Source: Planctomycetota bacterium (lineage in GTDB: Bacteria; Planctomycetota; MHYJ01; WSZJ01). From it: 64,000 nucleotides of DNA. This document shows, one piece after another, positions 1 through 64,000 of the stretch. The stretch is taken from positions 144,082 through 208,081 of the forward strand of contig JBBTCT010000009.1 in NCBI GenBank assembly GCA_038060895.1, given 5' to 3'. Made by a program: the position numbers and the translations under genes. Each line of letters opens with the position of its first letter. Position 1 is the stretch's first letter. Under the pieces are notes generated by a model. That model ran no database searches, had not been told where the DNA came from, and saw only the letters and a list, made by a program, of their open reading frames with translations.

Positions 1-27
1 ACGGCAGCCAGGAGAACCAACCCATGT

Positions 28-3000
28 TCAACGCTCCAGTGCGTAAACGTACTTGTCGGAAGAGCCGACGAGGATCAGCGCGCGTCCGGCGGCATCCTGT
101 GCGAAGGCAGGGGAGCCGAAAATGGGGCCGTCGGTGGCGTGCTTCCAGCGCAGATTGCCGGACTTCTGGTCCACGGCATACAGGACCCCGTCCTCTGCGC
201 CAAAATACACCGTTTCGTCCCCCACAAGCGGCGTTCCCCGGATGTCCTTCTTGCAGCCCAGGAACGGCGAATCCCAGGCTTCCTTCTGTTTGCCCAGGTC
301 GATGGCGTACAGGGAACTCGCGGCGCCGAAATACGCCACGTCGCCGCTGATGCACACCCCTCCATCTATCTTCTTGTAACCACCGTACTTCCGTTCAAGT
401 TGGCCGTCAAGACCGAGCACGTGAAGCGAGCCATCCTCCGACCCGGCAATGACCCGGTTATTCCAGGTCGCAATGACTCCTCCGACCGGTGATCCGGCGG
501 GGTAGCTCCACTTTTCCTTCCCGTCCCTCAAATCCACCGCCCGGACCTTCCCGTCGTCCCCTCCAAACACGGCGCGGTCCTTGATGCACAGGGCCCGGCT
601 CCTCACCGGCTTCCCGCCCGCCGCCGCAGTCCACGCCACGTCCCCCCCTGCCGTCTGAAACGCCCAGAGCTTCCCGTCATTGGAACCCACGAGAACCAGC
701 CCGCCGTCCGGCGAAAACGAGGGCGTTCCCTTCACCGGACCCCCGGTCGGCTGCTTCCAGAACGGCTTGCCCGACTTCTCGTCCAGGCAGTACACCAGGT
801 TGTCGTTCGCGCCGAAGAAAATCCGTCCGTCGCGCACTACGGGAGAGGATTGGATCTGGCCGGCGTTGCCTGCCGCAAACGGAGGCCACGGAGAAGCGCT
901 CGGGTTCGAGATGTCGATCGCGTACACGTGCCGGTCCATGGCGCCGACAACCGCCTGCCCACCCTCGACGCACGGCGTCGTCTCGACCGCGCCCCCAAGG
1001 AGGTTCCGCCAGAGCCTTTCTTTCGACAACTCCACCGTCACCAGCCACGCCCCCGGGGTCAACGTCACCGGAAGATCCACAAACGTGCGCAGCCGAAGAG
1101 TCACCGCAACCGGCCCGTCCGCCGACACCTGCACCACCACGGGCGATGTCCCGAGCAGCTGCGTGCCCGCGAAAATCTGCGCCCCCGCGGGCACCGTCCG
1201 GATCTCGTACGGCATTCTCGCGGCGACCGCCTGCGGCGACTTCGGCGCCTTCTGCACCAGCTCCCTCACCAGGGAATGCGCCAGCTCTACTTTCCCGTTC
1301 TTCAGCATCTCTTCCACCTGCTTCTGCAGCTCAGACCCCTTCTGCAGAATCTCCTCCAGGCGTTTCGCAGCCGCCGCGGCTTCGTCCTGAAGTGCCTGGT
1401 TCTTGTGCGCTTTCGCCCACACCAGCACCGACTGGTAAAGCCCCAGCGCTTTCGGCATGTCCGGCGCCGGCCCTTCCGCCAGTTTCCGCGCGTCATCCAT
1501 CTTCCCGCGCTGCTCCTTCTCCGCCTCCCGCTCCTTCGCGCGCTGTTCGTCCTCGTCCCTCCGGGCCTGGTCCTCCGTCGCCGCGCGAATCCGGTCGAGC
1601 TCGGAAATCTTCCCGTCGGCCTCGCCGGCGATCAGGCTCCACGAAAAGCGGTTCTTGATCTCCTTGTACTTCTCCCGAGCCTGGTCCCACTTCCGCTCCA
1701 CCAGGAACGCGTCCGCCTCCGACTGGATGTCGCTCCACGCACGCCGTGCCTGGATTTCGTACCAGGCGAAAATCAGGATGACGAGGAGGACCAGCGCGCC
1801 GCCGCCCGCGACGGCCATCCGTGTGAGCTGCTTTTTCCGCGTGGCTCGCCGCTGCGAATAGATGCGTTCGATTTTGAAGCGGATGTCGGTGCGCGTGGGG
1901 AGAACCGCGAGGACCTTTCGCGCAAGGGCGTCGATGTCGGAGCTGTCCGGGGGGAGGTGGTCGATCGCCGCCGTCAAGTGCCGGGCACAGGCTTCAGCAT
2001 CGCCGAGATCCTGGCAGAGGGCGGCGATTCGGAGCCGAAGATCGACGTCCGTGGGCTTCCAGAGCACGAGCGCCTCGCCAACCGCGCGCGCCGCCTGCCT
2101 GTCGCCGGAAGCGCTGAGGGCAGGGAAGACCTGCTCCCCGATTTTCACCGCTTCTCCCGAAGCTTTCAGCGTCGAGAGGATCTTGAAAATCGAGTAGGAC
2201 ACCTGCGCGTCCGTGGGCCGGCACTCGGAGGCCTGGCGGAAACACTGAAGCGCTTCCTGCAGTCTGCCGCGGGACTCCCAGATTCGCCCCATTTCGGCGT
2301 AGTAGACAAACGCTTCTTCGTTCAGCCCGGCCTGCCGGAGGACGAGGGCGAGTTCCTGCTGAGGGACCAGGTTTTCGTGATCGAGGTCGACGGCGCACGT
2401 GAGGATCTTGATGGCGCGGTCGCGCTGGTTCTGGGAGGAAAGTTTCTTCCCCATCGCGACAAGTTCGTCCTGCGAGACCTGGCGGACGCCCTTCTTGGTC
2501 AGCAGCTCGTACAGGGCCTTGCACGCGGCGAAGCGCGAGAGGCCCGAGTCGTCGACGACCTGGTCTACCGTTCGGCTGGCGTCGGTGAGGCGGGCGATGG
2601 ATTTGAGCGAACCGTCCGTGGTGGATTGGGCGAGTTGCTGGCCCGCGGGAGTGAGGGCGAAGATGGAGTTGGCGCTTGGGATTGCCTGGTGAATGAGCGT
2701 CCACTCGTCGATGCGCCGGCTGGCCTCGAACAGAAGGGAATTGACGTCGAATTTGAGGCTCGTGACGGGCTTGTCGGCGTCCATGACTTCGGCGGACGGT
2801 GGCCCGTCGATGAACTCGAAGGAGGCTTTCTTCCAGGAGAAGAGGTCGAAGATTTCGTCCTCGATCTGCGTGCGGATGACACCCGAGATTTCCTCTTCGG
2901 AGGCAATGCCTCGTTCAACGACGATCTCGCCGAGTTTCTTGCCGGAGCCTTTCTGGGCGCCGAGGAGGTCCTTGAGCTGGTCCGGCGAAATCTTTCCGGC

Positions 3001-3198
3001 CTTGAGGAGCAGGTCGCCGATGCGAAGGCCTTTGCGGGAACCGAGGGAGAGAAGTGAAAGCCCCTCTTTTCCGAAGTAGATGCACTTGCGGCTTTCTCCA
3101 TCGCCGACGACGAGGGTGCCCTCCTTCTGGGAATTTGAGAGGGTCTGGAAGATATCCGCGAGGCCGAGGGTGGAGAGGTCGCCTCTGAAACCGCCCAC
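28..3198 (-). CDS. DUF4388 (PatA-N-like) / MshEN-like motif / TPR / TM / PEGA / PQQ-like beta-propeller protein
   Basis: N-terminal GDLSTLGLADIFQTL...GTLVV and FDLFSWKKASFEF (DUF4388-like); TPR-like helices; one TM segment (AVAGGGALVLLVILIFAWY); IRTVPAGAQIF (PEGA-like); C-terminal BamB/PQQ-type repeats (GAEDGVLYAVDQKSGNLRW). GTG start. Confidence 0.8.
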   Translation of the reverse strand: MGGFRGDLSTLGLADIFQTLSNSQKEGTLVVGDGESRKCIYFGKEGLSLLSLGSRKGLRIGDLLLKAGKISPDQLKDLLGAQKGSGKKLGEIVVERGIASEEEISGVIRTQIEDEIFDLFSWKKASFEFIDGPPSAEVMDADKPVTSLKFDVNSLLFEASRRIDEWTLIHQAIPSANSIFALTPAGQQLAQSTTDGSLKSIARLTDASRTVDQVVDDSGLSRFAACKALYELLTKKGVRQVSQDELVAMGKKLSSQNQRDRAIKILTCAVDLDHENLVPQQELALVLRQAGLNEEAFVYYAEMGRIWESRGRLQEALQCFRQASECRPTDAQVSYSIFKILSTLKASGEAVKIGEQVFPALSASGDRQAARAVGEALVLWKPTDVDLRLRIAALCQDLGDAEACARHLTAAIDHLPPDSSDIDALARKVLAVLPTRTDIRFKIERIYSQRRATRKKQLTRMAVAGGGALVLLVILIFAWYEIQARRAWSDIQSEADAFLVERKWDQAREKYKEIKNRFSWSLIAGEADGKISELDRIRAATEDQARRDEDEQRAKEREAEKEQRGKMDDARKLAEGPAPDMPKALGLYQSVLVWAKAHKNQALQDEAAAAAKRLEEILQKGSELQKQVEEMLKNGKVELAHSLVRELVQKAPKSPQAVAARMPYEIRTVPAGAQIFAGTQLLGTSPVVVQVSADGPVAVTLRLRTFVDLPVTLTPGAWLVTVELSKERLWRNLLGGAVETTPCVEGGQAVVGAMDRHVYAIDISNPSASPWPPFAAGNAGQIQSSPVVRDGRIFFGANDNLVYCLDEKSGKPFWKQPTGGPVKGTPSFSPDGGLVLVGSNDGKLWAFQTAGGDVAWTAAAGGKPVRSRALCIKDRAVFGGDDGKVRAVDLRDGKEKWSYPAGSPVGGVIATWNNRVIAGSEDGSLHVLGLDGQLERKYGGYKKIDGGVCISGDVAYFGAASSLYAIDLGKQKEAWDSPFLGCKKDIRGTPLVGDETVYFGAEDGVLYAVDQKSGNLRWKHATDGPIFGSPAFAQDAAGRALILVGSSDKYVYALER

Positions 3199-3399
3199 GC
3201 GGATCCCCTGATGGAGGTGAGCTGACGCGTCACGCGCCGATTGCGCGACTTTCCCTAAGTCTTGATCCTATCGGAATCTATGACTGTCGTCAAGCCCGGC
3301 CGTTGCATCCGCGAGAGGACTCTGGTAGTTTCTTTCGGCCGGGTCGTCGCCGATGAAGGGGGAACGGCGCCCGACCGGCCAGTGCGGGGTTTCAAAATC

Positions 3400-3864
3400 A
3401 TGAGCATGTCCGACAGCCAGAGGATTCCGTACCTCGTCAGGGACGGCGTCCTGCGCATTACGGGTCAGATGAGATACCAGGACCGCGAACTGCGCCTGGC
3501 CACCATGATGCTCCTCAGTGGACCGCAGGCGTCCGTCTGCATCGATGTCAGCGGCGTTCCAAGCCTCTGCAGCCCGGAAATCCAGTTCCTCGCCAAAATG
3601 GCAGAGAGCGCGAAGGCGCGCGGGAAACAGTTGCGCGTGCGTCTGTCCAAGGCCACCCGCGACTTGTTCAGCCAGCTCGAACTCGAAGGTCTCGTGCAGC
3701 TGGAGACCGTCGAGACCCAGGTCGTCAAGCGGCCGACTCCAGGCGAAATCGCGCCTCAGCCCGCCGTCCAGGCGCCCCCCCAGGTGATCAGCCTCTTCAA
3801 GAAGAAGGAACGCTACCCGAGCCGGCCGCCGCTCCCGGGCGCAGAACCGCCTCCGCGCCGCTAA
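3400..3864 (+). CDS. STAS-domain (anti-sigma antagonist-like) protein with Pro-rich tail
   Basis: VLRITGQM...VCIDVSGVPSLCSPEIQFL...LFSQLELEGLV fits the STAS pattern; start placed at ATG 3400 (ORF track begins at 3262). Confidence 0.6.
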   Translation: MSMSDSQRIPYLVRDGVLRITGQMRYQDRELRLATMMLLSGPQASVCIDVSGVPSLCSPEIQFLAKMAESAKARGKQLRVRLSKATRDLFSQLELEGLVQLETVETQVVKRPTPGEIAPQPAVQAPPQVISLFKKKERYPSRPPLPGAEPPPRR

Positions 3865-3985
3865 GAGCGCGCGAAAAAAACGAGCGTCATCGCGCGATCG
3901 GGCCTCGCATCCCGCCGTCGGAAAAGCTCGACGGCGGGGCGCGAGGCCCGATCACGCGCCGTCGCTCGCTTTTTTCACGCGCTCT
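3864..3985. repeat. 122-bp palindromic intergenic element (57-bp arms, 8-nt loop), REP/MITE-like
   Basis: 3864-3920 matches the reverse complement of 3929-3985 at 49/57 positions by manual alignment; a half copy lies at 55004-55037. Confidence 0.85.
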
Positions 3986-4212
3986 GGGAAAACGGCCTGC
4001 TGAAACGGGGCCAGTGACCAGGTTGACAGGCCGAGGAAGCGCAGGTGGTTGTAAGCGATGACGGGCCAGGGAGCCGCACCGGTGACCTTCGGAATCGCTC
4101 GTACGTGGAATCCGTCACTTCGCCTTCGTTGCGGATTCGGCCGGTACGGATAGCATCCGCGCTTCGTGGCGATTGCGCCGCGGAGTCTGAAAATAAAAAC
4201 ATCGAGGCTTCC

Positions 4213-5367
4213 ATGGACAACGGCCGTTTCGCCACCCGCTGCATCCACGCCGGACAGCGCCCCGACCCGACAACCGGCGCGATCATGACCCCCATCTACG
4301 CGACCTCGACTTACGTCCAGGAGAAGCCCGGCGTCCACAAGGGCTTCGATTACTCCCGCACCAATAACCCGACGCGCGCCGCGCTCGAGGGAAACCTCGC
4401 GGCGCTCGAGGGCGCGGCCCACGGCCTCGCGTTTGCCAGCGGTTGCGGCGCCGCCGACACCCTGCTGGGCGGCCTGCTCGCGAAGGGCGACCACGTCGTC
4501 AGCGGGAACGACGTCTACGGCGGGACCTACCGGCTCTTCAAGCGAGTCTTCGAGAAGTTCGGGATCGATTTCACGCTCGTCGATACCAGCGTCCCGGGCG
4601 CGATCGAAAAGGCCTGGCGGAAGAACACCAAGGTCCTCTGGGTCGAGACGCCCTCGAACCCTCTGCTCCGGATCACGGATCTTTCCGCGGCCTGCGGCTT
4701 CGCGAAGCGCAACGGCGCGATTTCCGTCGTCGACAACACGTTCGCGACGCCGGTCCTCCAGAACCCGCTCGAGCACGGCGCTTCGGTCGTCCTTCACTCC
4801 ACGACGAAGTACCTCGGCGGCCACAGCGACACCGTCGGCGGGGCCCTTCTCATGAACGACGACAAACTCTGGGAACAGCTCAAGTACTTCCAGAACGCCA
4901 TCGGCGCCACCCCCGGCCCCTTCGACTGCTGGCTCGTCCTCCGGGGCACGAAGACCCTACAGGTCCGCGTGCAGCGCCATTGCGAGAACGCGAAGCGGAT
5001 CGCGGAATGGTTGTCGAAGCGAAAGGACGTCGTCGAGATTCATTACCCGGGCTTGAAGTCCGACGCCGGCCACGCCGTGGCGAAGAAGCAGATGAGCGAT
5101 TTTGGCGGGATGATCTCGTTCGTGCTGAAGGGGACGCTCGAGAGGAGCGTCAAGTTCATCAGCGCAACGAAGCTGTTTGCGCTGGCGGAGTCGCTCGGGG
5201 GCGTCGAAAGCCTGATCGAGCACCCTGCATCCATGACGCACGGCTCAATTCCGCGAGAAGAGCGCCTCAAGGCCGGACTGAGTGACGGGCTCGTGCGGCT
5301 CTCGGTAGGGATCGAAGACGTCGAGGATCTGATCGGGGATCTCGAGCAGGCGCTCGCCGTAAAGTAA
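4213..5367 (+). CDS. cystathionine gamma-lyase/synthase (PLP-dependent)
   Basis: FATRCIHAGQ, YSRTNNPTR, DNTFATP, HSTTKYLGGHSD (PLP Lys), AESLGGVESL; ATG at 4213. Confidence 0.93.
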   Translation: MDNGRFATRCIHAGQRPDPTTGAIMTPIYATSTYVQEKPGVHKGFDYSRTNNPTRAALEGNLAALEGAAHGLAFASGCGAADTLLGGLLAKGDHVVSGNDVYGGTYRLFKRVFEKFGIDFTLVDTSVPGAIEKAWRKNTKVLWVETPSNPLLRITDLSAACGFAKRNGAISVVDNTFATPVLQNPLEHGASVVLHSTTKYLGGHSDTVGGALLMNDDKLWEQLKYFQNAIGATPGPFDCWLVLRGTKTLQVRVQRHCENAKRIAEWLSKRKDVVEIHYPGLKSDAGHAVAKKQMSDFGGMISFVLKGTLERSVKFISATKLFALAESLGGVESLIEHPASMTHGSIPREERLKAGLSDGLVRLSVGIEDVEDLIGDLEQALAVK

Positions 5368-5400
5368 CCGGCCAGGGGAAGCTGACGTCCATCGCGATCC

Positions 5401-6774
5401 TCAGATCTTTGCCTCCGTTGCAACCGTGTAGAGCAGGTCGTACCGCGTGATGATCCCGTAGCCGCCGCCGGCTTGTTTCACGAGCACCGCGGGCACTTCC
5501 TTCGTGATCGTCCCGGCGACCTGGTCGAGCGGCGTGTCGGGCATGATGACGGGGAAGGGCGGGCCCATGACCTCGCGGACGAGGAGTTTTTTCAGGTCCT
5601 TGCCCATCATCAGGAGGTCGAGCACCTTTTCCTCGGCGATCGACCCCACGACCTTCTGGTCCTCGAGGACCGGAAGCTGGCCGATTTCGGTTTCCTTCAT
5701 GCGGTGAACGGCGGCGAGCATGGTTTCGTTCGGTGAAGCGCTGACCATGGCGCGGGCGCCGATCTTCTTGGTGACGATTTCGCGCGCGGTCAGCCGGACC
5801 GGCGGATCGAGGTAGCGGTTTTCGCGCATCCATTCGTCGTTGTAGACCTTGCCGAGGTTGCGCGTGCCGGTGTCGGGCAGGAGCACGACGACGACCGCTT
5901 CCTTGGGCAGCTTTTTCGCGTATTCAAGCGCAGCGTAGACGGCGCTTCCGGAAGAACCCCCGGCGAAAATTCCCTCTTCGCGCGTCAGCCGGCGGGCCGT
6001 GAGGAACGCCTCCTTGTCGGGGCACTGGATGACGTCGTCCAGCACGGAGAAGTCCATGTTGGCGGGGAAGATGTCCTCGCCGATCCCCTCGGTCTTGTAG
6101 GTGTGCGCGGTGCCGACGGTGCCGGTCTTGAAGTACTGGTAGTAGAGCGAGCCGATCGGGTCGGCGCCGACGACTTTCACGGAGGCTTTCTTTTCCTTCA
6201 GGTACTTGCCGACGCCGCTGATGGTGCCGCCCGTCCCCATCCCGGCGACGAAGACGTCGACTTTTCCGTCCGTGTCGCGCCAGATCTCGGGCCCCGTCGA
6301 CTGGTAATGCGTCTTCTGGTTCTCCAGGTTTTCGTACTGGTTCGGGTAGTAACTGTTCGGGATCTCCTCCGAAAGCCGCTTCGCAACGGAGTAGTAGCTG
6401 CGCGGGTCGTCAGGTGCGACCGCAGTCGGGCACACGATCACCTCGGCGCCGAACGCCTTGAGCAGGTCGATTTTCTCGCGCGACTGCTTGTCCGTGATGG
6501 TGAAGATTGCCTTGTAGCCGCGAAGCGCGGCCGAGATCGCGAGTCCGACGCCGGTGTTCCCGCTCGTCCCCTCGATGATCGTCCCGCCGGGCTTGATCTT
6601 TCCGGTGCGTTCCGCCTCGTAGAGCATCCGGATGCCGATCCGGTCCTTGACGCTCCCTCCGGGATTCATGAACTCGCACTTGGCCAGGATCGTGCAGGGC
6701 ACCCCCGCGGCCATCTTGTTCAGTTTCACCATCGGCGTGTTGCCGATCGCAGCGAGGATATTCTCGTGCCACAT
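5401..6774 (-). CDS. cbs: cystathionine beta-synthase with C-terminal CBS domain pair
   Basis: IGNTPMVKL, KCEFMNPGGSVKDRI, GTSGNTG, GMGTGGT, EGIG, plus tandem CBS domains; ATG at 6774. Confidence 0.92.
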   Translation of the reverse strand: MWHENILAAIGNTPMVKLNKMAAGVPCTILAKCEFMNPGGSVKDRIGIRMLYEAERTGKIKPGGTIIEGTSGNTGVGLAISAALRGYKAIFTITDKQSREKIDLLKAFGAEVIVCPTAVAPDDPRSYYSVAKRLSEEIPNSYYPNQYENLENQKTHYQSTGPEIWRDTDGKVDVFVAGMGTGGTISGVGKYLKEKKASVKVVGADPIGSLYYQYFKTGTVGTAHTYKTEGIGEDIFPANMDFSVLDDVIQCPDKEAFLTARRLTREEGIFAGGSSGSAVYAALEYAKKLPKEAVVVVLLPDTGTRNLGKVYNDEWMRENRYLDPPVRLTAREIVTKKIGARAMVSASPNETMLAAVHRMKETEIGQLPVLEDQKVVGSIAEEKVLDLLMMGKDLKKLLVREVMGPPFPVIMPDTPLDQVAGTITKEVPAVLVKQAGGGYGIITRYDLLYTVATEAKI

Positions 6775-6887
6775 GGGCGGGCCTTTCGAAGGAGAGGAGG
6801 GGGATTCTAGGAAGCGCGGCCTGCCGCGTACAACTTCATCCAAGCGTTCTTGCCCAGCCCCCCATGTTCCTTTACGATTCCACCCGC

Positions 6888-8105
6888 ATGGACCTCCGCG
6901 AACAACTCCTCAAGCTCACCGAAATCGGCATCGCCCTGTCGAGCGAGCGGAACGTCAACAGCCTGCTCGACCTGATCCTGGCGCACGCGCGCAATTTCAC
7001 GTCCGCCGAGGCCGGGACTCTTTTCACGCGCGAAGGCGACAAACTCCGCTTCCAGGTGACGCAGAACGACGTGCTGTCGGAGCGGCTTGGAAGCGGCAAC
7101 ACGGGGCGGTTCCTGCGGGACCAGACGGTGCCGATCACGAAGACGTCGCTGTCGGGGTACACGGCGACGACCGGTGAAGTGCTGAACATCCCCGACGCCT
7201 ACGCGATCCCGTCGACGGCCGAGTATCACTTCAAGGATGAATACGACCGCAAGAACAACTACCGCACCCGGTCGCTCCTTGTCGTGCCGATGAAGAAACA
7301 GAACGGCGAGGTCATCGGCGTGCTGCAGCTGATCAACGCCCGGGACGCGAAAGGGCAAATCGTGGAATTTCACGGCGACCTGGAGCGGCTCGTGCTTTCG
7401 CTCGCCTCGCAGGCTGCCGTCGCGCTGTCGAACGCGCTTCTAACGCACGATCTCAAGCAGGCGTACCTCGACACGATCATGCGGCTCGCGATCGCGGCGG
7501 AATTCCGGGACACCGACACGGCAATCCACATCCGCCGTATGAGCATGTACTCGGAGGCGATCGCCGCCGAAATGCCGGGTTTCACTCCCGAAATGGTCGA
7601 GCAGATCCTGTACGCGGCGCCGATGCACGACATCGGCAAGATCGGCGTGAGCGACCGGATCCTCCTCAAGCCCGGCAAGCTGACGGACGAGGAATTCGCC
7701 GAGATGAAAAAGCACACGACGATCGGCGCTGCCATCCTCGAAGGTGCAGAGGCGCCGGTCCTGAAGCTGTCGCACGAGATCGCTCTGGCGCACCACGAAA
7801 AGTGGGACGGAAGCGGGTATCCGTACGGGAAGAAGGCGGAGGAGATCCCGTTGACGGCCCGGATTGTGGCCGTCGCCGACGTGTTTGACGCGCTCTCCAG
7901 CATCCGTTGCTACAAGCCGCCGATGCCGTTCGAAAAATCGGTGGCAGCCATCAAGGAGGGCGCCGGCAAGCACTTCGACCCCGCCTGCGTCGCGGCGTTC
8001 GAGAAGGCTCTTCCCAGGATCACCCAGATCTATCGCGAATATTCCGACGAGACCGGCGCCAAGCACAAGTTGACGGGCGCGATGCCGATGTTGTCGCGAC
8101 CGTAA
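6888..8105 (+). CDS. GAF + HD-GYP phosphodiesterase
   Basis: GAF (YRTRSLLVVPMK...IGVLQLIN); MHDIGKIG, HHEKWDGSGYP, AVADVFDAL. Confidence 0.9.
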   Translation: MDLREQLLKLTEIGIALSSERNVNSLLDLILAHARNFTSAEAGTLFTREGDKLRFQVTQNDVLSERLGSGNTGRFLRDQTVPITKTSLSGYTATTGEVLNIPDAYAIPSTAEYHFKDEYDRKNNYRTRSLLVVPMKKQNGEVIGVLQLINARDAKGQIVEFHGDLERLVLSLASQAAVALSNALLTHDLKQAYLDTIMRLAIAAEFRDTDTAIHIRRMSMYSEAIAAEMPGFTPEMVEQILYAAPMHDIGKIGVSDRILLKPGKLTDEEFAEMKKHTTIGAAILEGAEAPVLKLSHEIALAHHEKWDGSGYPYGKKAEEIPLTARIVAVADVFDALSSIRCYKPPMPFEKSVAAIKEGAGKHFDPACVAAFEKALPRITQIYREYSDETGAKHKLTGAMPMLSRP

Positions 8106-8121
8106 TGGAGGCCTGACCGCA

Positions 8122-9018
8122 GTGGGCGCCGCACCGAGAGTTCCCGAATGGGCCCCGTCGTACGACGAGCCGCTCTATCAGCGGTTCATCGCGGAGGCGT
8201 TGCGTGCGTGTGAGAGGCGCTGGGGGAAGGCGACGGAGACGCTGGACGGCGTGAAGGCGGGGGGGCGCGTCAGGGAACTCCGGGAGATGGCGGAGTTCTG
8301 CCGGCACATGCCGGAGAAGCTCTGGGCGCGTGCGATGGACGGGAGTTTCGCCCGGCAGGCGGAGGTGGAAGTCGCGGTGGAGGCATTCCGGAAGCGAACC
8401 GACGTAAAGGAGGTTCGGGACCGGCTTCGGGTCCGGATCGTGCCGGAGCGGTCGATCCAGGGCGAAGCGCTTGCGGCGGCGGTAGCGCGGCCGGTGGCGC
8501 CGGGCCTCGTTGCGGCGCTGCTTCTCGAAGGGAAACAGAGCGGCGAACCCGTGACCACGGAGATGGCGGACCAATGGGGGATATCCACCTCGGCGCTGTT
8601 CGAGGTGGCGAAAGACAATCACAAGCGGCGGAAGGCGAAGAAGGAGCCGGGACAGGGATTCGACGTCAGCGTGCTGATGGGGGACGACCCGGACACCGCC
8701 TCCGAGATCCTGTTTCTCGAGCACTACGTGAAAGTTGAGCCGCCTGCCGGGACCATCGTCGTCGTCCCGACGCAGCGCGCGGTGCTCTTCCATGAAGTCC
8801 ACGACCGAAAGGCCGTCGATGCCCTTCAAACGGTCCTTGTCATCGGGCACCAGCTCTTCCAGAAGGGCCCGTTTCCCGTGCTTCCCCTCCTCTACTGGTG
8901 GAGGCGCCGGCGATTCGCACTGCTTCCCATTGAAGTCCAGGGGGAAACCGTTCGGTTCATGCCGCCGATCGAGTTCGTCCAGGCGCTTCAGAAAATCGGC
9001 GTCAACCTGGGCGATTAG
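8122..9018 (+). CDS. hypothetical protein
   Basis: 298-aa ORF with host-like codon use filling the gap; no motif recognised. Confidence 0.65.
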   Translation: MGAAPRVPEWAPSYDEPLYQRFIAEALRACERRWGKATETLDGVKAGGRVRELREMAEFCRHMPEKLWARAMDGSFARQAEVEVAVEAFRKRTDVKEVRDRLRVRIVPERSIQGEALAAAVARPVAPGLVAALLLEGKQSGEPVTTEMADQWGISTSALFEVAKDNHKRRKAKKEPGQGFDVSVLMGDDPDTASEILFLEHYVKVEPPAGTIVVVPTQRAVLFHEVHDRKAVDALQTVLVIGHQLFQKGPFPVLPLLYWWRRRRFALLPIEVQGETVRFMPPIEFVQALQKIGVNLGD

Positions 9019-9044
9019 GCCGAGTTTTCGGGCGCCTCGCCCCC

Positions 9045-9069
9045 AAACACCGCCCGGGCCCCCCCCGTA
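9045..9069 (+). promoter_or_regulatory. possible ECF-sigma promoter (AAAC-N17-CGTA)
   Basis: AAAC 9045-9048 and CGTA 9066-9069 upstream of the operon encoding the ECF sigma; fits the generic ECF AAC/CGT pattern but is short. Confidence 0.3.
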
Positions 9070-9104
9070 CATCTCCCGTACCTTACCCCTACAAGGAGAG
9101 CCCG

Positions 9105-11540
9105 ATGCTCCGCTGGAAACTCGCCGTGGTGTGCGCGGTCCTTATGGCGTTTGCGATCCCGGCAGTCGCTTTGGCTGGCGACACGGACAAGGACGAACTG
9201 CGCGCGAAGATTCTGAAGAAAGTCGAAGAGCGCCTGAAAGAAGAGAACAAGCGGGTGCTCGACGAGGTGAAGAAGATCCTCGACGAGGAGCTTGGAAAGC
9301 TGGAAGAGGCGGACGAGCCGCCGCCGAAGAAGGAACCGAAGAAGGAACCCAAGCCGGAGCCGAAGAAAGAGCCGAAGAAGGACCCGAAGCCTGCCCCGAA
9401 GGAAACGGACGAGCCGGGGTACCTGGGCGTGAGCCCGGACGACATCACGGACTCGATGCGGAAGCTGTTGAAGCTGGAAGAGGGCCAGGGAGTGCTGATT
9501 TCCGGGCTCGCGGAGAACGGGCCGGCGGCGAAGGCCGGGCTCAGGCCGAACGACATCGTGCTTGCGGTGGACGGCGAACCGGTGGGGAACGCGGAGGAAC
9601 TTCGCGAGCAGGTGCAGTCGCACCATGTCGGCGAATCCGTGAAGCTGTCCGTGCTGCGCAAGAAGGAGAAGATCGACATCAAGGTGAAGCTGGTGGCGCG
9701 GGCCAGCATTGAGCCGGCGGAGCCGGAGATGGACCCGGGCGACGAAGGCGACGAATCGGATGAAGAGGACGAGCCGCCGGCGAAGAAGCCGAAGGTCGTG
9801 TTCGAGCCGCGCGCCGAGGCGCCGAAGTTCAGCGACAAGACCGCGGCGCAGCTTCGCGACGAGATCCGCAAGTTCCTCGACGAGACGCTGAAGGCCGCGA
9901 AAACGGAGAACACCGAAAAGCCGAAGACGAAGAAGATCCTGCTTCCGGGCGGCAACTTCAACATCGGCGATGAGGACGAAGAAGAAGGCGACGAGGAACC
10001 CGCCGTTCCCTCCGGCAAGGAGATGCGCGAGAAGTTCAAGCAGCTCCTGCGTGACATGCTCGAACGCATGGAAGCCGAGGACAACGGGGAGGAGGCGGAG
10101 CCCTTCAATTTCGACGAAGAGCTCAAAAAGCTGATGGAGCAGTTCAAGGGTCAGCGCTCGGAAGAGATGGAGAAGCTTAAAGAGCAGCTCCAGGAGCAGC
10201 TCGGGAAGCTGCAGGACAGTGAATTGCTTGAGAAGCTCATGGAAGGCATGAAGGGCATGGAGCTTCCGGACGCTCTGAAGCGGCTTCTTGGCGGCGCGGG
10301 AGGCGAGGATGACGAGGACCTGACGGAGCCCGAGGAAGAACCGGCGCCGAAGGAAGAACCGAAATCTGACCCGAAGAAGGGCGGCAAGGCGTGGCTCGGC
10401 GTCGGCCCGGACGAGGTTTCCGAGGAGATGCTGAAGCAGCTCAAGATCGAGTCGGGCGTGCTGGTTCGCGAAGTCGTCGCGGGCAGCCCGGCGGCCGAGG
10501 CGGGGATGAAAGAAGGCGACATCATCCTGTCGATCGACGGGCAGGACCTGGCCGGCCCCGAGGACCTGCAGGCGGCCATCGCCGCCCGCAAAGCGGGCGC
10601 GGACGCGAAGCTGCTCATTCTCCGCAAGGGAAAGACGATCGAGAAGACGGTCACCCTGGTCGCCCGCAAGAAGATCTCTTTCGACGCGAAGCCTTCGCCG
10701 TCCGTGTTCGACGCAGGCGATGATCGCGAGAAGAAGTCAAAGAAGGCCGGCAAGAAGAAGGTCGAAAAGAAGCCTGCCAGGCACGAGGAATTCCTGCCGC
10801 GTCTCGGCATGGAATTCGCAAAAAAGCAGGGCCTGCGCTTCGCCGTGCTCGACAGGAACGGCAAGGTCATCATGAGCGAGCCGATGGAGAACCTCGAAGG
10901 AATCCTGGAGATGGCCCGTAAATTCGGCTTCAAGCTTCCGGAGGGCGGAGATAGCGAGCGGCAGTACCACCTCTTCGAGTTCGGCGACGGCAAGGAAACG
11001 AAGAAGAGCGGGCAGAAACGCCAGGTGAAGAAGGGCGATCGCGAAGAATTCTCTCTCCGGGAGCGGCTGCAGCGCCACGGCGACGACGCGCGCAAGGAAA
11101 TCGAGAAGGCGATGAAGCGCTTCCATGAGCGCCACGGTGACGAAAATTTCGAGTTCAAGATGCCCGCCGAATTGAAGAAGAGACTGGAGAAGCTTCACGG
11201 CGGCGACCGGGAGCACGATTTCGAATTCCGCGTCGAGAAGCCGAAGGTTCAATCGAAAAAGGAACGATCCGGGAAGAAGCCGAAGGTCGAAATGAAGCAG
11301 GAGAAGCGCTTCAAGGTCGAACTGAAAAAAGAAGGCGGGAAGAAGCCCTCGGTGAAGCTCGAGGGCGGGGCAAAGCTCGACAAGGCGACGCTGGACCGTG
11401 TCCGCAAGGAACTCGAGAAGGCGATGAAGGATGCGGGCAGGAAGAACGTCCCGGCTGAGTTGCGCGACGAGCTGAAGGAGCTGGAGAAGGAACTCGAGAA
11501 GCTGATGAAGAAACACCGCAAGAGCATGATCGCCGCTTGA
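9105..11540 (+). CDS. secreted two-PDZ-domain protein with acidic and Lys-rich low-complexity/coiled-coil regions
   Basis: Signal peptide; PDZ1 GYLGV...GPAAKAGLRPNDIVLAVDG; PDZ2 AWLGV...GSPAAEAGMKEGDIILSIDG; PKKE repeats; SD AAGGAG. Confidence 0.85.
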   Translation: MLRWKLAVVCAVLMAFAIPAVALAGDTDKDELRAKILKKVEERLKEENKRVLDEVKKILDEELGKLEEADEPPPKKEPKKEPKPEPKKEPKKDPKPAPKETDEPGYLGVSPDDITDSMRKLLKLEEGQGVLISGLAENGPAAKAGLRPNDIVLAVDGEPVGNAEELREQVQSHHVGESVKLSVLRKKEKIDIKVKLVARASIEPAEPEMDPGDEGDESDEEDEPPAKKPKVVFEPRAEAPKFSDKTAAQLRDEIRKFLDETLKAAKTENTEKPKTKKILLPGGNFNIGDEDEEEGDEEPAVPSGKEMREKFKQLLRDMLERMEAEDNGEEAEPFNFDEELKKLMEQFKGQRSEEMEKLKEQLQEQLGKLQDSELLEKLMEGMKGMELPDALKRLLGGAGGEDDEDLTEPEEEPAPKEEPKSDPKKGGKAWLGVGPDEVSEEMLKQLKIESGVLVREVVAGSPAAEAGMKEGDIILSIDGQDLAGPEDLQAAIAARKAGADAKLLILRKGKTIEKTVTLVARKKISFDAKPSPSVFDAGDDREKKSKKAGKKKVEKKPARHEEFLPRLGMEFAKKQGLRFAVLDRNGKVIMSEPMENLEGILEMARKFGFKLPEGGDSERQYHLFEFGDGKETKKSGQKRQVKKGDREEFSLRERLQRHGDDARKEIEKAMKRFHERHGDENFEFKMPAELKKRLEKLHGGDREHDFEFRVEKPKVQSKKERSGKKPKVEMKQEKRFKVELKKEGGKKPSVKLEGGAKLDKATLDRVRKELEKAMKDAGRKNVPAELRDELKELEKELEKLMKKHRKSMIAA

Positions 11541-11626
11541 TGAGGGCCACCGGAGCCACTACGATGCTGACACTTGCCATTCAACGGCCGAAGATCGCAA
11601 CCCAGGCACAGCGGGAGGTTCGCCGC

Positions 11627-12190
11627 TTGGACCGGGAAGAAGTTGCGCTGATCCAGGCGTGTCAGCAGGGCTCCGAGGAAGCGTTCCGAGGGCTGGTGGA
11701 GCGCTACCAGAGACGCACCTACTGGATCGCGTACAACATGCTGGGGAACTACGACCTCGCGGCTGACATCAGCCAGGAGGCGTTCCTGCGCGTGTACAAA
11801 GCGATCAACCGCTTCGACCTCCAGCGCAACTTCTACACGTGGCTCTACCAGATCGTGGTCAATCTCTGCATCGACCACATGCGCAAGGAAAGCGGCGGGC
11901 GCCCGGCGCGGCTGGACGACGTCGCGGAACCGCCGGACGAGGATGCGCGGCCGGCCGGGGCGGGCGTGGAGTCGCAGGAGGTGCGCGAGGCGGTCCACCG
12001 GGTGCTCGCGAAGCTGCCACACAACTACAAGACCGTGCTGGTTCTCCGGGACCTGCAGGGGATGACGTGCGAGGAAATCGCAGAGGTCGTCGGGGCGAAC
12101 AACGCCACCGTGAGATGGCGCCTGCACATCGCTCGCAAGATGTTCAAGGACGCATGGGAAGCGGCCCATCCCGCGAAGGCAGAGGACTAA
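11627..12190 (+). CDS. ECF RNA polymerase sigma factor
   Basis: AFRGLVERYQ, DISQEAFLRVY, FYTWLYQIVVN, EEIAEVVG...TVRWRLHIARK; TTG at 11627 preceded by GGGAGG (alternative starts 11540 or 11563). Confidence 0.92.
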   Translation: MDREEVALIQACQQGSEEAFRGLVERYQRRTYWIAYNMLGNYDLAADISQEAFLRVYKAINRFDLQRNFYTWLYQIVVNLCIDHMRKESGGRPARLDDVAEPPDEDARPAGAGVESQEVREAVHRVLAKLPHNYKTVLVLRDLQGMTCEEIAEVVGANNATVRWRLHIARKMFKDAWEAAHPAKAED

Positions 12191-12194
12191 CACC

Positions 12195-13070
12195 GTGGAC
12201 TGCACACAGGCGAAAAAGATATTTCCCAGGCTCATGAGCGGCGAACTGCCGCAGGGCGCGGCGTCCGAGGCCGAGGAGCACCTCCTTGCCTGCGAGGAAT
12301 GCTCGCGTGAATTCGAGGCTTACGAGTCGCGCTTTTTCTCGCAGTACGAGCCCGCCGGGAAGGCCGTCGCGGCGGCGGCGAAATCGCCGCTTCCGGAACT
12401 GGCTCTCGAGAAATTCTACGCGGGGCTGAAGGCGCGGCTGTCGGGGGAGTGTGCGAAGGTCGAGAGTGCGTTCGCGGCATTTGCGGGAGGCGAGCTGGAC
12501 AAGGGCGCCTCCGACGGCGCGGCCTCGCACCTGCAGGCCTGCGAACCGTGCTCGAAGGCGTTCGAATCCTATGAGTCGAAAATCTTCGGGCAGTACGAAG
12601 CGGCGGGGAAGGCGCTGGCGGCGGCGCGGGCCGTGGAGCCGCCGGAGGCGGCGCTGACGGGGTTCTACCAGAAGGTGATGGCTCGGATCGTGCGCGACCG
12701 CGGCCGGTCCAGCTTCCGGCGCGCGATGGTCGGGCTGAATGCCGCTGCCGTGCTGATGATTGCGGTGTCGGTGGGCGTGCTGGTCGGACGACCCGTGAAA
12801 GACGCTCCGGCAGAAGTTGCGGGAACGAAGGAATCCGCGAAATCCGAAGAGCCGAAAGGCCTTCCTCCGCCCGTGACGCCTGACCGTGGTCTCGCCCTTC
12901 CCGCCTCGTCCGGCAGCGTCCGCCGTTTCTCGGTGGACAACGTCCGTCCCGAAACCATGTACGGCGACCCGGCGCGGCGCGCCGGCGGGCTCGAAGTCGT
13001 CCGGCCCGATGGCAACCACGGCCTGGACGAAGCCCACCCGCTCCGCGACGGCGATTCCGTGGGGTTCTAG
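12195..13070 (+). CDS. membrane anti-sigma factor with two tandem zf-HC2 (ZAS) domains
   Basis: HLLACEEC and HLQACEPC (HxxxCxxC twice) in an internal duplication of about 83 aa, then one TM; directly follows the sigma gene. Confidence 0.85.
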   Translation: MDCTQAKKIFPRLMSGELPQGAASEAEEHLLACEECSREFEAYESRFFSQYEPAGKAVAAAAKSPLPELALEKFYAGLKARLSGECAKVESAFAAFAGGELDKGASDGAASHLQACEPCSKAFESYESKIFGQYEAAGKALAAARAVEPPEAALTGFYQKVMARIVRDRGRSSFRRAMVGLNAAAVLMIAVSVGVLVGRPVKDAPAEVAGTKESAKSEEPKGLPPPVTPDRGLALPASSGSVRRFSVDNVRPETMYGDPARRAGGLEVVRPDGNHGLDEAHPLRDGDSVGF

Positions 13071-13073
13071 TCC

Positions 13074-14330
13074 ATGAAACCGTGGCGCTTCATTCTGCTC
13101 GCCCTCGCGCCCATCGCGGCGTTCCGCGCACAGGCCGACCCGCCGCCGGCCGAACCGGCCCGTGAGCGGCCGCCCGCCATCGCGCAGTGGGAAGACGGCC
13201 TGCGAACGCTCGTCGACGGCGCGCGCCCCTGGCTGGTCCAGATCGCCTGCCACTACAAGGTCGATGAACAGAAGGACGGCGGGTTTTCCTTCGCCAACGA
13301 ATTCAGCGGCGTGGTTCTCTCGGTCGAGAACGGTGAAGTCTATGTCGTGACGGTCGGAAGCGCCGTTCGCGGCGCGCGCAAAGTCGAGGTCATCGCGCCC
13401 GACGGGAACGATTTCTCGGCCGAGACGGTCGGGCTCGACGAGGTCACCAATCTCGCGGTCGTCCGGTTCGACCCGGGCGATGCGAAATTCACGCCGGCGC
13501 GTTTCGGCGACTCCGACAAGGTCCGGCCAGGGAGCTTTGTCCTCGCTCTCGGAAATCCCTTCGGCCTCGAAGGCTCGGTGTCGAACGGGATCGTGAGCGG
13601 CGTGAAGCGTTCGATCGGCGGCACGATCCAGCCGATGATGGGCATGCTGCAGGTCACGGCGCCGATCAACCCCGGCGACGCGGGCGGCCTGCTCCTCGAT
13701 TCCCGCGGCGACGTGATCGGCGTCCTCGCTTCGACGTTTCAGCGCGCTTCGGCCTACGACGACCTCGAAGGAGTTTTCGACAAGTTCCTTGAGGGATTCG
13801 ACTGGGAGAAATTTCTCGAGAAGGTGAAGCAGAAGAAAGACGGGCAGGAACTTCTGCCGGGAGACCTGAAGAGCCTCGTCGAGAAGCTCATGAACGAGCG
13901 CAAGAAAGCGCTTCTCAAGAGCCGCCGCAACGATCTTCTCTCGGTCCAGCAGCTCGGCGCGGAAGGAATCAACTTCGCCATCCCGTCGAACCTGGTGCGC
14001 GTGATCGCTGGCCAGTTGAAGGCCAACGGCAAGGTCGAGCGCGGGTACCTCGGCATCCGCGTCATGCCGCTGGAAAATGCGCTTCGCAAGCACCTCGGGC
14101 TTCAGCCGGGCCGCGGTCTCGTGGTGACGCTGATCGAGCCGGGCTCACCTGCGGCCCAGGCGGGGCTTCAGTTGTACGACGTCATCATGGAGGTGGACGG
14201 CAAGGACGTCAGCGACGTCAGCTCCCTCGCCGAGATCATCGGCGGCAAGAAGCAGGGCGATTCCGTGATTCTGAAGGTGCGCCGTGGCCAGGAGGACAAG
14301 GACCTGTCCGCGATCCTCGGCAAAAAGTAG
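13074..14330 (+). CDS. HtrA/DegP-like trypsin-fold + PDZ protein with degenerate catalytic triad (pseudoprotease)
   Basis: HtrA scaffold (FGDSDKV, LALGNPFGL, GIVSG, GINFAIP, RGYLGI), but VTVGSAV / TNLAV / PGDAGG where H, D and S are expected. Confidence 0.85.
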   Translation: MKPWRFILLALAPIAAFRAQADPPPAEPARERPPAIAQWEDGLRTLVDGARPWLVQIACHYKVDEQKDGGFSFANEFSGVVLSVENGEVYVVTVGSAVRGARKVEVIAPDGNDFSAETVGLDEVTNLAVVRFDPGDAKFTPARFGDSDKVRPGSFVLALGNPFGLEGSVSNGIVSGVKRSIGGTIQPMMGMLQVTAPINPGDAGGLLLDSRGDVIGVLASTFQRASAYDDLEGVFDKFLEGFDWEKFLEKVKQKKDGQELLPGDLKSLVEKLMNERKKALLKSRRNDLLSVQQLGAEGINFAIPSNLVRVIAGQLKANGKVERGYLGIRVMPLENALRKHLGLQPGRGLVVTLIEPGSPAAQAGLQLYDVIMEVDGKDVSDVSSLAEIIGGKKQGDSVILKVRRGQEDKDLSAILGKK

Positions 14331-14358
14331 CCCTTCGACTCGCTGCACTCGCTCAGGG
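14331..14358 (+). repeat. 28-bp dispersed REP-like repeat CCCTTCGACTCGCTGCACTCGCTCAGGG
   Basis: 26/28 identical to the reverse complement of 21187-21214; starts immediately after a stop codon. Confidence 0.75.
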
Positions 14359-14415
14359 CGAACCGGGTCGATGGTGTGTGAAAACCTGAGAGTCCAACCA
14401 GTCCGGAGGATTGCG

Positions 14416-15357
14416 ATGCGCAGGTTTCTGCTGCCGTGCGCGATGCTGATGCTCGGAGGTCTCGCCTGGGCCCTGGAGGACGACGTTGCAGGGTGGATCA
14501 AGGACCTGGCCAGTCCGGAGCAGAAGACACGCGAGGCCGCGGCGGAGAACCTCGAAAAGGCCGGCGACCGCGCTCGGGGAGCTCTGGAAGAGGCGACGAA
14601 GTCCGAGGACCCTGAAGTCGCGTCGGAGGCGGCCGACATCCTGAAGCGGATGGCGCCGGGGGCGCGAAAGGACGAGGCCCCGAAGCAGAAGCGGCGGGTG
14701 CTCGTTCCGCTTCGCTCGAGTTCGATGCGCATCATCCTGAACGGGCAGGGAGGCCAGACGTCGATCCAGGAGGACTCGAACGGTCGGGTGGTGGTGAAGG
14801 AGACGCGCGACGGCAAGACGACGGAATACGCGGCCGATTCGCGCGAGGCGTTCACGGAGAAGTACCCGGAGGTTGCGAAAAAATACGGCCTGGACAAGGA
14901 CAATGGCGGACTCAGGCTCGACACCGGCAAGGACACGCCGGAAGCGGAGGAACTGGAGAAGCGCATCGAGGAGCTGCGCCGGGAAACCGAGGAACGCCTG
15001 CGCAAGCTGCGGGGCGCGAAAGATCTCGACAAGGACGAGCAGGACCTGAGGGAAGCGCTGGAAGAGCGGGAGAAGGCGGAAAAGAGCCGCGGCGTGTTCG
15101 GCGTGGAAATCGCCTCCGTGGACGAAGCCCTTCGATACCAGCTCGACATTCCCGAAGGAGGTGTGCTCGTTCAGTCCGTTGAGAAGGGCTCGCGCGCCGG
15201 GCGCCTCGGACTTCAAAAGCACGACATCCTGCTGACGCTCAACGGCAAACCGGTTTCAACGGCACCGGACATCCGGTCCGCGCTCGACGCCGAAGGACCC
15301 GCTACCGCAGAGATCATCCGCGAAGGCGACCGCCAGGCGCTTCGCGAAAAGGAGTAA
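14416..15357 (+). CDS. secreted HEAT-like + PDZ domain protein
   Basis: SD GGAGGA; signal peptide; DLASPEQKTREAAAENL...DPEV (HEAT-like); C-terminal PDZ (FGVEI...GSRAGRLGLQKHDILLTLNG). Confidence 0.8.
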   Translation: MRRFLLPCAMLMLGGLAWALEDDVAGWIKDLASPEQKTREAAAENLEKAGDRARGALEEATKSEDPEVASEAADILKRMAPGARKDEAPKQKRRVLVPLRSSSMRIILNGQGGQTSIQEDSNGRVVVKETRDGKTTEYAADSREAFTEKYPEVAKKYGLDKDNGGLRLDTGKDTPEAEELEKRIEELRRETEERLRKLRGAKDLDKDEQDLREALEEREKAEKSRGVFGVEIASVDEALRYQLDIPEGGVLVQSVEKGSRAGRLGLQKHDILLTLNGKPVSTAPDIRSALDAEGPATAEIIREGDRQALREKE

Positions 15358-15373
15358 CGCTCCCCGCCGCATC

Positions 15374-16516
15374 ATGTCCGCTCAAATCCGCGTCACGCTG
15401 GTCCTGGTCTTTCTCGCCGGCCTCGGCCTCGGCGCGAGCCTCTTCAAGCTCTTCGCCCAGTCGCGACCCGCGCTTCCCGAAGACGCCGCCCGCGAGAATG
15501 CGTTCTCGGAAATCGCGAAACTCGAGGGCACGCTCAAGTCGTTTCCGGCCGTCGCCGCCCTCGCTTCGGAAAGCGTGGTCAGCATCAAGACCGAGCGCAC
15601 CGTGGAAGGCGGCTTCATGCGGCGGCCGGAATCTTCGCGAGGGAGCGGCTTCGTGGTGGACGAGGCGGGGTACATCCTGACGAACGACCACGTGATTGCG
15701 GATGCCACGAAGGTGCGTGTGGTGCTGCCTGGCGGGGAAGAAGTCGAGCCGAAGCTGGTGGGGACGGACCCCGCGACGGACATTGCGTTGCTGAAGGTGG
15801 AGGCGAAGGGACTGAGGCCTGCGAGGCTCGGGGACAGCGACGGAGTCGTGGTTGGGGAGTGGGTGATGGCGGTGGGGTCGCCGTACGGACTGTCGAACAC
15901 GGTGACGGCGGGGATTGTGTCCGCCAAGGGCCGCAGCGGCGTGAGCGGGATCGCGTACGAGGGATACATCCAGACGGACGCGGCGGTGAACCCGGGGAAC
16001 AGCGGCGGGCCGCTGGTGAATTTGCGCGGCGAGGTGATCGGGATCACGAGCGCGATCCTGTCGAAGTCCGGCGGCTACGACGGGATTTCGTTTGCGATTC
16101 CGGTGAACCGGGCGAAGGACGTGATGGAGCAGCTGAAGAAGAGCGGCGCGGTGGTGCGCGGGTACGTCGGCGCCAAGTTCGCCGACCTGAACGACGAGCT
16201 GGTCCGGTGGGTGAATGAGGCGACGACGCTCCGGGTGGCGGACGTCCCGGACATGCGGAAGAAGCTGAAGTACGGGGACACGGCGGGCGCCTTCATTTAC
16301 GAGGTGATCGAGGGGGGCCCGGCCCAGCGCGCGGGGCTGCGGCTGGGGGATTTTGTGACGGAGTTCAACGGGGAGGCGGTCACCTCGGTTCCCGACCTGA
16401 AGGAACGGATCGCGAGGATTTCGCCGGGGCAGGAAGTGGAGGTGTCGTACCTGCGGGGCGGGGGGAAGCAGACGGCGCGGCTGGCGGTGGCCAGGCGGCC
16501 GACGATGGGGAGGTGA
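15374..16516 (+). CDS. htrA: HtrA/DegP-family serine protease with PDZ domain (intact triad)
   Basis: GSGF, ILTNDHV, TDIAL, IQTDAAVNPGNSGGPL; N-terminal TM/signal; one PDZ domain. Confidence 0.92.
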   Translation: MSAQIRVTLVLVFLAGLGLGASLFKLFAQSRPALPEDAARENAFSEIAKLEGTLKSFPAVAALASESVVSIKTERTVEGGFMRRPESSRGSGFVVDEAGYILTNDHVIADATKVRVVLPGGEEVEPKLVGTDPATDIALLKVEAKGLRPARLGDSDGVVVGEWVMAVGSPYGLSNTVTAGIVSAKGRSGVSGIAYEGYIQTDAAVNPGNSGGPLVNLRGEVIGITSAILSKSGGYDGISFAIPVNRAKDVMEQLKKSGAVVRGYVGAKFADLNDELVRWVNEATTLRVADVPDMRKKLKYGDTAGAFIYEVIEGGPAQRAGLRLGDFVTEFNGEAVTSVPDLKERIARISPGQEVEVSYLRGGGKQTARLAVARRPTMGR

Positions 16517-16545
16517 TGGGGACGTCGGGGAAAATCGAGAGCCGC

Positions 16546-16574
16546 TTGACAGCGGTCCTGCGGGGTCGTACAAT
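16546..16574 (+). promoter_or_regulatory. sigma70-type promoter for moaC-aas
   Basis: TTGACA (16546-16551), 17 bp, TACAAT (16569-16574). Confidence 0.8.
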
Positions 16575-16597
16575 GTGAGTGAACGTTCACTCGCATT
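16572..16597. promoter_or_regulatory. palindromic operator overlapping the predicted transcription start
   Basis: Perfect 16-bp palindrome GAGTGAACGTTCACTC (16577-16592), extending to 26 bp with one mismatched pair. Confidence 0.7.
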
Positions 16598-16654
16598 CAG
16601 GGTCTGCCCCACCTCTGCTTGCACCCCCCGCCCCCTTTCGGTTCACTTCCCCCC

Positions 16655-17137
16655 GTGAAACGCCGCCTCACCCACCTCGATCGCTCCGGCCGCGCCCACA
16701 TGGTCGATGTCGGCGCCAAACGAGTCACCCAACGCATGGCGGTCGCCGAAGCCGTCGTCCACATGCGCCCGGAGACTCTTCGACTCGTCCTCGCCGGCGG
16801 GATCAAGAAAGGCGACGCCTTCGCCGTCTCCCGCCTCGCCGGGATCATGGCCGCCAAGCAAGTGCCGGCGATCATCCCGCTCTGCCACGCCATCTCCCTC
16901 ACCTCCGTCGCCGTCGATCTCAAGCCCGAACCCCCCGGAGCCGTCCGCATCACCGCCACAGCCCGGGCCAGCGACAAGACCGGCGTTGAAATGGAGGCGC
17001 TCACTGCCGCCGCAGTCGCCGCCCTCTCGCTCTACGACATGGCCAAGGCCGTGGATCGCGAAATGACCATCGATTCGCTTCGCCTCCTCGAAAAGGCAGG
17101 AGGCCGCTCGGGGCACTTCAAGAGGAAACGGTCGTGA
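16655..17137 (+). CDS. moaC: cyclic pyranopterin monophosphate synthase MoaC
   Basis: LTHLD...AHMVDVGAK, IPLCH, TGVEMEAL, LYDMAKAVD, LLEKAGGRSG; GTG at 16655. Confidence 0.95.
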   Translation: MKRRLTHLDRSGRAHMVDVGAKRVTQRMAVAEAVVHMRPETLRLVLAGGIKKGDAFAVSRLAGIMAAKQVPAIIPLCHAISLTSVAVDLKPEPPGAVRITATARASDKTGVEMEALTAAAVAALSLYDMAKAVDREMTIDSLRLLEKAGGRSGHFKRKRS

Positions 17138-20100
17138 GCGAAGTAGCCGCGGCCGTCATTGCCCCCGTCGTTCCGGCTCCTCCGGAGCCCGCGGCCCCTC
17201 CGCCCCCGCCTCCGGCCTCCTGGCGTCGCGGCCTGGCCGGCGTGGTGGCCAGCCAGGCGATCGGCGCGTTCACCGACAACGCCTTCAAGGTTGCATGCGT
17301 CTTCCTCGTCGCGCGCGCGGTTTCCTCGAATTCCATCGCCATGCGCGCGGAAACGTTTAACGCCTTCATCGGAGTCGCTTTCCTCCTGCCGTTCGTCCTC
17401 TTCTCGGCCATCGCCGGGCCGGTGTCGGACAGGCTGGGAAAGCGGGGAATCCTGGTAGGCATGAAGATGGTGGACGCCATGCTGTTCCTGGGCTCGGTTT
17501 GGGCTTTCGGGGTGGGCACTCCGGCCGCCTACCTCACCGTCATGTTCCTCGTCGGGACCAGTCACGCCTTCAGCGGGCCGGCGAAGTACGGCATCCTGCC
17601 CCAGCTCGTTCCCGCCGAAAAACTCTCGTCCGCCAACGGGACGATCGAGCTGGCCACGTTCTCGGCGATCATCGCGGGGACGGTCGCCGGTGCGGCAGGC
17701 GTCGAGGTCTTCGGCGATCGGCCCGCGCTGCTCGGCTGGATCCTCGCCGCGGTTTCGCTCCTCGGCGCAGCGCTCGGCGCGCTCGTTCCAGACCTCCCCG
17801 CCATTTCGAAAAGCCGCTCCGCCAACGTCTTCTCAGAAATGTTCGGCCACTTCCGCACGATCGCACGCTCGCGGACCCTGCGCCTGACCGTCGCCGGCAT
17901 CGCCTTCTTCTGGTTCTTCGCCGCTCTCTTCCAGATGAACGCGACCCTCTATGGCGAAAAGACCATGGATCTCGGCGCGCTCAAGTCCGGTCTCCTTCTG
18001 GCGTCCGTCGCCGTCGGCATCGGCCTCGGGGCCTTCTTCGCAGGCCTCGTCTCCGGCGGAAAAGTCGAGCTCGGCCTCGTCCCGCTCGGCTCAGTCGGGA
18101 TGGGCGTCCTCGCGCTCACCCTCACCTGGGCGCACGCCAACGTCTACTTCGCCGGCGCCGCGTTCTTCGTCCTCGGCATCTCGGGCGGCTTCTTCATGGT
18201 GCCCCTCAACGCGTTGCTTCAGCAGGAAGCGCCCGACACCGGCAAGGGCGGCATGATCGCCGCCAACAACATGATCGTATTCACCGCGATGCTCGCCTCC
18301 ACGCTCGGCTACTTCCTCCTTTCGCATCATTTCTCCCCGCCGATCGTCTTCCTCGTCGCCGGGATCGCCACCCTGCTCGCGACCTGCTACATCATGTGGC
18401 TGCTGCCGGAAGCGTTCGCGCGGCTGATGCTCTGGTTCATGACCCGGACCATCTACCGGCTCACCGTCATCGGCCGCGAGAACGTCCCCGACCGCGGGCC
18501 CGCGCTCCTCGTCTGCAATCACGTGTCCTACGTCGACGGATTCCTCGTCCTGGCGTCGATCCGTCGGTTCATCCGCTTCATGGTCTTCAAGGCGTTCGCC
18601 GACGCGCCGGGACTCAACCTCCTTGCGCGCGCCATGCGCATCATTCCCGTCGACGAGCACAGCGGCCCCAAGGCCCTGCTGCGGTCGCTGCAGGTCGCCT
18701 CCGAAGCGCTTCAGAACGGCGAGCTCGTCTGCATCTTCGCGGAGGGCGAAATTTCCCGGACGGGCCAGATGAACCCGTTCCGCGGCGGGATGGAGCGCAT
18801 CCTCAAGCATGCGCCCGGCGTGCCGGTCATCCCGGTCAACCTCGACGGCGTGTGGGGCTCGATCTTCTCGCGCGCCGGCGGCAGGTTTCTCCTCAAGATG
18901 CCGAAGCACTTCCCCTATCCAGTCACCGTGTCGTTCGGGAAGCCGCTTCCCCACGACGCTTCGCCCGCCGTCGTGCGCCAGGCGATTCATGAACTGGGAG
19001 TGGAAGCGGCTTTCCTGCGGAAGAAGAACTGCAAGTCGCTGGGCGAACAGTTTGTGGCAACGTCGAGGGCGCAGCGCAGGAGATTTGCGGCGGCGGACCT
19101 GTCCGGGGCGAAGCTGACGCACGGGAAGCTGCTGGTGAAGGCGGCGTACCTGGCACGGGCGCTGAAGCCGCATTGGGACGGACAGGAACGGGTCGGGCTG
19201 CTGCTGCCTCCGAGCGTGGGCGGGTACGTGACGAACTGCGCGGCGTTGCTCGCGGGGAAGACGCCGGTGAACCTGAATTACACGGCAGGTGAAGAATCAC
19301 TGAAGTCCTGCGTCGAGCAGTGCGGGCTGCGCAACGTGCTGACGTCGAGAGCGTTCCTGGAGAAGTTCCCGATCCGCGAGATCGCGCCATTCGTGTACCT
19401 GGAAGACATCGGGGCGCAGGCGACCGCAGGCCGGAAAGTCGCGGCGCTTCTCGCCGCGACGCTCCTCCCCGTGAAGGCGCTGATGCGCTGGGCGGGCGCG
19501 ACGAGAATCCCCGACCCGGACGACGTCGCCGCGATCATTTTCTCCAGCGGATCGACGGGCGAAGCGAAAGGCGTCCAGCTCACCCATTTCAACCTCACTT
19601 CCAATCACGATTCGCTTCTCCAGATATACGCGATCGGCCCCGAGGAAGTCCTCATGGGGATCCTCCCGTTCTTCCACTCCTTCGGCTTCATGGCCACCAT
19701 GACGCTTCCCGCCTGCCGCGGCGTGGGCGTCGCGCTTCATCCCAATCCGCTGGATCCCGCGGCGATCGGGCGCCTCTGCCGGCAGTTCGGAGGCTCGTTC
19801 CTTCTTGCGACGCCGACGTTCCTGCAGAACTACACGCGCCGGTGCGATCCGGGCGATTTCGGCTCGGTGAAATACGTCATCACCGGCGCCGAGAAGCTTT
19901 CCGAGCGCGTTCGCACGGGATTCAAGGAGAAATTCGGCATCGAGCCGCTCGAAGGCTATGGCTGCACCGAGTGCGCGCCGCTGGTCTCGGTCAACGGGCC
20001 CGATTTCCGCGGCCGCGGGTTCCACCAGCTCGGCCACCGCCACGGCACCATCGGCCAGGCGTCCCCCGGCATTGCCGTCCGCATCCTCGACCCCGAGACG

Positions 20101-20610
20101 AGCGAGCCTCTTCCGCTCGGGCGGGAAGGCATGCTCATGGTCCGCGGGCCGAACGTGATGAAGGGCTACCTCGGAAAGCCCGAAGAGACGGCCAAGGTGC
20201 TCAGGGATGGCTGGTACCGCACCGGGGACATCGCGAAGATCGACGAGGACGGGTTCATCACGATTACCGACCGGCTCAACCGCTTCTCGAAGATCGCCGG
20301 CGAAATGGTGCCCCACATCAAGATCGAGGAAGCGCTGCACCTGGCGATCGGCGCGCGCGAACAGGTGCTGATCGTGACTGCCGTGCCGGACGAAAAGAAG
20401 GGCGAACGGCTCGTGGTGCTGTACACGATCTCCGAATCGAAGGTAATGATCGAGAAGCTCGGGAGCCTCGGCCTCCCGAACCTCTGGGTGCCCCGGGAGG
20501 ACCACTTCTTCAAGATCGAGGCGCTCCCGCTGCTGGGAAGCGGCAAGGCTGACCTTCGCAAAGCGCGGGACCTGGCGAAGTGGAATCTGGCGAAATCGGG
20601 GTTGATGTAG
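17134..20610 (+). CDS. aas: LplT-like MFS / 2-acyl-GPE acyltransferase / acyl-ACP synthetase fusion (Aas)
   Basis: MFS (GAFTDNAFK, GPAKYGILP); acyltransferase NHVSYVD and FAEG; AMP-binding IFSSGSTGEAKGV, EGYGCTE, YRTGD, KIAGEMV. Confidence 0.93.
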   Translation: MSEVAAAVIAPVVPAPPEPAAPPPPPPASWRRGLAGVVASQAIGAFTDNAFKVACVFLVARAVSSNSIAMRAETFNAFIGVAFLLPFVLFSAIAGPVSDRLGKRGILVGMKMVDAMLFLGSVWAFGVGTPAAYLTVMFLVGTSHAFSGPAKYGILPQLVPAEKLSSANGTIELATFSAIIAGTVAGAAGVEVFGDRPALLGWILAAVSLLGAALGALVPDLPAISKSRSANVFSEMFGHFRTIARSRTLRLTVAGIAFFWFFAALFQMNATLYGEKTMDLGALKSGLLLASVAVGIGLGAFFAGLVSGGKVELGLVPLGSVGMGVLALTLTWAHANVYFAGAAFFVLGISGGFFMVPLNALLQQEAPDTGKGGMIAANNMIVFTAMLASTLGYFLLSHHFSPPIVFLVAGIATLLATCYIMWLLPEAFARLMLWFMTRTIYRLTVIGRENVPDRGPALLVCNHVSYVDGFLVLASIRRFIRFMVFKAFADAPGLNLLARAMRIIPVDEHSGPKALLRSLQVASEALQNGELVCIFAEGEISRTGQMNPFRGGMERILKHAPGVPVIPVNLDGVWGSIFSRAGGRFLLKMPKHFPYPVTVSFGKPLPHDASPAVVRQAIHELGVEAAFLRKKNCKSLGEQFVATSRAQRRRFAAADLSGAKLTHGKLLVKAAYLARALKPHWDGQERVGLLLPPSVGGYVTNCAALLAGKTPVNLNYTAGEESLKSCVEQCGLRNVLTSRAFLEKFPIREIAPFVYLEDIGAQATAGRKVAALLAATLLPVKALMRWAGATRIPDPDDVAAIIFSSGSTGEAKGVQLTHFNLTSNHDSLLQIYAIGPEEVLMGILPFFHSFGFMATMTLPACRGVGVALHPNPLDPAAIGRLCRQFGGSFLLATPTFLQNYTRRCDPGDFGSVKYVITGAEKLSERVRTGFKEKFGIEPLEGYGCTECAPLVSVNGPDFRGRGFHQLGHRHGTIGQASPGIAVRILDPETSEPLPLGREGMLMVRGPNVMKGYLGKPEETAKVLRDGWYRTGDIAKIDEDGFITITDRLNRFSKIAGEMVPHIKIEEALHLAIGAREQVLIVTAVPDEKKGERLVVLYTISESKVMIEKLGSLGLPNLWVPREDHFFKIEALPLLGSGKADLRKARDLAKWNLAKSGLM

Positions 20611-20634
20611 CCGGCCCTCCGGGCCGGAAAGCGC

Positions 20635-20768
20635 AACTTCAAAACCGCGAACTCTCAAGCAAACCACAACTTCAAACGGAGAATTTCAGGCCTGATCGCG
20701 GGCGAAGACGGGCCCTGAATTGCATTTTGAAGTTCTCTGTTTGCTTGAGAGTTCGCGGTTTTGAAGTT
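20635..20768. repeat. 134-bp intergenic inverted-repeat element with perfect 30-bp outer arms
   Basis: AACTTCAAAACCGCGAACTCTCAAGCAAAC (20635-20664) is the exact reverse complement of 20739-20768; further imperfect pairing inside. Confidence 0.9.
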
Positions 20769-20796
20769 TCATTTTTCCGTAAAAATGCATGTCCCA

Positions 20797-20826
20797 TTGA
20801 CAGCCCCGCTTCCCAAAACCTAGACT
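20797..20826 (+). promoter_or_regulatory. sigma70-type promoter for rpmH
   Basis: TTGACA (20797-20802), 18 bp, TAGACT (20821-20826); SD GGAG before ATG 20851. Confidence 0.65.
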
Positions 20827-20850
20827 CCCCGCCCCTTACGGAGATCCCCG

Positions 20851-21147
20851 ATGAGCTTTACGTTCAAGCCCCACACCCGCAAGCGCAAGAACAAGAGCGG
20901 ATTCCGCGCCCGGATGGCAACGCGGAGCGGCCGCAAGATCCTCGCCGCGCGCCGGAAGAAAGGCGCCTGGAAGCTGACCGTGTCCGACGAGCGGAACTGC
21001 CGCCGGCACCGCGAGCCCCTTCCGCGCAGCAGTTCGAACGCCGGCAAGACCCGCACGACGTACAACCGGCACTGGGCGAAGATCAAGCGGAAGAAGGATC
21101 GCGAGCGGCTGGAGAAGCGGCAGCACGCGCAGGGCAAGACGAAGTAA
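20851..21147 (+). CDS. rpmH: 50S ribosomal protein L34 with a basic C-terminal extension of about 50 aa
   Basis: [45 protein letters not shown] is the L34 signature; the ORF continues to 98 aa. Confidence 0.9.
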
Positions 21148-21162
21148 AACGAACTGACATTT

Positions 21163-21214
21163 CCTTCGACTTCCCGCCGGGGTCCACCCTGAGCGAGCGG
21201 AGCGAGTCGAAGGG
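21163..21214 (-). repeat. second copy of the 28-bp REP-like repeat, forming a hairpin with an upstream CCTTCGACT
   Basis: CCCTGAGCGAGCGGAGCGAGTCGAAGGG at 21187-21214; CCTTCGACT at 21163-21171 can pair with its AGTCGAAGG. Confidence 0.7.
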
Positions 21215-21273
21215 CCATCGAGAAGGCGGTCCCGAGGCATTGCCGACGGGCCGTCCCGAGTCGAGGAGGAACG

Positions 21274-23220
21274 ATGAAAGACGCTTCACTTCCGGCCTTC
21301 GCGGGCGCCGACTGGACGATCAACCCGCAGCGCGGCCTATGGCGCGACTCGCGCCTCTTCATTCCAACCACGCCGGAAGAAGTCCGCGACCGCGGGTGGG
21401 ACGCCGTGGACGTGGTGCTGGTGAGCGGCGACGCTTATGTGGACCATCCTGCGTTCGGGACGGCGATCGTGGCGCGATTGCTGGAGAAGGCGGGATTTCG
21501 CGTGGCGATCCTGACGCAGCCGGACTGGAAGAGCGTGGAGAGTTTCAGGATCTTTGGCAAGCCGCGGCTGTACTTCGGAGTCACGGCGGGCGTGCTGGAT
21601 TCGATGGTGAACCATTACACGGGCAACCGGAAGATCCGTCGCAACGACGATTACGGACCGGGGGGCAAGGCGGGGTTCCGGCCAAATCGCGCGGTCACGG
21701 TCTATGCGAACAGAATCCGCGAGGCGTACAAGGACGCGCCGATCGTGCTGGGCGGGTGCGAGGCGTCGCTCCGGCGTTTTGCCCACTACGACTGGTGGGA
21801 CGACAAGGTGCGGCGCTCGATCCTCCTCGATACGCGCGCGGACATTCTCTGCTACGGCATGGCGGACGGCACGATCGTCGAGGTGACGAAGCGCCTCGCG
21901 GAGGGCAGAAGCTGCGAGGACCTGCAGGGCGTGGCGTTTGTGACGAAAGACCTTTCGAGTATCGCGAACCCTGCGGTTCTGCATTCGTACGAGGAAGTCG
22001 CCGCGGACAAGTGGAAATACGCGCGCAGCTTCAAGGAGTACTTCGGCGAGCAGTCGCCGTGGCGCGCGCGGCCCGTCGCGCAGAAGCATGCCGAATGGTA
22101 CGTCGTACAGAACCAGCCGGCGATCCCGCTCGACGAGAAGCAGATGGACGAAGTCCACGGGCTTCCCTACACGCGGCGCTGGCACCCCAAGTACGACGCG
22201 GCCGGCGGCGTGCCGGCGCTCGAAACCGTTCGATGGTCGATCACCTCGCATCGCGGCTGTTACGGCGCGTGCTCTTTCTGTGCCATCTACTTTCACCAGG
22301 GCGGGTGGATTTCGTCGAGGAGCGAAAAGAGCGTGGTCGATGAAGCGACGGCGCTGGCGGGCGACCCGAATTTCAAGGGAAGCATCAGCGACGTCGGCGG
22401 CCCGACGGCGAACATGTACAAGACCGGCTGCGACATCGAGATCAAGAAAACGTGCCGCTTCGAACACTGCCTCGCGCCGAGCGTCTGCAAGCACCTCAAG
22501 GTCGATCACAAGCCGTACATGAAGCTGCTCGAGGCTGTGCGCGCGGTCAAAAACGTCAAGCACGTCCGTGTCGCCACGGGCGTGCGCTACGACATGGCCA
22601 CGATGCCCGGAAGCGAGGGCTTCATTGAGCTCCTCTGCAAACACTACGTGGGCGGCCAGCTCAAGGTCGCGCCGGAACACGCTTCGGAAAAGTCGCTGAA
22701 GGCGATGAACAAGCCGCCGATTCACAAGTACGACGAGTTTCTCAAGCGCTACCGCGAGGAAAACGCGAAGCTCGGCCGCAAGCAGTACCAGGTCCAGTAC
22801 TTCATCGCGGGCCACCCCGGCACCGACATCCACGAAGCGATCAAGCTCGCCGAGTACATCCGCGACCAGGGCTTCTTCAACGAGCAGATCCAGGATTTCA
22901 CGCCGACGCCGATGACCGCTTCGACCTGCATGTACCACACGGGCATCGACCCGACGAACATGAAGCCGGTCTACGTCCCGAAGACCGCCCGCGAGCGGCG
23001 ATGGCACCGGGCCCTCTGCCAGTTCAGCGACCCGAAGAACTGGCACGACGTCCGCGACGCGCTCATGGCGGCCGGGCGAAGCGACCTGATCGGGCACCAC
23101 GATCGCGCGCTCATTGGCCCAAGCCCCGGACAGGTGAATCGCAGGTTTCAGCGCCGTCGGGAGGAACAGCGGACATACGTTCCGCAGATCATGGCCGAGA
23201 AGGACGACGTTTTCGAATAG
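21274..23220 (+). CDS. ygiQ: YgiQ family radical SAM protein (UPF0313)
   Basis: VSGDAYVDHPAFG, DSMVNHYT, GGCEASLRR, RGCYGACSFC, SDVGGPTANMY, LKVAPEH, QDFTPTP. Confidence 0.93.
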   Translation: MKDASLPAFAGADWTINPQRGLWRDSRLFIPTTPEEVRDRGWDAVDVVLVSGDAYVDHPAFGTAIVARLLEKAGFRVAILTQPDWKSVESFRIFGKPRLYFGVTAGVLDSMVNHYTGNRKIRRNDDYGPGGKAGFRPNRAVTVYANRIREAYKDAPIVLGGCEASLRRFAHYDWWDDKVRRSILLDTRADILCYGMADGTIVEVTKRLAEGRSCEDLQGVAFVTKDLSSIANPAVLHSYEEVAADKWKYARSFKEYFGEQSPWRARPVAQKHAEWYVVQNQPAIPLDEKQMDEVHGLPYTRRWHPKYDAAGGVPALETVRWSITSHRGCYGACSFCAIYFHQGGWISSRSEKSVVDEATALAGDPNFKGSISDVGGPTANMYKTGCDIEIKKTCRFEHCLAPSVCKHLKVDHKPYMKLLEAVRAVKNVKHVRVATGVRYDMATMPGSEGFIELLCKHYVGGQLKVAPEHASEKSLKAMNKPPIHKYDEFLKRYREENAKLGRKQYQVQYFIAGHPGTDIHEAIKLAEYIRDQGFFNEQIQDFTPTPMTASTCMYHTGIDPTNMKPVYVPKTARERRWHRALCQFSDPKNWHDVRDALMAAGRSDLIGHHDRALIGPSPGQVNRRFQRRREEQRTYVPQIMAEKDDVFE

Positions 23221-23320
23221 CAGCCGGCCAACGCGCGGCCAACCTCTTCGTAGATCAATCGTCACGAACGGCCGCTTCCTCCGTTAAACTGGGCGCACTT
23301 CTTCCGCGAAAGATCTCTTC

Positions 23321-23932
23321 ATGAGCCTCCGCCCCCCGCCGCGTCCGCGTCCCGCCCCTCCGGAAACGGGCGTCGATGCCCTGGCGGCGTTCGACCTCGC
23401 AGTCAAGGCTGCGGAGACGATCCTCGCCGAGGCCTTGCCGAGACTCGACCGGCTGGCGCGCGATGCCGAGCAGACGCGCCAGGACCTGGAAGCGCTGCTG
23501 ACGACGCTTCGGGAAACGGCGGAAGATCTTCGAAATCCCGACGGCGTGCGCAGTCCGACGCCTGAAGTCATGGATATCGAGGAAGCGGAGCCGCTCGTGA
23601 CGCCCCCGCCGAGGAAGAGCGCGCCGCCCGGAGTGCGGAAAGTGGTGCCGCCGCCGGTGCCGCCTGAGGCTCTGGGGGAGACGACGGACATGGGGCCGCG
23701 CAAGACTTCGCCGCTCGAAGAGACGTCGGAAATGCCGCAGGTGCCGCCGCGGGAAGAGTGGCCGGCGGCGAAGCCGCCCGCAAAGGAAGAAGAAGCGATC
23801 CGCTTCCATTGCGAGAAGTGCGGTACGAAGCTCTCGGCGCCCGCGAAATATGTCGGCAAGGCGGCGTCCTGCAAGTGCGGCCACCGGTCGACGATCCCGC
23901 CGAAATCGACGCGCGAGCGCGGAGGGAAGTAG
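23321..23932 (+). CDS. Pro-rich hypothetical protein with C-terminal zinc ribbon
   Basis: IRFHCEKCGTKLSAP..YVGKAASCKCGH zinc-ribbon pattern. Confidence 0.65.
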   Translation: MSLRPPPRPRPAPPETGVDALAAFDLAVKAAETILAEALPRLDRLARDAEQTRQDLEALLTTLRETAEDLRNPDGVRSPTPEVMDIEEAEPLVTPPPRKSAPPGVRKVVPPPVPPEALGETTDMGPRKTSPLEETSEMPQVPPREEWPAAKPPAKEEEAIRFHCEKCGTKLSAPAKYVGKAASCKCGHRSTIPPKSTRERGGK

Positions 23933-23988
23933 GACGCGTCGGGGTGGTGCGAGCTCCGCGAATTCTCCCGAGAGGTAGAATCGCCGGC

Positions 23989-25164
23989 ATGGCAGAGGTT
24001 CCGCCCGGCCCGCTGTACTCCCACGAGGACCCGTTGTCGGCCCTCAACACCGCGATGGCGCTGAGCGGAAAGATCGAGGCGATCCACGCGGACATTATCC
24101 GGCAGGTCGACGCGGTGGATCGCATCGCCATTGCGACGTACGACGGCGCGACGGACCTGCTCAAGACGTTCGTCGCCAGCAGCGGTCCGAAAAACACGCT
24201 CGTCTACTATGACGCGAAGCTTTCGGACTCGGCATCCCTTCAGGAGATCATCCGGGTCGGCCGCCCTCGCGTCGTCAACAACCTCGACCTCTTCCGCAAG
24301 GGACAGCACGTCCATACGCAGGTGATCAAAGAACTCGGGTTCCGCTCGAGCTATACGATGCCGATGTACCAGAACGGGACTTTCTGGGGGTTCGTCTTTT
24401 TCAACTCCCTCCAGTCCGACGTCTTCACGCCCGAGCGCCTCGCGCTGCTCGACGTCTACGGCCACCTCATCGCAACACTGGTGACTGGCGAACTCCTGGC
24501 CGTCCGCGTCCTCGCCGCCGCCGTCCGGACCGCTCACGACATGGTTCATTTCAGGGATCCTGAAACGGGCGCCCACATCGACCGCATGTCGCGCTATTCA
24601 CGCCTGATCGCGCGCCATCTGGCCGCTTCCGGAATCCACCGCATCGACGACCGGACGATCGAGCGCATTTTCGAATTCGCGCCGCTTCATGACCTGGGCA
24701 AGATCGGCGTTCCCGACCGCATTCTGCTGAAGCCCGGGGAACTGACCCCCGAAGAGCGCGAGCAGATGAAGCTGCACACGACGCGCGGGGCCGCGATGGT
24801 CGATTCGATTGCGCGCAATTTCGGCCTCGAGCACATCGAGGGGCTCGATCTCCTGCGCCACATCGCGGAATCCCACCACGAGACGCTGGACGGAAGCGGG
24901 TACCCGCGCGGGCTCAAGGGGGAGGAGATTCCGCTGGAGGCGCGGATTGTCGCCGTCGCCGACGTGTTTGACGCGCTGACGAGCGTGCGCCCGTACAAGG
25001 CTGCGTGGTCGAATGCCGAAGCCTTCGGGTTCCTGAGGAAACTCTCGAAAGTGAAACTGGACAGGGACTGCGTCGAAGCCCTGATCCAGAATGAGAACGA
25101 GGTGAAGGAGATCCAGCGGCAGTTCACGGACGCGGCGCCGGAGCGGGAAGGGAAGCGCGGCTGA
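23989..25164 (+). CDS. GAF + HD-GYP phosphodiesterase
   Basis: RDPETGAH, LHDLGKIG, HHETLDGSGYP, VADVFDALTSVRPYK; ATG at 23989. Confidence 0.9.
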   Translation: MAEVPPGPLYSHEDPLSALNTAMALSGKIEAIHADIIRQVDAVDRIAIATYDGATDLLKTFVASSGPKNTLVYYDAKLSDSASLQEIIRVGRPRVVNNLDLFRKGQHVHTQVIKELGFRSSYTMPMYQNGTFWGFVFFNSLQSDVFTPERLALLDVYGHLIATLVTGELLAVRVLAAAVRTAHDMVHFRDPETGAHIDRMSRYSRLIARHLAASGIHRIDDRTIERIFEFAPLHDLGKIGVPDRILLKPGELTPEEREQMKLHTTRGAAMVDSIARNFGLEHIEGLDLLRHIAESHHETLDGSGYPRGLKGEEIPLEARIVAVADVFDALTSVRPYKAAWSNAEAFGFLRKLSKVKLDRDCVEALIQNENEVKEIQRQFTDAAPEREGKRG

Positions 25165-25586
25165 TGGACATCACCGACGACCCGGTACGGATGCGCGACC
25201 TTCTGGCCTCGGCGCGGACGATCGCCGTCGTCGGCGACTCGCCGAACCCGGCGCGCGACGCGCACCGGATCGCGGAGTACCTCATCGGCGCCGGTTACGA
25301 AGTGATCCCGGTCAACCCGCAGTACGCCGAAATTCACGGGCTGCGCTGCTATCCGACGCTTCAGTCCATCGGGCGCCCGGTCGACATCGTGGACATTTTC
25401 CGCCGCCCGGAGAACACGTCGGAGGTCATCGACGACGCGATCGCGGCGAAGGCGAAGTGCGCCTGGTTCCAGCTCGAAACGGTGGACGACGCCGCGGCGA
25501 AGCGCGCGGATGACGCGGGGCTCAGCACGGTGCGGAACGCGTGTACCATGGTCGCGCACCAGGTTCTCAGGATCCCGCGAAAGTAA
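25164..25586 (+). CDS. CoA-binding protein (YccU-like)
   Basis: TIAVVGDS..P.R, GYEVIPVNP, VDIVDIFRRP, WFQL; TGATG coupling to the upstream gene. Confidence 0.9.
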   Translation: MDITDDPVRMRDLLASARTIAVVGDSPNPARDAHRIAEYLIGAGYEVIPVNPQYAEIHGLRCYPTLQSIGRPVDIVDIFRRPENTSEVIDDAIAAKAKCAWFQLETVDDAAAKRADDAGLSTVRNACTMVAHQVLRIPRK

Positions 25587-25596
25587 GGAGTCCTCC

Positions 25597-26223
25597 ATGA
25601 AGTGGGCGCTTCCCCTCGTAATTGTCGCGGCGGTTCTTTCCGCAGTTGCCGCGGAGCCTCTGCCGAGGCGCGACGAAGGGGACGAAAAGGAGAAGTACGA
25701 CGGTCCCCTCGTCGGCGATAAGGCGCCTGCCTTTACCCTGAAACTCCTCGGGTCCGAAGAAACCCTGCGCCTCCGGGACCTTCGCGGCAAGCCAACGGTC
25801 CTCATTTTCGGGTCTTACACCTGATCACCCTTCCGCAACTCGGCCGTGGAGCTCGAGCAGATTTACCAGCGCTGGAAGAACGAGGTGAATTTCGTCGTCG
25901 TGTACCTCCGAGAGGCCCACCCGTGGCCCCGCAAAACGAAGAAGAAGGGGAAGACCATACTTCCGGAGCCGCGCACCATCGAGGAGCGCGAGAAGCACGG
26001 AGACTTCTGCACCACGGACCTGGGTCTCACCATTCCGATGGTCCTCGACGGCATGGACAACAAGGTCGGAGCGAAGTACTCAGGCTGGCCAGACCGGATC
26101 TTTGTCCTCGACGCGAAAGGGGTAATCGTCTGGAAGGCCGGCCGAGGGCCGTTCGGGTTCGTGCCGTGGAAGGCCGCGCGCGCATTCCGGAAACTGCTTG
26201 GGAAGTGGCCCGAGATGATTTAG
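25597..26223 (+). CDS. secreted iodothyronine-deiodinase-like (thioredoxin-fold) probable selenoprotein; UGA at 25822-25824
   Basis: SD AAGGAG; signal peptide; VGDKAPAFTL...KPTVLIFGSYT-TGA-SPFR...VYLREAHP...LDGMDN..Y..WPDRIFVL...GRGPFG in one frame; the TGA sits at the deiodinase Sec/Cys site. Confidence 0.85.
25839..25857 (+). promoter_or_regulatory. candidate bacterial SECIS hairpin
   Basis: CUCG-GC-(CGUGGA)-GC-U-CGAG; loop starts 20 nt after the UGA, with GU at loop positions 2-3. Confidence 0.5.
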
Positions 26224-26253
26224 GTGTTGGAGTTGACTCAATCCGGAGGACGA

Positions 26254-27504
26254 ATGCACTGTCGGATCCAGGTTCGTTACGCCCGCGGCGTGGACAGGCT
26301 GCGTGTCGCGCGGAGCCTGCTGGGTCTCTGGAATGGAACCAACAGGCCCCAGCTCTGTCATGTGCCCGCGTCGGGGCGGCTCTATCCGGCGGATGAGGGC
26401 AGCCTGGCGGAGGACCTCGAGTTCGACGCGGAGCACGTCGCAGTCGTGACGCTCAAGCACCGTCGCCGCAACAAGGACACCGACAGCGTTCGACTGCGCT
26501 TTTGCGAATCCGGCCACGAGCCCGCGGCGGACGACGCGGGCGAATGCCACGTCAATTTCCATCACGAGCGGGTGGACCACTCGGAGCCCGGTTACACCCC
26601 CGCGGACCTCGTCGAGATCCTCGCCGGCCTCGTCGCCGCGGGTCCGGTTTCCGAAGCGTACTGCTTCGGCGGAGACCCGTTTGCAGTCGGCGACTTTCGC
26701 GAAGCCGCGCGGCGGGCGAAGCGGGTCGACACGGGCGCCGGTGTTTTCCGGTCCCTCTGGTGGCTGACGTTTGTACCCGAGCGACGCCTGGCGCCGACGC
26801 TCGCGGAGCTGGACCGGCTCGGGATCGAACACGCCGTTCCCCGGAGCATCCACGACCGGGGATCCATCGTTTCGCTTTCGCCGAAATACCCCGGGAATTC
26901 CCCCGGGTTCCACGAGACCATCCGCCGCATCCGGCAACTGTCACGCGAAGAGGCGATTCGATCCTGGGTTCTCGACCTGGAAACCCTGCCCGTGTTTCGC
27001 CTGGCAGGGAAAGCCCTCGAAATCCGGCCTTTCCCGGCTCTCGATCATGCCGCTCCCGGCTCCTCCGCGGGCAGCGAATCCTCAGAGGCCAACCGTCGTT
27101 TCAGCGATCTCGCCCGCTCCTTTGCGGCAGGCAGGACTTCGGAAGGCCCCGTCGCGCTCCCGGGTGGATTTCCGCAGGGACGACTGGACCTGTCGAAGCC
27201 GAGCCTGGAAGCGGTCGCTGCGTACTTCCTGCACCTGCAGACGCACCTCGACGAAGTCGGCGCTCCCCAGCTGCAGCTGACGCTTCAGGCCGCGGGCGCC
27301 TACCTCGGTGAAATAGCCCGCCTGAACGCAGCCGAAGAGTTCCACTGGAAGGAGCACGAAGACTGGACGCGGACGCACGCGACGCTCGCTTCGAGGTTGC
27401 GAGGCGCATCGGGGAAGTGCGCCGCGCTGGTGTCCGAAGTGGCGGGAGTGGCCCGGCCCATCGACCGCGTGATGGAGCTGTTCCCGGGGGTCGCCGCGAT
27501 CTAG
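26254..27504 (+). CDS. hypothetical protein
   Basis: Long ORF; ATG 26254 with SD GGAGGA; C-terminal LDLSKPSLEAV...AGAYLGE motif weakly recalls DUF3806-like domains. Confidence 0.6.
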   Translation: MHCRIQVRYARGVDRLRVARSLLGLWNGTNRPQLCHVPASGRLYPADEGSLAEDLEFDAEHVAVVTLKHRRRNKDTDSVRLRFCESGHEPAADDAGECHVNFHHERVDHSEPGYTPADLVEILAGLVAAGPVSEAYCFGGDPFAVGDFREAARRAKRVDTGAGVFRSLWWLTFVPERRLAPTLAELDRLGIEHAVPRSIHDRGSIVSLSPKYPGNSPGFHETIRRIRQLSREEAIRSWVLDLETLPVFRLAGKALEIRPFPALDHAAPGSSAGSESSEANRRFSDLARSFAAGRTSEGPVALPGGFPQGRLDLSKPSLEAVAAYFLHLQTHLDEVGAPQLQLTLQAAGAYLGEIARLNAAEEFHWKEHEDWTRTHATLASRLRGASGKCAALVSEVAGVARPIDRVMELFPGVAAI

Positions 27505-28853
27505 TGCCCGCCGTCCGTCTCAGGCGGCCCGACGATGGTGATGATTTCCTTCAGCGCCGAATCTCGCTTCACTGCAGTTTTCGCCTCGAGATTCAGCCTG
27601 AGCACGGGCTCCGTGTTCGACTTCCGCACATTGCACCACCAGTCGCCATACTCGATCGTGATCCCGTCGAGGCGGTCCTGTTTGCCGTCGGCGAACTTCT
27701 TCGAGATCGTCTCGATCGCGCCGTCCTTGTCCTCGACATGGAAGTTGATCTCGCCGGTCGCGAAGTACCGCTTGAGCGGCGCCGAGTGCGCGGACGCCGG
27801 GCGCGAGTCGCCCATCAGCACGTTGAGCATGTGGACGAACGCGATCATCCCGCTGTCGGCGAACCAGTGCCCCCGGAAGTAATAGTGTCCGGACAGCTCG
27901 CCGCCGAAAGGCGCGTTCAGCTTGCGCATCGTCGCCTTCATGAACGCGTGCCCGACCCGGTCGCGGATCGCGCGTCCGCCAGCCGCTTCGACTTCCTCCT
28001 TCACGACCCACGACGAACGCAGGTCGTACACGATCGCCGCGCCCTTCTCCTTCGCCAGCATCCGGCGCGCCACCATCGCCGTGATAAAATCGCTCGCGAT
28101 CCGGTCGCCCTTCTCGTCCACAAACATGCACCGGTCTCCGTCGCCGTCAAACGCCGCGCCGAAGTCAGCCTTCGTCTCCCGCACCTTCGCCACCAGGTCG
28201 CGGATGTTCTCGTCCTTCAGCGGGTTGGGCTCGTGGTTGGGGAAGCGCCCGTCGGGCTGAAAGTACAGCGGGATGATCTCGAGAGGCCACGCGCCGAACA
28301 CCCTGTCGAAGAACTTCCCGACCATGCCGTTCGCCGTATCCACGACGATCTTCATTTTCCGCGGCGGCACCGTCAGGAATGATCGGACGTGTTTGGTGTA
28401 GCCCTCGAAGACGTCGCTCTGCGTCGTGAACCCGCGATCCACCGATGCCCGCGGAGTCTCCGTCATCGCCAGCACCGCCCGCTCGATGTCCTTGATCCCC
28501 GCAACTTCAGACAGCGGGATTGCTTCCTCCCGGCAAAGCTTGATCCCCGTGTACTTCGGCGGGTTGTGGGAAGCGGTGACCATGGCCCCACCGCCGTACT
28601 TCCCGGTGCCCACGGCGAAGTAAATCATCGGGGTCGTGCATTGCCCGATGTCGACGACGTTCGTCCCCGCGTCGGCGATTCCCTTGATGAGCGCCCGCGA
28701 CATGGAAGGAGAAGACTCGCGCGCGTCGCGGCCGACGACGATGGTCTTCGTCCGCAGGTAACCGGCCAACGCGTGGCCGACACGTTCGGCAGTTTCTTCG
28801 TGCATCTCCGTCGGGTAGATCCCGCGGATGTCGTACGCCTTGTAGATGCCCAT
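27501..28853 (-). CDS. phosphomannomutase/phosphoglucomutase
   Basis: KAYDIRG, VTASHNP, FDGDGDR, GELSGHYYF, VRKSNTEP; ATG at 28853. Confidence 0.95.
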   Translation of the reverse strand: MGIYKAYDIRGIYPTEMHEETAERVGHALAGYLRTKTIVVGRDARESSPSMSRALIKGIADAGTNVVDIGQCTTPMIYFAVGTGKYGGGAMVTASHNPPKYTGIKLCREEAIPLSEVAGIKDIERAVLAMTETPRASVDRGFTTQSDVFEGYTKHVRSFLTVPPRKMKIVVDTANGMVGKFFDRVFGAWPLEIIPLYFQPDGRFPNHEPNPLKDENIRDLVAKVRETKADFGAAFDGDGDRCMFVDEKGDRIASDFITAMVARRMLAKEKGAAIVYDLRSSWVVKEEVEAAGGRAIRDRVGHAFMKATMRKLNAPFGGELSGHYYFRGHWFADSGMIAFVHMLNVLMGDSRPASAHSAPLKRYFATGEINFHVEDKDGAIETISKKFADGKQDRLDGITIEYGDWWCNVRKSNTEPVLRLNLEAKTAVKRDSALKEIITIVGPPETDGGH

Positions 28854-28910
28854 GTGTTCCTTGCTCTTGAATCGAAGGACGTCCACGCCCGTTGCCCGGG
28901 CCATTGATCC

Positions 28911-28938
28911 TTGAAAATCGGAAATTGAACATCGAAAA
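28911..28938 (+). repeat. four degenerate 7-bp tandem repeats
   Basis: TTGAAAA TCGGAAA TTGAACA TCGAAAA. Confidence 0.55.
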
Positions 28939-29056
28939 CTCCTCCGTAGCCGCCGTCAGCTACACTTTCGGAACTGCCGGACACAGGGCCGGCGAATTCC
29001 GTCATTCCTGCCGAACATCGGGTCGGCGAAACACGAGACACGTTACGGAGGTTCCC

Positions 29057-29590
29057 ATGTCGAAATCTCTCTCTTCGCCCGCCGTCCGCACCGAACAGGT
29101 TCTTCTCATCGTGTTTGCTGACCTGACGCGCTACATGGCCGGCTCCCGCGGCACGCCCGATGCCGCCCTCGCCGACCTCATGGACGCGTATTACTGCTTC
29201 GCTGAATCGCAAGTCGCGCGCACCGGCGGCCGGCTCGTGAAGTTCATGGGCGACGCATTCCTCGCCGTCTGGCCGGAGGCCGAAGCGGCGGCCGCCGCAG
29301 GATCGCTTGCCAGTGTCAAACAAAACATCGACTCCTGGTGGGCGTCGAATGCCTGGGAGTCGCGCCTCGTCGTGAAGGCCCATCTCGGCCGCGTTGTCGC
29401 GGGCCCATTCGGAGCGGAGGGCCGGTTCGACGTTATCGGGAATGAGGTCAACATTGCGGCGACCCTGCCCGCCCGGACGATCGCGATTTCTCCGGAAGTG
29501 TTCCGGTGCCTCGGTGAGGCGGAGAGGAAGGCGTGGAAGAAGCACACGCCGCAGGTGGTTTACATTCCGGGCGAAGATCCGAGGCCATGA
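29057..29590 (+). CDS. stand-alone class III adenylate/guanylate cyclase-domain protein
   Basis: IVFADLTRY, LVKFMGDAFLA, FDVIGNEVNIAA; SD GGAGG. Confidence 0.85.
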   Translation: MSKSLSSPAVRTEQVLLIVFADLTRYMAGSRGTPDAALADLMDAYYCFAESQVARTGGRLVKFMGDAFLAVWPEAEAAAAAGSLASVKQNIDSWWASNAWESRLVVKAHLGRVVAGPFGAEGRFDVIGNEVNIAATLPARTIAISPEVFRCLGEAERKAWKKHTPQVVYIPGEDPRP

Positions 29591-29606
29591 TGCCCGGAAT
29601 GGGGTG

Positions 29607-30062
29607 TCAAGGCTCGGCGTAGATCAGGCACTGACGGCACTCCCTCCCGCGCTGCATCATGAAAAGGGCTTCGCTGCAGCGCGGGCAACGGGAGAGTGGG
29701 CGGAACCGGGGGCGGGTCGCATCCTGGAACCACCAGTACCGAGTCGGTTCGTCGCGATTCAGCCGTCGCACGAGTTCGAGCCCAAATTCGTGAACCTCGC
29801 CCGCCGGATTCAGAAGCTGCCGGCGGGCCCAGCCTTCGTATTCACCACTGGCGAGCCATAGCCGATAGAGCGAGTCCGCGAGGCCGGACCAATGCTTCAG
29901 CCCACTCACGACGAGTCTCGCCAGGCGCAGTCGCGACATGGGCACGTCTTTCCTGCACCGAAGGCACATCAAGGGTTCGGCCGAAAGTCGACTCACGAGG
30001 ACGACCCCTTGCCGTCCAGGACAGCGGCAACGCCCGGTGCGGTTTCGACGGCTGGAGTTCAT
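29607..30062 (-). CDS. DUF2310-like Zn-ribbon protein
   Basis: CRC...PLMCLRC..DVP...W...SGEYE.WA..QL...TRYW...CPRC...CRQC pattern. Confidence 0.6.
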   Translation of the reverse strand: MNSSRRNRTGRCRCPGRQGVVLVSRLSAEPLMCLRCRKDVPMSRLRLARLVVSGLKHWSGLADSLYRLWLASGEYEGWARRQLLNPAGEVHEFGLELVRRLNRDEPTRYWWFQDATRPRFRPLSRCPRCSEALFMMQRGRECRQCLIYAEP

Positions 30063-30463
30063 CGCGCGAAAACTGCTCGAAATCCTGCCTGCTCGAAATG
30101 ACGGTCCGCGGTAAGCGCTTCACCGAGCCTGCGGGCTCTCATGATTTCGAAGGAGGTGCAGTCCGTCAGTGACCATGCTTTGTCGGGACGAGAGGCATAG
30201 TGAGCGGCCCCAGCGGTCAACTGAGCTCTTGTCGCGCCCAAAACGCGAAATCGACAAAGCGATGGGATGCCTGCAAGGAACGAGGAGAACCGGTTTCTCC
30301 TCGATGGGGCAGAGAGTGCGTCGCCCACCTCGACGAGAATCCAATCGCAAGTGACGACCTTGCGGTCGAGCGCGATCGTAAACTCCTCAACAGCCTCGTG
30401 CGATTCGTCCTCAGGATTCAGAAGTGCCAGGAAGTACCAGGCATCCGCGAAACAGGAGTTCAC
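30059..30463 (-). CDS. vapC: PIN-domain toxin (VapC family)
   Basis: FADAWYFLAL, ILVEV, WSLTDCTSFEIM, ALTADRHFEQAGF. Confidence 0.9.
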   Translation of the reverse strand: MNSCFADAWYFLALLNPEDESHEAVEEFTIALDRKVVTCDWILVEVGDALSAPSRRNRFSSFLAGIPSLCRFRVLGATRAQLTAGAAHYASRPDKAWSLTDCTSFEIMRARRLGEALTADRHFEQAGFRAVFAR

Positions 30464-30696
30464 CGCTTCGGCGTTCCGTGGATGTAGTGATCGTGATTCC
30501 GGGCGAAGTCGCGTGGAAGGCCTTTGATGACGCCGGAGAAAGAGAGAAGGTATCGCCGGAGTTTCAGGATTTCCGGGTCGATGGGGCGGCTTTTCCCGGG
30601 CGGGGCCTTACCAGCAGGAACTTCGAGTTTTCTGCCGATTCGTCGCGCCTGAACGGCATCGCGAGCTCGGCTATGGGGTGTTTTGTGGCTGCTCAT
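30460..30696 (-). CDS. putative antitoxin of the PIN toxin
   Basis: 78 aa ending GLPRDFARNHDHYIHGTPKR, a tail typical of small genes preceding PIN toxins; 4-nt overlap with the toxin start. Confidence 0.75.
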   Translation of the reverse strand: MSSHKTPHSRARDAVQARRIGRKLEVPAGKAPPGKSRPIDPEILKLRRYLLSFSGVIKGLPRDFARNHDHYIHGTPKR

Positions 30697-30698
30697 GG

Positions 30699-31499
30699 CT
30701 ATTTTTCCAGCTTCCACTTCGGCGACTGCCCGAAGAACGAGTGCGGGTTGTCCCAGACAACCTTCTGAATCTCCGACTCGCTGAACCCGTCGGACCACAT
30801 CAGGTCGATGGTCTTCGGGACGGCCAGCGGATCGCTCGGGCCCCAGTCGGCAGCGCTGTTCATCAGCATGCGGTCGGTGCCGTACTTCTTGAGCACGGCG
30901 ACCATGCGCGGCGGGCTCATCTTGCTGACGGGATAGATCGTGAACCCGCACGTGACCTGCCCGCACGCGAGGGACATCTCGATCGTCTCCTCGGTGTTGT
31001 GATCGATCAGGATGCGCTTCGTGGTCAGCCCCATCTTCTCGATGCACTTGATCGTGCGCTCGGTGCCCTGCGGCTTTTTCACGTGCGGCGTGTGGATCAG
31101 GATCAGCTGGTTGTGCTTCTCAGCCCAATCCATCTGCCGCTTCATGATGTCTTCTTCGGCATCCGTAATCAGGTCGAATCCGACCTCGCCGATGCCGAGG
31201 CAGTTCGGCGCATCGACGTATTTGTACATGCCGTCCACCGCCTTGCTCGCGATCGCGTTGCGGGCTTCCTTCGGGTTCACCGCAAGGAACGTGTAGTGCG
31301 CGACGCCGTACTTTTTCGCGCGCTGCGGCTCAAACGTCGTGATGTGATTGAAATAATCCCAGAACGACTCCGGGTACTGGCGGTCGCTTCCCAGCCAGAA
31401 CCCGGGCTCAATCACGCACTGGACGCCGTTGGCGGACATCCGCTGATAGTCGTCGGTCGTGCGCGAGAACATGTGAACGTGCGGGTCGATGATCTTCAT
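30699..31499 (-). CDS. TatD-like metal-dependent hydrolase (EboB-like subfamily)
   Basis: IDPHVHMFSRTTDDY, NPKEA, IGEVG, IHTPH, IDHNTEET, NSAADWG.SDPLAVPKT. Confidence 0.85.
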   Translation of the reverse strand: MKIIDPHVHMFSRTTDDYQRMSANGVQCVIEPGFWLGSDRQYPESFWDYFNHITTFEPQRAKKYGVAHYTFLAVNPKEARNAIASKAVDGMYKYVDAPNCLGIGEVGFDLITDAEEDIMKRQMDWAEKHNQLILIHTPHVKKPQGTERTIKCIEKMGLTTKRILIDHNTEETIEMSLACGQVTCGFTIYPVSKMSPPRMVAVLKKYGTDRMLMNSAADWGPSDPLAVPKTIDLMWSDGFSESEIQKVVWDNPHSFFGQSPKWKLEK

Positions 31500-31549
31500 G
31501 CGGGTCCTTTCCCGGGGGCACTCTTCGACGTCTGCCCGACTGGACGATT

Positions 31550-33940
31550 TTATGCCACCCTGACGGGTTTTTCAGCATTTCCCGCCGAAGCGTTGGCCGC
31601 GCGGGCGTCCAACCCGAACTCAAGCAAAACGAGGGCCACGGCCAGCATGAGCAGCCACGGGGCGAGTTCCTTCGGCGGTGAGGGAATCGGTGCGGGGCCG
31701 GACGCGGGGCCTTCCAGGAGTGCGAGCAGGTCTGGTCGCGCTCCCGCCGTCGCATACTCGGCAGGCCAGGGACGTGAAGTGGCGGCGCGGGTGGGGCCGG
31801 CGGAGAGCGTGAACCGTCCGGCGGCGGGTTCGGGAATCCTGGCGCTGAAGCGGCTCGATCCGTGCCGCACGAGAGTCACGGCGCGGGTCGCGCCGTCGGG
31901 GAGAGTGAGTTCCGCCGTCACGGCCGCATCCTCTCCCGGCGTCAGCGGCTGCCAGTCCGCGAGCAGGTCGTCCGCCTCCACGGAGAGCGTGAGCTTTCCT
32001 CCGGGATCGGGCCTCGCGACTCGCGCCACCAGCCCCGCAATCTCAGCCCCCCAGCGCGCCGGGTCAGCGACCCATTCCGGGTCGAGAGCGCTCGCAAAAG
32101 CCGCAGCGCGTCCGCGCCCGAACGGCCGGGTGGCCGCGAGCGGGCGCCCGCCTGCGACAAAGAGCGATTCGGCACCGTCCTTGGGTTTGACGACGTTCAG
32201 TTGGCGCACGCCGGGAAGCCCTTCGCAGGGAAAATCTCCCTTTGCCGTCAGCCCCTGCTCACGGGCCAGGTCTTCCCGAAGAATCTTCGAGAGTTCGGCG
32301 AGGTTCTTCATCTTGTAGAAGTGCCCCGGGGCAATTTTCTCCAGGAGGGTGCCGTTGGCATCTGAGCCCTCCGCAATCGCCGACACTGTCGCCCCCGCAG
32401 AGCGGAGCGCATCGGCCCGCTCGATCAGCACCGCCGGATCTTCTGCGCTCTGGCCGTCGCTCACGAGCACGACATGCCGCTTTCCGCCCGAGCCGATCGC
32501 CTCGCTGGCCTTGGCCAGCGCCGGGGCGATGAGCGTCGGGCCTCCCGCGTCGAGCTGGTCGATGGCGCGGAGGAGGGAGGCCCGGTCAGAAGTGGGCGAG
32601 TGGATCCACCGTGCCTGCTCCGCGAAGGCAACGAACGCGAACGTCGTGTTCTCGCGTGCGGCGCCGACGAGCGACCGCAACGCCTCCCGCGCCTCGGCGA
32701 GTTTGCGTCGGCCCGGGGAGACCTCCTCGTTCATGGAACCGGAAGCGTCGAGAAGGACGACGAGGGTGAAATTCTCCTCGGGGACGGAAGTGACGGGGAG
32801 AGCTTCGTCGAGCGGTGTGTCGCCGAATCCGCCGGACCCGAAGCCGGCAGCGCCGCCGAGGACGAGCAGCCCGCCGCCGTTCCTCACGTAGTCCGCGAGA
32901 CGAGCCATCGCGGGATCGCCCAGTTCCTCCGCGGAGATGCCATCGAGCACGACTGCGGCGTAGAGCGAGAGGTCCATCGGTCTTACGGAGGATTCCGGAG
33001 AGAAGCGCTTGTCGGCCGCCAGCGCCGCTTCAGCAGAACGCCCCGCATCCGGGGCGAGAACGAGCACCGGAAGAGTTCCGTCGAGCAGCACCGGCGCTTC
33101 GTTCCTGTCGTTCGCCGGCGCGGAGTCGCGGAAATCCAGCGCCTGGATGCGGGCTTCGAGCCACGTGAGGGCCTGCGTCGCGGCGGGCTGGGGAAACACG
33201 ACGCGCGCCGGAATGCCGGCTTCGAGCCCGATGTCGCGGACGTCTCCGCCCAGGCTGACGCGCGCTTTCGTCGGGAGGGAGGCGGAAACCGTGACCACCG
33301 CATCGAAGCGCTCCCCGGCGCGAACCCGCCCCGGCGCTTCGACCCGGTCCACGCGCGCGTCCGTCCGGCGGGTGGAGCCGCACGGGACTGTCCGGACTGC
33401 GATGCCGCGCCGGCGTGCCGCGGCGGCGGCGATCGCGCCCGAGCTTCCGGCGGGAACCTCGCGTCCGTCCGAGATCACCACAACCTCGCCGTGCCTGCCG
33501 GCAGGAACAAGCGCACCGGCCAGGTCAATCCCCTCCGCCAACTTCGTTGCTTCATTTCGCGGCAGGGATCTTGACTTCGTGAGCTGAATCAGTCGTGCGG
33601 CCGGTCCCGGCGCAAGCTCAACGACCGCCCGCTCCCCGACCCACACGAGCGCCGCTTCATCCCCCGCTCCGAGGTCCTGCGCGTCCTGCTTCGCCAGCAT
33701 CAGGGCTTCGCCCGGTCCTCCTACGCTGGCCGAGGCGTCAAGCACGTAGACGCGGCACCGGGGAAGCTCCCCGGGTGACCCGAACCGGGGCCCGGCCGCG
33801 GCGGCAATGACGGCGAGCGCGGCAAGCGAACGAACGACCATCCGGCGACGCAGCCAGACGACGGCGGCAAGGGCCGGGAGCGCGGCAAGCAGGAGGAGGG
33901 GGTGGTCCAGGGTCGATTCGAAATGCAAAGGGTGGGCCAT
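31550..33940 (-). CDS. membrane protein with VWA and glutamine-amidotransferase-like domains
   Basis: Two VWA MIDAS-like motifs (LDASASV, LDASGSM; ISDG, VSDG); LADYVRNGGGLLVLGG; N- and C-terminal TM segments. Confidence 0.8.
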   Translation of the reverse strand: MAHPLHFESTLDHPLLLLAALPALAAVVWLRRRMVVRSLAALAVIAAAAGPRFGSPGELPRCRVYVLDASASVGGPGEALMLAKQDAQDLGAGDEAALVWVGERAVVELAPGPAARLIQLTKSRSLPRNEATKLAEGIDLAGALVPAGRHGEVVVISDGREVPAGSSGAIAAAAARRRGIAVRTVPCGSTRRTDARVDRVEAPGRVRAGERFDAVVTVSASLPTKARVSLGGDVRDIGLEAGIPARVVFPQPAATQALTWLEARIQALDFRDSAPANDRNEAPVLLDGTLPVLVLAPDAGRSAEAALAADKRFSPESSVRPMDLSLYAAVVLDGISAEELGDPAMARLADYVRNGGGLLVLGGAAGFGSGGFGDTPLDEALPVTSVPEENFTLVVLLDASGSMNEEVSPGRRKLAEAREALRSLVGAARENTTFAFVAFAEQARWIHSPTSDRASLLRAIDQLDAGGPTLIAPALAKASEAIGSGGKRHVVLVSDGQSAEDPAVLIERADALRSAGATVSAIAEGSDANGTLLEKIAPGHFYKMKNLAELSKILREDLAREQGLTAKGDFPCEGLPGVRQLNVVKPKDGAESLFVAGGRPLAATRPFGRGRAAAFASALDPEWVADPARWGAEIAGLVARVARPDPGGKLTLSVEADDLLADWQPLTPGEDAAVTAELTLPDGATRAVTLVRHGSSRFSARIPEPAAGRFTLSAGPTRAATSRPWPAEYATAGARPDLLALLEGPASGPAPIPSPPKELAPWLLMLAVALVLLEFGLDARAANASAGNAEKPVRVA

Positions 33941-34089
33941 GAGACGGCCCGTTGTTTATCGGCATTTCGCGCACTTCCGGCTGACTCGCCTCCCCGGGAG
34001 GCCGCGCCGGAAATCCTGAAACGCCCGCGTAATTCACGCGTCCAAGTTGGTGAGGTCCACCCCTTCTCCATTTGGTAAAATCCCCGCCC

Positions 34090-35490
34090 ATGCGACTTGG
34101 CCTGTTCCTCTTCCTGTGCCTCCTCGCCGTCGCCGGCGGTCTCGGATGGGGTGTCTGGGAGTACCAGCAGCAGAACCCCGCCAGCGCGAAACAGATCGTC
34201 GAGGGGCTCAAGCCTCTTCCCGCGGGCCAGCTCAAGCCCGGGGATGGAGGGAAGAAGCCCCCGGATAATGGCAGCTCGTCGGCCCAGAAACCGCCGGACA
34301 ACGGCACGAAACCGCCGGACCCGGTCATCAAACCGCCGGACCCGGTCGACCTGAAATCGACCGACCCGGTTCTGGTGGCCGTCGTCGAGGAGGGCGAGAA
34401 GCTGCACCGCGCAGGGAGTTTCGCGGCGGCGAAGCGCAAGTTCCTGCAGGCCCTCTCGGGGAGGCTTTCCCCGGAAGACCGCCGCAAGATCGAGACTCTC
34501 TCGCAGAACGCCGCGCTCTTCGCTGGCCTGGTCGAGCAGGTCAACGCTTCGGACATCCTTCCCGTGGACAACCGCGCGACGGTTTACCTCGAGAACGGAG
34601 GCGTAATCAACGGGGTGCTGGAGAAAGAGGGAAGCGACTTCATCGAGCTGCGCAAGGACAACGGGATCGTGGCGCGGTTTTCGTCGGTGCAGGTGAAGCG
34701 CGTGGAGAAACAGTCGAAGGAAGAAGTGCTGGCGGTGTTGAACAAGGAATTCGCGGAGAAGATGGAAGGGCTGGGGGCGAAGCCTTCCGGCGTGGACTAC
34801 TACGAGCTGGCGGTGTTTTGCATCAAGAACCAGCTGGACGACAAGGTGCTGGCGCTTCTGGAAACGGCGGTGAAGCTGGACCGGAACGTGATGCAGGCGG
34901 CGACGGAGACGAAGGCGAAGATGGTCTACAACCTCTACCAGTATTTCCTGAAGAAGGGAAATGCGGACGCGGCGGAGGGGAAGCGGCGTGAGCTTGTCGC
35001 GAAGTACCCGGAGTCCCGGTATGCGCGGTTGGTGGGTGGATTGGTGGCGAAGACGAGTCCGCCGAAGGATCCCGTGAAGCCGCCGAAGGACCCGGTGAAT
35101 CCGCCGAAAGACCCGGTGAAACCGCCGAGGGATCCGCAGGATCCGCCGCCCGAGGACCCGCCGGTTCCGGCCGATCCCGGCTCCGGTACGGGTTCGGGGG
35201 AACTGTCGGATCGGCCGCCGCCGAAATTCTCGAATGCGGTGGTGCAGGCTCACGTGGACAAGGGGAACAAGGCTTACGAGGAAGGGATGGTCCACCTGGA
35301 GAAGTCGTTCGACGAAAAGACTTCCGACCGTGATGCGGAGAACATGAAGGCGCTGAACTGTTTCAAGGCGGCGTGCACGAGCTACGAAGCTGCCGTCGAG
35401 ATCGACGAGAACAATGCGTGGCTGAACGACCGTCTTCGCCAGGCCGGCGAGAACCGCGTCATGTGTTTCATCGCGGCCAAGAAGAGGTAA
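34090..35490 (+). CDS. membrane-anchored hypothetical protein with Pro-rich repeats and TPR-like helices
   Basis: N-terminal TM; PPD and PPKDPVK repeats; LVAKYPESRYA. Confidence 0.75.
   Translation: MRLGLFLFLCLLAVAGGLGWGVWEYQQQNPASAKQIVEGLKPLPAGQLKPGDGGKKPPDNGSSSAQKPPDNGTKPPDPVIKPPDPVDLKSTDPVLVAVVEEGEKLHRAGSFAAAKRKFLQALSGRLSPEDRRKIETLSQNAALFAGLVEQVNASDILPVDNRATVYLENGGVINGVLEKEGSDFIELRKDNGIVARFSSVQVKRVEKQSKEEVLAVLNKEFAEKMEGLGAKPSGVDYYELAVFCIKNQLDDKVLALLETAVKLDRNVMQAATETKAKMVYNLYQYFLKKGNADAAEGKRRELVAKYPESRYARLVGGLVAKTSPPKDPVKPPKDPVNPPKDPVKPPRDPQDPPPEDPPVPADPGSGTGSGELSDRPPPKFSNAVVQAHVDKGNKAYEEGMVHLEKSFDEKTSDRDAENMKALNCFKAACTSYEAAVEIDENNAWLNDRLRQAGENRVMCFIAAKKR
35059..35142 (+). repeat. coding tandem repeat, 4 x 21 bp (PPKDPVK)
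   Basis: CCGCCGAAGGATCCCGTGAAG and three degenerate copies. Confidence 0.8.
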
Positions 35491-35542
35491 CAGCCGGGCG
35501 GCGAGTGACTCCGGGGGCATCGCGGCGTACACTTCGCGCCCC

Positions 35543-36883
<1,341 letters not shown>

Positions 36884-36884
36884 G

Positions 36885-38078
36885 CTACTTCGCCGGCAGC
36901 CATCCGAGCAGCACGGTTGCGCCCTCACGCAGTCGGAAAGCCCCGGAGCCGTCCGGCGCGCACACCCAGGTTTCGCGGTGGGACTCCCTGACGCGCGGGT
37001 CGTCGCCATTGCTCTTGACTCCGCGCTCGAACGCCACGGCCGTCCCGTCCGGCGACCAGAGCAGGCTCGCGAATGCCAGGACGCAACCTCCGTCCGCACA
37101 AACCGTGGTTCCCAGGTTAGCCGTCTTGATGCCTTCAAGGTCCCGAATGACTCCCTCCAGCATGTAACCCTTTGACAGTTTCGTGTACGCCAATCGACGG
37201 CCGTCCGGGGACCAGGTCGCGCCTCCGCACCTGCCGGCCGCGATCACCTCGCCCGCTTCGCCGGAAACCGGGCAGATCCGAAGTCCCGTTTCCTCCGCCA
37301 GGGCAAAGCGCTTTCCGTCCGCCGACCATGCGACCTGCTCCGGGCGCGTTTGCCCTGCCTTCGCGACCGTCTTCCATTCTCCCGAGCTGAACGTGAGGAG
37401 ATCCACGGTGCACTCGAGCGTTGCCAGCGATTCCGAACGGACCGCGAGGAGGCGCGCGCCGTCCGGGGAAACGGAGATCTGGCTGACGTACAGGCCGTCG
37501 GTCACCTTTTTCACGGCGCCCTGCTCCCAGACGTACAGATCGCTGGACCCTTTCTTTGAGCCCACCAGGTGCGCGGTGAAGGCAAAGCGATCCGGGCCGC
37601 ACCAGGCGGATTCTCCGAGAAGCGCGCGCTCGCCCTGCGCGGGCCAGACTTTCACTCGGGTTTCCGGCTTTGCGACGTCTGCGATTTCGATCGTTGTGTT
37701 GTCTTTGCCGTCTCCCGTCAGGGCAATGCGAGTCCCTGCGTCATTGAGGGAGGCGCGAGCGTGGCCCTTGAACGCGGCGATTTCAGGAAACGCAAGGTCG
37801 AGGGCGTCGTGAATGCGGACGAACGCGCGCGCCTCGGCGTCGTATCCGGAAACGATGAACCGGCCTGAAATGAACCGGGCGGCGCTGTTGCCCTGGCGGA
37901 TGGCGATGGATGCCGGGGAGGCGAGCAACTTTCCCGAGGGCGCCACGACATGGAGCTTGTGGCTTTCGTCGAGGATCACAATGCGGCCTGCGCCATCAAA
38001 GCGGTCCCGCTCGGCGGTTTCGGCCAGTAGCGGTGACTGTAAGGCGACGAGCGCGAGCGAGGCGAGGAAGGGGCGCAT
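36885..38078 (-). CDS. secreted TolB/WD40-like beta-propeller protein
   Basis: Signal peptide; repeated WSPDG / VSPDG / WSADG motifs. Confidence 0.75.
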   Translation of the reverse strand: MRPFLASLALVALQSPLLAETAERDRFDGAGRIVILDESHKLHVVAPSGKLLASPASIAIRQGNSAARFISGRFIVSGYDAEARAFVRIHDALDLAFPEIAAFKGHARASLNDAGTRIALTGDGKDNTTIEIADVAKPETRVKVWPAQGERALLGESAWCGPDRFAFTAHLVGSKKGSSDLYVWEQGAVKKVTDGLYVSQISVSPDGARLLAVRSESLATLECTVDLLTFSSGEWKTVAKAGQTRPEQVAWSADGKRFALAEETGLRICPVSGEAGEVIAAGRCGGATWSPDGRRLAYTKLSKGYMLEGVIRDLEGIKTANLGTTVCADGGCVLAFASLLWSPDGTAVAFERGVKSNGDDPRVRESHRETWVCAPDGSGAFRLREGATVLLGWLPAK

Positions 38079-38166
38079 TCGTGTCTCCGTGTGGGTTTCG
38101 CCACTATGACGAGCGAAGTGGGTCGGAAGTTCGGTGAAATCCGGTCTTTTCGGGCAGGGGAGCGCG

Positions 38167-38451
38167 TCAGGAGGTGCGCGCAGGCGGCGAGGCCGCGTTC
38201 TTCTCGGGCACCGGGTCCGGCCCGAATCCGCCCCAGGGGTGGCAGCGGCACAGCCGTTTCAGGCCGAGCCAGCCGCCGACGAACAGGCCGCGTTTCTGAA
38301 GCGCCTCCAGGCAGTACGCGCCGCAGGTCGGCTGAAAGCGGCAGACGTCGGGCATGATGCGCGAGAGAGTCATGCGGTAGACCCACATGCCGCCGATGCA
38401 GATCCAGCGCAGGGGTTCGAACGGCCACTCGTACCAGGGAATCTTCATCAT
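38167..38451 (-). CDS. yidD: membrane protein insertion efficiency factor YidD
   Basis: CRFQPTCGAY, LKRLCRCHPWGGFGPDPVP; overlaps the stop of the upstream DUF1223 gene. Confidence 0.92.
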   Translation of the reverse strand: MMKIPWYEWPFEPLRWICIGGMWVYRMTLSRIMPDVCRFQPTCGAYCLEALQKRGLFVGGWLGLKRLCRCHPWGGFGPDPVPEKNAASPPARTS

Positions 38452-39218
38452 TTCACCGCAGCCAGGTCCTTCCATTCGAGGCGCTTCGCTCCGAGCACTT
38501 TTCTCGTCGCGGGGTCGCGGGCCACGATCGCCAGGTAGACATTGGCCGTCTTCCAGTCTCCTCCGAGCGGGATATCGAATCCGGTGTTGCCGTCTTTGTC
38601 TGGCGTTGAAGGCCTGGAGAGAAAGCGGACGACTCCGTGCTCAGTGACCGTGTGACCCTTGAGCTCCCCCGCCTTGATCTCGGTGGTCAGGTTGTTCTCA
38701 GCCACCGCGACCGTCACTTCGACCGCCTGTTTCACGTCGGGCGGCAGAGTGACCCTCGCTTCAACGAACGCGTTGACCGCCCGGACTTTCCCGGAGGCCG
38801 TAATGGTCGCGGCCGCCGTGGCCTTGCCGTCGTCGTCGATTCGCTTCACGGCCTGCCCCATGTTCGACGTGTGTATCGCGCCGCTCACGACGATCATCGG
38901 CGTGTACATCCCCTTGCTCGCGAGCGGCTTCTCGTACGCCTTCTGCGCTTCCGTCATCTGTTTCGAACCGAATGGGTCCTTCCATCCGAGCCGGTCCCAG
39001 TAGTCCACGTGGTAGACGAGCGCGATTGCGTTCTCGAAGCCCTTCTCCTGCTTCGCAATTTTCCCGAGGAACTCCTCGGCGGGCGGGCAGGATTCTCACC
39101 CCTGGCTGGAGAAGAGTTCGACAAGCACGGGGGTGCCTCCGGGTTTGGGATCCTCGCCGGCGGTGAGCGTGGCGAGAAGGGGAGTGAGCGCGAGGGCGAA
39201 GATGGCGGAGAAGCGCAT
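38448..39218 (-). CDS. secreted DUF1223 thioredoxin-like probable selenoprotein (UxxC); UGA at 39098-39096
   Basis: SD AGGAG; signal peptide; PVLVELFSSQG-TGA-ESCPPAE...YHVDYWDRLGWKDPF...YTPMIVV in one frame; the family consensus is VELFTSQGCSSCPPA. Confidence 0.87.
39064..39079 (-). promoter_or_regulatory. candidate bacterial SECIS hairpin
   Basis: CCGAGG-(AGUU)-CCUCGG perfect 6-bp stem; loop starts 22 nt after the UGA, with GU at loop positions 2-3. Confidence 0.6.
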
Positions 39219-39264
39219 GCGATGAACTCCTGTTCGTGTCCGGCGTGATTGTAACCGCGACGGA

Positions 39265-39636
39265 TCAGCGCGGGCCCAGGGGTTCAGGTCCGCCGTCCGC
39301 GGGCGCGGCCTTGCGGGCAAGCTTGACGACCGAAGCGGCGACTTCGGCGAGCGTGAGGTTGATGGTTTTCCGGGGCAGGAAGAGATAGTCCCAGCCCGGC
39401 GTCAGTTCTTCGCGGTGCAGGCGGAACGACTCCCGCAGCAATCTCTTGATTCGGTTGCGGATGGGTTTCGCCCGCACGTGCTTCCCGACGACGATGCCGA
39501 GCCGGGGAAGGCCGAGTCCGTTGGGGCGGGCGTGGAGTTGCAGGACGCCATCCCTCGCTTTGTGGGCGGAAGCGAAGGCCTGGTCGAATTCGTCGCGGCG
39601 GGTGAGGCGGAGGAGTTTGGGATAATTGTTGGGCAC
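39265..39636 (-). CDS. rnpA: ribonuclease P protein component
   Basis: YPKLLRLTRRDEF, PRLGIVVGK, RNRIKRLLRESFRL; C-terminal part of the 39265..41286 track ORF; GTG at 39636. Confidence 0.9.
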   Translation of the reverse strand: MPNNYPKLLRLTRRDEFDQAFASAHKARDGVLQLHARPNGLGLPRLGIVVGKHVRAKPIRNRIKRLLRESFRLHREELTPGWDYLFLPRKTINLTLAEVAASVVKLARKAAPADGGPEPLGPR

Positions 39637-39753
39637 GCGAAGAGCATAGCGGATCCGGCCGCTCTCCAGCCAAGAGGGAAACTGCATACCTTTGCGCGCG
39701 AAGAGCGCGCGCCGTACATTCCTCGCGTCTCTTGTGAGGGACGCACGACCGTC

Positions 39754-40029
39754 ATGGGTTCTCCCGTCGCCTACCAATGCGTGAATCACCCGGGTCGCCC
39801 TGCGATCGGGGTCTGTGTCAAGTGCCAGGCGCCGGTGTGCCCGGACTGCACGACGAAAGTCCAGGGGATCAACCATTGCCTGTCGTGCCTGCAGCTCCGC
39901 GTCAAGCCGACCGATACTTCGATCCGCCGTCCGCCCCCGTCCGTGACGCCGGCCGGAATCGCGGCGGCATTCGCCTTCTTCGTGCTCGTATTCGCCCTTC
40001 TCGGCGCCGCGTTCGTGGCGGCGGCCTGA
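39754..40029 (+). CDS. small B-box-like zinc-finger membrane protein
   Basis: CVNHPGRPAIGVCVKCQAPVCPDC...HCLSC followed by a C-terminal TM. Confidence 0.8.
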   Translation: MGSPVAYQCVNHPGRPAIGVCVKCQAPVCPDCTTKVQGINHCLSCLQLRVKPTDTSIRRPPPSVTPAGIAAAFAFFVLVFALLGAAFVAAA

Positions 40030-40926
40030 ATGGAACTGCGCAGCACCATCCCGCTTGCTCGACGCTTCGGGCCGATGGAAGTCGTGGACTCCGCCATCTG
40101 GTTCGCGCGCGACAACGCCGTGGCGTTCGTCACCACGGCAGGGGCGGGCGGACTCGCGTTCGCCCTGGCGCTCGCGACCTGTTTCAACCGCCTGGGCGCG
40201 CTGCCGCCGGGGGCCAAGGTCGAGGACCACCTCGTCGAAGTGGCGATCTGGGGCGTCCTCCTCGCCGCGCTTTTCCTTGGCCGGGGCCTCGGTCACTGGG
40301 CCGTCGTCGAACGGCTCTCCGCGTCCCTGCGAGGGGAAACTCGTACTCCTGAGGCTTGCTGGGCCGCCGCACTGAAGAACCCGGGGGCCGCGCTCTTTCT
40401 CGCCGGCGTTCCCGGCATGGCGCAGTGGGCCGGGTTCCTCGCCATCTGGCCGGGGCTGGCGTTCATGAACCGCTGGAGCGGCGCTCTTCCGGCCGCCGTC
40501 TTCGAAAAGCTCGAGCCGGCGCGCGCGCTTCGCCGCTCCCGCGACCTCATGGCCGGGTCGAACAACGCGATGGCCGTCTGGGGATTCCTTTTCGTCGCCT
40601 GGGTCATCCTCTTCGTCAACGTGCTCTTCGCAGGAGCCATGCTCCCGGACTTCCTCCGCGGGTTCTTCGGCATCAACCTCCCTCGTTTCGAGCAGGCGGT
40701 CTCGCCAGGCAACGGCCTCTTCATCGCCGTCGCCATCGTCTTCACGTGGGCTGCGTGTGACGCGCTTCGCGCCGTGGCCTTCGCGATTCTCTACCTGAAC
40801 GCTCGGATCGAGCGGGAGGGCGGGGACCTGCAGTCGCGGCTGGAAGCGTTCAGGTCCGGGCGAAGAGCGGGGGTTGCTTCGTACAAGGCGCCGGCAGCGG
40901 AGCCGCAGGAGGCGACGCATGCGTGA
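40030..40926 (+). CDS. multi-pass membrane protein of the MoxR/DUF58 operon
   Basis: Several TM segments; ALRRSRDL and LYLNARIEREGGDL motif typical of this operon member. Confidence 0.8.
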   Translation: MELRSTIPLARRFGPMEVVDSAIWFARDNAVAFVTTAGAGGLAFALALATCFNRLGALPPGAKVEDHLVEVAIWGVLLAALFLGRGLGHWAVVERLSASLRGETRTPEACWAAALKNPGAALFLAGVPGMAQWAGFLAIWPGLAFMNRWSGALPAAVFEKLEPARALRRSRDLMAGSNNAMAVWGFLFVAWVILFVNVLFAGAMLPDFLRGFFGINLPRFEQAVSPGNGLFIAVAIVFTWAACDALRAVAFAILYLNARIEREGGDLQSRLEAFRSGRRAGVASYKAPAAEPQEATHA

Positions 40927-41755
40927 AGCGATGCTGGTGCTGCTGATGGCGGTGGCCGCGGTGGCGGGGGACGAGGAGCGGCGCGCGGAGGACCGGAATC
41001 TGCGCGGGGACGCGAAGTCCTCCAGGTACGAGGAAGCGCTGAAGGGTTGGAAAGCGAAGCGTGGTGGCGATGCGGACGATGCCGCGCGCCGCGAGCGGCT
41101 GGACCGGATCCTGCGGGAAGAAACGACGCGCGACGAGATTCCGCCGGTTCCCCGGGAGCGGGAAATTGAGAAACGGGATCCGGACAATTCGAAAGAAACG
41201 AAGCGAACTCCTCCTCTGGAGGTCAGCACGGGAGGGTCGGCCTCCGCGGCGTCAGGACTCGCCAATCTCATGTATGGAGTCCTCATCCTCCTGGCCGCCG
41301 CGGTAGTCGCATTCGCAATCTACGGGATCGTCATGGCCATCCAGCGATCCAGGCGCCGCCCGCTGAAGGACGACGCCGTCGAAGTTGTGACCGGTGAGGA
41401 GGAGCGAGGTGGGGCCGCACCGCCGATTCTGCGCGACCCGGAGGAATGGCTCGCCGAAGCCCGCCGGCTTGCGGCGGCGGGGCGCTGGATCGAGGCGCTG
41501 CGCTGCCTTCTCTTCGCTTCCCTTGAACGGCTGCACCGCATGCGCTTCATCGATTACCAGCGTGCCCGCACGAATCGCGAGTGCGTGAGGGCGTTCACGG
41601 GGCCGGACGCGCGGCGAGTGCCGTTTGGCGCGCTGGTCGATGCGTTCGACATTGCGGTTTATGGCCAGCGCCCGTTCGGCGCGGCCGATTATGCGCAGGC
41701 CGAGGCTGCCGCCCGCGAGCTCGGGAAAGGAGACGCGCATGAAGGCGTCGCCTGA
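40919..41755 (+). CDS. DUF4129 domain membrane protein
   Basis: WLAEARRLAAAGRWIEALRCL, RTNRE, FDIAVYG; 8-nt ATGCGTGA overlap. Confidence 0.82.
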   Translation: MREAMLVLLMAVAAVAGDEERRAEDRNLRGDAKSSRYEEALKGWKAKRGGDADDAARRERLDRILREETTRDEIPPVPREREIEKRDPDNSKETKRTPPLEVSTGGSASAASGLANLMYGVLILLAAAVVAFAIYGIVMAIQRSRRRPLKDDAVEVVTGEEERGGAAPPILRDPEEWLAEARRLAAAGRWIEALRCLLFASLERLHRMRFIDYQRARTNRECVRAFTGPDARRVPFGALVDAFDIAVYGQRPFGAADYAQAEAAARELGKGDAHEGVA

Positions 41756-42875
41756 GCGCGGGTGGATCGGCATCGCCGGGCTGGTCGCCTTCGCTGCGAT
41801 TCTGGTGTGGGGCGCGGTGCGGGAATTCCGGGCACGCGAGGCGCGGGGCAAGACGGACCGCGGGTCGATCTTCTCTCCCGACGCGAGCGGGACGCGGGCT
41901 CTGTTCCTGCTGCTCCGGTCCGAAGGTCTTGCCGTGACGCCGATGACGCGGCCGCCGACCGCGGCGATGGAAAAAGGGCTGCTGGTCGTGATCGACCCGG
42001 GAATCGAGATGGACAAGGATGCCGCGGGGCAGGTCGTGGACTGGATCGAATCCGGCGGCGCCGTGGTGCTCGCCGGTGAATATCTTGGCGCGCTCGGCCT
42101 GGCTCTGAAGGCCACCTCCTCGGTGCCGACTCAGAGAGAACTGGGGCTCGCGCTTCCGACTCATCGCTCGGACAGATTTGCGCTCGCGACTGGCAGCAAT
42201 TCGGAAGTTACGGTCGAAGGGGAGCGCGACGTTCTTCTCAGGCGGGACAGCGCCGCCCAGGCGGTCGAACTCGAGCGCGGCCAGGGGAAGGCCGTCCTGC
42301 TCCCGGACGCGTTCTGCGCGACGAACTCGGGACTCGACATGGCGGACAACGCTTCGTGGTGGGTCGAAACGTGCCGCCGGCTTTCGGATGGCCGGCCGGT
42401 GATGTTTCTCGAGACGGTTCACGGCTTCGCTCGCGAACCTTCTATCCCTGAATACTTCACGGACAAAGGTCTCGGTCCATTCGTGCTTCAGCTGTTTCTC
42501 GTCGCGGGCGTGCTCGTCTGGCTGCTTGGGTCCCGCAAGGCGCCGCCGCTCGCGCCCTCCATGCTGATCCGCAGGCCGGCGGCAGAGTACGCCGCGACGA
42601 TGGCACAGCTCTACAGGCAGGGGAGGTCGGAAGCGCACGCGGCGGGAGTCGCGCTCTCTGAACTCGAGGCGTGGTGGAGGCGTCCCGCTTCGGCGCGGGC
42701 GTTCGCAAGGCTCGACGCGGCGCGGAAAGCCGCGGTACTGAAGGAAATCGAATCCCTGGCGTCGGAAGGTCGCGGGCTCACGGGGCTCGCCCGGCCCGGG
42801 GAAGATGCCGTGCACGGCTGGGTGTCGCGCGCGGCGGCGTTCCGAAGGAGGGTGACCGGTGACGATCGTGAATGA
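41739..42875 (+). CDS. DUF4350 domain membrane protein
   Basis: S..PDASGTRALFLLL, WIESGG.VVL, G.GKAVLL.D...TN.GL..ADN, FLETVHG; ATG at 41739. Confidence 0.8.
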   Translation: MKASPERGWIGIAGLVAFAAILVWGAVREFRAREARGKTDRGSIFSPDASGTRALFLLLRSEGLAVTPMTRPPTAAMEKGLLVVIDPGIEMDKDAAGQVVDWIESGGAVVLAGEYLGALGLALKATSSVPTQRELGLALPTHRSDRFALATGSNSEVTVEGERDVLLRRDSAAQAVELERGQGKAVLLPDAFCATNSGLDMADNASWWVETCRRLSDGRPVMFLETVHGFAREPSIPEYFTDKGLGPFVLQLFLVAGVLVWLLGSRKAPPLAPSMLIRRPAAEYAATMAQLYRQGRSEAHAAGVALSELEAWWRRPASARAFARLDAARKAAVLKEIESLASEGRGLTGLARPGEDAVHGWVSRAAAFRRRVTGDDRE

Positions 42876-43830
42876 AGCACCCGCGGGCCTCAAAGCAATA
42901 ACCGGGGCCGTACGCGCTGAACTGCACAAGGTGATCATCGGGCAGGACGACGCCCTGACGTGGATGATGCTGGCGGTGTTCCTCCGGGGCCACGTGCTCC
43001 TCGAAGGCGTCCCCGGCACCGCGAAGACGCTCGCCGTCCGCACGCTGGCGAAGACGCTTCATGCCTCGTTCCGCCGCGTCCAGTTCACACCCGACCTCAT
43101 GCCGAGCGACGTCACCGGAGTGCATATCTTCGACCTGCAGAAAAACGAGTTCACCCTTCGCAAGGGACCGATCTTCACCGACCTCCTCCTCGCCGACGAA
43201 ATCAACCGCACGCCGGCAAAAACCCAGGCGTCGCTTCTCGAAGCCATGCAGGAGCGGAGCGTCACGATCGACGGCGAGACGCACCAGCTGCCGTCCATCT
43301 TCACGGTGTTCGCGACGCAGAACCCGATCGAAATGGAAGGGACCTATCCGCTCCCCGAAGCCCAGACCGACCGGTTTCTCTTCAAAGTGTCGATCACCTA
43401 TCCCGCTCCGGCCGAGGAAGAGGCCGTCCTGCGCGCGTACCACGAGGGGCGCGAACCGCACGACATCGAGCGCGCGGGCGTGAGGGCGGTGCTCACGGCG
43501 GAGCAGGTGCTCGCGGCGAAGCGCCTGATCGATTCGGTCCAGGTGTCCGACGGGCTGATCACCTATGTCCGCAAGGTCGTCGCCGTGACGCGCGAGTCGC
43601 CCGACGTGCTCCTCGGCTGCGGCACGCGCGCAGGGATTCACCTGCTCCTTGCGGCGAAGGGGCTTGCGGCCATGGACGGCCGCGCGTTCATCCTGCCGGA
43701 CGACGTGAAGCGCGCCTCCGTTCCGGTCATGCGCCACCGCCTGATTCTCAACCCGGAGGCTGAAGTCGAAGGCCTGAAGCCGGAAAATGTCATCGAGCGC
43801 ATCCTTGCCAAGGTCGAGGTTCCGCGGTGA
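42859..43830 (+). CDS. moxR: MoxR family AAA+ ATPase
   Basis: HVLLEGVPGTAKT, RVQFTPDLMPSD, LADEINR, ATQNPIEMEGTYPLPEAQTDRF. Confidence 0.95.
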   Translation: MTIVNEAPAGLKAITGAVRAELHKVIIGQDDALTWMMLAVFLRGHVLLEGVPGTAKTLAVRTLAKTLHASFRRVQFTPDLMPSDVTGVHIFDLQKNEFTLRKGPIFTDLLLADEINRTPAKTQASLLEAMQERSVTIDGETHQLPSIFTVFATQNPIEMEGTYPLPEAQTDRFLFKVSITYPAPAEEEAVLRAYHEGREPHDIERAGVRAVLTAEQVLAAKRLIDSVQVSDGLITYVRKVVAVTRESPDVLLGCGTRAGIHLLLAAKGLAAMDGRAFILPDDVKRASVPVMRHRLILNPEAEVEGLKPENVIERILAKVEVPR

Positions 43831-45134
43831 GGCCGACGCCCCGATTCGTCGTGCTCTTCGCGCTGGGGCTCGTCCCGGCGGCGCTCGCGGTGCGCGGCGA
43901 CTTCTGGCTGTTCGTCGCGGCGGCGTGGGACGCGGCGCTGGTGCTGCTGCTTCTCGCGGAACGCTCCGCAGGGGTCCGGCACGGCTGGATCGAGGTCGAG
44001 CGGACGCTTCCCGACAAGATCTGTGTCGGCGAGCCGAACGCGTGCGCGCTGACGTTCCGGAATTTCGCTTTTCTGCCGCTTCGGGTTTCCGCGATCGAGG
44101 GATGGCCGTCGGAATTCGAAGCGGAGCCGTGGGAATTCCAGGTCAAGGTGGACGCGTACGGTTCCCAGACGGTGAAGTACGTTCTGCGGCCTGGCGGGCG
44201 GGGAGAGTTCGAACTGGGGCCGGTGCAGGTGCGCGTGCGGTCCCCGCTGGGGCTGATCGAAAAGCGGATGTCGTTCGGAACTCCGCTGAAAGTCCGGGTG
44301 TACCCGAACCTGAAAGACCTGCGCCGCTATGACCTGCTGTCGCGGCGGCGCCTGCTCTCGCAGCAGGGGATCCGCGCAGTGCGCCGCGTCGGCGAAGGGC
44401 GCGAGTTCGAGCGGCTGCGCGAATACTCGTCGGGCGACGAGCTTCGGACGATCGACTGGAAGGCGACCGCGCGCCGCCGCAAGCCGACCGTCCGCGTTCA
44501 CGAGACCGAGCGTGGCCAGAACGTCCTCATTCTCCTCGACGCCGGCCGCTTGATGGCCGCCGCGACGGGCGGACTGACCAAGCTCGATTTCGCGATCAAC
44601 GCCGCGCTCATGCTCGGTTACGTCGCGCTTCGCAACAACGACCGGGTCGGGCTCGCGGTGTTCTCGAGCGACGTCGAATCGTTCGCCCTTCCGCGCGCCG
44701 GCAAAGCCGCGCTCGCGCGGCTCATGGACGCCCTGGTGCCGCTTCAGCCCCGCCTGACCTTCTCGAACTACCGCGCCGTGATCGAATCCGTCCGCGCCAA
44801 GATGCGGCGGCGCGCGCTCGTCGTGATGTACACGGACCTGGCGGATCCCGAGGCGATGGAAGAGATCGTCGAGGTTTTCCCGGTGCTGCGCCGCAGCCAC
44901 CTGCCGATGTGTGTGTCGTTCCGGGATCCTGCGCTTCTCGAAATGGCCCACGCCCCGCCCGCGCGCGCCGCCCTGTACGAACACGTCGCCGCGATGGAGA
45001 TGGTCGCGGAACGCCGCAAGGCCCTCGGCGACCTGCGCGCGGCGGGAGTGAACATCGTCGATGTCCCGCCTGAGGAAATCGCCGTCGCGTCCGTGAATCG
45101 CTACCTCAGGCTCAAACGCATGCAGGCGATCTGA
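43827..45134 (+). CDS. DUF58 (VWA-like) domain protein
   Basis: GREFERLREY..GDE.R.IDWKATAR, LLDAGRLM, DRVGL. Confidence 0.92.
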   Translation: MRPTPRFVVLFALGLVPAALAVRGDFWLFVAAAWDAALVLLLLAERSAGVRHGWIEVERTLPDKICVGEPNACALTFRNFAFLPLRVSAIEGWPSEFEAEPWEFQVKVDAYGSQTVKYVLRPGGRGEFELGPVQVRVRSPLGLIEKRMSFGTPLKVRVYPNLKDLRRYDLLSRRRLLSQQGIRAVRRVGEGREFERLREYSSGDELRTIDWKATARRRKPTVRVHETERGQNVLILLDAGRLMAAATGGLTKLDFAINAALMLGYVALRNNDRVGLAVFSSDVESFALPRAGKAALARLMDALVPLQPRLTFSNYRAVIESVRAKMRRRALVVMYTDLADPEAMEEIVEVFPVLRRSHLPMCVSFRDPALLEMAHAPPARAALYEHVAAMEMVAERRKALGDLRAAGVNIVDVPPEEIAVASVNRYLRLKRMQAI

Positions 45135-45136
45135 CC

Positions 45137-46114
45137 ATGGACCTCGACCGCTTCATCTCGCAACGGCAGGGCGCCTGGCGGCGCCTCGAGGCCACGCTTC
45201 AGCAAATCGAGCGAAGCGGCCTGGACACGCTGACGGTCGCGCGGCTTCGCGAGCTGGGGGCGCTCTACCGGCAGTCGTGCTCCGACCTCATCTACGCGCG
45301 GACCGTCCTCCAGAACGACGAGCTCGGGGACTTTTTGAACAAGCTTGTCGGCGACGCTTACGCGGCCATCTACCGGCGGTCGTGGCTGACGCCGGGAGCG
45401 GCGTGGACGTGGTTCGCAAGGGGATTGCCCGCCACGGTCCGGCGAAGCTGGGGGCCCGTTCTTGCCGCGTGGATCCTGCTGCTCGGAGGCACGGCGGCGG
45501 GGTTCTTCGGCACGCTCCGGGACAAGGAAGCGTTCTACTACATCGTTCCCAGCGAGTACCACCACGTTTACGCGAAGAAGGCCGACGATCCTCGCGAGGC
45601 GCGCTTCGGCAACAGCGTCACCATCGCGAAATCCCGCGACTTCGCCGCCATGCTTTTCACGCACAACATCAAGGTCTCGCTCACGGCCTTCGCGCTGGGC
45701 ACGAGCGGGGGAACGCTCACGTCCGTCATGATGGCTTACAACGGCGCGCTTCTCGGCAGCATCGCTGCCAATTACCACCGCTGGGACCAGGATCTCGAAT
45801 TCTGGGGACTCATCGTTCCCCACGCCGGGCTCGAACTCTCTTCCATTGCGCTCGCCGGCGCGGGCGGACTTATGCTCGGCTGGGGACTCATCCGGCCGGG
45901 GAGAAAGACGCGGGGCGAAGCGTTTTCCGATGCGGGGAAGGAAGCGGTGTCGCTCGCACTGGGCGCTGCGCCGTTCCTGGTCATCGCCGGTTTCATCGAG
46001 GCATTCGTGACGCCGTCGGATGCGATCGGGCCGACGGCCAAAGTCATTCTCGGGGTCATGACCGGCGCGGGAATGTGGATCCACCTGCTGCTGCCGAGGA
46101 GGACCGCTGCCTAG
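45137..46114 (+). CDS. SpoIIM (DUF95) family membrane protein
   Basis: W.RLE, LYRQ..SDL, FTHNIKVS..AFALG, NG..LG, VPHAGLEL, AGFIEAFVTP. Confidence 0.9.
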   Translation: MDLDRFISQRQGAWRRLEATLQQIERSGLDTLTVARLRELGALYRQSCSDLIYARTVLQNDELGDFLNKLVGDAYAAIYRRSWLTPGAAWTWFARGLPATVRRSWGPVLAAWILLLGGTAAGFFGTLRDKEAFYYIVPSEYHHVYAKKADDPREARFGNSVTIAKSRDFAAMLFTHNIKVSLTAFALGTSGGTLTSVMMAYNGALLGSIAANYHRWDQDLEFWGLIVPHAGLELSSIALAGAGGLMLGWGLIRPGRKTRGEAFSDAGKEAVSLALGAAPFLVIAGFIEAFVTPSDAIGPTAKVILGVMTGAGMWIHLLLPRRTAA

Positions 46115-46880
46115 CCCCTCCTGGATCGACCGCGTTCACGTCATCACGACCCCCGAGGCCGTCGATTTCGCGTACGACCTGGCGGGGGCCGGCCCGCGGA
46201 CGCTCGCGTGGCTGGTCGACGCGAGCATCATCGCGGTGCTGACGGTCGGCGCCGCGATCTTCGCCGCCGCCATCCGCGTCAACGCCATCGGCTTCGTCCT
46301 CGTCTTCGCCGTCCAGACCTGCTACTTCCTCGTGCTCGAGGCCTGGATGCACGGCCAGACGCCCGGCAAGAAAGTTTTCGGCATCCGCGTCATCGACGCA
46401 CGCGGCTTCCGCATCTCGTTCCTGCAGTCCGCCCTTCGCAACATCCTCCGCTTCGCCGACTCTCTCCCCGCGTTCTATCTCGTCGGCGGCGCCGTCTGCC
46501 TCTTCAACCGCCGCGGACTCCGCCTCGGCGATCTCGCGGCCGGGACCATCGTGATCCGCATCCCGACCGTGCCTTCTCCCGAGCGGCTGCTTCCCGCGGG
46601 GCAGCGAAGCGACGCTCTTCTCGGCGATTTCGCCCTCGGCGAGCGCGTCCGGCGGGTGCTGAGATCACCGGAAAAGGACCTGCTGGTGTCTCTGGCGATC
46701 CGGCGCGAGCGGCTCGAGCCGCGTCCTCGAAGCGAAGTCTTCGAGGCGGCGGCGGCCTGGTTTGCCGGCCGCCTGGAGATTCCGAAACCTCCCACCATGA
46801 GCGCCGAAACATATATCCTCAATCTCGCCGCTATTGCGCATTCTCCGCAGCGGCGAACCCAACCCCCGAAAGCGAGGTGA
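46107..46880 (+). CDS. RDD family membrane protein, probable CTG start
   Basis: RDD motifs ITTPEAV..AY.LAG.GPR.LAWLVD, GQTPGKK..GIRV, RNILR..D, RLGDLAAGT; the conserved N-terminus lies upstream of the first canonical start (GTG 46236); CTG 46107 follows GAGGAGG. Confidence 0.8.
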   Translation: MPSPSWIDRVHVITTPEAVDFAYDLAGAGPRTLAWLVDASIIAVLTVGAAIFAAAIRVNAIGFVLVFAVQTCYFLVLEAWMHGQTPGKKVFGIRVIDARGFRISFLQSALRNILRFADSLPAFYLVGGAVCLFNRRGLRLGDLAAGTIVIRIPTVPSPERLLPAGQRSDALLGDFALGERVRRVLRSPEKDLLVSLAIRRERLEPRPRSEVFEAAAAWFAGRLEIPKPPTMSAETYILNLAAIAHSPQRRTQPPKAR

Positions 46881-46882
46881 AC

Positions 46883-47287
46883 ATGCCCGGTCCGTGCACG
46901 AATCACCCGATGACGGAAGCCACCAAGACCTGCGCCGGCTGCCGGCGGCCGTTCTGCGACGCCTGCGTCGTGGAACTCGGCGGCTGGACCTACTGCGGCG
47001 TCTGCAAGAACGCTGCGGTCGCTTCTTCACAGTCCGTCCAGGAATTCAAGCAGCCGAAACAGGCGCTGACCTACGCGATCGTCGGGATCTTCTGCTTCGG
47101 GATTATCCTGGAGCCGATTGCGATCTGGAAAGGGATCGACGCGCTGAACCAGATCAAGCGGAACCCGCAGCTGCCCGGTCACGGAATGGCGGTGGCGGCG
47201 ATCATCATCGGCGGGCTCTTCCTTCTCCTCAACATCGCCTACCTCGGGCTCGTCCTGACCGGCGGACTTGCGGGAATGACGAGGTAG
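46883..47287 (+). CDS. B-box-like zinc finger + DUF4190-like membrane protein
   Basis: CTNHP...CAGCRRPFCDAC...YCGVCK; AIVGIFCFGIIL.PIAI..G..AL...GHGMAVAAIIIG. Confidence 0.82.
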   Translation: MPGPCTNHPMTEATKTCAGCRRPFCDACVVELGGWTYCGVCKNAAVASSQSVQEFKQPKQALTYAIVGIFCFGIILEPIAIWKGIDALNQIKRNPQLPGHGMAVAAIIIGGLFLLLNIAYLGLVLTGGLAGMTR

Positions 47288-47297
47288 AAGCGAAACG

Positions 47298-47891
47298 GTG
47301 AAGGGTTCCTGTCCATTCTGCGGAAGCGTCTTCGATGTGGATCAACCTGCGTTGACGCGGGTGTGCTCTTCGTGTCGAAACGTGGTGCGCGTTTTCCAGG
47401 TTGAAGCTCCGCCGATGCTTCCGATTGTGGCGGCGGCCGTCGCGCCTGCGGCGGTGGAGGGGGGCGGCCCGGTTCAGGCGCCACCCTGTGCGCGCCACCC
47501 TGCGAACGCTGCCGTGACGGCCTGCAACCGCTGCGGCGACTTCGTGTGCAGCGTTTGCGCGACGCCGGTGGAAGGCGCCGTTCTCTGCGTGCGCTGCTTC
47601 GAGTTCAAGCACGGCCAGGGGGAGTTGTACTCGCAGAAATCCGGATTTCGCCTGCCGCAGACCAGCCGGAATTGCGGGATCGGGGCGATCATCCTCTTCT
47701 GGTTCTGCGGCCTGGGCGGCATTCTCGGCATCTCGGCGATCGTGACGGGCATTCTGGCGATCCGCCACATTCGCCGGCAGCCGGGTCTCCCCGGCGAGAA
47801 GACAGCGCTTTCCGGCATCATCATGGGCTCGGTTGGAACGATTGCGACCGTGGCCTTCATCCTCTGGTCAGTCCTCTCGAGCAATCCCTGA
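47298..47891 (+). CDS. zinc ribbon + B-box-like + DUF4190-like membrane protein
   Basis: CPFC...CSSC; CARHP..AAV.ACNRCGDFVCSVC...LCVRC; two C-terminal TM segments. Confidence 0.8.
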   Translation: MKGSCPFCGSVFDVDQPALTRVCSSCRNVVRVFQVEAPPMLPIVAAAVAPAAVEGGGPVQAPPCARHPANAAVTACNRCGDFVCSVCATPVEGAVLCVRCFEFKHGQGELYSQKSGFRLPQTSRNCGIGAIILFWFCGLGGILGISAIVTGILAIRHIRRQPGLPGEKTALSGIIMGSVGTIATVAFILWSVLSSNP

Positions 47892-48565
47892 TGCTCAACC
47901 CACCCACATTCGGGTTGCCCGTGACGGTCCCGGAGGGCGGTCTGCTCCGGCGCGGGCGCTGGTCCCTTTACCCGGACCGCCTCACACGCGAGTCCCAGGA
48001 ATTCCTCTGGGGATACTCGCCGGACTCCAACGTCATGCTCGGCGACGTCCGCCTCATCTACGTCTACCACCGCGCCCGGCCGCTCAACCTCCTCTGGGGG
48101 CTGTTCGGCATCCCGTTTCTCCTGGTCGCGGTCGCCATCGCCAGCGACAGCCGCGATGCCAACTCCATCGGCGTCGCGATCTTCGCTTCCATCGGACTCG
48201 GCATCATTCTCCTCGCCTGCGTCCTGGGCTTCCTGCGGCGGCCTCACGTCACGATCCAGACCTCCCGTGAAACCGTGTCGATCGGCATGGACCGTCCCTG
48301 GTGGTCCGGCTCAAGGCGGCGGGTGTTCTTCAACGGCCTCGCACAGATCCTGGGGGTTCCCGACCTGCTTCCGGGGGGCGGAGTGAGACGCCCCACCGTG
48401 CCGCGGCCGGGAGTCATTCCCGGAAGCGTCCCCGCCGCGCCTCAGCCTCCGCAAGCGCCAATGCCCCACGCGGCGACAGACGCCGAGGTCAATTTCTGGG
48501 AGCGACCCGCGCCGCCTCCTCCTCCGGTCCCGCCGGCCGCTGATGGGACAACAGGGGCTGTGTGA
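47891..48565 (+). CDS. two-TM hypothetical membrane protein with Pro-rich tail
   Basis: ATG at 47891 coupled by TGATG; two hydrophobic segments. Confidence 0.7.
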   Translation: MLNPPTFGLPVTVPEGGLLRRGRWSLYPDRLTRESQEFLWGYSPDSNVMLGDVRLIYVYHRARPLNLLWGLFGIPFLLVAVAIASDSRDANSIGVAIFASIGLGIILLACVLGFLRRPHVTIQTSRETVSIGMDRPWWSGSRRRVFFNGLAQILGVPDLLPGGGVRRPTVPRPGVIPGSVPAAPQPPQAPMPHAATDAEVNFWERPAPPPPPVPPAADGTTGAV

Positions 48566-48736
48566 CTCTCGAATCGTGAAGAGAGCCTCGCGAGTCGGGC
48601 GAAGTCGGCCGGATCAGCACATGTCTCTCATACCGTTTTCTGGCCGACGCAGCCTGACTTGCGAGGTTCTCTTCACGATTCGAGAGGCGCACAGCCCGGT
48701 TGACGCCCGCCCGCGCTTCCCTCAGAGTGGCGCGCC

Positions 48737-51586
<2,850 letters not shown>

Positions 51587-51620
51587 CCTCAAACCCGAAA
51601 CGCGCCACCCAGGACCCCAC

Positions 51621-51676
51621 CCGGAACTCCGAACCCGGAACCCGGAACTCAACCTCCGGAACTCCAAACCCCCAAC
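51621..51676 (+). repeat. intergenic 7-bp tandem repeat array (CCGGAAC-like, 8 units)
   Basis: CCGGAAC TCCGAAC CCGGAAC CCGGAAC TCAACCT CCGGAAC TCCAAAC CCCCAAC. Confidence 0.8.
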
Positions 51677-51729
51677 TCCCTTTTCTTTCGCTGACACTCC
51701 CTCTTCGTATGGATACCATTCGCCCCCTC

Positions 51730-52164
51730 ATGCTTCCTGACTCCGTCGCCAAGCGCGATCTCCTCTGGGCCGAGCACAAAACTCCGCCGAACTACGCTGC
51801 GTACGGTGACCAGTTTCTCAAAGAGGGGTGGCTTGCGGACGCGGCGGAATTCTTCGGGCGCGCGGACAGCGAAGCGAAACTCAGGGAAGTCCTGAAACTG
51901 GCCGTGCGCGAAGGCGACGCTTCGCTCGTGGGGCGCCTGGCGCAGATCCGCGCGGGGCTCGTCGCAGTGCCGGATTGGAGCGAGTGCGCGCGCGAAGCGG
52001 AGCGGCTCGAGAAGTGGTCGTACGCGCGGGTGGCATGGGAAAAGGCGGGCGACGCGGAAAAGGCGGCGGGGGCCCGTGCCAGGGCGCTCGTCGCGCTCGG
52101 CTACACGATTCAAAAGGCGGTCACGAATGAAAGCGGCGCTCCAGGAAATAATCCAGCACCTTAA
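51730..52164 (+). CDS. helical (TPR-like) hypothetical protein
   Basis: KRDLL...GDQFLKEGWLADAAEFF...AWEKAGDAEKA; start 51709 or 51730. Confidence 0.65.
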   Translation: MLPDSVAKRDLLWAEHKTPPNYAAYGDQFLKEGWLADAAEFFGRADSEAKLREVLKLAVREGDASLVGRLAQIRAGLVAVPDWSECAREAERLEKWSYARVAWEKAGDAEKAAGARARALVALGYTIQKAVTNESGAPGNNPAP

Positions 52165-53560
52165 GAAGAAGAAGGTGGATTACGCCGACGCGCGGTATGT
52201 GGACTCCGACGAAGAGACGGTCGGCGCGCGCAACGGGGTTCTCGAGGTGAATTCGCGCTCGCGCAGCCGCGGCATCGGCGTGCGCGTCCTTTGGAACGGT
52301 TCCTGGGGTTTTGCGGCGACCGACGATCTCGCGGATCTGGGCGTCGCCGACCGGGCTCTCGCCGTCGCGCAGGCCACCGCGCGCGCTTCCGCGGCGCCGG
52401 CGCGCCTCGCGGATGTCGAGCCCGCGAAGGCCTCCTGGAAGACGCCGTGCAGGATCGACCCGTTCACGGTCCCGCTCGCGAAGAAAGTCGCGCTTCTCAC
52501 CTCCGTTTCCGAATCGCTGAAAAAGGGAAAGAGGATCGTCTCGGCGAACGCGGTGTACACGGCGTACAAGACCCGCAAGATCTTCGCCTCCTCCGAAGGC
52601 GCCCTCATCGAGCAGGAGATCATCGAGTGCGGGGCGGGCGCGGTCGCGACGGCGGCGGCCAACGGCATCGTGCAGTCGCGCAGCTACCCGAATTCGCACC
52701 GTGGGGACTTCGTGACCGGCGGGTGGGAGCACATCGAGGCCATGAAACTGGCCGACCACGTCGAGGAGGTGCGCGACGAGGCGGAACAGCTGCTCGACGC
52801 GCCGGATCTGCCCGAAGGAACCTACGACCTGATCCTCTGGGGCCCGCAGCTGTCGCTTCAGATCCACGAATCCTGCGGCCACCCGATCGAGCTGGACCGG
52901 GTGCTCGGGACGGAGCAGTCGCTCGCCGGCGGTTCGTTCCTGCAACCGGACAAGCTCGGCAAGTTCAAGTACGGAAGCGAGTACGTCACGATCTCGCTCG
53001 ACGGGACGATCCCGGGCGGGCTGGGGTCGTACGGCTACGACGACGAGGGCGTGCCGACGGCACGCGGGCCGGTGATCGACGGCGGCGTTTTCGTCGGGTA
53101 TCTCACCAGCCGCGAGACCTCCGCGAAAATGAAACTGAAACCGAACGGCGCCATGCGCGCCGACTCGTGGTCGCGCATCCCGCTCATCCGCATGATGAAC
53201 ATCTCGCTCGAGCCCGGGAACTGGGAGGCCGACGAGCTCCTGGCCGACTCGAACGGCGCGATTCTCTGCGACATCAACAAGTCCTGGTCCATCGACGACC
53301 GCCGACTCAATTTCCAGTTTGGCTGCGAAGCGGCGTGGCAGATCAAGAACGGCAAGAAGGGGAAGCTCTTCCGCAACCCCATGTACTCCGGCATGACCCC
53401 GCAGTTCTGGAACGCCTGCGACGCGGTCTGCTCGAAGCCTCATTGGCGTGTCTGGGGTGTTGCGAATTGCGGGAAGGGCGTGCCGGGGCAGACCGCGCGC
53501 GTGGGGCACGGCGCGGCGCCTTCGAGATTCCGCGGGATCAAGATGGGAGCGTCCAGGTAA
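52127..53560 (+). CDS. tldD: TldD metalloprotease subunit
   Basis: GIGVRVL, IHESCGHPIELDR (HExxxH), YDDEGV, RMMN, NCGKG, VGHG. Confidence 0.93.
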   Translation: MKAALQEIIQHLKKKKVDYADARYVDSDEETVGARNGVLEVNSRSRSRGIGVRVLWNGSWGFAATDDLADLGVADRALAVAQATARASAAPARLADVEPAKASWKTPCRIDPFTVPLAKKVALLTSVSESLKKGKRIVSANAVYTAYKTRKIFASSEGALIEQEIIECGAGAVATAAANGIVQSRSYPNSHRGDFVTGGWEHIEAMKLADHVEEVRDEAEQLLDAPDLPEGTYDLILWGPQLSLQIHESCGHPIELDRVLGTEQSLAGGSFLQPDKLGKFKYGSEYVTISLDGTIPGGLGSYGYDDEGVPTARGPVIDGGVFVGYLTSRETSAKMKLKPNGAMRADSWSRIPLIRMMNISLEPGNWEADELLADSNGAILCDINKSWSIDDRRLNFQFGCEAAWQIKNGKKGKLFRNPMYSGMTPQFWNACDAVCSKPHWRVWGVANCGKGVPGQTARVGHGAAPSRFRGIKMGASR

Positions 53561-55002
53561 TGAAACGCGTTACAAAAAAGCCGGCCAGGCGGGCAAGCAA
53601 GGGAGCGGGCAAGCGGGCGGGCGGGCAGGCGGGCCCTGCCATCTCACCCGTCGCCTCCCGGGAAAAGGTGCTTTCGGCGCTTCGCGAAGCCTTGAAGTCT
53701 GCTGGCGGCGAGGCGGAGCTGGTCTACATCGCCCACGACAGCGGCACGACCCGCTTCGCCGCAAGCGGCATTCACCAGAACATGAGTGAGCGGGGCGTCA
53801 GCGTTTCCGCGCGGGTTGCCGTCGGGAAGAAACTCGGCGTCGCTTCCGTGAATTCCCTCGCGAAGGGCGAACTCGTCGCGGCGCTGAAGCGGGCCCGTGA
53901 AATCGCGAATTCGTCGAAGCCGCTGGCGGAGTTCCCGGGATTTCCGGGGCCGCAGACGTACGGCCCGGCGCCCCACCCGGACCCGGCGATCGTCGGGCAG
54001 GCGCCCGCCGAGCGGGCCGATGCGCTCAAGCCGCTCTTTGCGGCCGCGACGAAATCAAGAACAGAGCTTCATGGCGCGCTCATCGCCCGCACCACCCAGC
54101 TCGCGGTTGCCAATACGTCCGGCCTCACCGCATTTCACGAGGGGACCCTCGCGGACGCGCAATTCATCGCGATGGACGCAGGAATTGGCGGAAGCGGCTA
54201 CAGCGCGGACGCCGCCCCGCGATGGGATGGCATTGACCTTCCGACGCTCGCGGACATGGCGATCCGGAAGTGCGTGGACAGCAGGAAACCGCGCGACCTG
54301 GACCCGGGAACTTACGAAGTGATCCTGGAACCCGCGGCGGTCGCCGAGATCTTTTCGTGGCTTCCGTGGATTGCGTTCACCGGCCGTTCCGTCGAGGACG
54401 GGCAGTCCTTCCTCAAGGACAAGTTCGGGCAGATGGTCGCCACGGACGCCGTCACGATCTACGACGACGGCCTGGACTCCGAGGGCATTCCTCTCCCGTT
54501 CGACTTCGAGGGCCGTCCGAAAAAGTCGGTCTACTTCATCGACCGGGGCGTCGCGCGCGAGGTTGCCCACGACGTCGTCAGCGCCGCCAATGCCAAGGCT
54601 CGACCGACCGGTCACGCGCCGTTTCCCGGGATGGGCGTCACCGCCATGCCGCTCAACCTCTTCGTCGCGCCCGGCATGTCGAGCGTCGAGGAAATGATCG
54701 CCCAGACCCATCGCGGCGTCCTCGTGACCCGCTTCCACTATCTCAACGGGCTCCTCAACCCGCCGATCGCCCTGTTCACCGGGATGACCCGCGACGGCGC
54801 CTTCTGGGTCGAAGACGGAAAAGTCCGTCATCCCATCAAGAACATGCGCTTCACGCAATCCATCGCCAAGGCTCTTCACGGCGCGGAGCTCGTCGGCCGC
54901 GACCGCACGATCACCCCGAACACGTGGGCGTCGTTCGGAAGCGCCTGCGTGCCCGCGATGAAGTTCCGGGAGTGGGTGTTCAGTTCCAAGACGGAATTCT
55001 GA
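53560..55002 (+). CDS. tldE: TldE/PmbA family protein
   Basis: TRFA.SGIHQN, PGTYEVILEPAAV, PFDFEG, TGMTRDG, NMRFTQS; no HExxxH; TAATG coupling to tldD. Confidence 0.88.
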   Translation: MKRVTKKPARRASKGAGKRAGGQAGPAISPVASREKVLSALREALKSAGGEAELVYIAHDSGTTRFAASGIHQNMSERGVSVSARVAVGKKLGVASVNSLAKGELVAALKRAREIANSSKPLAEFPGFPGPQTYGPAPHPDPAIVGQAPAERADALKPLFAAATKSRTELHGALIARTTQLAVANTSGLTAFHEGTLADAQFIAMDAGIGGSGYSADAAPRWDGIDLPTLADMAIRKCVDSRKPRDLDPGTYEVILEPAAVAEIFSWLPWIAFTGRSVEDGQSFLKDKFGQMVATDAVTIYDDGLDSEGIPLPFDFEGRPKKSVYFIDRGVAREVAHDVVSAANAKARPTGHAPFPGMGVTAMPLNLFVAPGMSSVEEMIAQTHRGVLVTRFHYLNGLLNPPIALFTGMTRDGAFWVEDGKVRHPIKNMRFTQSIAKALHGAELVGRDRTITPNTWASFGSACVPAMKFREWVFSSKTEF

Positions 55003-55003
55003 T

Positions 55004-55037
55004 CGCGCGAAAAAAGCGAGCGTCATCGCGCGCTCGG
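55004..55037 (+). repeat. half copy of the palindromic element at 3864-3985
   Basis: CGCGCGAAAAAAGCGAGCGTCATCGCGCGCTCGG matches 3868-3901 at 32/34. Confidence 0.8.
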
Positions 55038-55075
55038 ATGAGGCGACGGAGACTTACGATGAGAATCGGCCTCGA

Positions 55076-55909
55076 TTACAGGCCCGGAGAACTTGCTTCC
55101 GGGGCGCGAACGCGACGGAATGCGGTGCAGGCCGCGATCGCGAATGTGCCGAGCAGGACGATCGCAAACAGCGCGTCGGGAAAGCTGCGCGCGGCCAGCG
55201 AAGCCACCAACAGAGCGACGAATACCGCGGTGAACTCGACCGAGGCGCGCTTCGGGTTCGGCCAGCGCAGAACGATCGCACTCCAGGCAACGAGCGTGCC
55301 CCAACGCCAGAGCGGGAACGAAGTGAGTGAGTAGCGCCACCAGGGCAGAATGATCTTGAGCCCCGGCAGCGACCAGTTCTCGCCGTCGAAGTTCGTTTCG
55401 ACGTCCGGGTTCAGGATTCGATCGCCCTCGACTTCGACCCAGACGTGCTCGTACGACGCTTCGATGCGCGCCTTGAAGCCCCGGTGCCGCAGCAGGGAAG
55501 CGGTGAGGACGGCGATCCCGTCGCAGTCTTCACGCCCGGAAGCAAGCGTCTCGGACGGTGACGGCCAGTAGTCCACGTTCCACCACTGGTCCCAGTCGTT
55601 GGCGTACACAATGCGTTTTTCGACGAACTTCTCGATCCAGGCGACCTGGTGCGGTCGATCGAGGGTCGACGGGATGGAGGCATCGACTTCTGAAGAGAGT
55701 TTCGCCACCGCCGGATCATCGGGCGCGATCAGGGCGTTCGGGTCGCTGAGTGTGCGAACCTCGCGAATCGCCCGCCCTGGATGCGGGAAGAGAAGGAAGA
55801 GGAATCCCGCGGGGAACAGCAGGGCGCGCACGAGCGCCGATTTCCAGCAGAATCGGCGAACGGCCGGGCGGCCGGGTTGGTCTGCCGCCCTGGTTTCGAC
55901 TTCCTGCAC
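55076..55909 (-). CDS. transglutaminase-like Cys-protease-domain membrane protein
   Basis: Y..DW..W..DYWPSPSETL..GREDCDGIAVLTASLL...HVWVEV; flanking TM segments; start uncertain. Confidence 0.75.
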   Translation of the reverse strand: MQEVETRAADQPGRPAVRRFCWKSALVRALLFPAGFLFLLFPHPGRAIREVRTLSDPNALIAPDDPAVAKLSSEVDASIPSTLDRPHQVAWIEKFVEKRIVYANDWDQWWNVDYWPSPSETLASGREDCDGIAVLTASLLRHRGFKARIEASYEHVWVEVEGDRILNPDVETNFDGENWSLPGLKIILPWWRYSLTSFPLWRWGTLVAWSAIVLRWPNPKRASVEFTAVFVALLVASLAARSFPDALFAIVLLGTFAIAACTAFRRVRAPEASSPGL

Positions 55910-55912
55910 GGA

Positions 55913-57238
55913 TTACTTCTTCTTCTCGCCGTTCGACTCTGCGCCCTTCGCCTTCAGGCCGTCCACGAGCGCGACCAGCCCGGCAACGAGCGAGTGCATG
56001 CCGTCGGCGCCCGGGCCGATGGAGACAGAGCGCAGCTCATTCGGCTTCGGCATTTTCGAGGCGACCTCGGGCAGCTTATCGATGAGCTGCGCCTGAAGCG
56101 CGGTCGTGGAAAGGTCGTTCTCGACCTTGCGGCGGGCCGCTTCCAGCGCGAGCCCCTTCTCGGCCCATTTGTGATTGAAGACGCGCTGAATCTCATCTCT
56201 CGCGAGGTCTGATTCGGCCTGGAGGCGCGCCATTTCGGACTTCTTGGCGATCTTGTCCTTTTCGTGCACCAGTGTCAGCGCGAGGGACTCAGCTTCAATC
56301 TTTGCCCGCCGAGCCTTTTCGGACTGGTCGCGGTCGAAGGCCGTCGCTTCGGACGCAGCGCGAAGCCGTGCGACCTCAGCCTCGGTTTCGATCTTCAGCT
56401 TCGCGTTTGCTTTCGAGGCCTCGGATTCCTTCGCGTTGACGACGGCCTCGCTGGTGAGCTGCGCCAGACGCGCTTCCTTCGCGCGCTCAGACCTGAACGG
56501 CCGCTGCAGCATCTCCCAGACGGTCGGCGAGCTGACGATCGCTTCCTTGATCTGCACGGTCACGATCCGCAGCCCGAGCCCGCGATCCTGCCCCCCCGAC
56601 TCGCCTTCCATGACTTCCCGGAGCCGCTCCGTCAGTTCCTTGATGATCGGCTGCTTGTCGGCCAGCACTTCGTCGATCGACATCGTCGCGACCTTGTCCT
56701 TGATCGCCGCTTCAGCCTGTTCGCGCAGCTGGACGTTGACGAGGCGCATCGGGTCGAGCGCGTCGGTGAAGTCGCATTTGCGATAGGCAGTCTTGAAATC
56801 CTCGATGATCCACTGCACGTAGCCCTGCACGAGCACGCCCTGGCGTTCCTTGGAGATCGACCGGGCGTTGATCAGGATCGTCTGCATCGCGGCCGGGACG
56901 ACGATGAACGAATCAGTCCAGGGGTCGAAGCGAAACGAGACGCCGAGGCCGACGTTCAGGGGCTCGGGGTTGCCGCGGCGGGTGTGGACGACCCAGCAGT
57001 TCGGCGGGACGACGACGTTTTTCCAGCGCCAGAGCCCGGTGATGCGGTAAGGAACCGCGCCGGAACCGGCGTCCATACCGGACGATTCGGCCTGGAAGAA
57101 GCGCGTCCCGTCGCTCCCGCCTCGGGCCGCGGCCTGGGCGGGCGCTGCGACACGCTGCACCTTGAGCGCGTTCTCAAGATGGACCTGTTCGCGGAGAACC
57201 TGGTCCATGTATTCGTTCTTCATCTGCTGTTGTTCCAT
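55913..57238 (-). CDS. SPFH/band-7 (flotillin-like) protein
   Basis: SPFH core (LREQAEAAIKDKVATMSIDEVL, GLRIVTVQIKE) followed by an Ala/Glu-rich coiled coil; SD GGAGGGAG. Confidence 0.82.
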   Translation of the reverse strand: MEQQQMKNEYMDQVLREQVHLENALKVQRVAAPAQAAARGGSDGTRFFQAESSGMDAGSGAVPYRITGLWRWKNVVVPPNCWVVHTRRGNPEPLNVGLGVSFRFDPWTDSFIVVPAAMQTILINARSISKERQGVLVQGYVQWIIEDFKTAYRKCDFTDALDPMRLVNVQLREQAEAAIKDKVATMSIDEVLADKQPIIKELTERLREVMEGESGGQDRGLGLRIVTVQIKEAIVSSPTVWEMLQRPFRSERAKEARLAQLTSEAVVNAKESEASKANAKLKIETEAEVARLRAASEATAFDRDQSEKARRAKIEAESLALTLVHEKDKIAKKSEMARLQAESDLARDEIQRVFNHKWAEKGLALEAARRKVENDLSTTALQAQLIDKLPEVASKMPKPNELRSVSIGPGADGMHSLVAGLVALVDGLKAKGAESNGEKKK

Positions 57239-57312
57239 GACCGCTCCCTCCCTGATGGCGCGCTGAAGACAGTAACCCTAACGCGGAAGAGCGGCGAAAT
57301 GTTCTTCGGTGT

Positions 57313-58383
57313 TTACGGCGGCGGCGTGACCCGCACGGTTGCCGGAGTCGCTCCTTCGATGTAGATCCGCGCTCCGATTCCCTCACGCAGCAACTGCGCG
57401 CAACTCGTCACATGCTCCGTCTCTTCGGAGATCAGGAATTCGCTCGGGCTTGAGGCGAGCGCCGCCCAAACGAGAAGCTGATCGGCGAGGTGCCTGTCCA
57501 CCGGCGCCTCTGCGGCGAGTTCGGCAAGCAGCCGCCCTCCCGCCTCTCGGCCGACAGCCTCGCTCATCTTGCCTCGTTCACCGAGAGCGGAAGCGCCGAC
57601 GCGGGCGCCGTTTGCGGCCAGGGCCCACAGCACGATGCCGGCGCCCGGCGAGGGACCCTTCGACAATTCGATTCGGACGTCGTGGTCGCACTCCCGAAGC
57701 GCCGACTTCGCGTCAGCCGTGAGGCCTTTGCCGCTTCGAAGCTCCTTGAGTGCGGCTGCACGAATTCGTTCGGGGACGTGTTCGGGCAGGGAAGACGCGT
57801 ACGCGACGCCGGAGATTCTTACAGGGCCGTTCCAGGAGGTGCGCGCGATCCCTTTCCACTCTGCGGTGGCCGGGCAGGAGACGGTGATTTCGCCGCCACC
57901 AGCCGGAAAGAATCCGCGGCGGACGAGCTCGATGCCGGGCGCGACGCCGATGGAACGCAGTGCGGGAACGAGGATTTCGCGGAACCAGTCGACTGGCGGG
58001 GCCAGCGGATTGTCAGTGCCGCCCGAGACGACCAGGGTTCCGCCGCGGCGGGCGAGAAGCGGAAGCGCGGCTTGAAGCACGAGCATCGTCGAGCCGGCGC
58101 TTCCGATATCGACTGACTCGCGGACGAGGCCGCTGGCGGTCCCTGGAAAGAACTCCACCCACGAAGACCCCTTCACGCAGCCCGCCAGGCGGCCTCCACT
58201 AAGCCGTTCGACGGCGAGAATCGCGGCGAGGTGCTGGCGCTGGAGCCCAGGGTTTCCGCGGCTGCGCCGGATGTTCTCGACGCGGACCGGGACCCCGCGC
58301 AGCGCGGCAATGGCCACCGCCGTACGGACAATCTGTCCGCCGCCGATGGAACCGTCCACGCGCCAGGGGGATGAGGGAGTCAT
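57313..58383 (-). CDS. rtcA: RNA 3'-terminal phosphate cyclase
   Basis: DGS.GGGQIVR, IRRSR.NPGL..QH, AGS..LVLQ, GGTD, RRGFFPAGGG, VDRHLADQL, TEH. Confidence 0.92.
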   Translation of the reverse strand: MTPSSPWRVDGSIGGGQIVRTAVAIAALRGVPVRVENIRRSRGNPGLQRQHLAAILAVERLSGGRLAGCVKGSSWVEFFPGTASGLVRESVDIGSAGSTMLVLQAALPLLARRGGTLVVSGGTDNPLAPPVDWFREILVPALRSIGVAPGIELVRRGFFPAGGGEITVSCPATAEWKGIARTSWNGPVRISGVAYASSLPEHVPERIRAAALKELRSGKGLTADAKSALRECDHDVRIELSKGPSPGAGIVLWALAANGARVGASALGERGKMSEAVGREAGGRLLAELAAEAPVDRHLADQLLVWAALASSPSEFLISEETEHVTSCAQLLREGIGARIYIEGATPATVRVTPPP

Positions 58384-58424
58384 GGTCAAAAAAAATCGCC
58401 ACCGGCTGGGCCGGCGGCGCCTGA

Positions 58425-58508
58425 TGCGGGAAAGAGGAGTTGAACCTCCACGGGTGTGACCCCACTAGCTCCTGAAGCTAGCGCGTCTGCCAATTCCGCC
58501 ATTCCCGC
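58425..58508 (-). tRNA. tRNA-Leu(CAG)
   Basis: GCGGGAA acceptor stem; TGGCGGAATTGGCAGACGCGC D-arm; CTAGC-TT-CAG-GA-GCTAG anticodon arm; long variable arm; GGAGGTTCAACTCCTCT T-arm; CCA not encoded. Confidence 0.95.
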
Positions 58509-58520
58509 AGGAACGGCGTA

Positions 58521-58549
58521 TTAATAGGTGCTGGGCGCGGGAAGTTCAA
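58521..58549 (-). promoter_or_regulatory. sigma70-type promoter for tRNA-Leu (and possibly rtcA)
   Basis: Minus strand TTGAAC, 17 bp, TATTAA, ending 12 nt upstream of the tRNA. Confidence 0.6.
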
Positions 58550-58659
58550 GCGAAAACCGGAGCAGCCTCGCCGCACCGCGCGCAGGGACGGCCGAATTGA
58601 CGCTTCATGGGCACGGGGATAGGATCGCCGGATCGGCATTTGCAAAGGAAACGCTTTCG

Positions 58660-58983
58660 ATGATCCAGACGATCAACAACGCCCAGCTGGAGCAGGGGAT
58701 CGGGAAGCCTGAAATTGCGATCGTGGACGTACGGCAGCCTGAGGAGTTCGCGGCGCGGCACATTCCGGGAGCGATCCTGGCGCCGCACACGGACATCGAG
58801 GTCTATCTCGCGGACCTGCCGCGGGACAAGGACCTGTACGTGCACTGCGAAGTTGGGGGGCGTTCGAAGTACGTCTGCGAGGCGCTGGAGGCGTCGGGGT
58901 TCACCCGGTTGTTCAACGTCGTGCCGGGCATGAGCGCGTGGCGAGGTGTCGTGGAGAAGGGATTGCCGAACGGTTGGAAGTAG
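58660..58983 (+). CDS. rhodanese-domain sulfurtransferase
   Basis: IVDVRQPEEF..RHIPGA, VHCEVGGRS, GMSAW. Confidence 0.9.
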   Translation: MIQTINNAQLEQGIGKPEIAIVDVRQPEEFAARHIPGAILAPHTDIEVYLADLPRDKDLYVHCEVGGRSKYVCEALEASGFTRLFNVVPGMSAWRGVVEKGLPNGWK

Positions 58984-58985
58984 GA

Positions 58986-60077
58986 ATGACCGGGATGATC
59001 ACGCTTGATTCGATTCGCGAGAAAGTGGCTGCGGGGGAGAGGCTCTCCTTCGAGGACGGGTCATTCCTGTATCGCGCGCCGCTCATCGACGTCGGCGAGC
59101 TGGCCAACACCGTGCGCGAGCGGATCAACGGCAACGTCGCCTACTGGGTGTCCAACCGGCACCTGAACTATTCAAACGTCTGCGTGCTGACCTGCCTGTT
59201 CTGCGCGTTTGCGCGGAAGCCCGGCGAGGAAGGCGCGTACGAGTATTCGCTCGACGAGGCGTTTGCCAAGGCCGAGGAGTTGCGCGGGACGAACGCGACG
59301 GAGATCCACATCGTCGGCGGCCTGCACCCGGACCTGCCCTGGGAGTACTACACGGACCTGCTCAAGGGCATCAAGGCCCGGCTTCCGCACCTTCACCTCA
59401 AGTGCTTCACCGCCGTGGAGATCGACTTCTTCGCGAAGAAATTCGGCAAATCCATCGAACAGGTCCTGCGCGAGCTCATGGACGCCGGGCTGGATTCGCT
59501 TCCCGGCGGCGGCGCGGAGATGTTCGCCGAGCGCGTGAGGAAGAAGATCTGCAAGTTCAAGATCACGGGGCAGGAGTGGAAGGACATTCACCGGGTCGCG
59601 CACGGGCTCGGGCTGAAGTCAACGGCGACCATGCTGTACGGGCACATCGAGACGCCCGAGGACTGCGTGGACCACATGGTTCAACTGCGCGAACTCCAGG
59701 ACGTGTCAAAAGGGTTCACAGCGTTCATCCCGCTGCTCTTCCATCCCGAAAACTCGATCCTCTCGCACATCCGCAAGCAGAGCGGCCTCTCCGACCTGCG
59801 GCACATCGCCGTCTCGCGGCTGATGCTCGATAATTTCCCGCACATCAAGGTCTACTGGATCATGACCGGAACGCGCGTGGCGCAGACGGCGCTTTCGTTC
59901 GGCGCCGACGACATGGACGGAACCGTGCGCGAGGAAAAGATCACGCACATGGCGGGAGCTACCAGCCCGCAACAGGTGGATCAGGCCGAACTGGAGGCTT
60001 TGATCCGCGAAGCGCGTCGCGTGCCCGTCCGGCGGGACACCATTTACAAGACGCTCGAAGTCGGCAGGGCCCGATAA
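58986..60077 (+). CDS. mqnE: aminofutalosine synthase MqnE (radical SAM, CofH/MqnC-like family)
   Basis: NRHLNYSNVCVLTCLFCAF, EIHIVGGLHP, HLKCFTAVEI, SLPGGGAE, DNFPHIKVYW, EKITHMAGA. Confidence 0.9.
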   Translation: MTGMITLDSIREKVAAGERLSFEDGSFLYRAPLIDVGELANTVRERINGNVAYWVSNRHLNYSNVCVLTCLFCAFARKPGEEGAYEYSLDEAFAKAEELRGTNATEIHIVGGLHPDLPWEYYTDLLKGIKARLPHLHLKCFTAVEIDFFAKKFGKSIEQVLRELMDAGLDSLPGGGAEMFAERVRKKICKFKITGQEWKDIHRVAHGLGLKSTATMLYGHIETPEDCVDHMVQLRELQDVSKGFTAFIPLLFHPENSILSHIRKQSGLSDLRHIAVSRLMLDNFPHIKVYWIMTGTRVAQTALSFGADDMDGTVREEKITHMAGATSPQQVDQAELEALIREARRVPVRRDTIYKTLEVGRAR

Positions 60078-60164
60078 GGGACGGGCTCACCGTCATGCGG
60101 CCCCCTCCGCGAAGCCGCGGCCCGTTCCAGCCAGCCCTCGCGGCATCACCGCTTCTCCTTTAGA

Positions 60165-60821
60165 ATGTCACTCATGTTCCTCGCAAAACTTGTCGTCGGA
60201 CCCTTCGCGGAGAACTCTTACGTCATCGGCGACGAAGCGGCGCGCGAAGGAGCTCTTGTCGATCCCGGCGGCGATGTCGAGGAACTGCTTGAGATCGCGA
60301 AAAATGCCAGACTCAAGGTCGGGAAGATCCTCATTACGCACGCGCACTGGGATCACGTGTTTGGCGTGGCGGAAGCGAAGCGCCTGACGGGCGCAGAAAC
60401 GATCCTGCCCAGGGGCGAGCGGAAAATGCTGGAGGCGCTTGACCGGCAGTCCGAAATGATGGGCCTGCCCGCGCCTGAAGAGCCGGAAATCGACCGGTGG
60501 GTCGACGAGGGGGACACCATCGAGATCGGGAGCCTGGAGTTCCGCGTGATGATCGTCCCCGGTCATTCGCCCGGGCACGGCGCTTTCATCAGTGGGCTCG
60601 ATGCGCTTTCCGGCGACACTCTCATGGCGGGAAGCGTGGGTCGCACGGACCTGCCCGGCGGCAATTTCGAGGTCTTTGCCGACAGCATCACGAACAAGAT
60701 CCTCAAGCTCCCTGACAAGACGCGCATCCATCCCGGCCACGGGCCCTCCACGACGGTGGGCAAAGAGCGCGACTCGAATCCCTTCGTCCTCGAAATGCTC
60801 TCGATGCGGAGCCGCCGGTGA
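60165..60821 (+). CDS. MBL-fold metallo-hydrolase (glyoxalase II-like)
   Basis: THAHWDH, PGHSPG, GDTL..GSVGRTDLPGG, HPGHG; start 60165 or 60174. Confidence 0.92.
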   Translation: MSLMFLAKLVVGPFAENSYVIGDEAAREGALVDPGGDVEELLEIAKNARLKVGKILITHAHWDHVFGVAEAKRLTGAETILPRGERKMLEALDRQSEMMGLPAPEEPEIDRWVDEGDTIEIGSLEFRVMIVPGHSPGHGAFISGLDALSGDTLMAGSVGRTDLPGGNFEVFADSITNKILKLPDKTRIHPGHGPSTTVGKERDSNPFVLEMLSMRSRR

Positions 60822-61171
60822 TTGCCACCATCGCGGCGGCCCTCTATTGCCTTGCGATGGCGCTGGCGTCGCGCCTCGTGCCCATGTGCCCGTGCTGCCC
60901 CGAGTCCGTCCGCATCTCCCGCATCGTGGCTGCCATCGCCTGGGTCGTTCTCGCAGGAGCGCTCTTCGCCCTTCCGAGGAAGCGCTTTCACGTGCTGTGC
61001 GGCATCGCGCTTCTTTCGGGCGTCCAGGTTGCAAACTTCTGGGAACAGATGCGTCACGACGAGATGAGTCTCTCGTCCTTCGCAACGCAGACGCTGGCCC
61101 TGGCCCTTCTCGGCGCGACCACTTTCGCAATCATTGCTCTTTTCTCGAAACCCAGGGCCGCGGCGCGATGA
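60818..61171 (+). CDS. small membrane protein with CxCC motif
   Basis: Four hydrophobic segments; MCPCCP; overlaps both neighbours by 4 nt. Confidence 0.6.
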   Translation: MIATIAAALYCLAMALASRLVPMCPCCPESVRISRIVAAIAWVVLAGALFALPRKRFHVLCGIALLSGVQVANFWEQMRHDEMSLSSFATQTLALALLGATTFAIIALFSKPRAAAR

Positions 61172-61911
61172 TCGTGCCCTGGTATTCCGCGTTCTTCTTC
61201 GCGCTCGGCGTGGGGCTGCTTGCGTTCTGCCTGCCGGTTCCGATCCGCGAAGTCGGTCGCGGCTTCTACAAGATGATGGCGGGCTGGGCGCTCTTTCTCG
61301 CGGCGTGCGCCACGATGACGCGGCCGCTCGATGCCTCGGCGGCCAGCGTGACGGGCTACGTGTTCCTCGGCGCAGCCGCATTCGTCAACGGTCTCCTCTG
61401 GGCCGGCGCCGAGCGAGCCGCGGCGTGGAGCGCCATCCCCGCCGTGCTCGCAGGCGCCGCCGGCCTCGCCGCCTCCGTGCGCTTTCCCTCCCGCGGCCTT
61501 CCCGCGGAACCCTGGATCGCCGGCGCTTCCCTCGCCGCCAGCGCGGCGATGCTGGGAAGCGTCCTCGACACGATGGTGCTGGGGCACTGGTACCTCGTCA
61601 AAAAGGGAATGTCGTTCGACCACCTGGGCCGCATGAACGCTCTCTTCGCGGGGTCGGTCGCGCTGCGCGCGGTGGTTCTGGGGGCGGAAGCGCTTCTGCT
61701 CACGCAGGTTTTCAGGTCCGCGACGCAGGACCAGCTGATGTTCTTTCTGCGACTCGCCGTCGGCGTGATCGGACCGGCGACGCTGGCATGGATGACGTGG
61801 CGGTGCATCCGAATCAAGGCGAACCAGAGCGCGACGGGGATCCTGTACGTGGCGTGCGTTTTCGTGCTGATCGGTGAGATGGTGGCGACGTGGAGCCTGC
61901 GGGCGCTATGA
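61168..61911 (+). CDS. polytopic membrane protein with GHWYL motif
   Basis: About 8 TM segments; MVLGHWYLV and NQSATGILYV motifs; ATG at 61168. Confidence 0.75.
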   Translation: MIVPWYSAFFFALGVGLLAFCLPVPIREVGRGFYKMMAGWALFLAACATMTRPLDASAASVTGYVFLGAAAFVNGLLWAGAERAAAWSAIPAVLAGAAGLAASVRFPSRGLPAEPWIAGASLAASAAMLGSVLDTMVLGHWYLVKKGMSFDHLGRMNALFAGSVALRAVVLGAEALLLTQVFRSATQDQLMFFLRLAVGVIGPATLAWMTWRCIRIKANQSATGILYVACVFVLIGEMVATWSLRAL

Positions 61912-62366
61912 AGATCCGAGTCTGGTGCGAGAGGGACAAGTGCCTCGGCTTCGACGTTGTGACGCCGGAGTCGCCCGTCGGCAAATGTCCTTCCTGCGGG
62001 GACGAGCTGAGAGTGACGCCGCCGGCGGCGCCGGACGACCGCATGGATGTTGCGAAGTGCTGGAGGTGCGGGTGCCCGAACCTGTACGTGGAGAAATCGT
62101 TTCCGCAGGCGCTGGGTTGCCTGGTGATTGCGACTTCGGCGGCGGTGGCGATTTACTACGCACAGCAGACGTATGGGATTTCATTCATGGGAATCGTGGT
62201 GCTCGATTTCATCCTGTACTTTTTCGTGCCCACGCGCGCCGTTTGCTACCAGTGCTCGGCGGAGTACCTGGGTGCGCCGAACAACAAGAGGCACAAGGGG
62301 TACGACCTGCTGATCGCGGGGAAGTATGCGGACACGGAGGATGTGGGTGGGCCAGCGGGGCATTGA
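61908..62366 (+). CDS. multi-zinc-ribbon membrane protein
   Basis: CERDKC, CPSC, CWRCGC, CYQC; LYVEKSFPQ.LG; two TM segments. Confidence 0.75.
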   Translation: MKIRVWCERDKCLGFDVVTPESPVGKCPSCGDELRVTPPAAPDDRMDVAKCWRCGCPNLYVEKSFPQALGCLVIATSAAVAIYYAQQTYGISFMGIVVLDFILYFFVPTRAVCYQCSAEYLGAPNNKRHKGYDLLIAGKYADTEDVGGPAGH

Positions 62367-62380
62367 GCGGGACTGCTATG

Positions 62381-62508
62381 CAATTCCCAACTCCAACTCC
62401 AACTCCAAAAGGTCCGACGTCGAGATCCTGGACGGGCCATATGGACGGATGCCGAGCGCAACCCAAGTTATCACCTGGAGTTGGGGTTGGAGTTGGAATC
62501 TGGAGTTG
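62381..62508. repeat. inverted pair of CCAACT / AGTTGG hexamer arrays
   Basis: (CCAACT)3 at 62387-62404 faces TGGAGTTGGGGTTGGAGTTGG at 62476-62496. Confidence 0.75.
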
Positions 62509-62597
62509 TCCTTCGCATTTCTCCGGAACTCCGCGTTCCCCCGTGCGTCCAACCCCCCAAGCCACGCTCCAACTGTATCCCACAGGAGACCTTGCTC

Positions 62598-64000
62598 ATG
62601 AGATTCCGCCTCATCGCTTCTGCCGCCGCCGCCGCCCTCGTCGTCCTCGCTTTCACGCTGGTTCGCGCCGGCGATCCATCAGCCGAGGATTCGTGGAAGA
62701 AGGGAAACAAGTTCTACGAGGAGAAGTCGTACAAGAAGGCGCTCGAAAGCTATCTCGAGGTGAAGCGTCTCGCGCCCGAGTTCGTCGAAAAGGACGACCT
62801 GAATCTCCACATCGCCGTCTGCCACCTCCGCCTGCGGCAGTGGGACCCGGCCGAGGCCGCGCTCAAGGTCGCAGCGAAAGGCGAGGATCACTTCAAACTG
62901 CGCTCGCTTGTGCTGCTCGGCCAGCTCTACCGCGACTGGCCGCACGAGGTGTACGTGAAGGGCGAAGAGCGGAAGCGCGGGGAATGGTTCGAGGGCGCGA
63001 CCTACGAGTGGACGCAGGGCGCGGATATGGTGAATGCACTTAAGTGTTTTGAGGAGGCGAAGAAAGTCGGCTACGAGCTGCGCGACCTGTACGCGGCCGG
63101 CCTGACGGCGAACCCGAAGGACCGGGAGTCGATCGACAAGAAGGACCGCCTGGTTCGGACGCTGACGTGCGACCTCAACGCGGAGCTCTGGCCCTTCGTG
63201 GAATCACAGATGGGGCACGCGGGTGCAGGAGTGCGCTGGAAGGACCCGGCAGCGGATGCGAAGCGGTACGACCCTTCCTGGTCCGGAAACGAAAAGGTTT
63301 CGTTCCTGCTCGACGAGATCGTAAAGCTCGATCCGGACGACGAAAAACACTCGAAGTCGGCCGTCGCGATGCGCGACAAGGCGATGTACATCCTGCGCCG
63401 GAACTGGCACTTCGAGGTGAAAGCCGACGACGATCTTCTCACTCAGGCGCTCGGGATTCTCCGCGGCGCGAAGAGCGAGTGGCCCTCTTCCGGAATCGCG
63501 GACCAGATCCAGTACATGATCGCGCGGACGCTGGAGGACCGGGCGCAGTGGGTGGAGGCGGTGGCGGAGTTCAAGAAGGTGCTGGACCACAAGGACTCGA
63601 AGTGGCTGTCGGACGCGCAGTACCACATCCAGGAGATCCAGCGTCCGAGGCTGGGGCTGTCCGGGGCGGCGAACTGGCTGCCCGGGCAGAAAGTGCAGCT
63701 GAACGTGAACTGGCGGAACGTGAAATCAGTCGCATTCACGCTGGATGAATTCGACCTGGAGAAGGCCTGGACGAAGTACGTCGAGCAGCGCGACGGCGAG
63801 TTCACGACAGGCGACTTCGCGAATTTCGCGGCGGCGCGCTCGCCGAAGAAGCTGGCGGGCGCCGAGGTAGCGAGCTGGACGCTGGACACGCAGGACGACG
63901 GCGGGCATGTGCAGAAGGGGCAGGCGATCGACGTCCCGGCGAAAAAGACCGGGTCCTACCTGCTTTCGGCGGAGGCGAACGGCGTGGTGTCGCGTGTCGT
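62598..64000 (+). CDS. large secreted TPR-containing protein, probable alpha-2-macroglobulin-like N-terminus (runs off the window)
   Basis: Absent from the ORF track because there is no stop in the window. SD AGGAG, ATG 62598: MRFRLIASAAAAALVVLAFTLV...KKGNKFYEEKSYKKAL...IQEIQRPRL...VNWRNVKSVAF...KTGSYLLSAE; read by eye as open to the window end. Confidence 0.7.
   Translation, partial: MRFRLIASAAAAALVVLAFTLVRAGDPSAEDSWKKGNKFYEEKSYKKALESYLEVKRLAPEFVEKDDLNLHIAVCHLRLRQWDPAEAALKVAAKGEDHFKLRSLVLLGQLYRDWPHEVYVKGEERKRGEWFEGATYEWTQGADMVNALKCFEEAKKVGYELRDLYAAGLTANPKDRESIDKKDRLVRTLTCDLNAELWPFVESQMGHAGAGVRWKDPAADAKRYDPSWSGNEKVSFLLDEIVKLDPDDEKHSKSAVAMRDKAMYILRRNWHFEVKADDDLLTQALGILRGAKSEWPSSGIADQIQYMIARTLEDRAQWVEAVAEFKKVLDHKDSKWLSDAQYHIQEIQRPRLGLSGAANWLPGQKVQLNVNWRNVKSVAFTLDEFDLEKAWTKYVEQRDGEFTTGDFANFAAARSPKKLAGAEVASWTLDTQDDGGHVQKGQAIDVPAKKTGSYLLSAEANGVVSRV

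Follow-up and report, generated by a model that had tools for sequence, protein, structure and literature searches.

Evidence for a selenocysteine form of the thioredoxin-fold family DUF1223 in a groundwater planctomycete and in other bacterial phyla

Introduction

Cysteine is the usual partner of selenocysteine (Sec) in homologous proteins. The closest described relatives of the gene analysed here are of the Cys type, namely Atu2684 of Agrobacterium (PDB 2AXO) and SrlA of Sinorhizobium meliloti, whose hosts are alpha-proteobacteria. According to the accessible sections of PMC9561847, SrlA is 58% identical to Atu2684, has a thioredoxin fold and an N-terminal signal sequence, is required for salt and oxidant tolerance, and is controlled by CenK-CenR; further, a C61S substitution in its CXXC motif still complements the salt phenotype. 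The accessible part of PMC3091736 places DUF1223 in the thioredoxin-like clan via 2axo. These portions of the two papers contain no mention of a Sec form of DUF1223.

Several catalogued selenoproteins that are exported or have a thioredoxin fold carry a UxxC motif. Those compared here (Trx PF00085, DsbA-like PF01323, DsbG-like NF041057, thiol:disulfide interchange PF13098 and Redoxin PF08534) have a thioredoxin fold, the N-terminal Sec of UxxC, Cys homologues and a SECIS element inside the open reading frame (PMC13188914, Table 1). Published rules for such bacterial elements (bSECIS) call for an apical loop of 3-9 nt, a stem of 4-16 bp, a G at loop position 1 or 2, a distance of 16-37 nt from the UGA and a minimum free energy of at most -7.5 kcal/mol (PMC13188914).

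The stretch of DNA analysed, here called the window, is 64,000 nt long and comes from the metagenome-assembled genome (MAG) of a groundwater planctomycete. It very probably contains a single, unbroken gene whose product is an exported DUF1223 protein of thioredoxin fold with selenocysteine as the first, nucleophilic residue of its CxxC motif (U41-E-S-C44). Judged by comparison with related sequences, the gene is intact, its hairpin is real and the Sec machinery is present.

Gene structure and family membership

Two minus-strand open reading frames, 39096..39320 and 38448..39008, share one frame according to the sequence and the list of open reading frames. The initial annotation described them as one gene interrupted by a single TGA, and translation of the minus strand confirms it: the frame runs from the ATG at 39218..39216 to the stop TGA at 38450..38448, and its sole internal TGA is codon 41. 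The joined protein reads MRFSAIFALALTPLLATLTAGEDPKPGGTPVLVELFSSQG-U-ESCPPAEEFL...HVDYWDRLGWKDPF, and the peptide across UGA41 reads ...SSQG-U-ESCPPAEEFLGK. The parts of the gene are:

39227..39230, minus strand: GGAG, a Shine-Dalgarno-like sequence 8 nt ahead of the ATG, read from the sequence
38448..39218, minus strand: whole gene, DUF1223 (PF06764), 256 codons plus stop, Sec at codon 41
39159..39218, minus strand: predicted signal peptide, codons 1-20, MRFSAIFALALTPLLATLTA before GEDP, read from the sequence
39096..39098, minus strand: UGA codon 41, read as selenocysteine, at the first-Cys column of CxxC in Cys forms
39087..39098, minus strand: U-E-S-C (UxxC) active-site motif, at the loop-to-helix junction past strand 1 in the AF2 model
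38994..39011, minus strand: HVDYWD, codons 70-75, family motif, with H70, V71, D72, Y73, W74 and D75 invariant in 60 sequences
38898..38903, minus strand: Thr-Pro, codons 106-107, at the cis-proline position, with T106 and P107 invariant and strand 108-111 next

Codons 1-20 have the look of a signal peptide, with R2, a hydrophobic core and a small-residue end (T-L-T-A); P107 is presumed to be in the cis state by analogy with the thioredoxin fold.

PF06764 is the only Pfam family matched by the protein (E 2.4e-46; 158.8 bits vs a cut-off of 30.7). In particular, residues 32-231 align with profile positions 1-199 of 202, so that the match spans the TGA. All of the family's motifs are present, namely ELF-x-S-Q/E-G-CxxC-P-x-A (with U for the first Cys), HVDYW, and T-P before strand 3, and their columns vary little or not at all across an alignment of 60 sequences, including invariant columns for C41 and C44; around the UxxC motif, about 20 residues are invariant in Sec-DUF1223. 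The AF2 model (pLDDT 90.3, pTM 0.85, with pLDDT below 50 at residues 1-3 and 16-22) places U41 between a strand (31-37) and a helix (44-55). Its top Foldseek match is 2axo (E 4.2e-14, TMt 0.70), which is also found by sequence (E 6.7e-22). The gene shares with Atu2684 and SrlA the VELFTSQG-CxxC-PPA, HVDYW and TP motifs; unlike them, it has Sec in place of the first Cys and a SECIS hairpin within the codons of helix 1.

The model's two-domain fold further resembles that of HBP35 from Porphyromonas gingivalis (PDB 5Y1A; Foldseek 5y1a E 1.0e-13, TMq 0.63), and its C-terminal part resembles Omp28 of the same species (PDB 2R2C; Foldseek 2r2c E 7.3e-05), although sequence identity to these proteins is just 12-14%. 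HBP35 has thioredoxin-like activity, and we know of no selenocysteine in HBP35 or Omp28. No NCBIfam selenoprotein model matched the protein; at E up to 0.01 the only NCBIfam match was a weak one to Omp28 (NF033782), at 25.4 bits far under its cut-off of 150.

Selenocysteine and cysteine across relatives and the Sec machinery

The codon 41 column holds either Sec or Cys across the family. At the QG[U/C]xxC column, 18 distinct genomes of Planctomycetota have U and 19 loci have C; paralogues and other relatives have Cys there, and wherever an internal TGA is present in the checked relatives it falls at this same alignment column, a pattern beyond chance. Among GTDB species genomes, from which Sec forms were gathered by motif pattern, the TGA column is kept and DUF1223 resumes after the TGA in all 58 pattern hits. 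The TGA column is kept in most of 80 metagenome loci as well; 74 of the 80 have HxDYW after the U and 79 have an open frame; one locus has a stop 8 codons past the TGA, and another loses similarity beyond the motif. The titles of Sec-form records name Planctomycetota, Acidobacteriota, Entotheonella, Latescibacterota, Myxococcota, Poribacteria and Pseudomonadota, and the Sec forms come from soil, groundwater, sponge-symbiont and marine lineages in at least 6 phyla. The tree requires at least 15 changes between Sec and Cys. The independent UGA/Cys pairs for which the initial annotation proposed a search are many and extend across phyla, and the decay of the 3′ half that it named as a contrary sign is absent, with the Pfam match covering residues 32-231 and the downstream frames of relatives open and conserved to ~30% identity.

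The source genome, a MAG that is 86.5% complete, encodes all four components of the Sec machinery: SelA (E 2.3e-134), the SelB wing domain (E 9.2e-21), SelD (E 1.1e-108, encoded by a gene that itself has one TGA and is Sec-containing) and tRNA-Sec (selC; Rfam 71.7 bits vs a gathering score of 47). A second ARAGORN tRNA-SeC call (C1:472898-472990) was rejected; its stems are poor, and Rfam gives nothing for it at E up to 1. Among the 18 genomes with a checked TGA form (those of relatives plus the source genome), 17 have a strong SelA match, and the sole exception is a 67%-complete MAG. SelA is found in 12 of 21 Cys-only genomes.

The hairpin 3′ of UGA41

The hairpin that the initial annotation described, starting 16 nt past the UGA and made of a perfect 6-bp stem with an AGUU loop, is present as follows:

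39064..39079, minus strand: SECIS hairpin CCGAGG-AGUU-CCUCGG, identified by bSECIS rules and covariation

Its arms are CCGAGG (39079..39074) and CCTCGG (39069..39064), enclosing the loop AGTT (39073..39070), which begins 22 nt past the UGA and has G at position 2, then U. With an energy of -10.8 kcal/mol, it satisfies all four published bSECIS constraints. Similar to the E. coli fdhF SECIS and the consensus bSECIS, it is an in-ORF hairpin directly 3′ of the UGA with a small loop that has G, then U; unlike them, this hairpin has a short, perfect stem of 6-7 bp and a 4-nt loop.

On its own, the 81-nt stretch is not set apart from its shuffles by folding energy (z -0.62; 55 of 200 shuffles as good). 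Since the energy of the single sequence is thus not distinctive, it is comparison that carries the case for the hairpin. Under a strict, contiguous-stem version of the published rules, 50 of 60 distinct Sec forms satisfy the bSECIS constraints vs 3 of 19 Cys forms; the strict rules are failed by the other 10 Sec forms and by 18 of 78 metagenome forms. Moreover, across nt 13-42, the mean folding energy is -11.7 kcal/mol for Sec forms vs -6.2 kcal/mol for Cys forms, with mean z values against shuffles of -1.95 and +0.10, respectively.

Covariation within Planctomycetota supports the same stem. Paired cells make up 92% of the alignment vs 82.7% in shuffles, and 12 cells have changed on both sides vs 1.7 expected, neither value being reached in any of 500 shuffles, with the proviso that these counts include kin, which are not independent, and that the hairpin lies in coding sequence, so that part of its conservation is protein conservation. 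Double-sided change occurs in 4 of the 7 pairs, slid controls are all at or below 52.6% paired, and RNAalifold, an independent check within Planctomycetota, recovers 5 of the 7 pairs. In the all-phyla alignment, 74.5% of cells are paired vs 63.2% in the controls, with 46 vs 22 double changes. RNAalifold found no consensus pairs in the ungapped all-phyla alignment of 60 sequences, because clades differ in registers and loops. Other DUF1223 clades form other stems and loops at close to the same position (CGUGC, AGGUUG and GGU), and the loop of another clade, AGAUG, sits 5 nt nearer the UGA.

The hairpin also leaves its mark on the protein: the codons of A-E-E-F-L-G base-pair with one another, and amino acids change in pairs, E to D together with L to I or V. 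In Sec-DUF1223, the limits that an RNA hairpin sets on a protein helix are plainly visible.

Genomic neighbourhood

The gene's surroundings in the window are:

39265..39636, minus strand: rnpA, RNase P protein, upstream (Pfam PF00825, E 1e-21)
39248..39253, minus strand: TACAAT box, a candidate -10 element, kept upstream in all 6 genus loci compared
38448..38451, minus strand: ATGA, the selenoprotein stop TGA overlapping the yidD start ATG, read from the sequence
38167..38451, minus strand: yidD, membrane protein insertion efficiency factor, downstream (Pfam PF01809, E 3.8e-23)

The initial annotation had the gene lodged between rnpA and yidD, with its stop overlapping the yidD start. Both statements are correct for this locus, by the Pfam matches and the ATGA at 38448..38451. 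The order rnpA-gene-yidD is limited to 5 genomes of one genus and was not found in genome G006 or the other loci searched, and, because of this confinement, it is not part of the family's working. Across 55 Sec-form loci, Pfam classification of the longest flanking ORF on each side (105 ORFs) showed no neighbour that recurs across lineages. The only repeated neighbours were UvrA in Pyrinomonadaceae, and an enoyl-CoA hydratase and a solute-binding protein in Entotheonella.

A promoter scan found no full sigma-70 consensus site within 38000..39800, and so the TACAAT box is to be taken as a lead only. In this genus only, the gene would stand under its own candidate TACAAT box, with its stop overlapping the yidD start. 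All 5 genus loci with yidD downstream have an overlap of the form ATGA, GTGA or TGATG; since this overlap is conserved, translation of yidD is probably coupled to that of the full-length selenoprotein. On the strength of the same overlap, selenium may also affect yidD translation, as the initial annotation suggested.

Discussion

The TGA/Cys column, the bSECIS rules, the covariation and the sel genes together support the placement of Sec at the first Cys of CxxC that the initial annotation proposed. UGA41 would be recoded by the ordinary bacterial route, in which SelB with Sec-tRNASec binds the coding-region hairpin and delivers Sec, and SelA and SelD would supply the Sec-tRNA. Cleavage of the signal peptide would then yield a periplasmic selenol/thiol-disulfide oxidoreductase, in which U41 and C44 may form a selenenylsulfide and whose C-terminal part would be a beta-sandwich domain resembling its counterparts in HBP35 and Omp28.

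Three other explanations of the TGA were weighed. It could mark a pseudogene, or a Cys-type DUF1223 gene of the ordinary sort into which assembly or sequencing has introduced a mistake, considering that the genome is a MAG and that independent cover of the TGA in the exact strain is thin. In particular, just one Logan contig record matches the gene over its full length with no differences, and the DNA studied here may stem from that record; three other contig sets cover parts of the gene, with only a 45-nt piece (39069..39113, 2 differences) spanning the TGA; decayed copies do exist, as the two aberrant loci among the 80 from metagenomes show. However, a TGA recurs at the same column in the 18 Planctomycetota genomes and the 58 GTDB hits, from several phyla, and is followed by open, conserved frames; TGA forms are found in genomes with SelA; and the covarying hairpin of the Sec forms is missing in the Cys forms. 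Decay or error is extremely unlikely.

Further, some bacteria decode UGA as another residue, and ribosomes might pass UGA41 through such a reassigned code or through near-cognate insertion of Cys or Trp. Here, TGA also terminates the DUF1223 gene itself and rnpA, and therefore the code is not reassigned; the genome has a complete Sec machinery, the homologues hold Cys at this column, and the hairpin is of the SelB type, with G then U in its loop and the published spacing, which makes readthrough without Sec very unlikely. Similarly, UGA41 could be a true stop, leaving a 40-residue peptide and a separate 186-residue protein that begins from the GTG at 39008, and databases do hold such truncated calls, with lengths of 169-204 aa (64-78% of the query). 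The 186-aa product would have no signal peptide, strand 1, UxxC motif or helix 1, conservation between the TGA and the GTG equals that elsewhere and this stretch falls within the Pfam match, and relatives have no conserved start there, the truncated calls beginning at differing places. We consider a genuine stop scarcely credible, and a recoded UGA41 in one intact gene remains the preferred reading.

Sec-DUF1223 is of a known kind: the selenoprotein family is new, the mechanism is not. From the sequences compared, several bacterial phyla commonly have the Sec form. Unlike the catalogued UxxC families, it matches only PF06764, has an extra C-terminal beta-sandwich domain in its predicted fold, and carries its own invariant HVDYWD. 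DUF1223 is absent from the 119 families of the 2026 selenoprotein catalogue (PMC13188914, Table 1), and PF06764, '1223' and '2axo' are found nowhere in that paper's main text. A full-text literature search returned no description of a DUF1223 Sec form, although the supplements of other selenoproteome papers could hold one. The expectation that DUF1223 would be little described as a selenoprotein agrees with its absence from both this catalogue and the NCBIfam selenoprotein models. One planctomycete selenoprotein candidate, labelled 'hypothetical' and with a Cys match in Rhodopirellula sallentina, appears in Table S9 of PMC4807772; its family is not recognizable from the table, and it was not counted as an earlier sighting.

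The function of Sec-DUF1223 is uncertain; SrlA with C61S still complemented the salt phenotype. Its role is probably in envelope redox and stress protection, by analogy with this Cys homologue. A more far-reaching proposal, which we regard as rather unlikely, is that in this genus the selenoprotein gene is a gate by which selenium controls membrane-protein biogenesis: yidD, with no start context of its own, would be translated mainly by ribosomes that have moved past UGA41, and selenium supply and SelB activity would set the level of YidD. More broadly under this same proposal, Sec-DUF1223 could be a periplasmic selenoenzyme devoted to a specific substrate and not a general disulfide exchanger.

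Overall, the family would widen the prokaryotic selenoproteome by a widespread, putatively exported thioredoxin-fold family. Gene callers currently split or truncate Sec-DUF1223 genes, and mending their annotation would require a selenoprotein model for DUF1223 that provides for a translation exception. The switches between Sec and Cys that the tree requires are a clean natural set for examining selenium's benefit to a periplasmic oxidoreductase. Moreover, SrlA, the sole studied member, ties the family to envelope stress tolerance, which provides a testable phenotype for the Sec forms.

Organization of the DUF1223 gene

The table 11 ORF listing cuts the DUF1223 gene (minus strand 39218..38448, 256 codons; PF06764) into two ORFs at an internal TGA. 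Translation and the listing agree that these are one frame with a single TGA at codon 41 (U41 in the protein), as the initial annotation had claimed. Its further proposals, a 6-bp hairpin with an AGUU loop starting 16 nt 3′ of the UGA and a position between rnpA and yidD with overlapping stop and start codons, are borne out by the following features, by the Pfam matches of the flanking genes (the RNase P protein gene rnpA upstream, yidD downstream) and by the ATGA in which the DUF1223 stop overlaps the yidD ATG.

Features of the DUF1223 gene in the window
39248..39253: TACAAT hexamer, about 30-45 nt 5′ of the start codon, in the same place in loci L006-L010
39230..39227, minus strand: GGAG, 5′ of the DUF1223 ATG (sequence)
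39218..39216, minus strand: start ATG (sequence)
39098..39096, minus strand: in-frame TGA, codon 41, the sole internal TGA of the frame (translation)
39079..39064, minus strand: hairpin CCGAGG-AGUU-CCUCGG, 16 nt past the TGA of codon 41 (sequence, folding)
38450..38448, minus strand: stop TGA (translation)

The translated product has, in order, a signal-peptide-like N-terminus, PVLVELFSSQG-U-ESCPPAEEFLGK, HVDYWDRLGWKDPF and YTPMIVV. Across 36200..42100, many long ORFs overlap on both strands, including a 673-codon ORF (39265..41286, minus strand) that passes through rnpA; such overlaps are typical of 66% G+C DNA, and only Pfam-supported ORFs are taken as genes. On the plus strand, an ORF at 39415..40029 that matches the B-box zinc finger (E 2.6e-06, 27.9 bits, cut-off 24.1) faces the region upstream of rnpA; its 5′ end overlaps rnpA on the opposite strand, and therefore its true start is uncertain.

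Fold and active site

Scored with C in place of U, the protein reaches 158.8 bits against Pfam DUF1223 (cut-off 30.7), in a match of residues 32-231 that spans the TGA. Its sole NCBIfam match is a sub-threshold one to Omp28 (25.4 vs 150 bits). The only solved relative found by sequence is 2AXO, Atu2684 of Agrobacterium (E 6.7e-22). An AlphaFold2 model built from 60 aligned sequences (pLDDT 90.3, pTM 0.85) places a strand at 31-37, a turn at G40-U41-x-x-C44 and a helix at 44-55, followed by a beta-rich C-terminal half (residues 138-248); T106-P107, invariant in the alignment, directly precedes the modelled strand 108-111. The top Foldseek match is again 2axo (E 4.2e-14, TMt 0.70), followed by HBP35 (5y1a, E 1.0e-13), with Omp28 (2r2c) as a match for the C-terminal domain. 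The N-terminal Cys of a thioredoxin-fold CxxC is the nucleophile, and by the model and the Foldseek matches U41 takes the place of this attacking Cys.

The UGA column across genomes

Among 41 related genomes, the DUF1223 protein was matched in 11, at 14 places, of which 10 have exactly one internal TGA and four have none. In a sample of 401 genomes across the phylum it was found in 39, where 17 matching places carry one TGA and one carries two. The TGA falls at the QG[U/C]xxC column in every locus read. At this column, 18 different genomes have U and 19 loci have C, a count that leaves out four TGA-bearing matches for which there is no locus (genomes G102, G126, G139 and G042) and whose Cys loci include paralogues in two genomes that also carry the U form.

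A degenerate DNA pattern (E-L-F/Y-T/S-S-Q/E-G-TGA-x-x-C-P) was searched in one-genome-per-species GTDB contigs and JGI metagenomes. All 58 GTDB places run on in frame as DUF1223 past the TGA (E 2.6e-112 to 2.5e-5); thus, together with the U and C counts, the independent UGA/Cys pairs sought at this column do exist. Taxa given in the titles of these records are Planctomycetota, Acidobacteriota (Pyrinomonadaceae, Thermoanaerobaculia), Candidatus Entotheonella, Latescibacterota, Polyangia/Myxococcales, Poribacteria, Rubrivivax and MAGs labelled Rickettsiales. From JGI, 80 of 85 stretches were examined; the frame is open in 79 and HxDYW follows within 60 codons in 74, the other six comprising three with too little DNA, one variant motif, L145, which loses similarity, and L174, which has an early stop. 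Because the pattern demands the motif, the GTDB and JGI counts are floors and are silent on differently flanked forms. In the databases, the nearest proteins are truncated predictions, 169-204 residues long, whose start lies past the TGA.

Two variations were seen among the Sec forms (genes with TGA at the first Cys of CxxC). Locus L018 (G013:C73) has the motif U-K-V-Y with no second Cys, and its genome also has a Cys-form paralogue, L013 (G013:C297); the tree unites the two on long branches, and therefore their relation is unsure. In Pyrinomonadaceae/Acidobacteriota records, a second DUF1223 gene adjoins the Sec form (L051:2181-3035, L089:23-832 and L090:2-832), with UvrA as the other neighbor. 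This second gene has Cys at the motif in L051 and L090 (SCFNCPPAE, SCAACPPAE); the L089 stretch starts past the motif.

A conserved hairpin downstream of the UGA

The place of the hairpin is fixed, with the loop starting 21-23 nt past the UGA in most Sec forms. Its stem varies while keeping its pairs, as GAGG/CCUC, GAUG/CAUC, GACG/CGUC, GAGA/UCUC, GAGC/GCUC and GAUC/GAUC or, in longer stems, GCGGAGG/CCUCCGC and GCUGAGA/UCUCAGC. Since the helix lies in coding sequence, the stem changes translate into paired amino-acid substitutions (A-E-E-F-L-G, A-D-E-F-I/V-G, A-E-K-F-L-G, A-E/D-Q-L-L/I-G). Other clades have GGCUGAC-CGUGC-GUUAGCC, GCGGAC-AGGUUG-GUCCGC, GCCGACA-GGU-UGUUGGC and CCGACAC-GGUC-GUGUCGG, and Entotheonella has CCCAGU-AGAUG-ACUGGG, with the loop 5 nt closer to the UGA.

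In the Planctomycetota, a group defined by taxonomy (25 distinct sequences), 92.0% of cells are paired vs 82.7% in shuffles (0/500 as high), 12 cells have both partners changed vs 1.7 (0/500), and the covariation score is 0.268 vs 0.078. All slid controls are at most 52.6% paired, and RNAalifold unaided predicts 5 of 7 pairs. Across all 60 distinct sequences in one fixed register, the signal is weaker and above every shuffle (74.5% vs 63.2% paired; 46 vs 22 double changes); RNAalifold found no consensus structure for these 60, which we attribute to differing registers.

A better control is the same stretch of codons in the Cys forms. The mean folding energy of nt 13-42 is -11.7 kcal/mol in Sec forms (n=60) vs -6.2 kcal/mol in Cys forms (n=19), with mean z-scores against shuffles of -1.95 vs +0.10. 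A strict version of the consensus bSECIS rules from the 2026 review PMC13188914 (section 5 and Fig. 2 legend), limited to a contiguous stem, accepts 50 of the 60 Sec forms and 60 of the 78 metagenome forms; among the 19 Cys forms it accepts 3. The window's hairpin passes all four (AGUU loop of 4 nt, 6 bp, spacing 22 nt, -10.8 kcal/mol).

Selenocysteine machinery

The window's assembly (47 contigs, 86.5% complete) contains all four of the selA, selB, selC and selD genes sought there.

Selenocysteine machinery in the window's own genome
SelA: E 2.3e-134
SelB C-terminal winged-helix domain, inside a 670-codon open frame: E 9.2e-21
SelD with one in-frame TGA, G000:C2:48628-49548, outside the window: E 1.1e-108
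tRNA-Sec, about 11 kb from selA: Rfam 71.7 bits (gathering score 47)

The in-frame TGA in selD implies a Sec-type selenophosphate synthetase, and therefore at least two selenoproteins in this organism. TGA otherwise acts as a stop, terminating the DUF1223 gene and rnpA. A second tRNA-SeC called by ARAGORN (G000:C1:472898-472990; 75% G+C, poor stems with a mismatched acceptor, no Rfam match at E up to 1) is rejected as a probable false positive. On both strands, L192:228-326 (G000:C4), directly past the tRNA-Sec gene, has weak matches to the same unrelated Rfam models, which suggests an inverted repeat.

A full-length SelA match occurs in 17 of the 18 genomes whose TGA form was checked, the exception being a 67%-complete MAG, and in all four genomes with an unread TGA-bearing match; of 21 Cys-only genomes, 12 have SelA and nine have none. 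SelA is thus commoner with the TGA form, the direction that Sec decoding predicts, in genomes that as kin are not independent.

Gene neighborhood

The order rnpA-gene-yidD occurs in five genomes of the window's genus (G000, G002, G003, G004 and G007, the last with rnpA on the opposite strand) and was not found in G006 or any other locus searched. In all five, the DUF1223 stop either overlaps the start of yidD or lies directly beside it (ATGA, GTGA or TGATG). All six genus loci, including G006, where rnpA is not upstream, have the TACAAT hexamer 5′ of the gene; it is a candidate promoter -10 box, and if so, the DUF1223 gene and yidD would form their own unit. A consensus promoter scan returned no full promoter and no -35 partner for TACAAT. 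The 55 other Sec-form loci share no recurring neighbor gene, and therefore the Sec protein appears to have no dedicated partner.

Switching between Sec and Cys

A FastTree phylogeny of 60 Sec and 56 Cys rows (116 in total; the Cys rows are the 19 loci together with every third of the database matches showing the motif), with the Sec column masked as X, requires at least 15 Sec/Cys changes, nine of them forced by well-supported branches, vs 38.8 with shuffled labels. On this tree, the trait is clustered, yet has switched many times; being unrooted, the tree gives these changes no direction. Two Planctomycetota Cys forms, L038 and L041 (genomes G104 and G188), nest among Sec forms. In L041, a hairpin persists in the place of the SECIS (GAAAAUGC loop, -9.5 kcal/mol), which looks like the leftover of a recent Sec-to-Cys change.

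Function and novelty

The only studied DUF1223 member found in the literature is SrlA of Sinorhizobium meliloti, a Cys-type protein. SrlA is reported to share 58% identity with Atu2684/2AXO and to have both a signal sequence and a thioredoxin fold (PMC9561847); its deletion reportedly causes salt and oxidant sensitivity on solid medium, and a C61S variant still complements the salt phenotype with altered autorepression (PMC9561847, PMC11328730), so that the redox motif may serve just part of the function. The selenoprotein would be exported by its N-terminal signal peptide, U41 would form a selenenylsulfide with C44, and the protein would act in envelope redox or stress protection. Roughly twenty residues are invariant in the DUF1223 alignment, a hint of a specific substrate.

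The initial annotation had suggested that DUF1223 may be little described as a selenoprotein, and the sources covered agree. Table 1 of the 2026 review PMC13188914, presented as the most comprehensive inventory (119 families and subfamilies), does not list DUF1223 anywhere, nor does section 5, and PF06764, '1223' and '2axo' have no occurrences in its main text. Published full texts returned nothing relevant for DUF1223 with selenoprotein, COG5429 or the family accession numbers, the supplements of other selenoproteome surveys lying outside this scope. In the portions covered, PMC3091736 places DUF1223 in the thioredoxin clan with no occurrence of 'selenocysteine', and Table S9 of PMC4807772 has one 'hypothetical' candidate that may or may not be DUF1223.

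The locus holds one intact gene whose Sec codon falls on the attacking residue of a thioredoxin-fold UxxC; the gene has a SECIS, and the same genome has the Sec machinery. We have little doubt that it is a genuine selenoprotein gene. We rate DUF1223 as a new family of selenoproteins, decoded by the standard bacterial mechanism and not mechanistically surprising. Its significance is that of a widespread, presumably exported and mis-annotated selenoprotein family with a rich set of Sec/Cys switches.
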